Made by a program: the position numbers and the translations under genes. Positions 1 to 64,000 of a stretch of 64,000 nucleotides of DNA are shown piece after piece (within the stretch, counting starts at the first letter, position 1; the number at the start of each line of letters is the position of its first letter). Origin of the DNA: Somniosus microcephalus (Eukaryota); assembly GCA_052327205.1 (NCBI GenBank), contig CM126228.1, forward strand, positions 14,198,001-14,262,000. Reading direction: 5' to 3'. The notes beneath the pieces are model-generated. The model searched no databases. It was not told where the DNA came from and saw only the letters and a program-made list of their open reading frames with translations.

Positions 1-227
1 TGGAAATTTATCTCCACTCAACTGTTCCTTTATAAATGATCAGTTTACATTTAAAAAACTATTAGAACCAGCATTTTGTGTGGAAGAAATAATGTCGATG
101 TTGGAGGGTTTGTGTAGGAGATAAAGTCCAACTGCAGACTCTGAACAGAGGATTCCTGTGTAAATAATGTACGATTCAAGGGATGTCAAGTATGTTTTCT
201 TTCTCTTTCTCTTGCCTGCTGTCCTGA

Positions 228-685
228 AAAAAAGAAAGACTTATATTTATATAGCGCCTTTCACGACCACCGGACGTCTCAAAGCGCTTTACAGCTAATT
301 AAGTACTTTTGGAGTGTAATCACTGTTGTAATGTGGGAAACGCAGCAGCCAATTTGCGCACAGCAAGCTCCCGCAAACGGTAATGTGGTAATGACCAGAT
401 AATCTGTTTTGTTATGTTGATTGAAGGATAAATATTGGCCAGGACACCATCCCCTGCTCTTCTTCAAAACAGTGCCATAGAATCTTTTACGTCCACCTGA
501 GAGAGCAGATGGGGCCTTGGTTTAATGGCTCATATGAAAGATGGCACCTCTGAGTGCAGCACTCCCTCAGCACTGCACTGGAGCTTTAGCCTAGATTTAT
601 GTGCTCAAGTCCCTGGAGTGGGACTTGAACCCACAACCTTCATGAGCCAGAGGCAAGTGTGCTACCCACTGTGTCACAGCTGACA
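228..685 (-). mobile_element. tRNA-headed DeuSINE (SacSINE1-like), near full length
   Basis: Minus strand begins TGTCAGCTGTGACACAGTGGGTAGCAC...GGTTCAAGTCCCACTCC (A/B boxes), has the Deu-like core and ends ...GGCGCTATATAAATATAAGTCTTTCTTT; several homologous copies in the window. Confidence 0.85.
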
Positions 686-859
686 TTTGATGGGACATGG
701 GTCCACAGGTGTCAGCCATTTCAGGTTTCCATGCTTCAAGTGAAAATCTGGACAGTGAGTGTTGAAAAAGGTATTTGACCAATGCACCACCCAGTATAGA
801 ATTGAACCATTTAAAACAGGAAGTTCCCACATGCTGAGTTAGCTGATGGCAGTCAAAAT

Positions 860-1155
860 GGTATTGGTTTTTACAATGTCCCTGGGCCAGAGAAGAAAAC
901 ATAATCAGACAGGGCTTCTGTTCACTATTATAGACTCTTACTGGAAAGTGCATGTGCATGGACATCACACAAGGACATGGCTTAGCTTGATTGAGACTCC
1001 ACTCTCAAATAACTGACCAATATTCACCATCTAGGGCCACACATAAAAAATAGTCACTTGGGTGAGGTACCAGAGTTCAGCTGGTGCCCTCGATACAGAG
1101 GCCCACAATGAGTCGAGCCAACACTTTCAGGAGATGAGTGGAAAAAATGGGAAAG
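860..1155 (+). mobile_element. degenerate fragment of an unclassified shark SINE ('family B')
   Basis: Shares CTGGAAAGTGCATGTG...CTAGG.CACACAT.AAG/AAATAG..ACTTGGGTGAGGTACCAGAG with copies at ~15240-15430, 38400-38530 and 40240-40370. Confidence 0.55.
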
Positions 1156-2469
1156 CAGTTTGGAGTTACTCAGTGAAGGTCAATGAAGGTCCAACATGGA
1201 TTGAGTTACAGAGTTGGAGTGTTGATCAGACAGGCAGTGCACAAACTATTTTAAGCCACGCTCTGCATTTGACCTAGGCAGCCAGGCAATAGGATTTTCA
1301 TAACCTATAGCATTTGGTTATGTCTCTGCAATGAGTGATCTGTTGCTGTAATATATCTCTAGCCAAGCACTGACTGTATTACACATTCTCGTGTCTCCAA
1401 TGAAACAAGCCATTTTGTAAATTACAAATCTCTGAGCCTCCCAAAGCCACCCAACCTTGGAAATAACATAAATTAAACTGAAATGAAATTTAGACCTTTG
1501 GACATTTGGCTATTCATATCAGTGCAGTTGTACATCAAGCAAGAATTTATAGCCTAATGCATCAATGTACCATGGTTAACCCATTTCTAATCTGGCCTGT
1601 CTCGATTATCAGAATACCATTCACATCAGCTATTAGAAAGTGAACATTTTGAAAAACAAATCAAATCTAGACTTTCAATCACAGAGCCACTGAATTTCAA
1701 AAGTGTGAAACATTCATGCTGTCTCCATTTGAACTGTGAAAAACACCCCACAGTGCAATGAAGATGTCCTGCCAATCTTGTGTTGTCTGGAGAAAGCATT
1801 TTGGCCTGAATAACACTCGGGTGAAATACTGGTGGTTACGGATCTGTCACTAGTGGTGCCAGTGCAGAGATCAATTTGAGGTGGCAGTGGGGGAAACAAT
1901 TTGGCGTGTATCATACAGTAAAGTCTATCTGCTTAAGTGCAAATTTTCCTAAACTGTATTGGTGCCAGTGCACTGAATAAATCCAGTGACAATACTGAGA
2001 TGAATAATCTGAGTCAATCAATTGATTAAATCAAACAAGTCTCAATTGAATTTTGCCCTTTTCATCTGATAAATAAATTCATGCTCGTCTGTGCTGATAT
2101 TCACTCCTCCTACCCATTATTCTTTTCCTCCTCTTCACAGCTAACTATTCACACCAAAATAAAGGGACGAAAAGAATCGCAATTTCTTTAGGTGCAGTGT
2201 CCTGAAAAGGTGAAAGATGGATTTATTTTCTTTCTTTATCACTGGCCACTGTGTAAGAGTGTCCACCATTAATGCTTTATATTCCCATGGTGAAGCATCA
2301 CATATGGAGAACTGAATTTATGGGAGTTTGCGAGTGTGACCTGACCCCACATATCCTTACCACTCTGAATCAGAACTCCAACACACTTCCACCCATCTCT
2401 CCTCACAACTGCTCTCCACATGTTCAGCTGTAGTACCTATTGTGGGTACATGGCAATTGCCTTGCTTTT

Positions 2470-2580
2470 GATAAAGTTTCCTCTACACTGCCCAGCGAAA
2501 CACCAACAGGGCAGGTAAACTAAAAAGCAAAGCTCACTCTACTCTGCCCAAACCCCAATCTCAGAAGAGCACTCCCTGAT
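2470..2580 (-). repeat. LF-SINE-like 3' fragment
   Basis: AAAGTTTCCTCTACACTGCCC...CAGGGCAGGTA...AAAGCTCACTCTACTCTGCCC resembles the common shark LF-SINE-related motif; recognition only. Confidence 0.35.
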
Positions 2581-3529
2581 GAGCCAGTGCAAAATTTTCC
2601 ATCATAATCTCAGGACAATTTTAAGATTGTCAATTTGTGTTGAACTAGTGCAGTTTTGTTAAGTCTACGATTGGCTTGAGTTTATTTCAGGTTTGAAGAA
2701 TTAGCACGAGCAGAACCAAAATGGACTCAATGTTTGAACAGTGCTATAAATTCAATGACTAGATCAGGGATTGTATTGTGAGCTGGTGAGCGTTTATCGA
2801 GGGCTCACTGCAATGTAACATTGTAGTGCATTGCGTTGATTCTGCACATACCAGTTTACCTCAATGTGGCAATTGAGGTGTACACAAATCAAAAGAGCAT
2901 TTCGAAGCTTCAAGCTTTCTGCCAGACTTTACAGAAGGTTTGATTGGACCAGGGTTTGTTAAAAGTTTGTTATGACAGAGCTTTGTTGCAATGAGGTCCA
3001 AGTGTAGTGCAATTGCCTGAACAATACAACGTAGATAAAACAAGAAAAACATTCTTTGACAGCACATGCATTAAATCTTTGACTCCTAATTGTCCGTAGA
3101 TTACAAAATATATCCACAATACTTCACATTGGTATCAGGTAATTTTCCACAACTTTCAGCACTGTGTATTAAATCTGCAATAATTTGGAACTGCAGTAAA
3201 TCGTCACTAGGGCATCATCTGGAGGAATATGTTTGGTCTTAGTGCCTTGGGTTAGGGACGAATGGAAAACAAAACTAGTTGAACCCGATCCAGTTCTAAA
3301 ACAATAGCCACACACACATTTCCCACAGGAAGAATTAGACAGTGATCTAATGCATATAAGCCCAGCACACGAGAGATAACTCTTTGGAGTTAATCCATTA
3401 TTTAGGAATCGGAAAAGTAAAGTCCCATCTCAGTATTCATAGAGCAACACTGCTACAGTTCAGAAACTGGATCCCAGCAGCACTGTCTGCCTGATGCAGC
3501 ACTGCAAAATGCAGGGTATTTAAATTTGT

Positions 3530-3850
3530 GACGACAGGAAAGGCCATTCGGCTCAACAAGCCTATCCCATTTTCACAGGTCAACCCACTTTTTCATCATA
3601 TCCTATAATCCCTTCTCACTTCATAGAAATGAATCTGACTGTCTCTTGAGCCCAGTTATACCACTTGCATGAATGTCCTTCCCCATTAACCTATTCCATA
3701 ATTCACATACCCTTTGAGTGAAAAAAGTTGTGCCAGATTTCCCTTCTTACTCCTAAGTTCCTTCTGTTCAATTGTCAATTTGTGTCTCTTGGGGGCTGAA
3801 CACTTCCCCACAGTGAGCAATTTGCCTGAGTTGATCTTGTCAATCCCATA
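3530..3850 (-). mobile_element. old CR1 LINE 3' fragment
   Basis: AGGCCATTCGGCTCAAC and TTCCA...CCCTTTGAGTGAAAAAAG are reverse complements of the CR1 3' motifs seen at 7390-7620. Confidence 0.55.
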
Positions 3851-4568
3851 GGTTTGCTGAAAAAATGTAAAAACACAGATGCAGTGCGGCTGCCATTCTA
3901 AAGCACCTACCTCTTTCCTCCGCAGGCCTCAGTCTGCTGTCAGCAGCCTTGCATCCCCTCTCTCAGAGCCAGATTTTTCTCTTCTTTCCCCAGGCCTTGC
4001 TTCTGCCTCTTCCCTCTTTCCCTCCGTTCTGTATGGCTCTCTTTGTTATTTTTTTCCCCCAAGCTGCTCCAAGTTTGTTTTTAATTTTTGTTGTTCCAGG
4101 CCACTCCCATTAGTTCCCTAACCCTCTCCCCGCAGGCTAATCTCACTCGTGTGTTTTTTTTAAATCCACCTAGGCTGCTCCTGCTCGGGTTTTCTCTCCT
4201 GTGCTGTATGATAATACCCTGCTTTCATTCCCGATCCCATTTTCCCCAACTCTCTCTCCAAGTCCCTGCTCTGCCTCTCTCTTTCACACATTTCCTACAG
4301 TGATGAGCAAAAGATGTATTCAAGGCAACACCTACAAATAAACATCAAAAAAATGGGTTCATCTTCAAACTGGATTAGGCTTGAAGCTGAAAGAATGGTC
4401 AGGCAAGATAACATTACTTGTACCTCAATATGATGATTAATTTTGATTTGTGTGCATGGGTGAAAGTGCATGGGAAGGAACTCCGCTGAATATAATCCAT
4501 TGCAAGCTAAATATTATTTTCCTTAACCATTACTTGATTTTGCTTCTCAAAAGTAATACATTAGTTTG

Positions 4569-4666
4569 AAAATATGATCCACCACACATTTCACAGCAAG
4601 GACACTAGAAGATGGTCAAAATATGATCCACCACACATTTCACAGCAAGGACACTAGAAGATGGTC
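4569..4666. repeat. perfect 49-bp tandem duplication
   Basis: AAAATATGATCCACCACACATTTCACAGCAAGGACACTAGAAGATGGTC at 4569-4617 and 4618-4666. Confidence 0.97.
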
Positions 4667-5689
4667 AATCAGAAGATGATTGAAGTATACAGATGGGGTG
4701 GAGGGTACTAGAACCGTTAGTTAGGGGTAAGGGGGCAGGTAATAGTTTAGCATGATGCGCGGGGCATAGCTGTGTTACTCTAGAAAGTCCATGTGAGTAA
4801 TTGTCAACATCATCCAATACATTGAACACCTGGGTACTTGACAATAAGGCAATGTGATGCTAGCAACAAGGAAAGGAGGTTGTATTCTTTTGGGTGGTTA
4901 GAAGCCCTTTATCTAGTATGTACTGTAGTAATAATTTTGAACTGAAGTTAGATCAAGGAAATTGCTGATCCTGTCAACAACAATTAAAATTACCCATAAC
5001 AGTTTGAGTTTTTAACTAGATTTCCTTATAGTAATTAAAGTTCTTTTCAACAAAATTAGCTTAATTCAACCAACCAATAATTATTCAGGTGCCACTTTAA
5101 TCCTTACAAGAGTCTCAGGTGAACAAAATCTGTTTTCTGTTAACAATTCATGATGCTTGTGACTAAAATGAGTTTCCTGTTATCTCTTAGTGCTTGTAAG
5201 AGCTAAAGTGCTGGTGTATTGTCCCATAGTGAAGGCGAAATGGTGAGATGTTAGATTCTACTCTGAAAATTAGTCTGATCTGAGAGACTATCACAGTTTC
5301 AATGGCTTTCAAGCAGAATGCGAGCTTTTAACAGCACTATTACACCAATTCTAGAATGAAGTGTTTAAGCTTTGTCCAAATTCTGCAGGACCATTTAGTC
5401 AAGGTTGATGTGTCACATGAGCAAGCGTGAGCAAAGGAAAGCTTAAGAACTATTTTGCTTTTGAGCCTGAGGATTTTTCTCCAGCATTATTAGGTGTGCC
5501 CACCCATGCCAGGGCCCTGCTCACTTTCTAATGAGCCCTGCTGGAAATCACAAGTCTGACAAGGATAGGATCTGGATCAACTGCGATTCTCTCCATGATT
5601 GAATATCCTTCCAACACTGTTTAAGCTTTCATGGGAAGAATGGCCCCTTTAGTGCGGTGGCTGAAAGTGACTGATGCCTGTGAAATGTA

Positions 5690-7636
5690 AAACGTATTTT
5701 GTCTTCATAGTAGATGACGCAAAAAAAATACCAGAAATAGTGGGGAACCAAGGGTCTAATGAGAGTGAGGAACTTAAAGTAATTAATATTAGTAAAGAAA
5801 AAGTACTGGTGAAATTAATGGGACTAAAGGCTGACAAATCCCCTGGACCTGATGGCCTACATCCTAGGGTTCTGAAAGAGGTGGCTGCAGAGATACTGAT
5901 GCATTGGTTGTGATCTTCCAAAATTTCCTAGATTCTGGAATGGTCCGAGTGCATTGGAAGGTAGCAAATGTAATCCCGTTGTTGAAGAAAGGAGGGAGAG
6001 GGGAAACAGGGATCTACAGGCCAGTTAGCCTGACATTGGTCATCGGGAAAATGCTGGAATCCATTATTAAGGAAGTGGTAACAGGTCACTTAGAAAATCA
6101 TAATATGATTAGGCAGAGTCAGCATGGTTTTATGAAAAGGAAATTGTGTTTGACAAATCTATCAGAATTTTTTGAGGATGTAACTAACAGGGTAGATAAA
6201 GGGGAACCAGTGGATGTAGTATATTTGGATTTTCAAAAGGCATTCGGTAAGGTGCCACACAAAAGGTTGTTACACAAGATAAGGGCTCACGGGATTGGGG
6301 GTAATATATTAGCATGAATACAAGGTTGGCTAAGGTACGGAAAACAGAGGGTAGGACTAAACAGGTCCTTTTCAGATTGGCAGGCTTTACTAGTGGGGTG
6401 CCGCAAGGATCAGTGCTGGGGCCTCAACTATTTACAATCTATATTAATGATTTAGATGAAGGGGCCGAGTGTAATGTATCCAAGTTTAGAAGAATGCGAG
6501 GTGATCTCATTGAAATATATAACATTCTGAGAGGGCTTGACAAGGTAGATGCTGAGAGGCTGGAGAGTCTAGAGCTCGGGGGCATATGCCCGGAATTTGC
6601 AGTCGGGATGACAGTGAAGGCAGCGTTCGCCATCATTCCGCCTTTGAAACTGACCGCAACTTCGGGATTTGGCGGAAATCCTGAAGTTACGGTCAGTCAT
6701 TGACAGCTCCAACACAGGCTGTGCTGCACCACCCCGCACCCATCCCCCCCCCACCCCCACTCCCACAGAGCCAGCAATCTGTGTAATCAGCCAAATCATT
6801 GAAACTGATGAAAACTTTGGCTCTTCTACAGTAAGTACGCTGTTAAATTCCCCACTAAAAGTTAAACCCAAAGGGATTAGGTGTAACTGGTGTTTTGACA
6901 GCATTATTACTGTTGAACAAATGTTAAGGGCCTGGAAAACTAATTTTAATTTTGTGCAGTGTGAAATTTGTCCATTTTAATAAAAAAAATTAAGAAACGT
7001 TTCAAATTTTTTTTAAACCTTTTTTTTTACGTTTGTCCATCTTTATTTCAGGTTTGCCTTTTTCCCATGCAAAAATCCCAATCTTTGTTTTGCTCTCTCT
7101 AATATTTTTTAAAAGTTAGAATTTTAAGAGCTTACTCATTTTCTTGTTCGTTGACTGTGAGAATTCTGCATTTTGACTGGCTGCTTAGACAGCCTGCTGA
7201 CGTCACAGCAGTTCGCACTAGGGAATCCCCACTAACTTCTGTTGATTTGAATTGAATGTCGGAAAACCCAAAGTTCTTGACACAGGGATCGCGAGATCCT
7301 TGTGCGAAGCGTACTTCGTTTTGCTGCTGACCGCAAATTCCGGGCCAACGTCTCAGGATAAGGGGTCAGCCATTTAGGATTGAGATGAGAAATTTCTTCA
7401 CTCAGAGGGTTGTGAATCTTTGGAATTCTCTACCCCTTAGGGCTGTGGATGCTCAGTCGTTGAGTATATTCAAGGCTGAGATCGATCGATTTTTGTACTC
7501 TTAGGGGAATCAAGGGATATGGAGATTGGGTGGGAAAGTGGAGTTGAGGTCGAAAATCAGCCACCATCTTATTGAATGGCGGAGCAGGCTTGAGGGGCCG
7601 TATGGCCTACTCCTGCTCCTATTACTTATGTTCTTA
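5690..7636 (+). mobile_element. CR1/HER1 LINE, 5'-truncated RT pseudogene with internal deletion and nested MITE
   Basis: Frameshifted ORFs give KSPGPDGLHPRVLKE, WKVANVIPLLKKG, YRPVSLT, SQHGFMK, VYLDFQKAF, SGVPQGSVLGPQLFTIYIND; typical 3' end GAATGGCGGAGCAGGC...CCTACTCCTGCTCC...TTATGTTCTTA. Confidence 0.95.
6587..7346. mobile_element. non-autonomous DNA transposon (PIF/Harbinger-like MITE) inserted in CR1
   Basis: TIRs TGCCCGGAATTTGCAGTC / revcomp GGCCCGGAATTTGCGGTC (16/18); splits the CR1 sequence GGGGCATA|GTCTCAGG that is contiguous at ~18690-18708. Confidence 0.85.
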
Positions 7637-9017
7637 TTACCATGAGGAGGAGAGAAAAACAGAATGCATTACAAAAGGAAATTACTGTATAGTATTTTGG
7701 GATATCAGCTCACTGAAAATTTCAGCACATTGAAGGTTTCAACACAAAGCCAAGGCTCCCTATGTAGAGTGTGAAACTGCAGTGTTCCTATCAACTGATT
7801 TCCTAATCATCTCAGCAATTCGCACTTAAGAGCGCTATGCTGCATTGCAGAAAGCCAACAAATGTGTAAAACAATGTTTTGCATTTGCAATAAGAAAGCA
7901 GTTAGTTTTAGATGTTTCATGTACATCACTTAGACTCCAGGAGAGAAGAACAACGAACACAATCATCCATATTTTTCCAAAGAGAGATCAAGTGGTATCA
8001 ACCTCATCCAACACTCAAAGAAAACGACACCTCATTAATAGGACAGGCTTCCATTGTAATCGGATGTCTTGAAAAAAATTATAAATGCAAAAAGGAGATG
8101 ACATTCAAGTGTAGCAGGCTGGGTATGTATATGTTCCAGCGCCCGACTGCCAAACTAACTAAAATCCTTCAGCTCAGCCCCATGCATACTTAATGCGTCA
8201 CACTCATTTGATATATACATATCAACGTGTTGATGAAGAACTTCACCAGCCAGGGCAGATGTCACTACTCCCCTCCTGGGCAATACTTCACCCCTCTCAT
8301 CAGTACTTGCCAATTGATCATTGGATCCCTCTCTTCTCTCTAGTCTTCAACTCCTCACAAACGTTTGGCTCTATTCTATCAATGCTACTTTGGTCACTGA
8401 TCCTCTGAAATGAGCTGAAGACTCTTCCCATTATCTCCTAATTTGAATTCATTCCTTCCCAGGACCTCAAAACTGTGAAATTCCTTACCCCCCTCAGTAT
8501 TTCCTTCCTCAAGCTTTCTGTCACCTGATCACCACTGCCTGATTTGGCTCATATTCTCTCATACTTTATTTAGTCTTGGTGTAGTCCTGCACTGTGGGCC
8601 TTGGCCCTTCACCTGAGTTTCTCTATAATGAAAATCCAATTATTAATACGATTCAATATCAATTTGTCACAATTATTTTTAAAGCAATTATCTTACTCTC
8701 TGAAATTTTAATGTGCTGTCTCCATTTTCATTTCCTAATTTTACAATAATATTAAAGGTTTCTGTTCTACATTTAATAGCAGAGCTACAGAAATCCACCA
8801 TTACTTTTACAGAGGGACCAGTAAAATGATATTGCAGCAATCAAACTTAATTTACAGAAAAGTCATGGAATTTCATCTGAGGCCCAGTACTTCCTAACAA
8901 GACTTGTTGTGTAAATTGACCTTGACAGTCTAACTTACAGTTTCAGCAAGCTGCGAAAATGGAACAGGCATTCAAATGATTTGTTTTCAAATGGGTTTGT
9001 AATAAACTAGAAACATT

Positions 9018-9998
9018 GGGCTGGAATTTCCTGTGTATTTGCACCCAGTGCACATGTGCTATTGTGCAAATACCCAGCATAAAAGATTGGGGAAACTCGG
9101 GTGCAAGTATGTTATGCAAATAATTATGCTACGCCCGAACTTCCTCATTCTTTTACACCCCACTGTAGATCCCTGCCCCCAAACGCATCTTGGTTCCTTA
9201 AAATGGCTCCACCCCCCAGAGCTGTATGTGTGAATTACACTGGTTCAAAATGGGCGTAAAATTAAGCCCAGAATTTGAGGTACAGCAGGTAAGAAAGTCA
9301 TTTTTCTGGTGTTTTATTGCTTTGAGAGCGTCCCGTCTGCCCTCTCAGGTGGACGTAAAAGATCCCATGGCACTATTTTGAAGAAGAGCAGGGGAGTTAT
9401 CCCCGGTGTCCTGGACAATATTTATCCCTCAATCAACATAACAAAAATAAGCAGATTATCTGGTCATTATCACATTGCTGTTTGTGGGAGCCTGCTGTGC
9501 GCAAATTGGCTGCCGCGTTTCCCACATTACAACAGTGACTACATTCCAAAGAAGTACTTAATTGGCTGTAAAGCACTTTGAGACGTCCGATGGTCATGAA
9601 AGGCGCTATATAAATGCAAGTCTTTCTTTCTTTTGAAAGATTTTTTCTTATTATCATATTTTCTGTTTCTTTCAATGCATTTTGATGTCATCAGTATAAG
9701 TCACATTGAAAATTAAGAAGCTTCCACAATTGCATGTTCTTAAACAGGCTGTGCCTAATGTGCATCAATGATAGTTAGATGGCTTGAAACTTTAATTTTC
9801 ATACTTTAAAAAGGTGCAAGTTCGGAACTTTCCTGGGGGCACGATATTTACGCTGATTTTCGCTCGTTTATGCCCATTTTTACATTCCGACATATGTTAA
9901 TGAGATTGGCGGGAAATTTGGGTGTAAATAGGCATCAGCAGAATGGGCGGAATTTCAGATGCAACTTCCGGGTTACGTCCCCGCAGGAAATACGGGCC
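9018..9998. mobile_element. Harbinger-like MITE with nested SINE
   Basis: Ends GGGCTGGAATTTCCTG / revcomp GGCCCGTATTTCCTG; perfect 3-bp TSD ATT (9015-9017, 9999-10001). Confidence 0.8.
9327..9634 (+). mobile_element. DeuSINE (SacSINE1-like), 5'-truncated, nested in MITE
   Basis: Reverse complement of 230-520; tail AGGCGCTATATAAATGCAAGTCTTTCTTTC. Confidence 0.9.
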
Positions 9999-10394
9999 AT
10001 TGTTCGCTAAAAAAACTTTCACAGGTAAGTTTGTAGTCTATTCCAGTCAAGGAACATGACAAGCAGCTCCTGTGACACCAGGTTTAACGCAGCAAGTGGG
10101 ATCTTTGTACACTTCACATACATCCTCAAAGGACACGCATTAAAATCAGTATAAGCAGAGTTATAAAATTATTTCAAACATTAACAATTCTTTATTATAA
10201 AGCAAGGAGCTTATATCTGGTCATCTCCTTCAATGTTTCATCACCTGGAGGCACTAACTCATACAGCTCATTCGTAACTCACACAAGTGACTATTCTTCA
10301 TGGAGAAGTCTAGACTATAAAACTGTTTGTTCATGGGAATTATCATGGTACAGCCTGACTTTGCTTTCATTTGGCAAGTATTAAGTGCCAATAT

Positions 10395-10770
10395 GACACT
10401 CAGTTCAAAAGCTAATCGATTGTGGGTGCAAGTCCCGCTTCAGGACTTGAGCCCGTAATCTAGCCTGACACTTCAGTGCAGTACTGAGGAAGTGCTACAT
10501 TGCTGGAGCCGCTGTCTGTAAGATAAGTGGAACATAAAAGACCCCATGACACACTTTGAAGGAGAGCAAGGAGCTCTTCTGATGTCCTGGCCAAAATTCC
10601 TTCTCAACCTACACCACTAAAAATAGATTAACTGGTTGATCATCTCATTTGCTGCTTGTGGGATCTTACTGTGCACAAATTGGCTGTCACATTTGTCTGC
10701 ATAACATGGCCTACATTACAAACATAATTCATTGGACAAGATCTCTTGAGGAAGTGCTATATAAATACTT
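10395..10770 (+). mobile_element. degenerate DeuSINE
   Basis: GGGTGCAAGTCCC...GGACTTGAGC...TCTAGCCTGACACTTCAGTGCAGTACTGAGG head and GCTATATAAATAC tail. Confidence 0.75.
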
Positions 10771-10771
10771 T

Positions 10772-11395
10772 GGGGGCGAAATTCCCCTCATTTACGCCTT
10801 CGGTGGGAGGTGCTAATGGGGCGCAAATGGTTTTTCGTCCCCTCCACCCCCGAGGCAATAACCGTCCCTCATGCCCGCAGCAGCGCCAGGTGATGTTACC
10901 GACTGCTGCAAGGGTCACGAACTGCAGGCCATCCACTCGCGGGGCACCATTTAAAGGCATGGTGGCTGGCCGACATGAAAAGAATTGCCGATTAAAAAAA
11001 AAAATTCTGAGCAGCGGGCGTGGGCTGAGTGCCATGAGCGGTCAGCCTGGCACTCAGCTTAAGTGCAGGGCTGATCGCGCGGCACTCCCGCACCCCGGAG
11101 CTGCAGCAGATGCCAAAAAAAATACAGAGCTTGCAGCAGGGAGCCCTTCCCTTTAATTGAGGGAAGAGCCCCTGCAACGCGGCAGCGCCGTGCGTGGACA
11201 TCGCCCCGGACTGGGACATTCCCTGCCTCTTGCACTCCAAGAGGCAAGGGGCGCACTTGATTTAGCGCTCCCCTTCGCTCTTGGAGCAAAAAATGGGAAT
11301 TTCTAAAATATTTGAAAAGGTTAGCGCCTGGCACTAACTTTTCAAACATTTTTGACTTAGCATCTCAAATGGCCCTCTAGGGGAATTTCTCCCCC
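10772..11395. mobile_element. Harbinger-like GC-rich MITE
   Basis: TIRs GGGGGCGAAATTCCCCT / revcomp GGGGGAGAAATTCCCCT (16/17); internal similarity to 17202-17861. Confidence 0.85.
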
Positions 11396-11614
11396 GTTAT
11401 TTCTTGGTGACCACATATGAACACTACCAAAAGTTATACCTGAATAATGATCATGAGCAGGAACACAGCTGATTTTTCCCTCCCTAACGTATGGGCACTG
11501 AGGACAATTGTGGAGCTCTTCCTGCCACTCCAACTGAAATCAGTAAAGACCAGGAATGGAATTTGGCATCCTTTGGCCTCTATTGCTTAGTACCACAACT
11601 TCAGCAAGCTCTTC

Positions 11615-12030
11615 CTCCTACATTAGCTCCCAGTTTACCAACGGTTCAATTTTAAAATTCTCATCCTTGTGTTCAAATCCCTCCATGGACTATCTCCTCC
11701 CTATTTCTGTAACCTCCTCCAGCCCTACAACACTCTGAGAACTCTGCGTTCTTCAATTCTGGCCTCACGTGCATAGCCAACTTCCTTTGCCTCATCATTG
11801 GCGGCCGTGCCGTCAGCTGTCTAGGCCCTAAGCTCTGGACTTCCCTTCCTAAACCTCTCCAGCCCTCTTTCCTCCTGTAAGACGCTCTTTAAAACCTATT
11901 TCTTTGACCAAGCTTTTGGTCACCTGTCCGAAAGTCTCCTTCTTTGGCTCAGTGTCAATTTTTTTTGTATGATTACACACCTGTAAAGCAACTTGGGATA
12001 TTCTACTACATTAAAGGCATTCTGTATAGG
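11615..12030 (+). mobile_element. L2 LINE 3' end
   Basis: FKILILVFKSLHG-like tail TTTAAAATTCTCATCCTTGTGTTCAAATCCCTCCATGG, CATTGGCGGCCGTGCC, CAAGCTTTTGGTCACCTGTCC; homologous to 21480-21850. Confidence 0.85.
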
Positions 12031-12134
12031 TAGAAAATCCTCTCCAAAGCCTCTTCTTTTGCTTTGTAAAGATTTTAGCAGACATCCAGTTGACTTACTT
12101 TCAGTCTGTCAGGAAGTACTTCACCTGCTTCATT

Positions 12135-12955
12135 ACCTCCTCTGGATCTTGCTGACAAATTCAGGGGGAGGGAGGTCAAAGGGACCAAGTGATACTTAAC
12201 ATAACAGCCACCAGATGGCTTATGACCGAGGCTCTATCCCTGTAGGAATGCACTCGGAGCAGTCCTGTCCAACGTCTGGGATAAGCAATGACTTTTGTCT
12301 CCAGCTCAGGCTCCGGTAGACTCCCAGATATAACGGGTTGAGTGGCACTGCAGCTGAAAGTGGAGTGGAGTTCCTCCACAGGCAGTCTACCTGCCACTGA
12401 CCTGCTAATAGTCCAGAGCATTTAGCGCAATTAATCAGAGTTCACCAGGAGGCACTCGTGTTATCTTCCGCAGGTCAGCGGAATCCTTTGCCGTGAGGAG
12501 CACGTACTCGACGTAAGCCGAAAGGACAGTCTCCATGCTTGGCTCACGCACAGCCAATCCCGGCAGCCTCTGACGCAAGAGGTGCAAGAAAGATTCTATG
12601 CAGATGGAGTATAGTCGGGGCATCCCTAATGTAATCCTCTCCCAAAGCGAAAGAGGACCATCAAAGATCTGCAATCTTAATTAGACACCCTGCCACATCA
12701 TCGGGAAGTCAGATCTGGGCAGCAAAATGCATCCCGAACCTGAAGGCCCACAGAGTTCCGAACAAATATTCATGATCCACCCTGTTAAACACCATCTCCT
12801 GATCTCCTGGGAAGGGAAGACGCTTGACAGATCAGTCCTCTGGGAAAAGTGGATCAGGTCCCAGACAGGATGGATGATATTGTGGATTGGGCGGCCTGGA
12901 ACTGTGTCGGACTGGTCAGGATTCATGGGCCAGCATGGTGCTAAGGTGACCACCT
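12135..12955 (-). pseudogene. Tx1-clade (L1 group) non-LTR retrotransposon RT fragment
   Basis: Minus-strand frames give PDQSDTVPGRPIHNIIHPVWDLIHFSQRTDLSSVF, LYSICIESFLHLLRQRLPGLAVREPSMETVLSAY(VEY)VLL, INCAKCSGLLAG, YLGVY, DRASVISHLVA, PPPEFVSKIQRR; collinear with Tx1 ORF2 RT as I recall it; frameshifted, YADD destroyed. Confidence 0.85.
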
Positions 12956-14539
12956 CCTCCAGACAGCCTGCTCACATTTGGGAAATGACCATCCAAGCAA
13001 TCTTTCTCCTCGCACTCGGGTGCAGAATGCAAACATACCAACATACTGCAGCATCAGGCTGGCTACTTCTCTCATTCTCCGAGTCATGAGATCCCCTCTC
13101 TAGGCAAATCTACGTTGAGCTGACCAAACTCAGATATTGAAATTGTGGAAACATGATGGCATGATACACAGTGAAATTCTCTTATATAAAATAGCTCGGA
13201 TGGATACAAACAAATGCCATTTCCAATAAACAATGAAGGAAAATAATTGGAACTTGGTAACAATGTGTAAATATCAGTATAACACCAGGAGCCTTCCTTA
13301 TGGATTGTGGATTCAATCAGCCTATAATTTGTATCAAAGCAAACCCAAGAAATAATGATCCATAATAACTCTAACAGATCAATAGAGAATGGATACTGAA
13401 GATTGTACAGAAGCATTTGTCATTTGGACAAATGATTGGCATGGAGTCAAAACCTTAGATCATGACACCCTACTGTGCACCAGAACATACAATTATAGTG
13501 ATGTGAAGAGCTTTTCTTGACTGCTTTGCCATTTGGGGCACTGTACTAGCTTGTTATAATTAGTGATTTCACTTCTGAGCCTTTGGAGTTTCCTGGTGAG
13601 TTTCAGAAAAGACAAGAATTTCAATTACTGGAATAAAAAGTAAGACTGTCATTGGTTACCCAGTAGTCTCCATTTGTGTTAGGGAGTTTCTGACCTTACT
13701 TTATGTTCCCAATGGCCAAGAACAAAAGGTTTACTCAAACCAGATGCTTAAGTGAATCACTGATCATGGTTTGCATCACTTAATTATCTACTAATAGCTG
13801 TAGCGTTTTACAGAGTCCGATAGAGAATGCTTTACTTGGTATTTAAGTATCGCCCTGTGATTTCAGTAATCCCATGTCCCCCATTCTAGCATAGACACTT
13901 CTAACATACGTCATAGATAGAGCTTTGGAGGTTCAAACATTCATTACATGTTTGCCGGTAGGGGAGAGCAAGCACAACATTCCCTCTTTAAAAAACTAAT
14001 ATCTATCTCTCACATGATGGCCTTATGGCCTCCAAGTGCCAAATTAGCAGCAATTTGGAGCATTTTGGCACGATTAATTAGTTTTCATTTAGATCTGGGT
14101 TCAAGTTAAGGGGTTAGTTATACTACAGGCAGACCTGTGGGATTCGATCCTGAGCTGGCAGATCCAAGTTATAGAACTAGTTCCCATTACTATACTTAGC
14201 CAGAATTCTGCACTCTATTCCCACAAGCATCCAGTGTGTGGCTCACTCTTGTTTAATTTTCAAGTTCAGAGTGAGGTAATATTAACCTTAGGCTTTGAAG
14301 CAAACTGTGGCTACACTTCAGCAAGCTGGAAACCCTGAGGATTGTCATTGGCACTCTACAGATGCACTGTAGTGTATCTAACCCATTGGTTTGAACCTAA
14401 TGAAAACAAATTAATTCCTCGAAACATCTCCAAATCATTCCTCAAAACGATTCTAAATTACTATTCATTTGAGACTACCAGAACAATCACTGATCTGGCT
14501 TTGCATTGACAAACTGGTAGCACAATTCACCCTGCTTAC

Positions 14540-14782
14540 CCTCCAAGTTCCCCTTCAAGTCACACACCATCCTAACTTGGAAATATTTTGCTGTTCCTTT
14601 ATCGTCGCTGGGTCAAAATCCTAGAACTCCCTACCTAACAGCAGTGTGGGAGTACATTCACCACATGGACTGCTGTGGTTCAAAATGGCAGCTCACCATC
14701 ACCTTCTCAAGGGCAATTAGGGATTGGCAATAAATGCTGGCCTTGCCAGCGACGCCCACATCCCATGAATGAATAAATAAAC
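14540..14782 (+). mobile_element. non-LTR retrotransposon 3' end (CR1-group family distinct from HER1)
   Basis: CAAGTCACACACCATCC...GGGTCAAAATCCT.GAACTCCCTACCTAACAGC...CTTCTCAAGGGCAATTAGGG...CCCACATCCCATGAATGAAT; second copy at 63300-63628. Confidence 0.75.
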
Positions 14783-14844
14783 AAAAAGGTTGCAATGTTC
14801 CCACAAACAAAAGTAAAGGAGCTCAAAATAAAAACCATCTTGTG

Positions 14845-15435
14845 GGATGCTGATGGCTCAGCTGGTGAAGATATGAGTGATACAGACTACACAAGTCCCA
14901 GTTTCAATCGCCAGTGTCTACTATGCTAACTGATTTCACCTACAGTGGTGGTAGGGGCACTACAATTGGTCTTGGGTAAAGGGGAGATTGCAGGGTGTGG
15001 TGATTATTCCTTGATTAGTAAAAGTATTGTGATTCGTTGTTTGTTAACTGCCTTGGGATATGTGTTGTAATCTCATTGGTAGTTGATGATCACATGATGT
15101 GTTGTGGCTACCTTAAATTCAGTCCTTTTCTAGCTTTAGTTGGGACTGGATGTAGAAAGATATGCTGCCGATTTTAAAGTTAATAAAGCCTAACTTTGGA
15201 AGGCAAATCTATTCTTTATTTCACAGGGTTATGAACATTGAACAAGGACAGGATCAGACTTGGTTGTAATGTCCTTCACATTCGAACAGCCTGCCAACAT
15301 TCCCGTCTAGACTCCCACATGAAGAATGCCCCCCGCCCCCCCCCCCCCCAAGGTCAGGTCACAAAAGGGCAACTACTTCAATAGTTAACTCAGTAAGGAA
15401 TAAAGACCTTCAGTGGAAGAGAGGAGAATATTGTA
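14845..15435 (+). mobile_element. SINE 'family B', degenerate and interrupted
   Basis: TGATGGCTCAGCTGGT A-box-like and CCCAGTTTCAATC B-box-like head; body GGACAGGATCAGACTTGG.TGTAATG...CTAGACTCCCACATGAAGAATG. Confidence 0.55.
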
Positions 15436-15459
15436 AGTATAAAGAGAAGGCAAAGTAGA

Positions 15460-15906
15460 AAGAAAAAAAGAACTTGCATTTATGTAGCACCTTTCACAAC
15501 TTCAGGATATCCCAGCAATTTGTGCACAGCAAGATCCCACAAACAGAAATGTGATAATTGTCAGATAATTTGTTGTAGTGACGTTGCTTGAGTGATAAAT
15601 ACTGGCCAGGACACTGGGAATAACTCTCCTGCTCTTAGAATCATAGAAAAATTACGACACAGAAGGAGGCCATTCAGCCCATCGTGTCCATGCCGTACTT
15701 CTTCAAAGTAGTGCCATGGGATCCTTTACAACCACCTGAGAGAGCAGACAGGGCCTCGGTTTAATGTCTCATCTGAAAGGCGGCACCTCTGTACTGCACT
15801 AGAGTGTCAGCCTAAATTTTGTGCTCAAGTCCCTGGAGCGGGAAGATGAATCCACAACCTTCTGACTTGGAGGTGGGAGTGCAACCCATTGAGCCGTGGC
15901 TGACAC
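15460..15906 (-). mobile_element. DeuSINE containing a short CR1 3' tail (15636-15696, minus)
   Basis: Homologous to 228-685; interrupted by TAGAATCATAGAAAAATTACGACACAGAAGGAGGCCATTCAGCCCATCG. Confidence 0.85.
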
Positions 15907-16799
15907 CAAGGAAAGGAAAGGAATGCAATTTCAGTATCTTTGGAGGCTTACAATGTGATGTGTGCTCAGTTTACATTACTCATACTGCCCTATTCAGAGG
16001 TCAAGGTCCAGCTTTTACAAAGTGTCAGAATCACAGAATTACTATTGTGATAACAGGGAGAAACAGTTTACTTTCATTCTATTGTAACTGAACATGCAAT
16101 TGATGATCACACAAGGTTAATTGAGTAGACGATCACATTCAATCACACCAGTTGAAAATAGTTCTTCCAATGCTACTACTAATATTTTCTCATAGTTATT
16201 CTCTGTTCTATAAATATAGCAACTGGTTTCACCAGTTACAAGGTTCTACAATGAACCATGAACAGCTCAACAAAAGTGATGATATAATATGGTATACAGG
16301 CTACTTCTGGAATCCTGAAAGGGACAGGTATTGGTGAAATATCGCATTATGAATAGTATTTATAAAAAAATAGGGAGATCAGGTTACATTATTGGCATTG
16401 AGATGTGGCCTTTTACCATCTTTCTTGGTCCTGCCATGATTTCGGGCCACTGGTTCATGGCCAGTATATTCCACCTCTAGAACAGTAAGGCTTTAAATAA
16501 TATTCAGCAACGATCCCAGCCAGTCTCAAAAGTTATTCTCATTAGAAAGCTATAAATAAAATAAAGCCAGTGTGTATAAATGAATACACACTGCTTTATG
16601 ACAAATAAATGCCTGATATTCAAGGAATATGATTCACTCATTTATATTTATATATCATTGCTTGGCCATTCTACCCACAAAACAGGAGTATGAGGATTAG
16701 TACAGATAAAGACAAATCAAATGTTGTGTGAAACATGACAGGTCTTGAGTTGCTGAGACCATTGAAGTGTCATTCCAAGAATCGGAACTGGTTCAGATG

Positions 16800-16975
16800 G
16801 TACAATATAGGATGTAAGGTTAGACAGAGATTTTGGAGCTTGATTTTTAAGCCTTTCTCTGGAGATGAAATGAAGTAGGGTGGAGTCCATGATAGGTCAG
16901 GTTGTACATGGTCCGTGGAAAGGGTACGTTTGATGGGGCTGAATGGCCTAATATTGTTTTGTGCTCTTTTATGTT
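16800..16975 (+). mobile_element. old CR1 3' fragment
   Basis: TTGATGGGGCTGAATGGCCT...TTTATGTTT 3'-end motif. Confidence 0.45.
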
Positions 16976-17201
16976 TTTGATCATTAGGGAACTTGAATGT
17001 CCATGACCCATAAGATGGTAATCTAAACATTTAAGGCATATATTTGTCCTGACATTAAATAACCAAGATGTTCTTTCACTAAACTTGCCATTGATCTAGG
17101 GGTATATACAATAGAACTGTCATAAGATACTTATCTTCCCCTTTTTCCCTCAAAGGTGACTTGAATTTACCATAGTCAATCGTTTGGATTCAAGGTGTAA
17201 T

Positions 17202-17861
17202 GGGGGAAAAATTGGGTTGCTTTGCACCTCCCATTAGCGCCCTCTTAGCGCCCCGCGGCATGCGCTGCTGGCAATGATGTAATCACCATGTGCAGCGGCA
17301 TGCTCATGCATAGGCTGCGATCTTCGGGAGTGCCCCCTGACTTACCGCCAGATGCTATGTCTGATGGGGTCAGAGGGGCCTACCTGTGGCCAGGGAGGCG
17401 CACTTTAGAGGCAAGATGCGGGACGGCCATTTTTGTTGCTGGCCGCCTGCCAGCACCTGCGTGCACTCCCGTCCCCGGCCTCCTGAATGGCCACCGCCCC
17501 CCCAACCCCCACGGAGTGCCAGCTGCGCTCCAAGAGCCCGGCACTTCTCTTGAGTGCTGGGCTCTTTTGCTGGCACTCCCGATCCCTGGGAGCCCAGCTG
17601 GGCCCCAGAATGCGCTGCGCAAGGCCCCGTCCCTTTAAGAAGGGGAGAAAGGCCTGCAATACCGCGGCGCGACGTGCCTCAGCGCATGGCACTGCGGCAC
17701 GTAGTGCCACGATATTGACTCACAGCACCCCAAGAGGGATGTGGGGTGCTTCCTGTAGCGCCCCACTTCCCTCTTGGGGCGCAAACACTCAATTTGCAGC
17801 ACAGGGGTGCTAATTTTTCCAGGGTAGCTAAAAGTAGTGCCCCAGCGAAGTTAGCACCCCC
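17202..17861. mobile_element. Harbinger-like GC-rich MITE (same family as 10772-11395)
   Basis: GGGGG...CCCCC termini; shared internal CCCTTTAA..GGG.AGA..GCCTGCAA and CCAAGAGG...TAGCGC.CC.CTTC.CTCTTGG.GC motifs; TIR imperfect. Confidence 0.7.
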
Positions 17862-18189
17862 ATAGCCCATAGTGTATACATTGAAGCAATTGCTGAGTAT
17901 AGAGAATCCTCTGCTGCTCACACTACCCAGAGCAGAATGTTCAGAATGTTTTTGTATCTTTCAACTAGTCGCATTTTATTTAAAGCAATATTTTGTACAA
18001 CAAGAAATTACAACACAGAATTCACACAAAATGATGTGAAACGTAATCAAAACTGCCATGGATAGCATTCAGGTGATAGCACAAAAAGAACGAATGAGCA
18101 GTGAGTCCATTCTGCAGCTGCAACAGTCAAAGGAGCTATAAAGCTGAGTGGCTTTAAGAGATGAATTTCAATATTATACATTTGATAGA

Positions 18190-18235
18190 TACATACACAC
18201 ACACACGCACACACACATATATATATACGCACACA
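18190..18235. repeat. (AC)n/(AT)n microsatellite
   Basis: direct inspection. Confidence 0.9.
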
Positions 18236-18464
18236 CTAACAAAGACACCACCAGCTGAACATGTATTGATTGAATGGTTACTCTTACTTCCAGCAGCTCC
18301 TATGAACAGTGTCTGATTCTGACTGGCTCAACCATAAGGGTCACTTGATGTCAAGCTTGGGTTTAAAAACATGTAGATTGTATGAGCAAAGGGAGACTGA
18401 GGAAAGTGATGAATGCCACAGTTTTCAAGTCCTGGGAATAATGAGTCCTGATTTCTCCTTATCT

Positions 18465-18981
18465 AAGGAAGAATATACTTGCCTTAGAGGCAGTGCAATG
18501 AAGGTTCGCTAGATCGATCCCTGGGATGTGAGGGCTGTCCTATGAGGAGAGATTGAGTAGATTGGGCCTATACTCTCTGGAGTTTAGAAGAAAGAGAGGT
18601 GATCACATTGAAACATATAAGATTCTGAGGGGGATTGACAAGGTAGATGTTGAGAGGTTGTTCCCCCTGGCTGGAGAGTCTAGAACTAGGGGGGCATAGT
18701 CTCAGGATAAGGGGTCGGCAATTTAAGACTGAGATGAGGAGGAATTCCTTCACTCAGAGGGTTGTGAACCTTTGGAATACTCTGCCCCAAAGGATGCTCA
18801 GTCATTGAGTATATTCAAGGCTGAGATCGAGAGATTTTTGGATTCTAAGGGTATCAAGGGATATGGGGATCAGGCAGGAAAGTGGAGTTGAGGTCAAAGA
18901 TCAGCCATGATCTTATTGAATGGTGGAGCAGGCTCGAGGGGCTGTATGGCCAACTCCTGCTCCTAATTCTTATGTTCTTAT
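18465..18981 (+). mobile_element. CR1/HER1 LINE 3' end
   Basis: LSYEERLSRLGLYSLEFRR.RGD.IETYKILRG-like coding end plus the same 3'UTR as 7350-7636. Confidence 0.92.
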
Positions 18982-19977
18982 TTCATGCAGTTATAAGGAG
19001 CCATACAATAAACACAAATATCACACGAGTTTAGGTTTGTTACTGGATTTTACTCATGAAAAACTTGATCTTTCATTGAGATAAGTTTTGAATCTTACTG
19101 AAGCACTAAGCAATTCCCAAGTGACTATTTCTACTTTTGCACCAATATGCAATGCTAACGCAACAAAGATTCTAATGAATAAAAAAAAGACAAAGTGGTG
19201 GCATGCATTTGCAAAGAGCAAATGTCTTCTGCACAAGTAGATGCTATATTAGCTAATGTTGTTAATGGTTCCCTCTCCTCAGGTACTGCTCCCTGCCCCT
19301 TCAAATCTCCCATCATTACACCCCTCCTCAAAAAAAACACCCTTTACCCTTCTGTCCTTGCAAACTACTGCCCCATCTCCAACCTTCCTTTCCACTCTTT
19401 GAACATGCTGTTGCCTCCCAAATCTGTGCCCATCTTTCCTGCAACTCCATGTTTGAACCCCTCCAGTCAGATTTCCGCCCCGCCACAGCACTCAAACAGC
19501 CTTACCAAAGTCACAAATTACATACTATGTGACTTTGACCATGGTAAACTATCTCTCCTCATCCTTCTCGATCTGTCTGCAGCCTTTGACACAGTCGACC
19601 ACAATATCCTCCTCCATCCTCTCCTCTGTTGTCCAGCTTGATGGGACTGCATTCATCTCGTTCCATTCCTAGCTATCCAGTCTAAGCCAGAGAATCACCT
19701 GCAATGGCTTCTCTTCGTGCTTTTGCATAGTTACCTTGGAGTCCCTCAGGGATCTACCCTTGGTCCCCTCCGATTACTCATCTACATGCTGCCCCTTGAC
19801 AACATCATCCGAGAACACATCAGGCCCCACATGTTCACTGATGACACTCAGCTCTACCTCACCGCCCCCTCTCTCAATCCCCCCACTGCCTCTGATTTGT
19901 CACACTGATTGTCCGACATCCAGTATTGGATGAGAAGAAATTTCCTCAAATTAAATATTAGGAAGACCAGAGCCAAT

Positions 19978-20724
19978 GGGGTGGAAATTGCAGTCGGAGG
20001 TTTCCCACGGGTGAGTGCCAATGATTCGCAAGAAAGGTACACACCTACTTAGTGCCTCTGTATCTTTGGACTCTTGCAGTCCTGGGCCTGCAGGCAGAGG
20101 CTGCATAAAGACCCACATATCCCAGGGGTTCATGCGGTTCGCAAGCATCCCCGGGACCATGTGGGCCAGCCCAACCAACCACAGGGGGGTTTCCCATTAT
20201 GCTTATGGGGATTTCATTTACATACGGAATCCCTATAAGCATAATAGGAATAAAAAACACACTTTCACCCCACTTAAATAAAAATAAATCATTACATGTT
20301 AAAAATTAATTAAATACAATTTAATTAAACATTTAAAACAAAGACTTATTTTTTTGAAAAATAAATTTAAACATTTTTAAAGGGGCCAAAAATAACCTAA
20401 ACTTATTTAAAAGGTTTTTGAATGTTGAAATGATTTTTTAAATGTTATTTTAATATTTATTTAAACCCTTATGCTGGTAAAAGAAGGCCTGATGCCTGCT
20501 TTTACCAGACGTAAGAGTTTCATGGGCATTTGCTGGGCAGTAGTTGGGCACCAGCGAATGTCCATTTCCTTCAGATTCGTATGACCTGTCAAGCTGAAAC
20601 TTGACAGATTGCAAGTTCCGGGTTTTTGCACATGCACATCGCATGCGGAAACCCGGAACTTGCGGGGCACTTCTGAACACGTACGCTGTGTGTATGCAGT
20701 CATAGGCCCCAGAAAATCCGGGCC
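19978..20724. mobile_element. Harbinger-like MITE inserted in L2
   Basis: Ends GGGGTGGAAATTGCAGTC / revcomp GGCCCGGATTTTCTG; flanks AAT and ATT; removal restores L2 GAAGACCAGAGCCATTGTCTTTGGTCCCCG. Confidence 0.8.
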
Positions 20725-21029
20725 ATTGTCTTTGGTCCCCGCCACAAATTCTGTTCCGTAGCCACTGACTCCATCCCTCTGCCTAGTCACTATCCGAGGC
20801 TGAACCAGACTGATCGCAACCTTGGCATCGTATTTGACCCTGAACTCAGCTTCTGACCAAATATGCTCTCCATCACCAAGACCGCCTACTTCCACCTCCG
20901 TAACACCATCCATCTCTGTCGCTGCCTCAACTCACCTGCTGCTGAAACCCTCATCCAATTCCTTTGTTACCTCTATTCCAATGCTCTCCTGGTCAGCCTC
21001 CCACCTTGCAACTTCCATTACTTGAGCTC

Positions 21030-21373
21030 AGAATCACAGAAACCCCACAGTGCAGATAGAGGCCATTTCAGCCCATCGAGCCTGCACCAACACATATCCC
21101 ACCCGATCCCCGTAACCCCTACACCAACACATATCCCACCCTATCCCCGTAACCCCACGTATTTAATCCCCCTAACACTAAGGGTCAATTTATCATAGCC
21201 AATCAACCTAACCCGCACATCTTTGGACTGTGGGAGGAAACCGGAGCACCCGGAGGAACCCCACGCAAACACGGGGAGAATGTGCAAACCTCCACACAGA
21301 CAGTCGCCTGAGGCCCGATTCGAACCCGGGTCCCTGGCGCTGTGAGGCAACAGTGCTAACCACTATGCCACCA
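21030..21373 (-). mobile_element. HE1 SINE (V-SINE), young
   Basis: GGTGGCATAGTGGTTAGCACTG A box, GGTTCGAATC B box, V-domain GGAGGTTTGCACATTCTCCCCGTG...CCTCCGGGTGCTCCGGTTTCCTCCCAC; CR1-like tail; 6-bp TSD GAGCTC (21024-21029, 21374-21379); internal 37-bp tandem duplication 21085-21157. Confidence 0.95.
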
Positions 21374-21934
21374 GAGCTCCTCCAAACTCTGCTGCCCATA
21401 TCCTAACTCATACCAAGTCCTGTTCACCCATCCCCCCTGTGCTCGCTGACCCAACGCTGGCTCCCGGTCCGGCAATGCCTTGATTTTAAAATAGTCATCC
21501 TTGCTTTCCAACCCCACCATGGCCTTACCCAGCTGTCTCTGTAACCTTCCCAAGCCCTACAACCCTCTGAGATCTCTGCGCTTCTCCAATTCCAGTCTCC
21601 TGCGCATCCCCGATTTTAATCACCCCACCATTGGCGGCCGTGCCTTCAGCTGCCTGGGCCCTAACCTCTGGACTTCCCTCCCTAAACCTCTCCACCTCTC
21701 TCTCCTCCTTTAAGAAGCGCCTAAAACCTACTTCACCTGTCCTAATATCTGCTGTTGTGGCTCGGTGTCAAATTTTGTCTGATAATCGCTCCTGTGAACC
21801 GGCTTGAGACGCTTTACTAAGTTAAAAGCGCTATCTAAATGTAAGTTGTTGTCGTGAGACAAAGGCAAAACCGTTTCACAGTAATGCAAACTGTGCAGAA
21901 GAATTGGCCTAAAAAGTGTTGCATAATCAATTGT

Positions 21935-22365
21935 GTTAACTTGGTTCAATTGGTAGCATTCTTGCTTTTGAATCAGAAGTGTGGATCGAAGGACTTGAGG
22001 ATATAATCTAGCCTGACACTTCAGTGCTGTGCTAAGGAAGTACTGCCCTTCCTTCAGACGAGACATTGCACTGAGAACCTGTCTGTCCTTTAGGTGGACA
22101 TTAGAAGATTCCATTGCACTAGTCTTGAGGAGCGGGGCTATTCTCCCGGTATTCTGGCCGGTATTCCTCCCTTAATCACCACCATTAAAAGCAGATTAAC
22201 TGGGTATTTATCTCAGTGCTGTTTCTGTAAAACTTGCTGTGCACAAAATGACTGCTGCATTTGCCTACTATACGACAGTGACGGCGCTTCAAAGTAATTC
22301 AGATGAAGGCCGCAAGACGTTTGAGACGTGATAAGACCCCTGTAGAAACGCAGCGCTGTCTTTTC
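21935..22365 (+). mobile_element. degenerate DeuSINE
   Basis: GGTTCAATTGGTAGCATTCTTGC...GGACTTGAGG..ATAATCTAGCCTGACACTTCAGTGC head and Deu core. Confidence 0.75.
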
Positions 22366-22699
22366 AATTCCTTTCCTGACAAAGCCGTATGATAACGTTA
22401 AGGAGCAGCACAGGCTTTCGCTCCCTCCGCCCCGCCCTGTAATTTTCCAGCGTTCGATTTGTCTATTTCAGGTTACTTTCAGATACTTAGAACATCAAAT
22501 TCAATCAATGCAGTCATCACTCTGTACTGGGGCGGCTAACAGACAACGGCAATCAAATGCACGGGGGAGTGACACAAGAAAATAAGCTTATTCAGTATTT
22601 AATAATTTCGGACACACTGTCCAAATACACTTATTGTATTTTTAATATAAACCGATAATAACACAGGATGTATGTTTCCGAGCTGATCACGCGGGGGTG

Positions 22700-23300
22700 G
22701 GCGATGCCAAGGGTCTGATAGGAAGAAGTAGATTCAGATGCAAACCAGTCACATCTGCTAGCGCCTCCTCCCCAATAATATGAGGCATTTGAGAGATGTA
22801 AATGGTTTAAAGGCATTTTTTATCGTTAAGATCAGAGGAACAAGGCACATGTCGTTGATGGGGGGAGATTTTGCTTTTCTATAACGATTTCCTTTGAAGT
22901 TTGATAAATGTATGTGTGTGTGGGGGTGGGCTTCCTGTACACGGAGGAGATAATGAGTTAAACGCTCTCTATTTGCCTGGTTGAGGTGCTTGCTCGACAT
23001 AAATGCAGCTTCCAGACCCTTTTGTACTACCTTTCAACAAGAGCATTTTGCCACAAGAGCCCTTAATAACAGGTCTGATAAGCATGTGTAATTTGGCATA
23101 TTTCGCCCTTCTGTTGGGAGCATTCGGCTCAATGATGGCATCAAACCTAAAGAGATGTTTACTTAGTTGTTTTAATGCATAGCAGTAATTTCCCTGTGAT
23201 GGGCAATATCAAAAGGAAATATTTACAAAACAAAGGGGCATCATCAAAATCCTGGTCTCCTTCCATTCTACACAAATAAATATTAAAAAGGAACCTTTAA
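22700..23300. promoter_or_regulatory. candidate conserved non-coding element/enhancer
   Basis: Unique, non-coding, motif-dense (CTTTGAA 22892, AACAAAG 23229, several TAAT) at the start of the CpG-retaining domain; conservation not tested. Confidence 0.35.
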
Positions 23301-23679
23301 AAACACAGATATCAAATCAATCCATGGGCTGAAGTCTGGCCCGAGCAGGAGGAAAGTGGTGCAGTTACAGTCAGGACCGGTGTAATACCCTGGGTCATTG
23401 ACGGTCACACCTGTAGATGCCGGCGCTCTGTCGCGGAACGTGTGCTATACACATCATGGCTTTGCTGTTGCATATATCAATGCAAGTTGTTGTTGCTGCT
23501 CCTGTTGTCATTCTGCCCCCTTTGAAATTCCTAAAGTTTGAGCCCCTAACAATAAGTACTCAACTTGACCATAGAGTACTACAAATGAATTCTCGACTCT
23601 TCCAGCTGCATTTTCCCTCCCAGTGCAATAGCTTTATATTCAGTGTTCCCCGTACATTCAGGTGGGGGTGCGGTTTCTG

Positions 23680-24823
23680 TATGCGCGTGTGTGAGTGTGT
23701 GTAAGGGAGTGAGAGTTAGTGTGTGTCTGTGTGCCTGTGTGTGTTTAAGGGAGTGGGAGTTAGTATGTGTGTCTGAGTGAGTGAGTGAGTGTAAGGGAGT
23801 GGGAGTTAGTGTGTGTGAGTGAGTGAGTGTAAGAGAGTGAGAGTGAGTGTGTGTCTGTGCGTGAGTGAGTGAGTGTAAGGGAGTGGGAGTTAGTGTGTGT
23901 GTCTGAGTGAGTGAGTGAGTGTAAGGGAGTGGGAGTTAGTGTGTGTGAGTGAGTGAGTGAGTGTAAGGGAGTGGGAGTTAGTGTGTGTGAGTGAGTGAGT
24001 GTGAGTGAGTGACTGTGCGTAAGGGAGTGGGAGTTAGGGAGTGGGAGTTAGTGTGTGTGAGTGAGTGAGTGTGAGGGAGTGGGAGTTAGTGTGTGTGAGT
24101 GAGTGAGTGAGTGAGTGTAAGGGAGTGGGAGTTAGTGTGTGTGTCTGAGTGAGTGTAAGGGAGTGGGAGTTAGTGTGTGTGAGTGAGTGAGTGAGTGTAA
24201 GGGAGTGGGAGTTAGTGTGTGTGAGTGAGTGAGTGTGAGTGAGCGAGTGTGCGTAAGGGAGTGGGAGTTAGGGAGTGGGAGTTAGTGTGTGTGAGTGAGT
24301 GAGTGTGAGGGAGTGGGAGTTAGTGTGTGTGAGTGAGTGAGTGAGTGAGTGTAAGGGAATGGGAGTTAGTGTGTGTGAGTGAGTGAGTGAGTGAGTGTAA
24401 GGGAGTGGGAGTTAGTGTGTGTCTGTGCGTGAGTGAGTGAGTGTAAGGGAGTGGGAGTTAGTGTGTATGTGTGTGTGAGTGAGTGAGTGTAAGGGAGTGG
24501 GAGTTGTGTGTGAGTGAGTGAGTGAGTGTAAGAGAGTGAGAGTGAGTGTGTGTCTGTGCGTGAGTGAGTGTAAGGGAGTGGGAGTTAGTGTGTGTGAGTG
24601 AGTGAGTGAGTGTAAGAGAGTGAGAGTGAGTGTGTGTCTGTGCGTGAGTGAGTGAGTGTAAGGGAGTGGGAGTTAGTGTGTGTGTAAGTGAGTATCTGAG
24701 TGAGTGTGTAAGGGAGTGGGAGTTAGTGTGTGTGTAAGTGAGTATCTGAGTGAGTGTGTAAGGGAGTGGGAGTTAGTGTGTGTGTGAGTATCTGAGTGAG
24801 TGAGTGTGTGTAAGAGAGTGAGT
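23680..24823. repeat. GT-rich compound minisatellite, unit ~GTGTAAGGGAGTGGGAGTTAGTGTGTGT(GAGT)n
   Basis: ~1.15 kb of tandem variable units; higher-order duplication with 234-bp offset (24023 vs 24257). Confidence 0.97.
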
Positions 24824-24899
24824 GGGCGATCCTAGTTGCCTGTGAAAAAGTGAAATGCTATACTGAAGAATCTGAAATTACTTTCGCTGCATTTCCTGC

Positions 24900-25330
24900 T
24901 CACGAATCAAGCCTTAAATCAGCAGCAGGATTTAGGTGCAGTTCATAATGAAATCCTTTGAGAATCTGTTGTACGAAGTGTTGAATGTAGGAGAGGTACA
25001 GTTCACACAGATCTGGGAGCTGTGCTAGAATCCACCTTCAATCCATTGTACTGTGTCATTAATCTAATTTGTTAAGATCACAGTGCCCCCGCTCGCCCGA
25101 TGATTTCTTTGCTAATTTGCTCCATACAGCAACATTTTGTATTTATCAGTCACCAATCTTTTAACCTCAGTCCAAAGCAAAAAAAAACCTTTGATAAGTT
25201 CAAAGCGATGAGACTGAATTAAGCTCCTCTGTTTTAATGAACCCGATTGAATGGGACTTTGAAAGGGCTGCAAATGGAGTCGGGTCTCACAGCCGTCTGA
25301 TGAAGGGGCTCGTGTATGTTTTAATTCGTT
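24900..25330. promoter_or_regulatory. candidate Wnt-responsive enhancer (TCF/LEF cluster)
   Basis: CTTTGAT 25189-25195, TTCAAAG 25199-25205, CTTTGAA 25257-25263, plus CATTGT and TAAT motifs. Confidence 0.45.
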
Positions 25331-26129
25331 GATATTTAGTTAGTCCTTTTTAGAAAGGTATGCCAGGTTTTTTTTCTTATTGAATGAAGGGTTTGTGATA
25401 TTGATGTCTGTGGTAGTTACCAGGACAATGGCGCGTAGCTCTGCAAAAGCCACCTAATTATTTCGCCCCCATATGCATTATTATGGCGGGGGGGGGGGGG
25501 TGGGTGTACATTTAATAGTCTTTCGTAAAATTCGTATTTGCGACGGGCTGATGCAGGAAGAAATCGCGATTTCAAAAGTCAAAATCGGTCGGGATTGAGG
25601 TTTATGGAGAATATCCCTAACTCAAAAACTCAACCTCGACGCACAGAAGGTGGAGCGGAGCCCGAGTCTGGCAGACATTACAACAAGAGCCGAAAAGCAA
25701 GCGAGCAGCAATTAGCTACAGACCTGCATTCCACCCCCCCCCCCCCCCTTCTTACAAACACCGGCGCGGATTATTGGAGGGTTTTAGGCAGAACCGTTTA
25801 TATTTCCAGGCCAGTAAGCATTAGTACATGTATTCGGCGTTAGCATAAGAAAAGAAGAGGCCCTGTGAACTCCATTCACCTCCTGACCCTCTCCCCGGTG
25901 CTGAACAGCAGTACTTTCAGACTCCCAGCCTCTCCGACAGCCTTTGACTAGACCCAGGATTCCTAATCAGGGTAATTTAATATAGCTTAAGCCTCTGTTC
26001 GCTTTATTTTAAGCCCTTCTATGGTTTGTTTCGTGGCATTCACTCCTCTCATCCATCATTAGCGATCCTTAGTTGTTGAATGTAAAGGCCTGATATGAGA
26101 CTACAACTTCCTTTTCATGTACAGAGAGA

Positions 26130-26600
26130 GAACGGGCGAGCTGGGGTTCTATATAATGATTAAAACATTCCCAAGGACTCAGTCACTCGTGATAAAATGC
26201 CCAAGCACTAACAAGGCCAAGGCAGACATGAATTTAAACGGGAAAGCAGAACCCAGTTGATTTTATTCTGTGATTAGTAATCATGGCCATTGTGTAAATA
26301 ATCCATACCCCTCATCTCATGTGGATTAAGTGCTAATAGATTTTGAACAGGGGAGACTGTCTATTGCTGAGGAAGAGATACACGTCCAGTGCTATGCGTG
26401 GAGTCGTGGGACCATGCCCGAGTCTGGAACACAAAGACCCCTATTCATTGGTCGATGACAAGCGGAAAATCTTCATTGAATAAATGAATCAGAACTAATC
26501 AAATGAGATCACGTGGCCCAGCTTCCACTTTCACCTGCAATCAAGTCTTAACTGAACCGGTCTTATTAATAAATGTACGTCGGGCTAATATTCTCCCAAT
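26130..26600. promoter_or_regulatory. candidate enhancer with Otx/Pitx-type and Sox motifs
   Basis: CATTGT 26288-26293, TAATCC 26299-26304, GGATTA 26323-26328, CACGTG 26510-26515. Confidence 0.35.
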
Positions 26601-27025
26601 GGCCAAGTCAGAACTGGGTTGCAAGTAGAGGATGTCGAACACCCAGACAATGACTCTCCTGCAGTATTGTGTAGGGACACATTTATTGAGCATCAGAAAC
26701 TGATCCACCCACCCTCCCCTCCTCCAGCATCAACAAGTAGGTCACTCCGAACAAGATGGAAACTTTATTCAGAATCCAATCAATATTTTGCAAACCTCCT
26801 CTTATCAGTTTCAGGTGCTATGTTGCCGAGTCGGGTGAGTTGCAATAACATAGAACTGATTGGTCCCAAGTCCCGATACTTTGTGAACTTTTCTGAGCCT
26901 GATATCCCGCGGTACCAAAAGCGCTTGTAAAACGCTTTAACCGTCGCCTGAATTTACAGATTTGAAAAGTAACTGAAGAATGATCTAAAGTGCACCCCTC
27001 CCCGCACACACACGGCGCTGAGATA

Positions 27026-27228
27026 TGGTGTGGAGATGCCGGTGTTGGACTGGGGTGGACAAATGTAAGAAGTCATACAACACCAGGTTATAGTCCAACA
27101 GCTTTATTTGAAATCACAAGCTTTCGGAGCGCTGCTCCTTCGTCAGGTGAAGGAGCAGTGCTCCGAAAGCTTGTGATTTCAAAAAAAGCTGTTGGACTAT
27201 AACCTGGTGTTGTGTGACTTCTTACATT
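27026..27228 (-). mobile_element. Penelope-derived palindromic mini-element with 12-bp TSD
   Basis: Arms 27062-27141 and 27149-27228 (77/80 complementary); flanked by GGCGCTGAGATA (27014-27025) and GGTGCTGAGATA (27229-27240). Confidence 0.9.
27114..27150 (-). ncRNA. minimal type I hammerhead ribozyme
   Basis: Minus strand reads UCAC-CUGACGA-A-GGAGC-AGC-GCUCC-GAAA-GCU-U-GUGA: stem I UCAC/GUGA, intact CUGANGA and GAAA core, 5-bp stem II, palindromic AGCU stem III, predicted cleavage after CUU. Confidence 0.8.
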
Positions 27229-27767
27229 GGTGCTGAGATAGAAACAGATCAGTGATGGAGACGGCGAAACTATGTAGTTAGTGAGTGTGTTGTGGTGGCG
27301 AGAGGAATTGATCACACTTTTAGTTATTCACTTACTTCATGTATGTATAAGACTGTGCTTACGCAGAAAGCAATTCGAGACACTTCCAGTGTATCGTTAA
27401 GCCCCCCACAAGCACCAAACAGGCACACAATTGCTCTGCCTCCGGACCCCAGGCTTTCAGCAACGTTCCGGTTACACCTCATGTCGCTGCACTCGGTCGA
27501 ACCAAGCAGTTGGTCACTGGGGTCAAGAGGTGGAGGTATTTCTGATAGGCTTAAATATTTCATTACACCCCTGGGCAAATAACGTAACACAGTCAGGACT
27601 TGGTGCAAGTGACTCGGAGTAGTGCGGGAGATTAAAAATAAATCCACACTAGGCGGGTGTGAACACTTAACGCCTCACTGCTGTGATCTGACATTAGTCC
27701 CGTTCGTTTAGAATAATTTAGCACAGGCGACACACCTTATCACACTGCAATATCTATGGGATGTATT

Positions 27768-27860
27768 AGAAAGAACTTGTATTTCTATAGCGTCTTTCAC
27801 GACCTCAAGACGTCCCAAAGCCAATGAAGTACTATGGAAGCGTAGGAAAGGACGCAGCTC
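27768..27860 (-). mobile_element. DeuSINE 3' tail fragment
   Basis: AGAAAGAACTTGTATTTCTATAGCGTCTTTCACGACCTC...CGTCCCAAAGC matches 230-290. Confidence 0.7.
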
Positions 27861-30800
27861 ATGGTCAACACAGAAAAGAACAGTCTGCGAAGAACTTTTA
27901 AAAACAGGTTTAGGGACTAAAATTATCACTGGGGTTTTACTGCTTTATAATCTTTCAAATTTGCCATTTGAAAGCCAATAGGTCGGGGAATCATTAGCGA
28001 GAAAAATAACATTAGCTGATTAATTTAAGCTTTTAAGTCAACCAAGCTCCTTTAAAGGTTGGTGAAATGTTGATCAAATGCCATTTCACTGTACCTAACA
28101 CGTGGCAGGTATTTAGAGACATATGACTGCATCCATTTATGTAAGACTGGCTGGTACTGGCAAAGCCCTAAAAGTCGTTGAAGAGATCACTTCCCTCACC
28201 GAATGCTCCTTGTATGAAGTCCCTGGTCTCGGGACGGTTTTAAGAAACGGAAGCTTTACCCTGCATTCCTTTGCCGTCGTTGTCCTGCGCACTTTGCATG
28301 CACCGTTTCTCAGTTACAGTATGAAGGCAGCTCAGCCCACTGGCCAGAGCGCAGCGGTCACTTTGTTCTGCTATTTTTTTGTATCAGTAACTCCAATCGA
28401 CCCCGGTTTAGAGATTTTACAAAATATCGGAAATAGCAGAACGGTGAAGTGCACCGTTTTCGGGTCGGTTGTAGATGTGAGGCAGAGGGCAGAACATCCA
28501 CCATCTGTTAGAATGGACATTTTAATACTGACATTTTGTGATTCATTAAAATGGACCATTCTGTACTGAGAATGCACTAGTTGGTAGGTGGGGGGGGGGG
28601 GGTTACACAAACCACATTATTATACAAGAAAACCTAAATTCTGTCCGATAATGCACAGTTGCTAAATATATAGTTTTATTTTCCACGTGGGAAGAGAATT
28701 CTTAGAATATACAAAATAAAGTGGTAGATCCTTTATCATCTCTTAAAGCAAAGCTCAATGGCCCAGATGGCCTTTTGTTGCCTCGTTTTCTTATGTCAAT
28801 AGTTAATATATAATGAGTGTAGGACCGGAAACCAACGCCTGGTAATGGACTGTTTCACAAGTTAGTGGAAACTGAGGAAAAAATATATTTTTCGCCATCT
28901 TTATTGTAATAAATGTACACTTTAAATTGTTACATCGCTGGTGGGGATGGTACAAACTATATTAATGTTTGTAACCCTACGAGTCTATATTGGACTGTAT
29001 ATGAATCAATTTTACCGAAAGGAAATATGCCTCCGATTTTTTTTCTACATATCAATATGCTTTAGACATTTTATTTCAATGATGATTGTTTTCGCATTGT
29101 GTGGCATTTTAATCTACATTTCAAAAAATAATAGTAACATGTATGGCCATGGAACGTTATTGGGGAGTTTGACGGATGTAATCTGTAGACCATCGCGTGC
29201 AGTCACTTACAAGGGTCATATCAATTTATATCGATTTATAGCAAAATGGGATTTAATCCTATCGAACTCGCAGTTTTTACAGCAGATTAACATTTTAGCA
29301 CTTTCCCAGCACATCCTGGCGCGACAACTCTAATGGGTGGATGGTCAATTTCATTTAGTTCGCACCAATAATGTCAAAATATCACTGACATGTTTTTTAT
29401 TGAACTGGAACATCCAAGGCATGAGATGTACATCACCCCCTTACAGCCCAATAACACCCTGGTCAATGAAGGCCATTACAACCCAATGTAGACAACTGCA
29501 ATCATTGCATGCATTCCATTCCGATACAGGCCAATGCACATACAACACACCTCGCCAATGCAGACCGCTGCAGCCTATTACATGCATCGGTTAGAAATAC
29601 CGACTACAAACTGTATTTCTTTGATGTTCGGCTTTAATATGTCTACATTTTATTAATTTCACCAAAGTAAATATCTCCAACCTGAATATTCAAGTGACTA
29701 TAATTTTAAAATAAATCTCTTCCACCTTCACACCCGTTAAAACATTGTTAACTGCATTTAAGTGTGAATTCGTGTTGTGAGTAAATTTGTGTAAACTATG
29801 CAATCTTATTACATCTGCCTTATGCCAAACGATTTAATGCGAGTTCATGCATTTACTATATTAATTACAACGCTAAAAGATAAATCATTAGTTTATATTT
29901 AATTAGTTTAGTTTTCCCCTAAAACAAATCAAAGAACAAACTGAAAATAGTCCTGGTGACTGAATATAATTTTATAGCGAATATCACCATGCAATGGTAG
30001 AATTGGGACTGGAATTACAAGATTTATATATAGGAAGCTACTTTTTTAAAGAGTTTTAAGTTTGATGTGATTTACTGGAAATATTTCTTAACGTGGGACT
30101 TTTTTGTAATACTTTAAAGGTGATATATAAATGCAAATTGCTGATGATATTGTTGCTGGGCTGAATCAAAAAGGCGATTGTGTGAATCCTATATATGTAA
30201 TACTTAAAGGAAAATAAATCCAAACCAGTTTAATAGAAGAGATGAGACAGGCTAGCCAGCTCAATATATCTCTTATTCCACGTCTATTAAAGACTGATAA
30301 GTATTTCTGTATAATCACTTGAGGTCGACCTTGACTGAGCTTCCAGTGTAAAATACTGCTCCCCGCCTCTTCACACCTGATGTCAGCTCACCATTATAAA
30401 TCTGTTCCGTTTTGGAGGCAATGCTTCACGGTTTAAAACTTAAAATATTTCATATTCATTATCAGACCTGGAGGTGGTTGATACTAACACTGGATGCGTG
30501 TAATGGGAAAGTATTCCATTCTTAGGCATTGTATTCCCATCCCTCATCTGATAAGCACAATATTCACAAGAACATACTACAATTTTGTGCAGTTTTGGTT
30601 TGTTAAATCCAATGCATTTTCAATTATAGCTAGGTGCTCGTTTCTGACATCTCCTGGATTCCCTTGTACAGATTCACTTACAAGAATAGAGAATAATCTA
30701 GTTAGAGAAATAATAGAACATGTGGGATTTCCAATCCAACCTTTCAGTACACTGTTGTATTGGGACTCAATATCTTGTCTTACCAAAGGCTTTGTTATAT

Positions 30801-32474
30801 ATTTTCTGTCTACATTTGATTTTTTTAGTCTGCCTAGATCTATAACTTTGTGCATGTTGTTTTGATAAATTGAAAGGATGTGATAACCAAGCTATTTACT
30901 GGATGTAAAATCATATTAAAATATAAACTACACAACATTTCTGCTGCAACAATTATGGATTCCGAAGTGTAGTTATGATATGCAGGTTAAAGAATTTGAT
31001 AATTTGCCTTTTCCGATTTACTTGGAAATTCCTTAGTCTACGTTTTCATATTTCTATACAGTCTTACTTTAAATACATTGGATATCAATCACTATTATCA
31101 CCTCTATGTTTATTCTACAGCTAAACAGAACTATCGAAGTCATTCGAATTTTATTTAAATTGGTCTTATAATCATTTTTTTGTAGTCTTGATATATTTTT
31201 CACCTACTGTAGTTACACATTTATATTAATACTCCATTCTTTGAGGCTATTGTATTTTAACCAATTATGAGGCGGTGATTTTGAATTTACAGTGCGGCTA
31301 TCGGTTTGCACTGTTGTGGAATTCGCTGCTCGTTTTTAAAGGTGTAAATGCAGAACCGGATTAGGTGCGGTAAATATTCCACTAAAGAACGTCTCCCAGT
31401 GTCATTTAGCGAAACTGAAACGAACCTCAGCGTCACCCGACGCAAAATTAAAAACTTACTCCCAACTTCATCGTCCACTACAAGTAAAAATACCAAATAA
31501 AATTAAAATCAACTACTACCATAACACTTAATGAGCTGCAATCCTAAATCTTGTAGGTGCCTATAGTTACAATAGTGTCATATTTCTAAAATGATGATTA
31601 CAGTATAGTACTTGCACTATATTCATTAAGCACACCTACATACGCTCTGTTCAACAAAAAAAAGTTAAAGATCCTTACTATACTGTGTGACTTAAATCTT
31701 AATGCCATCTATACATTATTTGTTGATTAAGAATAAAGAGATAGAAATAGTAAATAGTTCTAAATAGTAAACAAGTCACAAAATCCAGATCTTTACAAAT
31801 TATCCAAAGTCACAATCAGTAGCATTGCAGAACAGGCCAAGGGACCGTTAGTATTAAGAGGGGACCCGTTTCAGAACATTGAGGGTTTTTACAGTCTATC
31901 TCCTGTTCCAGAAATTCGTTAACTTTGGAACAAAAGGCCAATTTGCAGTTGGGGGTGTTTTGGTTCCTTTAAAAATTACTTCCTCCTTGATCACTTGTGA
32001 GTTTTTCTGTTGTTGTAGGAAAGTCACATGCTCAAAGAACGATCCCTTTTAATCGCTCAGTCAAAACTCCACACACTGTTCAGGTACTAATATGCCATCT
32101 CTTGCTATGGGTGTCTGTAATTTACACTTAGTTTAAATGGGCGATATTACCCAAACATTGCGTGGATTATAATGAGTGTTACAGTTTAACACTAACAATG
32201 ATATAAATTTTATTGTGACAGCACACAGGGAATAATTACATGTCAAAGAGGTGACAGGTTACAGGGTGGTGAGGGCGGTGATGGTTGTGCTTTGAGAGGA
32301 GAGCATGTCACAAACTGCGATCACGTGGGAAGCTACACTCTACTCCTGTTACAGCCGTGCTTGCCAGCGGGTTGTTACCGAGAAGCCAGCTTTTGAGAGT
32401 GGCCACATTCTAGTCTTTGTCCCAACTCTGAAATTAAATGAAATAGCTCATAATCTGTAGACCCTTACTATTAA

Positions 32475-32932
32475 AAGAAAAACAAAGACTTACATTTTTA
32501 TAGCGCCTTTCATGACCACCGGATGTCCCAAAGCGCTTTACAGCCAATTTTGAAGTGTAGTCACTGTTGTAATGTAGGAAATGCAGCAGCCAATTTGCGC
32601 ACAGCAAGCTCCCACAAACTGCAATGTGATAATGACCAGATAATCTGTTTTGGTGATGTTTAGGGATTCATATTTTACCAGGACACTGGGGAGAACTCCC
32701 CAGCTCTTCAAAATAGTACCACGGCATCTTTTATGTCCATCTGAGAGGACAGACGGCCTCGGTTTAACTCTCACTCAAAAGACAGCACCTCCGACAGGGC
32801 AGCACTCCCTCAGTACTGCACTGGAGTGTCAGCCTAGATTTTTGTGCGCAAGTCTCTGGAGTGGGACTATGAACCCACACCCTTCTCGACTGGGAGGCAA
32901 GGGTTCCACCCAGTGAGCCACGGCTGACACTG
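32475..32932 (-). mobile_element. DeuSINE (SacSINE1-like), near full length
   Basis: Collinear with 228-685 from tail to GTGTCAGCCGTGGCTCACTGGGT head. Confidence 0.9.
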
Positions 32933-33917
32933 TGGGATGCGACTACAGTAATTGTTGCAATGCTTAATTGTAAAACTTTGACCTGCCATATTTTTTATTT
33001 AAATCGGAAGTTCCTTATATATTATTTTCCTAAAAATCCCAAATCCTTGATTTTTCTGCGGACTTATGAGTTTTTAAGATGTACAGTAAGGTTGAGTTAT
33101 GATTAAAATACATCCATAGATTAAAAAGCGGGAGAGGATCCCCACAGGGGCGTCAAAAGGTGTTTCTTTAAGTAGATATCATAGTTAAAAATGTTAAGTT
33201 ACACACTACGTTCATCCGCGTCTCAGCATACCTTATGTCTGGGGCCATTATTCGCGCGAAGCTTTAATATTTAAGTTGAACATCGCTCGCTGGTTGTCCA
33301 AAATTACTCTTAGATAGAAATACAGGTCATTGTGAAAGTTCCGTTAATCACTTAAAACAGCTTGTAATTGAAATTATTCTTTTTAAACGTTTCTAGTTTA
33401 CTATTATCGCCTGGCGTGGCGACCCCCCCATTGTTCGTTTATGGCGAAGGCATGTCTTCTAAAAATCACTGTTTAGATTCCAGTTTCTGTTTTGGGCAGA
33501 TATTTATAAGTCAACTTGTGGCCCTGCCGACCTTTCTTACAGTTCATCCATCCGCACATTCACACCTGTGAATTCCACCATTCCACGCATCAAACCACTG
33601 GTCACTCCGCCCGGTTAACGTACAGTTACACTGTGGTGATAAGATTGAACGGATTCTGAGTTTTTGGCATGTCAAAAATAACATTGGCCATGTTATTAGT
33701 GGACTTTCAGAAAATGGTCCAGAGTTCGCTGGAATATTCGCGTGATCTAAGGGCAATTAAATATTAATATCTTTAGGAGCGGTTTAAGGGGATGTTTAAA
33801 ATCTATTTACTGAGGAAGTTTGGAAACTCGGTTTTCAACTCATTCACTCGACAGTTTGATCTAGGGTAAGGGAACATTATCAACGTCTCTCCTTTTATTT
33901 CGGGACTGCTTTTACTT

Positions 33918-34084
33918 GCTTCGTTGAGTATATTCAAGACATGGATTGATAGATTTTTGGATATTAAGATAATCGAGGGATATGGGGAGTGGAGACAGAA
34001 GATCAGCCATGATCTTATTGAATGGCGGAGCAGGCTCGAAGGGCCAAATGGCCGACTCCTGCTCTTATTTCTTATGTTCTTATG
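33918..34084 (+). mobile_element. CR1/HER1 3' end
   Basis: TCGTTGAGTATATTCAAG...GATCAGCCATGATCTTATTGAATGGCGGAGCAGGCTCG...TTCTTATGTTCTTATG. Confidence 0.9.
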
Positions 34085-36196
34085 TTGCTGAAGGTCCCGC
34101 TTGTTAATTCTCCCAAGTGCACAGTGTCAGAATTTTAAAATCTGACTCAGACCAACCAAGAAATTGATTGGCGGGGAAAGGGGAATGTAACAGTAAATAT
34201 CACAGTAAGATTAATTTAGACCATTCACAACTATCATTTACATTTTACTTTACTGATTCTTTTCTTTGGGTTTTGTAGAATATATATCACAAGAACTTGG
34301 TGCTCAAAATTAACTTTTATATAACTTTTGCTTCCAAACTAGTGTTTCTGGAACTTCTAGAAATGTGAGGCCTATGTATAGGGACAAAAGAGCAGTCTGA
34401 TCTATTTGTATACCTTGGTATTTGCTGATTTTACTGTCTCATGTTAAATAGGTTTATGGCAGAACTCTTACCTTGAAGTTTAATTTAAGCTCCGATACAA
34501 AATCGTTCTATTCCAAAAAATAAAAACTAGCGCCTGTTCAATGATGCAACCCATCTTAAAGGTGCAACAGGGTATCTGAAGCTGGGATTGTATTGATTAG
34601 ATGCAATGGTGATGGATTTTGACAAATAGACTATTAGTAAATGAGGCTGTGTTATCGGTATATATTCCGTCTGATTATAGGATGCCCTTGGTGCAAACAA
34701 TGGATGGAAAACGACACTAAACGGGATTGTCCTTTGATAAGTAAACGAGAGATTGGTGAACTGGTGGCTTCAGCCCATCTTCCTGGTATCTGTAACGTGG
34801 TGCTTGTTATCTCCATTAGATAATATCTCCCAAACGTGATTTATTAAAATTAATGCGCATAAATTCACGCTATTAACAGGTAACTGCATAGACTGGGCCT
34901 ATGGCGGTCTTCTGATTTCACAACACTGAATGGGAACTGCACGGTTGCGGTGCTTTGCTACGGAATTTATATTGAACGCGACACTAATATATTAAAGGGT
35001 ACAGGGACAGAGCAAAGGGAATGGAATTCGATTGGACAGCTCCAATATGGAGCTAGTATCAGCACAAGCAGCATATTCAGAACAGCCGCCTTCTGCATTG
35101 AAATAGAATAGAAGATTGAGCACATTTGCAGCAGGCACATCAGCGTCTGAGAGAGAGTCGCCTTTGAGATGGGACCTTACTCAGAATTGTTTGCATTTCA
35201 GATGAAAGATCTACATCCCAGACGTGAACCTGATGTTTCCCCCTCTCGGATGCCGATCGGCCTGTTGTGCATTCGCTGGTTTTCTTTTTATATCGGACTG
35301 GAATCCACAATGGTCTCAATTAGAAAACTTTCTTTTCTTGAAGGGATTTATTCAGAACACCGTGTATACAATGCATTTGTCTTCAAAAATGAAATCATTC
35401 ACCTTTAGATTGATGGTGAAGTTACCTAGCAGGCTTGTATGTGATAAGTACACTGAGGTCCATCTACAGGTTCAGTTCCATCTGGGCCGCACCTTGTTCA
35501 TACTACCAGACGCCCAATCACATTCCCAGCCAGATGAAAGCTCTCCTCTTGCGTGCTGAATTTTGGAAGGTGACCTCCGCTCCGCCCATTAAGTTTTTAA
35601 TGTTCCTAAGAAAACGGTTTCCTGTAAATTGTTCGGGATAGCGGCGAAGGCGTTGTATTTTCTAGGGTCTTTCAAGAAAGGTAGCAAGATAATAAAATCT
35701 TACCAGGTCAATATAAATACATTTTCCAGGGATACTCGCTTTGATCTGAACAATTCCCTACATCGGCTCTACCAAAACGACCGGGTTTCATACTGCTCGC
35801 GCGAATGGCATTGGATGTTCTAGTCAGGATAGTGGACTGAGATGATCCAATATTGAGGATATTGAGGTTTGTGCTGCTGGAGCAGGGGTAGAAACAAATC
35901 TTGGTCTGTAGAGGACAGGGGACCCGGGGTTAATAGCGAAGATTAATATTTAGGTGTTTGGTTTTATGATCTTTGGGAATCATTGAGCATTCATGCAGAA
36001 TTTTCCATCAGGGAAGTGGGGTTTATGGCCTGAATGGCCTTTTGCTCTCCTAGGCTTTCTGGTGTTCTTAGTGTTGTTTCTATTTTACAGAAACTTGGAC
36101 CTGAAATAATGGATTAATGGTAGAGAATGCCGTGCACACTTCACCCTGTACAGCCGTTATATTTTTAGATTCATTTATGTGCACAGCAAGTCAGGC

Positions 36197-37040
36197 AACA
36201 ACAACTTGTATTTATATTGAACTTTCCTTGTCGAAAAACGTCTCTAAGCGCTTCACAGAGATGCAATCAGACAAAAATAACCACCATGCCAAAGAAAGAT
36301 ATATTAGGGGAGGTGACCAAAAGCTTGGTGTAAGAGGTGGGTTTTAAGGAAGGTCTTAAAGGAAGGGGAGGTAGGTGGAGAGGCTGGTGGGTTTAGGGAG
36401 GAAATCCAGAGCATGGAGCCTAAACTTAATAAAAACAAAATTCTGATTGGGGTTGTCGGGCTGGAGCAGGTTACAGGGATAGGGAGGCGTGAGGCCATGA
36501 TGGATTTAAACACCAGAATAAGAATTTTAATTTGGAGGCAATGGAGGACTGGGAGCCAACGTGGGTCAGCAAGGAGTGATGGTGAGTGGGACTTAGTGTG
36601 GGATAGGATATGGGCAGCAACATTTTGGATTAACGGAAGTTTACGGAGGGTGAAGGATGGGAGGCTGGCCTTGAAAGCATTAGAATAGTTGAAGCTGGAG
36701 GTGACAAATGATGGATGAGAGTTTCAGCAGCAGATAGGCTGAAGCAGGTGCAGAGGCGAGCAATGTTATGGAGGTGAAAGTAGGCGATCTTTGTGCTGGA
36801 GAGATTATGGGGTTGAAAGCTCAGATTGGGGTCAAATAGGATGCAAACCATCTGGTTAAACCTGAGAAAGTAGCCAAACAGGGGAATAGAATCAGTGATA
36901 AAGGTATAGAGTTTAGCGTGGGGTGCAAAGGCAATGTTTAACTGAAGGAAATTGCAGCTCATCCAAGGCTTGATATCAGAGAAGCAATCTGGCAGCACAG
37001 AGGCCATGGGGGGATTGAGAGAGACCAACTGTCAGCATAT
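36197..37040 (-). mobile_element. L2 LINE 3' portion
   Basis: Tail CAACAACAACTTGTATTTATA; ORF 36630-37028 gives DCFSDIKPWMSCNFLQLN and TKIAYFHLHNIARL typical of L2 ORF2. Confidence 0.88.
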
Positions 37041-37683
37041 GCATTGCTAAGATTTGGTATAGCACAGGCAGCATCGAGCTCCTATGAATCTTCCTCCAAT
37101 GATTTACCCTAAAGTCCAGCATAAAAAGAGGGTTTGAATCAGTGTGGCATTTAAATTTCCCACATCGGCCTTCGTTTATGCCTTATTGGAGCAAGATGGC
37201 CAAATTATGGACAGTTCTATAGTTACACTGTACCAAGCCTAGCCTTTGTGGTCATCAGAGAGAAAAGTCTTTCAGCCCATCACTCTGGGACGGAATCAAA
37301 TCCAACACCAGAAGTGAAATAACAAAGTGCAATTGGAGGGAAGGAGCTGAGGAAAAGCTCTGTTATAAAAACTGCTTAAGTTTTACTCCTAAATTTATAC
37401 TATCACCTGAACCCTCAATTACATTCCAGTATGTGATTCACTTCAAGTTGTTAATTATTCTCTGTGTGAACCATTCAAAACATTTAATGAAGTTACTCCC
37501 AATTTTTCCCTTGTCCCAACCAAGCTCCAGATACTCCATCCTGTATTTTCATTGTGTTGATATTGAGGTTATTGCAATATCTCCTAGTCAAACTTATTCT
37601 TTCTCAGGACCTTAACACTCCTTACCTCCTTCAGTTTTCCTAAATTCTAAGTATCTGCAGGCTTTTAAAACCCAGTCTTTTTG

Positions 37684-37990
37684 TCACTCAGTCAGTGTTT
37701 TTGACTTAGAAGGTTGTGATGTTAAGCCAAGGTCCCAACTATCTGTTCTGTTGGATGTCAAAGATCCCAAGGCATTGTTTGGAGAGTAGGGAGCACTCCA
37801 GGTGTCCTGCTCAATTCTTCCCTCAAACAACATCAGAAACAGATGAACTGGTAATTCATCTAGCTGCTGTTTGTGGCTTCTTGCTGTGCACAACAATGGC
37901 TGCTTATTTTCCTATGTAACTGTAACTGCACTTCAATACAATTCAAGAGATTTGAAATATAAGAACATTATATAAATAGAAGTATGTTTT
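37684..37990 (+). mobile_element. degenerate DeuSINE
   Basis: AAGATCCCAAGGCATTGTTTG...GCTGTTTGTGG..TCTTGCTGTGCACAA Deu core, TATATAAAT tail. Confidence 0.65.
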
Positions 37991-38221
37991 CCTGATTTAC
38001 GTCTTCTCTTCTACATTTCCACTCTTCAGCCTGCACTATGAATTTTCATCTCAGTGTCTCAGTAAAAAGAAAGACACAGCAGGTCTTCACTGCACTCATT
38101 CATTCACTTCTGATACAGTTTCATTAGTTTCCCTGCTGTATGTGGGCAGGTGAGTAATTCCATGAAATACATGATTCTTGTAGCTATGATAATACTGCTT
38201 ATAAGTGGGCAGACATCAATT

Positions 38222-38890
38222 CCCCTGATGGCTTAGCAGGTTAAGGAAGCACATGGTGTAATATTGAACTATGCAGACCACAGATATAAGATTTTATCCC
38301 CACTCTACTCTGAGTCAGCTGCTCTCAGCCTGAGCAGCATGTGGGGTACAATTGACCTCCTACCTGGGCTAAAGAGGGATGCCATTTCTAATCACTATCA
38401 AATGACACCTGCTGGAAAGTACATGTGTGGAGGGGCTTCAGCTCAGGACAGGACTGGCTGTGCTGACCCCCAACAGGAAACTGCCTACCAACACACACTT
38501 GTCTAGGCTCACATGATGAATGGACACTTGGTGAGATAGAGTCATAGAGTCATAGAGTTATACAGCACAGAAAGAGGCCCTTCGGCCCATCATGTCTGTG
38601 CCGGCCATCAAGCCCTATCTAGCCTACTCCCATTTTCCAGCACTTGGTCCGTAGCCTTGAATGCTATGGCATTTCAAGTGCTCATCTAAATGCTTCTTGA
38701 ATGTTGTGAGGGTTCCTGCCTCTACCACCCTTTCAGGCAGTGAGTTCTAGATTCCAACCACGCTCTGGTTGAAAAAGTTTTTCCTCAAATCCCCTCTAAA
38801 CCTCCTGCCCCTTACCTTGAAACTATGCTCCCTGGTTATATCAGAGGTCTTCCAGCATCCATGGAACTATACTCCACAAGTTAGCATCTT
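38222..38890 (+). mobile_element. SINE 'family B' interrupted by a CR1 3' end
   Basis: CTGATGGCTTAGCAGGT head, CCTGCTGGAAAGTACATGTG...GGACAGGACTGGCTGTG body; resumes after the CR1 at ATCAGAGG. Confidence 0.6.
38536..38838 (-). mobile_element. CR1 LINE 3' end
   Basis: (CATAGAGT)n tail, AGGCCCTTCGGCCCATC, GGCAGTGAGTTCTAGATTCCAACCACGCTCTGG. Confidence 0.9.
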
Positions 38891-39467
38891 GAGAAGGAAA
38901 TTGAGGAAAATATATTTTGTGTAATGCTTCTTTGCACCAATAAAGCATCAACAAGTATTCTCTGATCAGGTATTGCATGCCTCGGGTACATACAATGCAG
39001 ATTAGATGCTGTGATAAACATTGATATATTATTCACCAAGTCAATCTCTACATGTAAAATTGCATTGCATGGTGTGTAATCTACAGTATATTGATTCTTG
39101 TGTGAACTATATACTGTAATAGGATTCATAATGCAGCCTAGGGGGTTATTTGCAGACCACCTCTGCTTCACATACGACAATAGGCATATTAATTACAACA
39201 TGCATTTCTGGGCCTACATCCATGGATGACTTGCCATGAACTGGTTGGGTGTTGTCCAAGCTTGGATTCAATACTGTTCCCTATCCCTTTCATGCTCTCT
39301 AGTAAATGAAGGCAAGGGAATACCATTAGCAGGCAAGGATATCACAGCTTCTATACAGTAAGTGAAAAGGACCCGATAAAATGTAATTATTGTTCTTTTC
39401 AGCCTGGAAATTATAATACCTGATATAATCATGCAAACATATTATATTGATGTAAAATTCCCCATAA

Positions 39468-39536
39468 TCCTTGTGAAGTGCCTTGGGACTTTTTACTACA
39501 TTAAAGGTGCTATATAAATACAAGTTGTTGTTGTTG
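39468..39536 (+). mobile_element. L2 3' tail fragment
   Basis: TGTGAAGTGCCTTGGGAC...GGTGCTATATAAATACAAGTTGTTGTTG. Confidence 0.8.
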
Positions 39537-39655
39537 AATGGATTAAAATTGTGAAGAAAAGAGTTTGATAATGCAATATCACATGTATCTTCCAGCCGAT
39601 AGTTTCTTTCCCATTCTTGTGGGGAAATGTCTGGCCTCCACTTGGCAACTGCCCA

Positions 39656-40226
39656 TAATAACAACTTGCAGTTATATAACACGTTTAACATAATAAAACA
39701 TCCCAAAGCACTTCACAGGAGCATTATCAGACAAAATTTGACATCGAGTCACATAAGGAGATATCAGGACAGGTGACCAAAAGCTTGGCCAAAGAGATAG
39801 GTTTTAAGGAGCATGCAGAGAGGTTTAGGGAGGGAATTCGAGAGCTTAGGGCTTAGCCAGTTGAAGCCACAGCTGCCTATGGTAGGGTGGAGGAAATCGG
39901 GGATGCACACAAGGCCAAAATTGGAAGAACACAGAGTTCTCAGAGGATTGTACAGCTGGAGGAGGTTACAGAGATAGGGAGGGACAAGGCCATGGAGGGA
40001 TTTGAAAACATGGAGAGATACAAATTTTAAACTCGAGTTGTTGCTGGAGTGGGAGCCAATGTTTGGTCAGCGAGCACAGGGATGATGGGTAAACAGGACT
40101 TGGTGCGAATTAGGATATGGGCTGCAGAGTTTTGGATGAGCTTAAGTTTGTGGAGGATGGAAGATGGGAGGCCAGCCAGGAGTTAGCACTGGAATAGTCG
40201 AGTCTGGATATAACAAAAGCATGGAC
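39656..40226 (-). mobile_element. L2 LINE 3' portion
   Basis: Reverse complement of 21400-21850 and 11615-12030. Confidence 0.88.
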
Positions 40227-40567
40227 CAGTGAGTGAAGGTGCAGGTGTGGATGTGAGGATTGGGCTAGCGGATCCATCCTTCAATTGTCCCCTTACACTC
40301 ACTGTCTAGACTCACACAGGAAGAATGCCCACCTGGGAGCTGTATGGAAAGGTGATCAACACCAGTGTCTTCAGTACAGCTTTGAAGATTTTAATTTGTA
40401 AAATATACTTGACGTAAGAAAACTACTAGGCACTTGGTCTAAGCATTAAACAAAGCTTTAATCAACTGTTTTACAACATGGAGGTCTAGTTGTGTCTTTC
40501 ACTAGTTCCTGTTAAGAATGTCCTGCGCAAGCTGGGCCCGTGCCCGAGTATTTATACTCTCCCTGGA

Positions 40568-40586
40568 CAGCGCCACCCGCAGGCCG
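40568..40586 (-). promoter_or_regulatory. CTCF-like binding site
   Basis: Minus strand AATAATAC-TGAGC-GGCCTGCGGGTGGCGCTG: good match to the CTCF core with an upstream-motif-like AATAC; sits in a small CpG-rich patch. Confidence 0.6.
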
Positions 40587-41124
40587 CTCAGTATTATTTT
40601 ATAAGTCTTTCTTTCATGAATGACTGATTCATGTCAATACTCCTACCAAACTATTACATTTCCACTCCCCCTTTTTTGTATTTTCATTTGATAAACATTT
40701 CTGGTCATGGGGAAAGTGGAGAATAATTTGCTTTGATGACTAATAATTTGACACAAATTAATAAAACTATTCAGAAAAAAACTGTTCCTTTTGATTATCC
40801 ATTTTAAGATGTGTAGGTTATAGAGTACTGATAATTATCTGTTAGATAACTTGGTATTGTAGGGTAGTTATAAAATACAGTTTGCATCATAAGAAGCCAA
40901 AATTTCAGCTTTGCGTTAATGCACCCTTTATAGACATGATGTGGAGATATCCAAATTGAAGTTAGGCAAGACCATCTCATGGAGACAGATTCTCACACCA
41001 ATTGCAACTCATCCGCAGTGTAATTTTAAAAAGTTCTCAGGCAGTTCAGTTACATTTTAAATCTTTTAGAGCATAGTGGGAAGAGGTCATTTGGCCTATC
41101 AAGCCCACTTCACATAGAGTTCAT

Positions 41125-41315
41125 GGGATAGAAATTCGTCTTGGGCAGTGGCACAGAGCAGGTGATATCGGATCGGCCACCCATTACACACAGCGCCTGA
41201 TATTCAGTTCCGTTGCAGTCAGTAGAAGTAAATATCAGGCGCAGCATATAATGGGCAGCCGATCCGATCTGATTCTGCCCATTTTGTGCCACTGCTTGTG
41301 ACGAATTTCAACCCC
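41125..41315. mobile_element. short Harbinger-like MITE (191 bp)
   Basis: TIRs GGGATAGAAATTCGTC / revcomp GGGGTTGAAATTCGTC (14/16); flanks CAT / CTT. Confidence 0.8.
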
Positions 41316-42024
41316 CTTGAATCTCATCATGGATTTCCCTTTCCTTCTCATGTGAAAAGAAAAATCAAGCAGCACTGATAATATTTTTCTAACCCTCAAT
41401 CTCCCTTATCAACACATATTGATCCAATTAATTTTAGAATCAATCGATTGATCCCAAAAATCAAAATTGCCTTCTCAGAGTGTATGGTCCACATGTCTTT
41501 TTAAAAAAATAATTTCTAACGTTGCTCAAGACTTGTAAATTTTGAACATGTGCCCTCTCCCATGCTCATTGCCCAGGCAAAAATGATTTATTTACTTCAA
41601 ACTTCTCTGTAAGGTTGAACTTATTAAACAATCATTAAAATGCTGGTGTGTAGATCCCATTTTTTAAATGTTGCTGTTTAATAGGTGATAGGCCTTATTG
41701 GATCTCCTAAGATAGTCATACTGCCACCTCACCTGAACACTGCTGAATCCTACAAAGATCCTACTGTCTGGAGATGATTGACAGACCACTTTTACTTTTC
41801 TGAACACTATATCCATTTTGTTGCATCACTTCTCTGAACTTAATCCCCTCTCAATCTTTCCCCTCCTCATATTTTGGCTCTCTGCCAATGTCCCTCTGTA
41901 CCTTACTGTACCTGGTATTATTGTTATTATTTGCAAAGACCTCAGACTGGAACTCCTTGCCTCCCTCAATCTATTGGCTGGTGTCATCTAACCACGACTG
42001 CATTCATGTATCTAATTACACAGT

Positions 42025-42137
42025 TACATAGTATTTACAGCACAGAAACAGGCCATTCGGCCCAACCGGTCAATGTGGGTGTTTATGCTCCACACCAGCC
42101 TCCGCTCACCTTACTTCATCTCACCCTCTCAACATAT
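42025..42137 (-). mobile_element. CR1 3' tail
   Basis: TACAGCACAGAAACAGGCCATTCGGCCCAAC...GTTTATGCTCCACAC. Confidence 0.75.
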
Positions 42138-43769
42138 CAGATCATCTTTTGTACTCTTTTCGGTGTTGGCTATGTCCTGTGCTATCGGTCTTGTTCCTTC
42201 ACCCAGGTCTCTCAAAACAGACAGGGTATAATTTCCTTCCACTGCAGAATATTCGAATAGGCAAGCACTTTTGATTTCAGAAATTCAATTATATTAGAAC
42301 CCAGATACCATTTAAATTGGATGCACAGTCGCTTGGCTGCTGTGCAAGTGGGATATCCTTGCTGCCATGATATTGCGAGCCTTGGAAACGGTATAACTCG
42401 CGAAATTAGTTCTCCGATTGGTACAGTTACCGAATCTCACTTTCTTCCACCAATATTTAAGCAAATTCGTAAGACTCATATTCCAAGCCTGCGCTTTTCT
42501 ATTTAGGTCGCAGCCAGTTATTTCGTTAATGTCCCGTCCATTGAAATTTGGAACATTTGGACTTTAATATAAATTTGATATTAATTCGCGTGTTTGCTGT
42601 GCCGTCGTTTCACTGAAGACCCTGCCTCTTTCAAAAGCAAACAATTTATTTGAAGAAATCGAGTTCTGTGATAATTGAAGCTAATTATATTAAGAAAGTG
42701 CTCCCGTTATTATAATTTCCAATATATAATTTGTATTTATCAAAATAAATTAAGACAGTTTATACAACTCACAAAAGTTAATGGGATAATGTGACCGTTT
42801 GTTTATTATTAAAGGCAAAAGCAAGCTATAAATTGGAGGGTACTCGAATTGCTGTACGCATCTCTGAAAGTGGGATTGCAATATAATAATCTGAATGCTC
42901 CAGTATTTTAGTTATCCTAATACATCTTTTAGCAGCACGCTGGGACTAATCTTCTATTTTACTAGTCTGAGCATGGGTTTATGTGTTTGAGTCATCCATT
43001 TGGATGTTAAAAACTGTCCAAATGCAGCTTATTTTAATCACACATTGTCAATTCGGGCTGTCACTTTCTCGCATCATTCCTTGAATAACTTTGTGTGGGA
43101 TCAGATTGCAGATGGTGGAAATCTGTCAATGCCAGGAGCAAAGGCCTGGATACTACAGGCTCCGGATTCAGCGAGCAAAAAAAAATACAAAGTAAAACTG
43201 AAAAAGTCAGTGATTCTGGAACATTCTGTTGCATGGCGATCGTGATAATCCACCTCCTCGCCAAATTATGATTCTGCAATATTGCATTCACAAACATTGG
43301 AAAGCTCCTGTATTAATAACCTTCTATTAAGATATATCCAAGAGGTTAACTGCAAAGAAATGCAGACGATAAGAGAAGTGCTGTTAATAACTAGTTCTGT
43401 CACAGACCGAGGCAAGGTGTTAATCTGGGCTCTACACAAGGAGACTATGGACTCGAAATGTTTAAGGTGTTTTCAATACAACTGATTGGCGCAGCCTTAG
43501 ACGATGTAAATCAGATACTAATCGCATTAAATTTAGGGGAGAAATTAAGGTAGTAGCCTCACCAAAAATGTGGAAAATTAATTCAAACTGCTTCAAGTGC
43601 ATTAAATATTGACTTTTTGATATTTTATATACAAACAGCCACCAATGAATCGTTACGTTATTGACATCACAATAATAACCAACACCCTTATAAACTGATT
43701 CATGGACACTGAAAATAAATCACTTTCTTTTGTGAAACTGACTTAGAACGTTCTAATATCTGTTTATTA

Positions 43770-44110
43770 TAAATTGGACAACGAGTTAAATGAGAGGAGA
43801 CAAGGTGCTAGGTTTACAGATCGGGCTGTATAAAGAGCTTTTTTCAAGGGGGGGAAAACAGATGTGTGTGCAATTGGTTGTAAATGGGTTATAGAAAAGG
43901 CAATTTGCTTTGAAGAACATGGGCCTAAGTGCCTAGAAAAAGGAGGATTGTGCTGATCTAAAGACAGCATTGTGGGGAACGCTATTGAGTTACTGTACAC
44001 AGTGCTCAAATGTAATCAGACTAGCAGGTGCATTAGCTCAGGCACAATGACTGCAGCCGAACACGCAGCACTGGCGGTTAATGGAGCTCCCTTACTTAGC
44101 GCACACGTAC
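43770..44110. promoter_or_regulatory. candidate conserved enhancer (Sox/E-box/homeodomain motifs)
   Basis: ATTGT x2, CACAATG, CAGGTG, TAAT motifs in unique non-coding sequence; conservation not tested. Confidence 0.3.
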
Positions 44111-44523
44111 ACCGCGCCTTTCCGAACCCCTATCAAAGCACATACACCAGGAGAGAAATCCCCTCCCCAACAATCTCGGTTCAAAATGAAACTGGTAAAT
44201 TTGCAGTGATAGGATAAGAATCCAATCAAATTACCCATGTAGCAGATCAGTATTGAAAGGGAATTTTAAAAAATTGTTTGGAACGCAATGTGATTTTAGT
44301 CGAATTTTGCACCGCATTTTTTGTTCTGTGCTGTGCGTTTATGCAGCAGTTGCAGAATAGGCTTAAAGCTGTACTGTCCCTTCCTGTGGCCCAGGTTTTG
44401 CACTATCGAAACTATTTCTACCTCAACGCGTTTTCACCACATTGCATGCCCCTTAACCCTTTCGGCACCGTAATGGCAGTTTCTCTCATTGAAAGGAAAC
44501 AACGGGTTCAGGACTTCCAGTAA

Positions 44524-44720
44524 AACCGAACAAAAAATAACTGCTGGACTAGCCAATAGGTCAGATCAACATCTGAAAGAGAAAAGGCAGGTTGATGTTT
44601 CAGCAGGGAGTGCCCTTCAACCTGAAACCTTAACCTGCTTTTAACTCTTTCAAAAGTTGGTTTACCGGCTGCCTATTTCCGAATTTTTTTTCAGTTTTTA
44701 ATTCAGATTTTCAGCATTTC
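44524..44720. mobile_element. old, degenerate Penelope-derived palindromic element
   Basis: Arms TGAAAGAGAAAAGGCAGGTTGATGTTTCAG (44574-44603) and CTGAAACCTTAACCTGCTTTTAACTCTTTCA (44622-44652); flanks resemble the Penelope end at 54700-54768. Confidence 0.6.
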
Positions 44721-47700
44721 ATTACACCTCAACTAATCCGTATTCTCGTTTCTCTCCAGATTTATAATAACTGATTATTCGTCATGATCTCATGAGAGGA
44801 GAAACACGGATTCCTACAAATCACCAGGAAAATGAACTGGATGGAATGTGCGTCCTTGGCACCTTTCATACTGTCCATTGCCCCAGAACAAGTTAGACAA
44901 TAATGTTGTAGATTTAAAGTATGACTTATTTAGCAAGATAATATAGATCTTTCCTTAGTATCAGAGCTTTCGAAATTTATAAATATATTATTCTATAGTC
45001 CTAATTAAATTCGGAACTGCCAAGAAAATTAATACATTTTAGGCCTTCAAATGTTAATACCCTTTTGATTATTGAAAATTCCAGGTGAATAATCAGGACC
45101 AGGGCACCAAGGTTGAAAAGAATAGGCAAGCCTAATGATTCGGTGGTGCCAAAGGTTTTAGTCTGTAGGATGGAGGAACTCCGTGTCTAACCTGGGATCA
45201 TTTAAAACATTTCATTATTGTCGTCGCCACTTATTTGCCTCATATTGTTATGGCAGCGATGTTGCTTAAGAGCGATGAGAACCTTCAAAATTTAGTTGGT
45301 AATTTTTTTTAGAAGAGAACAGAAAGGGGAGCATGGGATCAAATCTCATTTCCTCCTTTGTTTATTGAGTTCATTCATTCTTCCCGAATGCTGTAGTTTT
45401 ACCTGTAGATTATTTAAACTCCAGTTACAGTGGTCAGGTATGACCCATTGTAGTGCAGATGCCTTATCTGGCCAGTTAACAGATTAGAAGTAATGTGGCT
45501 GCATGGAACGTTCTAAAATTCGTAAACAGTGACCAGAGAATGGAACTTTAGATCAAATTAACACAAGCCCCTTATGTGAATAATGGGTTACGCCTTTAAT
45601 ATTGATATAACATGGCGGGACTGGACAGATATTCCTCCCTTTGGTACATTTTACCATTAATGTCAGTTTCACCGGATTCAGATTGGTGGGATTTGTATCC
45701 CAAGTTCTCATTACTACATATAAATTAATGCTGGTTCAGTTTTTTAGTCCTGGTACAATGACCATCACCGAAAGGCATTCAAAATTTTAACCATTCCTGT
45801 TTGGGGTGAAATATTCCTCTTTCTACTTTCTCCTGGGTGCCGCCCCCAGTCCTAATCTTCGATGCTCCCACTTTGGTAGTAAGCACAGTTCAGATTTTAA
45901 AATGAGAAAGTAATATTCAAGCCTGAAAAGACCACGAAAGTTTAAATCCGAATTGTCAGCTTCTTGATATTGACAGATTTGCAAACCATTAAAAAAAATT
46001 GTAGTATCCTCTTTTAGGCAAATATAATGATCACGTGCCGGATTGTGACAAAGTAGCTAAAGGTGAGTAACACTGAAAGTAGCAGGGTGGGACAAATGTT
46101 ACTCAACCCTGTCGTAAGGACTAAGACTTCGTGGCAATTAGTTCCCACCGGGATTTTATTCAGAACCACGCCTTTCTCGCCAAAAAAACAGCGCAAATCC
46201 ACTTATCCTGTCAAGTCTTCAAATTGCGCCGACATTCAGAATACCTTCCTGTTTTTTCTCTCTCTCCCAATCCAGGTTACACAACCACACTAGAACCTTT
46301 TATAGATGGTGGGCAGCCCAATGCGTGTTCCCTGCTAGTTTTATAAATATCCTATCACTTAATTTAATTTAAATGAATCATGCAAAATTTGGGGGCAAAT
46401 GGGATGTCTGGTTTGCCTTGATGGAGTGAATTCCCTTACTGTACCTCTAATATGAAACTCATCGTGATCCTGAAGTATAATTAACAGGTTATCAGTTCTG
46501 TCAATAGTCCTCAATAACCAGATCGCCCGGATCCAGGGGTTCAGGAGCAATGGGGGCGGTTTAGGATCAATTACCATTTACTGAATAATTTCACACAAAG
46601 AACAGCTTATTATTGGGTGGGGAATGGGCGTTTAAAAAGAAACAATGACCCATCCGCCACTGAATTTTCTTGTATTACAAACATTTTGGAAGCGTTCATC
46701 GATTCTGCAAAGTATTGAATCGATATCCCGGTTTATTTATTGGCACTGGTATCTTTATGCTGATTCTCAGAACCTGGCAGCTCCGATTCCGCAGCGCCAT
46801 GTTCCTGGGGTGGGTTTTGAATATTCCGGTCACGTAAATATTACAATAAGGCGAATCCCCAAGAATGTGATTAAAAGAGTGTAAATAATAAGAAAAAAAT
46901 GGGGAGCAAAATACAACTCCCGCCAGGTACCTGTCTGAAATTGACCTGGGTGTCAGTTACAATCGAATTTCCGAATCTTTGGTCGGATTTGGAGATTGGG
47001 CGATGATTTTATTATTACAGCCTAGCTCAGAGACAGAGACGCCGTGATTTATTTTATTACATTATTTGATATCTAGACGAAAAATATTCTAGCAATGAGA
47101 TTTGATGCTGAAAACGCCAAACCGCGTTTACAAACACCACATTCATTCATTCATTCATTCATTCCATTGCGCAAACGATTGTGCGCCTGTTTCAGTTTGG
47201 CACATTCACAACTTTATGGCTGCGTTTAAGAATCTTCTTCGGCTGAATTGGGAGCTTGAGACTAAAAACTGCACCGTAATACAAAATGGCTGGCTGAAAA
47301 ATAAGCAGCCCCCTTCCGCCTGCCCTTGGGGGGTCGACGACATCCCAATTGCAACTCGGCGTCGCGTTCCTCCTGCTTGACATCAACCAGCAAACAAGCC
47401 AGGCGCCGTATCCAGAAACTCGTGGATCAGATCCGACTCAACCAATCCGGTAGATTCACTGCCCAGTCAGTACCTCACAGGAAACGCCGTCATTCGCCGA
47501 GTTACTCGTAAAAGTATATGGGCTTCACAAGCCATTTTTGGAGTCTGTCCCTCAGCTATAACGGCAGTGGTGGGGATTCATGACAAGCTCATGATCCGAG
47601 TAGCTCTGATTCTATCTATTTCTCTCCTTCCATTCCATTCACTCGCAACACACATTCCCTGTTCCTCACGCAACTAGTCGGATTGCAGCCTCTCTCCAAT

Positions 47701-48769
47701 TCGGTTATGCAAATAAACGATACCAAAATAACGCAACACATCTGCATCGATGCATTGTATTATTGATGTATTAACATGCATAGCTTAGGTCAAAAATAAA
47801 CTCCACATGTGCAAACTGAATTGAAGTAATTTGCCTCAAGTCATTTAGCAATTCAGGCGAAGAAGCTAAAATAATCTCCCATTTTTATTTCTCTGGACCC
47901 TGCACAAAATCAATCTACACAAGTCCTTCTGCCTAAACGTGCTTTTCTTTTCTTTTTCTAGGCAATTGCAAAAACGCCAAGGTTAGATTTGGCCCGTGAA
48001 ACACTTGATGGTCAGAGTGTGGGGCGGGCTGACCTCTTTTGCGGGTTGGTTACTCCAGGAAACACCACTAAATGAACACAAAATAAACCCGAGGCTTTCA
48101 ATCCATTTCCGGTACAACTAAGCCATCTAACATCCCTGACGTGTAAAGCTGTTGGTAGGATAACTCCATTCAGTAACCGTGACCTTTAAAAAAACACGAG
48201 CTACCCTGGACCTCTAGCCGGTGTTTACTCTCTGCCCACTGCTATATAACTAATTAATCTGTTGACAGAGTCAAAGCCCAAATTGTATGGCGGAGCTGCC
48301 CGGGGAACTTATTATGAATGACTAGTTTATCAATACAGATCAATACCCTAACCCTAACCTTGTGTAAAATCTCTCATAACTTTGTACTTAAATTTAAGAG
48401 AATATATTTTTTAAAATATGGCAACTGGAGTTAGCTCAGTAATGTGCGTAGGAGAAAACTACTCTCAATGTAATTTAATTTATAGCAAAATATCTAGGGC
48501 AGTGCATGTTCTACCAAACTGACCGTGAGATATATTAGATGATGCATCTTCCAGGTTACCTATAATCATTTTCCATTCAGTTATTACATCAGAAATTAGC
48601 AGATTTGTGTGATTCAGTCCGAGTTTTCAGTTGAAGACAAAGGGCTATTAATCTGGAAATAAGTAGAGAAATGGCAACATTTTTCTAAAGGTGATATTTC
48701 TATTTTAAGTCACGGGTCAAGGAAATACATTAATGCTGCTTTAAACAAGTTTAAATGTCACCCCCTCCC

Positions 48770-49110
48770 GGCACTGTCCATTGTGATTTATGTATGGACT
48801 CGTCTGGTGAACCTTGCCCTGGGTCTATTAAAAAAACCCTGTAGGGTTAATAATAATCGATTAAACGGATTATCGTTCGATTCAGCAATGACAGTGCTTA
48901 ACAAGTCCGTGTTCGAAGTGAGGGGACGGCTGGCTGAGGTGACATTGCTCCGGAAGGTTAGCAATTCAGCTCAGGCATTGTGTCAGAGGCAACCTCATTG
49001 TGAGACCAGCTAATAGTCCTAGCTCTAGAGGTTTGTGTCGGGTCAAACGGTGTCACTACCCAAATAGCAACCGCCAATGACCTCTGATTTATGCAAAAAT
49101 TGGACATGCC
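48770..49110. promoter_or_regulatory. candidate conserved non-coding element
   Basis: Repeated CATTGT, TAATCGATTA, GGATTA, TGACAG and ATGCAAA motifs; conservation not tested. Confidence 0.3.
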
Positions 49111-50639
49111 TTTCCTTCCTCTCAAATGCCAACAAGCACCAACATTCCACAACATAGCCATTTAGAGCTCGACTTCTCAATGTCCACACCAGCAGCAATA
49201 TCTCTGACCCCAACACCACCTCCCCCCACCCCCTTCAAAAAAAGCAAGTAGCCTTAACATATACATAGACATTCCTTACCTTGTATTCAGGGTCTGAATG
49301 CAGTTCTCTCTAGGATTCGCTTTCATCCCATTGCAAACAAGCCAAAGTTGTTCAAGTTTAAAGACCTTTCGTCTCTGCTGATACTGAAAAGTTACCAAAC
49401 TCTCCCCCACCCACCCCTCTTTTTAAAAAAAAAACCGCATCCCGGCACTGTATTGCTACCATGTGTTGAGTCTTTTCCTTATGACTCGTTGCCAATCAGG
49501 CTGAAATGGGAGTACATGTATGATTATGGCAGAAATTTCGACTAGAGGATAATTTGAGTCCCAAAACCACAACAGTGCGGTTTAAGTTTGATGCACGGGC
49601 GCCCAGGCAAATGCCAAGTACAGGGTAGGAATAAAGAGCAATTGTTGGGGCGGACAAAAGGCCCGAGACGGGAGCGAGCAGAGCTCTCAATAAAGCCCAC
49701 GAACATGCACTTGAACTTGGCTGTCCATTCCGCTTCAAACTCGCCACAATTCAATCTAAAACAAATGTACCAAACACCTTGTTAAGACAACAGACCCGCT
49801 TCAACGCGGCACCTGCTGCTCAGGAGCATATTCAGGTTGAAATATTAGTGCGTGTGATCATATTTCTTTCGATCTAGGATTAATTGCAAGGAAAACATGT
49901 GCTGTATTAACTATCGTAGGCTGCTAATTTAATTTGTGGTTAGGGAGCTAGGTCGCAAGATCTGCCCGGAAAACATAAATTGGATGAAATTGAAGCTGCA
50001 AAAAGTGTAACCTATATTGAAATTTGCAGCTAGAATAGTCCAGGTAATTAAATATATACAGTATGAGCAATACATTGGGATTTAACATTACTGCACAGAA
50101 TAGTGGGAAACAAATGAGTTCTTTCAAAGAGCCGGCACAGGCACGATGGGCCGAATGGCCTCCTTCTGTTCTATATGTTTCTATGATTGATTGTTAGAAT
50201 GCACTTTCAGACTCTCCCGCCCTCCCCCGATAATTTTATGGTTTTTTAAATATTTAAAGTGTTAAAACCAGACAGACAACCCAATCCAGCAAACACAGCT
50301 GTTTTGAAAGAGCTCTGAAACAAGACTACAGCTTTAACCTCGCTGGTTGACCCCAAATAACCTCTATTCAAATAGTTGTCTCCCCAGACTTAACAGGCGT
50401 GGCTGACACAAGTGGAGCGGGGACACTTTTTTTTCCCCAACTGCGGTGTAGAGTTATTTTTTTTAAATGAACAGATTTTTTTTCTCTGCCAGCACCAACA
50501 TTGGGAGGAGGGGTTCTGGTACATAAAGAGATTTAGCACCTTTGGAGAACTTTTCCGCAGAGCAGAACCTATTTAAATGTTTTGGAGTTTCATTTAAAAG
50601 TGGACAACGTCAAGAGAAAACGTCCGATTTTTTGTGACG

Positions 50640-50940
50640 TGGACAGAAGGGAGTGAAATGTCATTGGGTCGGTAGGTTTATTGAAAGTCTCCAGGTTCTC
50701 TCTCTGGTCTGTGAGGGTGTTATATCTGTGTGTAACTGGTTGGTGCTTCGCTCTCTCTCACACACACTCTTTCTGTGTGTGTGTGTGTGTGAAAGAAGCG
50801 TTAATGGAATTCCAAGCACGTCCTCTGTCTCCTCCTGCCATTCGATAGTTAATTAAACAGCTAATGGCAGCTGCCGATGAGGTCATTTCATGCAGTTTTC
50901 ATGCAAATCCGCTAAATTCAAAACAAATTTAAATAAAAAG
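50640..50940. promoter_or_regulatory. candidate conserved non-coding element with POU octamer
   Basis: TTAATTAA, CAGCTG, AGGTCA and TTTCATGCAG-TTTTCATGCAAAT (ATGCAAAT 50901-50908); embedded (CT)/(CA)/(GT) microsatellite. Confidence 0.35.
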
Positions 50941-51476
50941 GTCTTTGTAGTCTGCTGGGTTTTTTTTCTGGTTGTTTCTCAAAAGCCCCGTGCGTTACTT
51001 AGAAAAACTTTCCAGCCTCCACGTCCTTATCAACCGAAACTGGATTCAAAGAAAATTCAGGCGGAAAAGAACCGATTTCCATTTTTTTCCCACAATAAGT
51101 GTGTGTCTGTCGGATATTCAAATTCGCCGGTTCCGAAATACATTCGAAACCAACCAGCGAAATGCATGTGCTGGGGGTGAGTTGGCTGAGTAAATATCAA
51201 CATAACTAAAATAGTTACAGTTAATGTCAATTTAATTATAAATTTCAAACCCGGTTAAGCCAACACACTGGAGGGGAACTTTAACATTGCTCTGAAGTTT
51301 GAGCACTGGGGTTTGAATGAAGACGGCCCTTCAGCCCATTTGGTCTCCTCTGTACCAACCCTACCATCCTGCCATTACTGCATCCAGCTGTTTGCTAAAT
51401 GGCTCCATGTTCTGCTTTTAACCACCCTTCCTGGCAACCGGTTCCAGATCATCATCTGTAAAGAAATAATTCCTGG

Positions 51477-51523
51477 TAATAACAACAGAAAACGCTGGAA
51501 AAACTCAGCAGGCCAGGCGCATC
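51477..51523 (-). mobile_element. Penelope terminal fragment
   Basis: TAATAACAACAGAAAACGCTGGAAAAACTCAGCAGGCCAGGCGCATC is the near-exact reverse complement of 54720-54766. Confidence 0.85.
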
Positions 51524-51608
51524 ACAACCCTGACCCCTGCATCTCCTGCCCTGGTGTGTCCGTAAGGATTGTGCTCGATTTACTTTCTCTATGCCCTTAA
51601 ATATCATA

Positions 51609-51975
51609 TAACAACAACAACTTGCCAAGGCAGGTGAATCGAGTTAAGATACAGATCAGCCATGAATGGCGGAACAAGCTCAAAGGGCTGAATAGCCTAC
51701 CCCTGTCCCTCTGTTCGTATTTATACAGCACCTTGAAGTAGTAAAATGTCCCAAGGCGATTCACAGGAGTGTTAACAAACATAATTTGACACCGAGTCAT
51801 ATAAGGAGATATTAGGACAGGTGAGCAAAAGCTTGGTCAAAGAGGTAGGTTTTAAGGAGAGTCTTAAAGGAGGAAAGAGAGGTGGAGAGGTTTAAGGAGG
51901 GAATTCCATAGCTTAGGGTCCAGGCAGCTGAAGGCACGGCCACCAATGGTGGAGCAATTAAAATCGGGAATGCTA
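51609..51975 (-). mobile_element. L2 3' end with a CR1 tail (~51626-51716, plus) inserted in its tail
   Basis: ACAACAACAACTTG|...GATCAGCCATGAATGGCGGAAC...GGGCTGAATAGCCTAC...|TATTTATACAGCACC; remainder matches 39660-39900. Confidence 0.85.
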
Positions 51976-53974
51976 GAGATGTTCATCTCCTTAACAAAGG
52001 CCGTTGCTGTGCAGTGGAATTCGTCCAATGGCCCAGTTTCCAGTTGCAATTACGTGTTTTGACGTGTTCACCCTCGATGTTTAAGGAAATGGCATAAAGT
52101 TGGCGAAAACTTACAGTGCTCCTAGTGTTCCAGAGCTGGCTGCACGTGTCACCCTCCCTCACACTTTCAAACACATTGTATTAGTTTTGTAAACACGATC
52201 TTTTTCCACACGTGTCATTTCTGCCTTCATCTGGTTGAGACCTTACCGAAATATTAAATCTGGATTCATCTCATAGGCAGATGTTAATCCTTGTGCTCCA
52301 TTCCTCCGTTTCTCTCCACCCATCCCTCAGCCCCGTTTAAATCGATCAAATCTCTGGCCTTTATCTCATGAAGGAAACTTTGTTAATCAGACCCCGAATT
52401 AAATGTGGGGTTATTGGCAGTGCGTTACAGACAACCTCGGACCGCAGTGACCCCTTTGCCTGGGTGGTTCTTCGATCCTGGGTACTGGCGTTTGCTGTAC
52501 CTGAACCTGAGGAGGAGCCTGTGATTAAATAACTATCTATTCATGTATTTATGACATTTGGTGAGAAGCCAGGAATATTTAAATACTTTACACCTGTGTT
52601 GTGCAGTGTGATCTGGGTGTACATGGGCTGTTCCGTGCCCTGTGAAAAAAACCTGTATGTACCTATAGATATATAATCATAATATGACAATCATATGGAA
52701 AATATGGTTTATTTCTTTATGTCCATATATTGACATTTCCATGTATGATAATTATGAACAATTATATACTCGTATATGGTCAATAAAGCAAGTATGTATA
52801 ATTACATATGGTTTGTATACAGCCAAATGTTTAATTTTATGCATTTATATATGACTCAAAGAATTACCAAGATAATGTTAAAGTATTCTGATTTGATTGC
52901 TGTTCAGACAGGGTACAGGTGCGGTAAGAAAGGACTAAAATGAAAATAAATGAACAGTTCCGACAGTAAATTGTATCAACTGATTAGAGTTGCTATTTGT
53001 AAACTGACACCTTGCTTGACTCCGGTATTTTGATGTGAGTCATCATATTATTGCAGCCTTTCATGTTGACATGAATCGAACAAAAATAGAATGTGTCGGA
53101 GACGGTGACCAAGGTCTCAATAAGGCGGGCGGCACCTTCAGGTTAAAAAATAACTTCTGTTTGGGGGGGCGAACTTTCACAACGTGGCTCTAATTCTGGG
53201 AATATTTTCGCCACTAAGTCGTTTAGATTTACAACTAACTTTTATTCTATTCCTCTTTCCGCATGAGATCTTTTTCAATAAATTTGTATTATACTTTCTT
53301 CATATTTATCCTTTCCTGGTGTTCGAGTTGCTTCCCTTGCAAGGCAATGGGTTGTGATTGGGTAAGTTTAATTTATATGGGCAGATATATAAAGTGTGTG
53401 AAGTTGCACTGTCCAGGATATTTAGTTTGAGGGAGTTACCCCAAACCAGACTCAGTAATAAATTGTCGATGTTAAGTTAAGTTAAAATTCGCTGTAAAAT
53501 ATTGTAAGATTCGAGTTCTCTGTCCTGGAGTTTGATGCATGTATTGTTAAACTGGTTGATCTTAAGTTTGTTATGGCGAACTTTTCACCCCTATCATTTT
53601 ACAATTTGGTGTAAGTGAGAGACCATTGTTCACACCGTGCGATGCCAACCGCGGCTAAAACCACCAGAGGTGACTAAATTAACCCTTTATCGGCTTCAAC
53701 AATTAAGGAAGCTGTAGAATTTATTGAGGTGTCCAAGCAACTGCCCCTAGCAAAAGCTTGGTATTGGCAAATAGCTGGTTAAATAGCGGATATCATGGTC
53801 TGGATCCTCACTAAGAAGCTCCAAGAAGTTAACCTCACTTGTAAGTGGGTATTGGACAAAACTACCCTTTTACAGAAAAAATCCTGCTCGGAATGCGTAT
53901 CAATGAAATGCCTTAAGCTTCATAAATACAATTATTCTAACGGCTGCTTGTGTTCCAACTTCTCCATGAACACA

Positions 53975-54768
53975 AACAGCCCTTCCCCTTCACCTGGCAC
54001 CTTCCCGTGCAAGCGCAGGAGATGTAACACCTGCCCCTATACCTCCCCCCTTCCCACTGTCCAGGGCCACAAACACCCCTTCCTGGTGAAACAGCGATTT
54101 ACTTGTACTTCTTGCAATCTAGTATATTGTATTCATTGCTCACAATGCGGTCTCCTCTACATTGGGGAGACCAAACGCAGATTGGGTGACCGCTTTGCGG
54201 AACACCTCCATTCAGTCCGTAAGGGTAACCCCGAGCTTCCGGTCGCCTGTCAATTTAATTCACCACTCCATTCCCACTCGGACCTCACCATCCTTGGCCT
54301 CTTGTGGAAGCTCAACGTAAACTCAAGGAACAGCAACTCATCTTCCGATTAGGCACTTTGCAGCCTTCCGGACTCAATATCGAGTTCAACAATTTCAGAT
54401 CATAACCTCAGCCCCTATTACTTTTTTACTTATAATTTTTTCCACCCCTTTGTTTTGGGTCCTCCTTCCCCCCCCCCTTTCCTTTTGTTTCTCTCTCTCA
54501 CCTGGCTGCTGTCTCTTACCTGCCAGTACACTTCACACCTAATCTCAGCTGCCTTTTGTCTCCACTGGCCTATTACCATCTCGTCTGGCTTCGAACACCT
54601 TTTATTGTCTCTTTTTCTTCTTTTGTTTGATGGCAGTCTTGCCTTCGATCTATTTTATTTTCTTTCCAGTTTTGAAGAAGGGTTTCGACCCGAAACGTCA
54701 ACTCAAATTTCTCTCCACGGATGTTGCCTGACCTGCTGAGTTTTTCCAGCATTTTCTGTTGTTATTTA
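53975..54768 (+). mobile_element. Penelope-like element (Poseidon-type) 3' fragment: GIY-YIG endonuclease pseudogene plus pLTR
   Basis: GTFPCKRRRCNTC, FTCTSCNLVYCIHCSQCGLLYIGETKRRLGDRFAEH, PVAC.FN; after a frameshift EAQRKLKEQQLIFRLGTLQPSGLNIEFNNFRS* (stop 54403-54405); pyrimidine-rich 3'UTR and hammerhead. Confidence 0.93.
54668..54703 (+). ncRNA. minimal hammerhead ribozyme, C3U core variant
   Basis: AGUU-UUGAAGA-A-GGGU-UUCG-ACCC-GAAA-CGU-C-AACU: stem I AGUU/AACU, stem II with UUCG loop, palindromic ACGU, GUC site. Confidence 0.7.
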
Positions 54769-56009
54769 GTAATTTATTTATTTGGGTACCTCGCTATAAG
54801 ATGCGATAATCACAAACATTCTAGCTATGTTCTACAAATGGTTGTAACTGTACCATTGTTAGATGGATCCTCGCACAGTGAGGTTTGTCGTAGCGAATTT
54901 AATCTGAGAGCCCTTAATGACGGGTGTCCAGGTTCTCCCCAGATATTGCCAGTTATGTTCATGCCTGTACTTTTGTCGCCTATGGTTCACCCTGATCACT
55001 GGGAGAACGTGACACTTGGCGTGTTTAGCATCGACATGGAGCACTAATATGTCGACTTGAAGATGCCGAGTTTAAAAAAAATGAAATTTGAATTTATATT
55101 TTAAAAAATCAATTTGACACAACAATTTGTGATAAATCTTTGTTTTTGTTTCATTGCTGCCCAGTGACTATGATTGAGAATTTATTTCAATCAGAAAATA
55201 GTAAAAAGATCATCCAAACTACTGTAAAAGAAAACAGGGCTGTAATAAGCACGAGAGTGCTTTACTTCACAAGTGAGGATCTAATAAACAGGAAATGAAA
55301 GGCTCATGTATCGCCTTACTTCACACGTGACAAATCTAATTAAGTTTGAACGAAAAAAAGCTCGAGTGATAAACTCTTGGCTCGAGGAACAGCGATGCCC
55401 GACCGGTCCAGAACTAGTTGAGATTCTGTACCCAGATCAAACACTGACTGGCCCATCCAGGATGTAAATATTGCGGCGGAAACGGAAACACTACAAGCAA
55501 GTTGTGGTCGAAATTATAAGACAGGAACATGAACTAACCTGTAAAATATTTTATCAAAATCTCCTTACTTAAATTCGGAAACACGTTTTAATTCAATGGG
55601 AATAATGTAACCGATATAATTGACACACACTATTAGTCCTGTTTTATGCTGAGTAACTAACGATATAAAACAAGTCTACATATCATGCATGTGGTTGATA
55701 CATGAAAACAGCTATATTTTCCCACAACGAAACAATTATAATTGGTGAATTATTTCAAAATGCTCCATTGTTATAAGATTAATAAAATGACTGCAAGAGT
55801 GAGTGATGGCTCGTTTTTATGTTCCATCAGGCGTCTGCAAAACTTCGAATAACCAGTAGGTATGAGCTGAAGCCAACTGTGTGTAGTAACATGGATTATA
55901 AACTTATACCTGCAATATTGATTTTAACATTGAAAGAAAACATATTGTTCAAAGCCATGGAAAAGGTAATGGAACTTGTGAGAAATAAAGATATTATTAA
56001 AGATATTAA

Positions 56010-56303
56010 AGGGGTCACAGTCTAAGGATAAGGGGTAAGCCATTTAGGACTGAGATGAGGAGGAATTTCTTCACCCAGAGAGTGGTGAACCTGTGGAATT
56101 CTCTACCACAGAAGGCAGTTGAGGCCAATTCATTAAATATATTCAAGAAGAAGTTAGATATATTTCTTAAGGCTAAAGGGATCAAGGGATATGGGGAGAA
56201 AGCAGGGACAGGGTACGGGATTTGGATGATCAGCCATTGAATGGCGGAGCAGGCTCGAGGGGCCGAATGGCCCACTCCTGCTCCTATCTTCTATGTTTCT
56301 ATG
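56010..56303 (+). mobile_element. CR1/HER1 3' end, young
   Basis: MRRNFFTQRVVNLWNSLPQKAVEA..LNIFKKKLDIFL; tail CTATGTTTCTATG. Confidence 0.93.
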
Positions 56304-56714
56304 AAGCCCTTCCTTTACCCAGAATATTAAACACGTTCTTATTTTCGGTTCTATTTTCTATATAAATGGGGAGGGGGGGGGGGCGAATTTCCCAGTGAAA
56401 CATTGCGGCCTTTCACTGTCCGAGACTGACAATCCAATTAGTCATTCAAGACTAATTGTAAGAGGTTTTTTTTTAAATAGCCGATGGGGCTGAAGGAAGC
56501 TCAACCGAAGATCAACCTCATCAAGTATTTGCAAGTACAGTACCTCTTTCCTCTGCAAGCCGATATCTTACAGGATATTTATTTCTGCAATGACCATGCA
56601 TGAAATAGTGTCCAAAAATAACAGCGAGAAGAAAACAAGAAGTTAATCAGAAACTTGAATTTATTGGAGGATTATTGTAGGAATGCTCAACAGCGATTAA
56701 ATATTCAATCAAAC

Positions 56715-56810
56715 AAGTTGCACCTTACTCCCGGTGGAAATATTCGTTTAATAAGTGTACGGATAGGTGTGTTCGTATCCTTTGAAAATCTTGAAAGCTA
56801 TGGTCCATAG
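56715..56810 (+). repeat. dispersed ~80-95-bp direct repeat, copy 1
   Basis: First 51 nt are 45/51 identical to 57661-57711; shared AGCTATGG..CATAG end. Confidence 0.9.
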
Positions 56811-57569
56811 ATCAGCAAACCCACCGGTACTGGGATTTACTCTGTGAACAGTTTAATACAAGCAACTGGGCCATAACAGCACCAGACCATGAGAATATAT
56901 CAGTGCAGGTCCCCGACCCCTGCATTGGCTGGAATTTCAAACTGTTCCAAATCAAAGTTTCAAACATTTACTTTCATAGGCAACCTTCTTCTACTGTGCA
57001 TAAAGTGTTTCAGGTAAAATGTAGTCCCAAAAGATACGAATAGTATAATAAATAAATCAGTCATAGGTCGCCGAAAAAACCTTCATAGAGTTTCAGCATA
57101 ACATTTTCCAGATATCGGTTCATACTTTGTATTGTTAATTACACCACAAAGTGAATGGGTTTCCCGCCGGACGAACGTGCAAGAAATAAACATTCCTTCA
57201 GATTGAGAAGGTGGGACGTGGAACCGTAAATTAACGAGCAATTCATCTATTGCCCGAAACAAATAGATAATCTATTGGTTTATATGTAGGGGTGTTACAA
57301 ACACACTGTCCTCGCCGAGTTAGTCTATGCTCGTTTATTGATATTCTTCATTTGTTTAAATTAATTTCCAAAAATAATCAGTGGTGTTCTATATATTAAT
57401 TTTAATCTCTTCTATATGTTTATGTTTCAATTGATGGTTTATACCAAATTTAATTAAGAAACAATCTTTCAGAAGAAGAATGGGATTGGAATATATATGT
57501 ATATAATTTGAATTTAAAATCTGTTCAGATGCAAACCTCTCAATATTTAGTTCTTCCTCAATGTTCATT

Positions 57570-57884
57570 AATCTTCGAGCCATACAGATCCAAGGTGGTC
57601 CTAGGTTTGCCTCATTCCTTCACTGTGCTGAGTGAGCTGAGTTCAGTCAGGGAACTGCAGAAGTTGCACTTTACACCCGGTGGAGATATTCGTTTGCTAA
57701 GTGTACAGATATGTGAATTCTTAGAAGCTATGGCCGCATAGGGGTGGGGGAGACCAGCTGAGTTCCTGCTCCTGATTAATGCTCAGTGACCCCAGCTAAC
57801 AAATGCATTTTGTCCACACTGTGTGAGGGCGGGTTCGAACTGAGCTGTGATGCCTCTCACAGTTTAATAGCCTGCCCACACTTC
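57570..57884 (+). mobile_element. SINE 'family B' fragment carrying copy 2 (57661-57741) of the dispersed repeat
   Basis: CTGTGCTGAGTGAGCTGAG...TTCCTGCTCCTGAT...GAGCTGTGATGCC...AATAGCCTGCC; appears to resume at ~58679 (AGCAAGAATCAACACCT). Confidence 0.55.
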
Positions 57885-58678
57885 AGCCTGGAGTTTCCGC
57901 TCGATTGCCCTGTTTTCCCCCCCAGTGCAATTCCCCCTTATCAGAGTAACCGGCTCAAAAGATTGCGGAATTTTAAGCCAAATTATGCTCAGCGCAACTC
58001 GAGATTCCGTGATCTTTTGTACTAGTTTTAAAAACATCGCGCTGGAAGCCAGCCCCGCCCACATAACTGGCCACACCCCCAGGCTGAATTAATCACTATT
58101 GGGAGTTTCCGCTAATTGCGCTCGTTTGTAGGCCTTCGAGGAGACTCCAAAAATTAAGCTGGATCCTTTTGGGCGCAAAGACACTAATAGGTATGTTTTG
58201 AAAGGTTTTGAATTATTTTTTAAAATATTTACTAATGAACTGACTACTCTCTACCCCAATATAACTAGGAACTGGTTCTATATATTTTTAAGTCATTTAA
58301 AATCGGGTTACTTACAGGTGGTGGATTGACACTGTGATTTAAAAATGCTTATTTTTTGTGATAAGCCCATTTTCAGCTGTATTAATCAAACTTTACCAAA
58401 TAGCCACTCTTAAATATATCAAGAAATATTTTATACAGCAACATTTTTTTAAAAATAACGTTTTAAAACACTGGCAGATTGTGCTGGTACATGGCAGATT
58501 TTGCGTTCAGCGCAATGCAAATGAGTTTGAGCGCAAACTCGGGGGGGGGGAACAATTTTCAAAATGGGCGCAATTGTGGGCGCAATTTGTGTCCGAATCG
58601 CCAATTGCGTCCAAAGCAGAAACTTTACACCTGAAGATTGGGCAAGCTACCAGTGGGGAAAGAGTGGAATTTGCCCCC
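57885..58678. mobile_element. Harbinger-like MITE, degenerate TIRs
   Basis: Ends AGCCTGGAGTTTCCGCTC / revcomp GGGGGCAAATTCCACTC; GC-rich ends and AT-rich core like 6587-7346 and 19978-20724. Confidence 0.6.
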
Positions 58679-59924
58679 AGCAAGAATCAACACCTGCAGA
58701 AGGAAGAAACTGTACAAAAAAATGTAAATGGGTAGCCTGCAGTACACGATTTTTAATGCATCCCCATATAGATTTACAGCAGGTTAAAGCTTAATTTCCT
58801 TCTCTATAAAATAGATTATAATACATTTACTAAATTTTCTAAGACACATGTATATATTCAAATTCATATATAATTGCATTTTAGCAGTCTCTGCTCTGAA
58901 ATCTTCCCACCTCGATAAGCAAACGTGGGTCCGAAAACAAACTGAGACCGCCTCCGCCACTTAGAGCAATTTGGTCTCATTGAGCTGATTAGGAATATTT
59001 GCTTCTTACTTTCAGTTTCTGTCGTGATGTCACCTCCTTTTCTGTGCGGGCTATTGAGCTGTAATGTATTTACTGACCCAACCGCTTCTACATCAGCCCT
59101 ACCACACAGACATATCTTTGATTGTGAGTCTGTGAAACTGACCACAAGTGGTCCTGATGCTGATTGGGGAAGGGTGGGGCGGGGGGTGGGACAACAGAAA
59201 TGTAAGTGGTTGAGTTTTTTGATTCATCAGTTACAATAAAATACACACGGGCTGAAAACCAAGACTCTTCCCCACCAGAACGTGTTTGTTTCAATGATCA
59301 CATGTCCAATATAAGCGATGTAATAAACATCAGTGCTACGATTCCGCACGGAATGTTCAAAATGCAAAGACCAGCAATGCATCCCATCTTTCTCCAAGAC
59401 TTCAGGTCTTTAACCTCCTTGCAGCGTGCTTATTGCGTTCTCTACATGTTCTTCCTCATTCTGATTCCTCTTTAGTCTGGGGCTCATGAGCCAATCCACC
59501 TGTGGCAACGGCAACTCTTCGGGTGACTCTCCAACGGGAAACCTGTAAAATAAAACATTAGAGCCGATAAAGACATGCGTTGATGCCAAGTTTAAGACAA
59601 TAATGAGTTTGGTCTCTTTGATTTCTCTGTTAACGGGCCCAAGCCAAGTGTGGGTTAACATCGCTGGCACAACAGATCATGTTTTTCATGTTAGAATCTA
59701 TTTATTGATAAAAGATTAGGACAACTTCACGACAATATTATCGTTTATTGGATTATTTTACATAGAAAGTTACAGCACAGGAACAGGCCACTTTGGCCGG
59801 TCGATTTTCGTACCAGCCTGTATTGGATATTATCTTGGATAGTGTCATAACATTGCCAACGTAATTTTAGGTTTTATAAACACAGGCGTAAAGTATAAGA
59901 GTACACGCTAATCAGTATGTTTTT

Positions 59925-60420
59925 CATTGCTTCGTTATAGAAAGGACATTAAAGAAATAGTGAGCATACAGTATAGATTCATCAGGATGATGCCAGGGAT
60001 GAGAAACTATTGGTATGGGGAGAGACTTGAGATACTGGAACTAGAATTAATTCCACTGGGGCAAGAAAGCTAAGAAGAGTTTTAACTGAGTTTTTTTTAA
60101 TTATGAAGGGTTTTGAGAGGGTGAAGAGGGAAAGACTATTGCCTTTGGTTGGGAAATCAGTGACCGGGGATCATCAAGTTAAAGTTGCCATTGGGGAGAG
60201 GTAAGGAGAAATTTATTTAGGGAGAGGACTGATGGAACACAACATTCTTTTCCATGGGGAATGGTTGAGGCGGAGACCATTGCATCTTACGGGCAAATTG
60301 GATAAATATTTGAAACGGAAGAAAATACGGGACAATGGCGAGAAAGCAGGGCTGTGGGGTTAGTTTTTCATTGCTCTAGCAAAGAGCCGGCACTAATGCA
60401 ATGGGCCGAATGGCTCTTTT
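59925..60420 (+). mobile_element. old CR1 3' fragment
   Basis: AGATTCATCAGGATGATGCCAGGGATG...ATTATGAAGGGTTTTGA...AAAGAGCCGGCAC...ATGGGCCGAATGGC. Confidence 0.75.
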
Positions 60421-63299
60421 TTTTCAATAAACGATTTGTTTTGGTATCTAGTATCCTGACAATCAATCCCTTTATACCGCCCTCCTCACACTCACTCACA
60501 CTCACACACACAAAGTGTTTAGTTATCCACCATTTCATGGATCGGAGTTCATTTTTGCAAGATCTTCCAATGTATTCATTTTTCGATAATATGCCAAAGA
60601 TTTTACACAAAAGTAAAATGCCGTTTGTAAATTCTGCCCCTTTCATAAATAATACGGTAGCGTCAGTCTTCAGGAACATCACTTTGTAACAAAAAGAAGT
60701 GCATTCCACAGTATAGGTTAAACGGATTCAGCTGCTCTACCGCACGGAGCACAATTAGCAAACAAGCCAGCCCCAACATCAACTACAAATGAATTATTTT
60801 TAATGCGATGTGACAGACACACATCCCTCAGGATTCTCAAACTCCAAACCATCGCTCACTTGCTGATTCCCTCTGTCTCTTCTCCGAAATGGTTCATGAT
60901 TCTAAACTGGATTTTTTTCCTGCCAAAACCGCATAAAAATAAACCTTTGAACTGTGATAATTAGAGCAAGAGTATTCAGAAGGATCAGCGTTTCATTGGG
61001 GTTTAATGCAAGTTTCAACATTCAATGAAGCAGCATTTTGCTGTAGGTGCTGGGCAGCCTGATTTGGCTCACTTTCCCGTATGTTTTTCTCTCTTTCTGT
61101 TTCTTAAATCCCACTTTAGGCTAAGACTTCTAATTCTTCCCAAAGCAATCTGATGATTATCAGATTTGTGCCTGTTTTCACTGTTGGGTTTTATACAGGA
61201 TCTCCCCAGGAAATCAAATGATCCCCATTGTGTTTTAAACTATAGGATTAAACGCAGTGAACACCAGACGAGCAGGCCAGATATCAGTGCTTGGCTTTAG
61301 CTGGGGCAACATATAAAGGGGCTCTAACAAGTCTTATTTTGCTTCAGTTAGATTGGAGCTTGAAAGACGCACTCGTAATCTACTGTAATTTGTGTCTTTA
61401 AACTTTGTTCTCGCTCTGGTTAACTTCAGTTCCATCAATACAAAAATGTGTGTGGACCTGTGATATCTGGGTACCTGCTGAGTGCTATATTAGCCTACTT
61501 CCAATACCCACCACTTCGCACGGGCCGCTCATTCTGGCAGCAATGTAGGTGTTTGTCAGTTGTCTGCGTTGAATGGGTTTGGGGGCGGGGAAGCAGAAAT
61601 GAGTCGATATGTGTCAGCCCTCGACAAGTGCTGGCTTGCAATCGTTGTGAAGCCACGATTACACAGGGCACTGCCTTCATATTTTTAATTTATTGTGAAC
61701 GAGCGGCACAGTCAGTAAGAATATGGCTTCTTGGTTGGTGCAAATGGAGTTTGATTTTCATTGAACAGGTTGACTGACTACAGCCAATAAATGGTAACTG
61801 TCCAATAGGATTTATGCTTGCATAGGGAGTTGTGAGCTAATTAAAGATCTCGCCTTGCGCTTTAATTGGGTCTTTATCCCCTGGTCCAGCATGTAACCTG
61901 CTGGATCATTCACCACCGTCTTATCAATGAACCTTTTCATTATGTGAGTGCTTTGCAACAATGCACATGGAGGACACACACTGAAGGACACTCAGATTTC
62001 AAGTGGAGCGATACATGTTATTATGGTTTATTTTTGCAAATGAGCGCATTTGGGGCTCGTGATTTGGGCCATGAACGTATATTTTAACCATCCCCACTAA
62101 CCTACAACCCCACTTTCCCGACACAAAGCTAAATTTCTCATCCCAAGCCCTGGACACATTGAGGCTGTGGAGCTTACTTTGCTCTTTGGAATTCTCCTCC
62201 GTAACCCCACCCTCTTGCCGTATCTCTCAAACCCCACCTGTTTGGCCCCAACTTCATGTCACCTCCCCATACCTTCCTCCAGTCTCTGCTTGGTGTCTGT
62301 TCCCATCGTCCCTCCCTGGAAAGCCTTGAAATCGTTAGCTACACTAAAGACAGTGTAAAAGATCATTGCTGTTTATGCTTGCTGTTGTCGGTTCTAAAGA
62401 GGAAGATTTCACAATCTAATTTTAACTGCAATAGACTCATTTTTCATAGACATACCAATCCCGATGTGATTAATCCGTGTCATCATACATACAATGTCCA
62501 CACTTGTGTGTAATACCATGGAGTCTGATACTCCTCCCTCACTCACCACCGTATTGGTACAGCGCACAGCCTGCCCAGGAACTGATATCATCTGATTGGC
62601 TTTGCTTTCAGTGAACAACATGACATTTGAGCTGCTTTTCAATGTATTTCTTGTTTATGTTTCAGAGCCAAATATCTATCCCGATTTTCTAGTGAAAGAA
62701 GCAATATTTGAAGCTGAGGACAGGTCTATGAATTGAATACTTTATCTTCATTTAAAGGATTATTCAAGTTGCAGTGAGCCAGCACCCTAGCTTCGCCATC
62801 CAGTTTTCTTTGAGGTCAAGGGCTAGCTCATATGATGCAATGAGCAGCCGTTCAGCTCTCCATCTATGTAATAATTTCCATTACAACTCCATTATGCAAC
62901 AAAGAAAATGTAATAGATTTAATGAATCATTCACTTTATTTAGTGAATCAGGGTTCCTCATTCACAGAATAAATGGGATAGCCCACTGTTGCTCTGTCTG
63001 TCCCCTACTTCCCATTATGTTCTATTACATATTCTGATTCCATGTGCAAACGTAGTCGCAAACTACCATTAAATTAATTAATGTGTTAGTTTTAATTATA
63101 TGGAAATACATTGAAGGAAATGATGCATCTTTATAATGTCATGAGGATCCTGTTATGACATCAGTGATAGTATTATGGCATCACCAAGAAGCTGTTACTG
63201 AACTACAGGGAAATAATTATATGTTAATCTGAGAGTTGGGTTCTCATTTTTATTCACAGCTACCAGGCCTGGTAGGCTAGTTATGCAGCTCAACACTGA

Positions 63300-63628
63300 T
63301 GCAAGACTTCTTTGACAGCACCTGCCAAACACGCACCTCCAGCATTTAGAAGGACAGAGGCAGCAGGTGCATGGGAACACCATCAGCTCCAAGATCCCCT
63401 CTAAGTCACACACCATCCACACTTGGACATATATTGCCATTCCTTCATTGTCACTGGGTCAAAATTCTGGAACTCCCTACCTAACAGCATTATGGGATCA
63501 TCTTCACCATACAGACTGCAGTGGTTCACGAAGAAGGCTCACCACCACCTTCTCAAGGGCAAGTAGGGATGGGCAATAAATGCCAACCTTGGCAATGAAG
63601 CCCACATCCCAGGAATGAATTTTTTAAA
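63300..63628 (+). mobile_element. non-LTR retrotransposon 3' end (same family as 14540-14782)
   Basis: Collinear with 14540-14782, extended 5' (CTTTGACAGCACCTGCCAAAC...GGGAACACCATC). Confidence 0.8.
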
Positions 63629-63764
63629 AATGGGTTATGCATCTCAATGCACAAAATCTGTTCTGAGTGCAATTGGAATTTTGGTAAGTGGTGTGACATC
63701 ACCTTAAGGAAGCAGTCTCAATTGGTTGGTGCTTCGTGTCCACTGTAAGCCATGCAAAATTTAA

Positions 63765-63773
63765 TCTCTCTCC

Positions 63774-63804
<31 letters not shown>

Positions 63805-63806
63805 CA
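63765..63806. repeat. (CT)n(AT)n microsatellite
   Basis: direct inspection. Confidence 0.9.
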
Positions 63807-64000
63807 TTTAAATTATAGACCTGGCAGGACAGTCAGCTCACTCAAGTAAGTGGAATTTTGTTTGTGTGTTTAAATAGGTTTGTATAGAGCGGTGTGAGCG
63901 CACAGTATAGATCAGTGCTGCTAGTTCAATACATTCTAAAGTGAGTACCTATTAAACTGTACTTTAGCCGGAGTGTCCAAGCTTTTTGTTTTGTGCACCA

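Follow-up and report, generated by a model that had tools for sequence, protein, structure and literature searches.

A palindromic Penelope insertion in a shark genome as the likely product of two head-to-head cDNAs

The 203-bp partly palindromic insertion described here lies in a 64,000-nucleotide stretch of shark DNA (the window) and, judged by sequence comparison, consists of terminal repeat pieces of an abundant 3.1-kb Neptune-like Penelope element. Its best explanation, to which we give a probability of about 0.72, is that twin priming at the target site copied the leader of a capped sense RNA into two cDNAs, which were joined head to head through a 4-bp microhomology. The architecture is already known, and it is the cap signature and the junction data that suggest a new mechanistic clue. 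The locus is an ordinary one among many short Penelope insertions, and its family offers natural material on an unsettled question of mechanism, the origin of Penelope inverted repeats being called undefined in PMC8557442. Furthermore, copies that start with an extra G, together with junctions built around a 1-nt centre, give exact predictions for the start site, the two priming sites and the junction spectrum, all directly testable by the existing in vitro PLE assay.

Structure of the insertion and its target site

The insert occupies 27026-27228 and is bracketed by GGCGCTGAGATA (27014-27025) and GGTGCTGAGATA (27229-27240). Two paired arms of 80 bp, 27062-27141 and 27149-27228, surround a 7-nt loop and differ at three pairs, two of them G-U in plus-strand RNA (27076/27214 and 27131/27159) and the third A-A (27106/27184). 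An earlier note on this DNA had given the insert, arms, loop and three differences correctly, as it had the lack of CUGA in the plus-strand arm; its picture of an insert that is palindromic throughout does not hold, since 36 nt (27026-27061) have no pairing partner and correspond to the known Penelope tail. In the element numbering used below, 0 is the C of the hammerhead CUGA (window 27146, minus strand) and negative positions lie upstream in the element. The features are as follows.

27014-27025, no strand: left copy of the 12-bp target-site duplication (TSD); the empty site in run X8 has a single copy
27026-27152, minus: arm 1, Penelope pLTR and likely mRNA leader, -6 to +120, from comparison with locus L091
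27026-27061, minus: 36-nt unpaired tail, +85 to +120, lying between the two places where element 3' ends cluster
27103-27108, minus: AATAAA at +38, putative pLTR poly(A) signal, from its sequence
27114-27150, minus: minimal hammerhead motif of type I, with cleavage predicted between 27118 and 27117
27142-27148, no strand: 7-nt loop by sequence, -2 to +4 of arm 1, containing CUGAC
27149-27152, no strand: 4-bp junction microhomology, GAAG on the plus strand, belonging to arm 1 (-6 to -3) and arm 2 (+5 to +8)
27149-27228, plus: arm 2, inverted copy without the tail, +5 to +84, lacking the CUGA core
27229-27240, no strand: right copy of the TSD, from sequence and the empty site

Arm 1 is identical to the natural element in L091 at 124 of 127 positions and arm 2 at 77 of 80. 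The first extends as far as the A of the ATG (at +120) that opens the ORF, its AATAAA is mutated in the opposite arm, at 27184, and the 4-bp microhomology is a native short inverted repeat of the Penelope element. The 64-kb window has no further copy of this family.

In a contig of organism C (run X8), 26500-27013 joins directly to 27229-27775, with 38 differences in about 1060 flank bases. The earlier note had proposed to look for such an empty site in related sharks; the contig establishes the 12-bp repeat as a true TSD and bears out the view that the insert arrived in a single event. The insertion is common to organisms A and B (B being X2) and absent from C. As for the one mismatch between the two copies of the duplication, which had been attributed to CpG decay, the mismatch is there and the attribution is probably wrong: organism B carries T at 27016, and it is the copy with T to which the empty site aligned, so that the C at 27016 looks derived, by a T-to-C change.

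The parent element and its family

A search of the 6.4-Gb genome with a 33-nt hammerhead pattern gave 11,874 exact matches, compared with 0 for its reversed control. Locus L091 is a 3145-bp unit with the order hammerhead-ORF-hammerhead, whose ORF, broken by one stop and one frameshift, encodes a reverse transcriptase (RT) and, beyond a CX4CxxC linker, a GIY-YIG domain that contains two cysteines (CCHH-type). RVT_1 scored above cut-off in L095, and GIY-YIG was recognised by motif and in homologues, not by a Pfam match on the L091 copy. The nearest named homologues of the ORF are shark proteins, and the family looks common in sharks; a PDB sequence search with the ORF returned 0 matches. Neptune and Nematis elements are defined in PMC8557442 by a CX2-5CxxC linker and CCHH-type cysteines inside GIY-YIG, both of which occur in the L091 and L095 translations, and by these motifs the parent would be placed as a Neptune/Nematis-like Penelope.

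Other features of EN+ Penelope elements are likewise present. The L091 unit carries an ORF with RT and C-terminal GIY-YIG between pLTRs, an inverted 5'-truncated copy adjoins a direct copy, TSDs vary in length, and the pLTR has a minimal hammerhead, seen as a motif and as an isolated fold. The tail, 36 nt here, is one-sided in 24 of 30 junction loci. Over all loci examined, 132 of 273 arm ends fall at +74 to +92 and 124 at +113 to +130, in a partly selected sample whose ratio is no genome-wide estimate; the two clusters are 35 nt apart and bound the tail. A tail of 30-40 bp is borne by PLE insertions (PMC8557442; PMC11167929), and the combination of inverted pLTR, tail and TSD has already been published (PMC3846280; PMC2377424). 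Two loci of the family, L093 and L095, have Gypsy-type LTR retrotransposon frames inside or adjoining the Penelope insertions.

An extra G at the 5' end

The native element sequence has TATATAA at -37, and 30 nt below this TATA box sits the A at -7, which we take to be Inr-like from the consensus. A non-native base at -8 was found in 649 matches, and in 437 of them it is G; G at the control position -11 occurs in 72 matches, a count that includes paralogous repeats, and a subfamily variant (763 matches) made a second control, at -15, uninformative. Among the first 30 loci with a non-native -8, all 23 with G and both with A have foreign upstream sequence, and the five with T are plain mutations. 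A further 641 matches either stop at -6 or have a mutation at -7, with foreign sequence upstream in 27 of 30 loci.

An extra G at the start of an mRNA is a known mark of a copied cap and has been used in this way for L1 (PMC11702581). The 437 copies that start with a non-native G at the Inr thus likely carry a cap-derived signature, and we infer, from DNA only, an RNA start site and cap near -7. For 10 of the 23 G loci the partner arm likewise continues with a G, and there the extra base can be read as microhomology instead of a cap signature; a cap-templated C annealing to G would be expected to leave a G that continues the partner arm, yet this is not independent proof. A splice acceptor was rejected as the source of the extra G, the native bases before -7 being CC and the upstream sequences differing between copies. 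The literature searched, which did not extend to older key papers, held no report of a cap-derived G or of twin priming in Penelope elements, and the 'extra g' mentioned in PMC6431247 appears to be an unrelated matter.

A probable joining of two cDNAs head to head

The reading that we favour would begin with a staggered cut of the target by the endonuclease, about 12 nt apart. One primer would start at the ATG-proximal site to give the arm with the tail, the other at the upstream site to give the arm without it, and the RT would run off at or near the cap, so that only about 90-130 nt would be copied. GAAG at the 3' end of one cDNA would then pair with CTTC of its partner, trimming would remove the flap that holds the second CUGA, and repair would seal the junction. 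In the window the tail arm ends at -6 and its last four bases are complementary to +5 to +8, the longest microhomology beside the cap end. Because use of this microhomology removes the second CUGA, the 'one-sided' ribozyme is accounted for without design.

Evidence on how the arms meet comes from a pattern for tight head-to-head junctions that admits gaps of up to 8 only and gave 187 matches, most loci being counted on both strands. In a tally by hand of 54 loci among the matches listed, the centre is 1 nt long in 42, and in 3 both arms bear the extra G. Since a hairpin primer needs a loop, the 1-nt centres would favour two cDNAs joined end to end. Arms that both bear the extra G and are separated by a single base occur at L203/L204 (G000:C1:216161961-216162011), C8:210746023 and C8:211327044.

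Inverted pairs were surveyed in 90 loci chosen by their position on contig 1, from which 38 distinct ones were listed by eye. Duplicates and copies without inversion were passed over, as were L107 and L159, which are complex; L056 and L164, which share a junction, were both counted. The arm lengths of the 38 pairs correlate (rho 0.57, p 1.6e-4). Non-CpG variants are mirrored between arms 40 times against 8.5 expected, with a maximum of 16 in 2000 permutations, and in the insertions with the window's junction the arms agree in 67 of 68 cases at +44 and again in 67 of 68 at +74.

The strongest alternative, though an unlikely one, is a snap-back, in which a single cDNA would run off at the 5' end of the RNA and the GAAG at its 3' end would bend back, around the 7-nt loop, onto its own CTTC and prime the mirror arm, with the far end resolved upstream. 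For the window copy this route and the two-cDNA route would, as far as sequence goes, give the same product, the junction being the native hairpin of 4-bp stem and 7-nt loop. Copying of an arm from its partner would fit the mirrored variants, and arm lengths lie within 25% of each other in 17 of 38 pairs against 16% by permutation, and in 9 of 20 long pairs against 14%. Mirrored variants and correlated lengths are, however, also expected if one RNA is copied twice from two start sites. Many pairs are very unequal, for instance -24/-1918, and both the 1-nt centres and the double extra G are hard to obtain from a fold-back primer. Furthermore, four loci have a junction 3 nt longer, which is compatible with a chimera of two sub-lineages (the usual one and the altered-core one of L241-L264) in three of them and not in the fourth; slippage, seen in L256, is an alternative source.

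Template switching gives spacer inversion and arm homogenisation (PMC8604942), and since later arm exchange of this kind can mirror variants, these cannot separate one template from two. Four paralogs, L111-L114 (G000:C4, 36.9-39.6 Mb; 96-98% identical over 3.5 kb), share one palindromic insertion, and in L111 alone the 7-nt loop is reversed, so that the hammerhead core lies on the other strand. The flip may have arisen after insertion, as template switching does, with an assembly error as the alternative, and it warns that arm identity in palindromes is no clean clock. A separate locus, L115 (G000:C16:55601481-55601930), carries a copy of the family that inserted independently and has another junction; within a related repeat it sits almost where L111-L114 do, a possible target preference. 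L107 is a double-inverted insertion in which an internal 240-300-bp segment appears flipped between arms.

Within the two-cDNA reading, a more specific and tentative proposal, which we hold at somewhat less than even odds, is that the mirror insertions are twin-primed 'strong-stop' products primed by both target ends on one capped sense mRNA, at the two start sites on either side of the tail, the second cDNA displacing the first and both running off at the cap before being joined head to head. If true, it would account by one mechanism for the one-sided tail, the mirrored variants, the correlated lengths, the extra G and the junctions with two of them, and would decide between a sense and an antisense template.

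Self-priming on an antisense RNA template, which has been proposed for rotifer Penelope palindromes at inverted junctions (PMC3846280), would also make a head-to-head palindrome, and family reads in run X21, from a library that may be unstranded, fall on both strands. We regard it as highly improbable here: the extra G is on the sense strand, at the sense TATA/Inr, and the template of the in vitro reaction is sense RNA (PMC11167929).

A junction probably remade at each insertion

The exact junction of the window has at least 145 exact matches in the genome, about 1% of hammerhead-bearing arms, and hammerhead arms with native upstream sequence account for 11,138 matches. Such a number of copies could point to a non-autonomous, retrozyme-like unit that propagates itself from a fixed master copy and is mobilised in trans. 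The BLAST comparison proposed in the earlier note at first sight agrees: the best 40 matches share the boundaries of the insert and match it over almost its full 203 bp at 95-100% identity, and of 30 fetched for TSD analysis 29 have their own TSD, 10-18 bp in length (12 bp in 16 of the 30). These 40 were, however, chosen for their likeness to the insert, and the 38 pairs sampled by position vary, with 5' ends from +62 to -2290 and none with the window's junction. Random inversion points of this kind had been named beforehand as evidence against a unit, and of the two origins then offered, retrozyme-like unit or inverted truncated Penelope, they back the latter.

Two further observations bear on descent. 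The first 30 junction loci, two sets of 3 paralogs among them, divide into 10 with the tail on the core arm, 14 with it on the opposite arm, 1 with a tail on each arm and 5 with none. Haplotypes at +44/+74/+78 were scored in 68 junction insertions from 75 distinct ones (4 loci without a core and 7 with divergent arms were dropped, and a few paralogs remain), giving GCT 32, GTT 17, ACT 13, GCC 3 and other 3; those of 58 long arms are GCT 28, ACT 15, GTT 13 and other 2. With the tail on either arm and a haplotype mix equal to that of the long copies, the junction probably arises anew with each insertion, in all sub-lineages of the autonomous element, rather than propagating itself. A fixed-boundary non-autonomous unit with a lineage of its own is rejected on inversion points, tail side and haplotypes.

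Metazoan non-LTR retrozymes (PMC7229834; bioRxiv 10.64898/2026.07.22.740005) resemble the insert in being short, non-coding and either derived from PLE pLTRs or related to them, with a type I hammerhead. As described there, they are tandem arrays in head-to-tail order, each unit has a canonical type I hammerhead, and circular RNA is produced, whereas the shark insert is a single head-to-head insertion with one minimal hammerhead core, no tandem array, and a ribozyme predicted to be buried. Self-propagation is thus already largely refuted, and very little weight is left to it. The junction of the window is a true hotspot, explained by the 4-bp microhomology beside the likely capped RNA 5' end.

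The hammerhead and the fate of the copy

Folded alone, the hammerhead at 27150-27114 forms stems I and II with pair probabilities of 0.65-1.0, and the motif is as the earlier note described it, a complete minimal hammerhead on the minus strand. It fits the description of minimal hammerheads in PMC4209133, where they are known in pLTRs, have low activity, and lie close together on opposite strands. An Rfam search of the insert matched no hammerhead family, returning generic miRNA hairpins below their cut-offs. The insert as a whole is far more stable than chance (z = -21 on the plus strand and -24 on the minus, with 0 of 200 shuffles as stable), and inside it the hammerhead stems have a predicted probability of 0.000, their forced formation costing 40.6 kcal/mol. 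If the insert is transcribed, the ribozyme is therefore predicted to be fully buried in the hairpin, and the hairpin-versus-ribozyme switch that had been suggested, at about 41 kcal/mol uphill, would be off rather than a switch. A small sub-lineage with an altered core (CUGAAGG for CUGACGA; L241-L264) has spread to about 18 places, a count of 18 from 24 matches, some of them paired or paralogous, which is in line with the finding that hammerhead cleavage is not needed in vitro (PMC11167929).

In the 24% of RNA run X21 that was covered, 928 family reads fall on the insert and depth is zero on both unique flanks. All 35 window ORFs of at least 110 aa contain retroelement domains only or nothing, with no host gene identified among them, which leaves the putative developmental regulatory domain of the earlier note without support. 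The window copy is most likely inert. An 80-bp hairpin, if transcribed, would be a dsRNA substrate, and the insertion is common to organisms A and B, yet a co-opted role for the copy in the regulation of a nearby gene, be it as hairpin/ribozyme switch or as Dicer/ADAR substrate, is the least probable reading of all, given the silent unique flanks in that part of X21, the absence of the insertion from organism C, an energy gap that means off and not switch, and three differences in 80 bp that look like ordinary decay.

Relation to known systems

Inversions of L1 split one RNA into non-overlapping pieces; unlike these, both shark arms copy the same stretch of RNA. LINE-1 twin priming is otherwise alike, in that both target ends prime and microhomology seals the junction, and the idea that a cap-derived extra G can itself act as microhomology (PMC11702581) is the same for the shark family.

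The closest published architecture is that of Pen2a_Av and its relatives (PMC3846280; scheme in PMC8557442), which share head-to-head inverted pLTRs, a tail of 30-40 bp at one end, a TSD of about 8-12 bp, a TATA box with an Inr-like motif, a pLTR hammerhead and a palindrome at the junction. The shark insert differs in consisting of two pLTR pieces only, without an ORF, and in a tail that ends at the ATG, theirs ending inside the ORF. In contrast to the self-priming on antisense RNA proposed in PMC3846280, the extra G at the Inr and the 1-nt centres of the shark family argue for a capped sense template.

PAc, a Poseidon element of Anolis carolinensis (PMC11167929), is alike in that two RT start sites bound the tail, which in vitro lies between two such internal sites, in that both target strands are cut and extended, and in that the pLTR hammerhead is dispensable for insertion. 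It belongs to another clade, the shark ORF having the CX2-5CxxC linker, and its start sites lie 111-118 nt inside the ORF, whereas those of the shark element come before the ORF. As described in PMC11167929, the PAc work offers no account of inverted junctions.

Other features of the window

A 5'-truncated end of a different Penelope-like family, with a weak GIY-YIG match, lies at 53783-54760 on the plus strand, with an apparent degenerate hammerhead, seen by eye, near 54670-54705. Two older imperfect palindromes, at 41125-41315 and 17725-17782, are 71% and 83% self-complementary and have no BLAST relation to the present family. About 500 bp to the left of the insert, CCAAT-like and CACGTG motifs occur at 26400-26600, where a promoter or enhancer is possible; the CpG observed/expected ratio is 0.65-0.73 in the 26-30 kb interval, compared with 0.2-0.5 over most of 1-26 kb.
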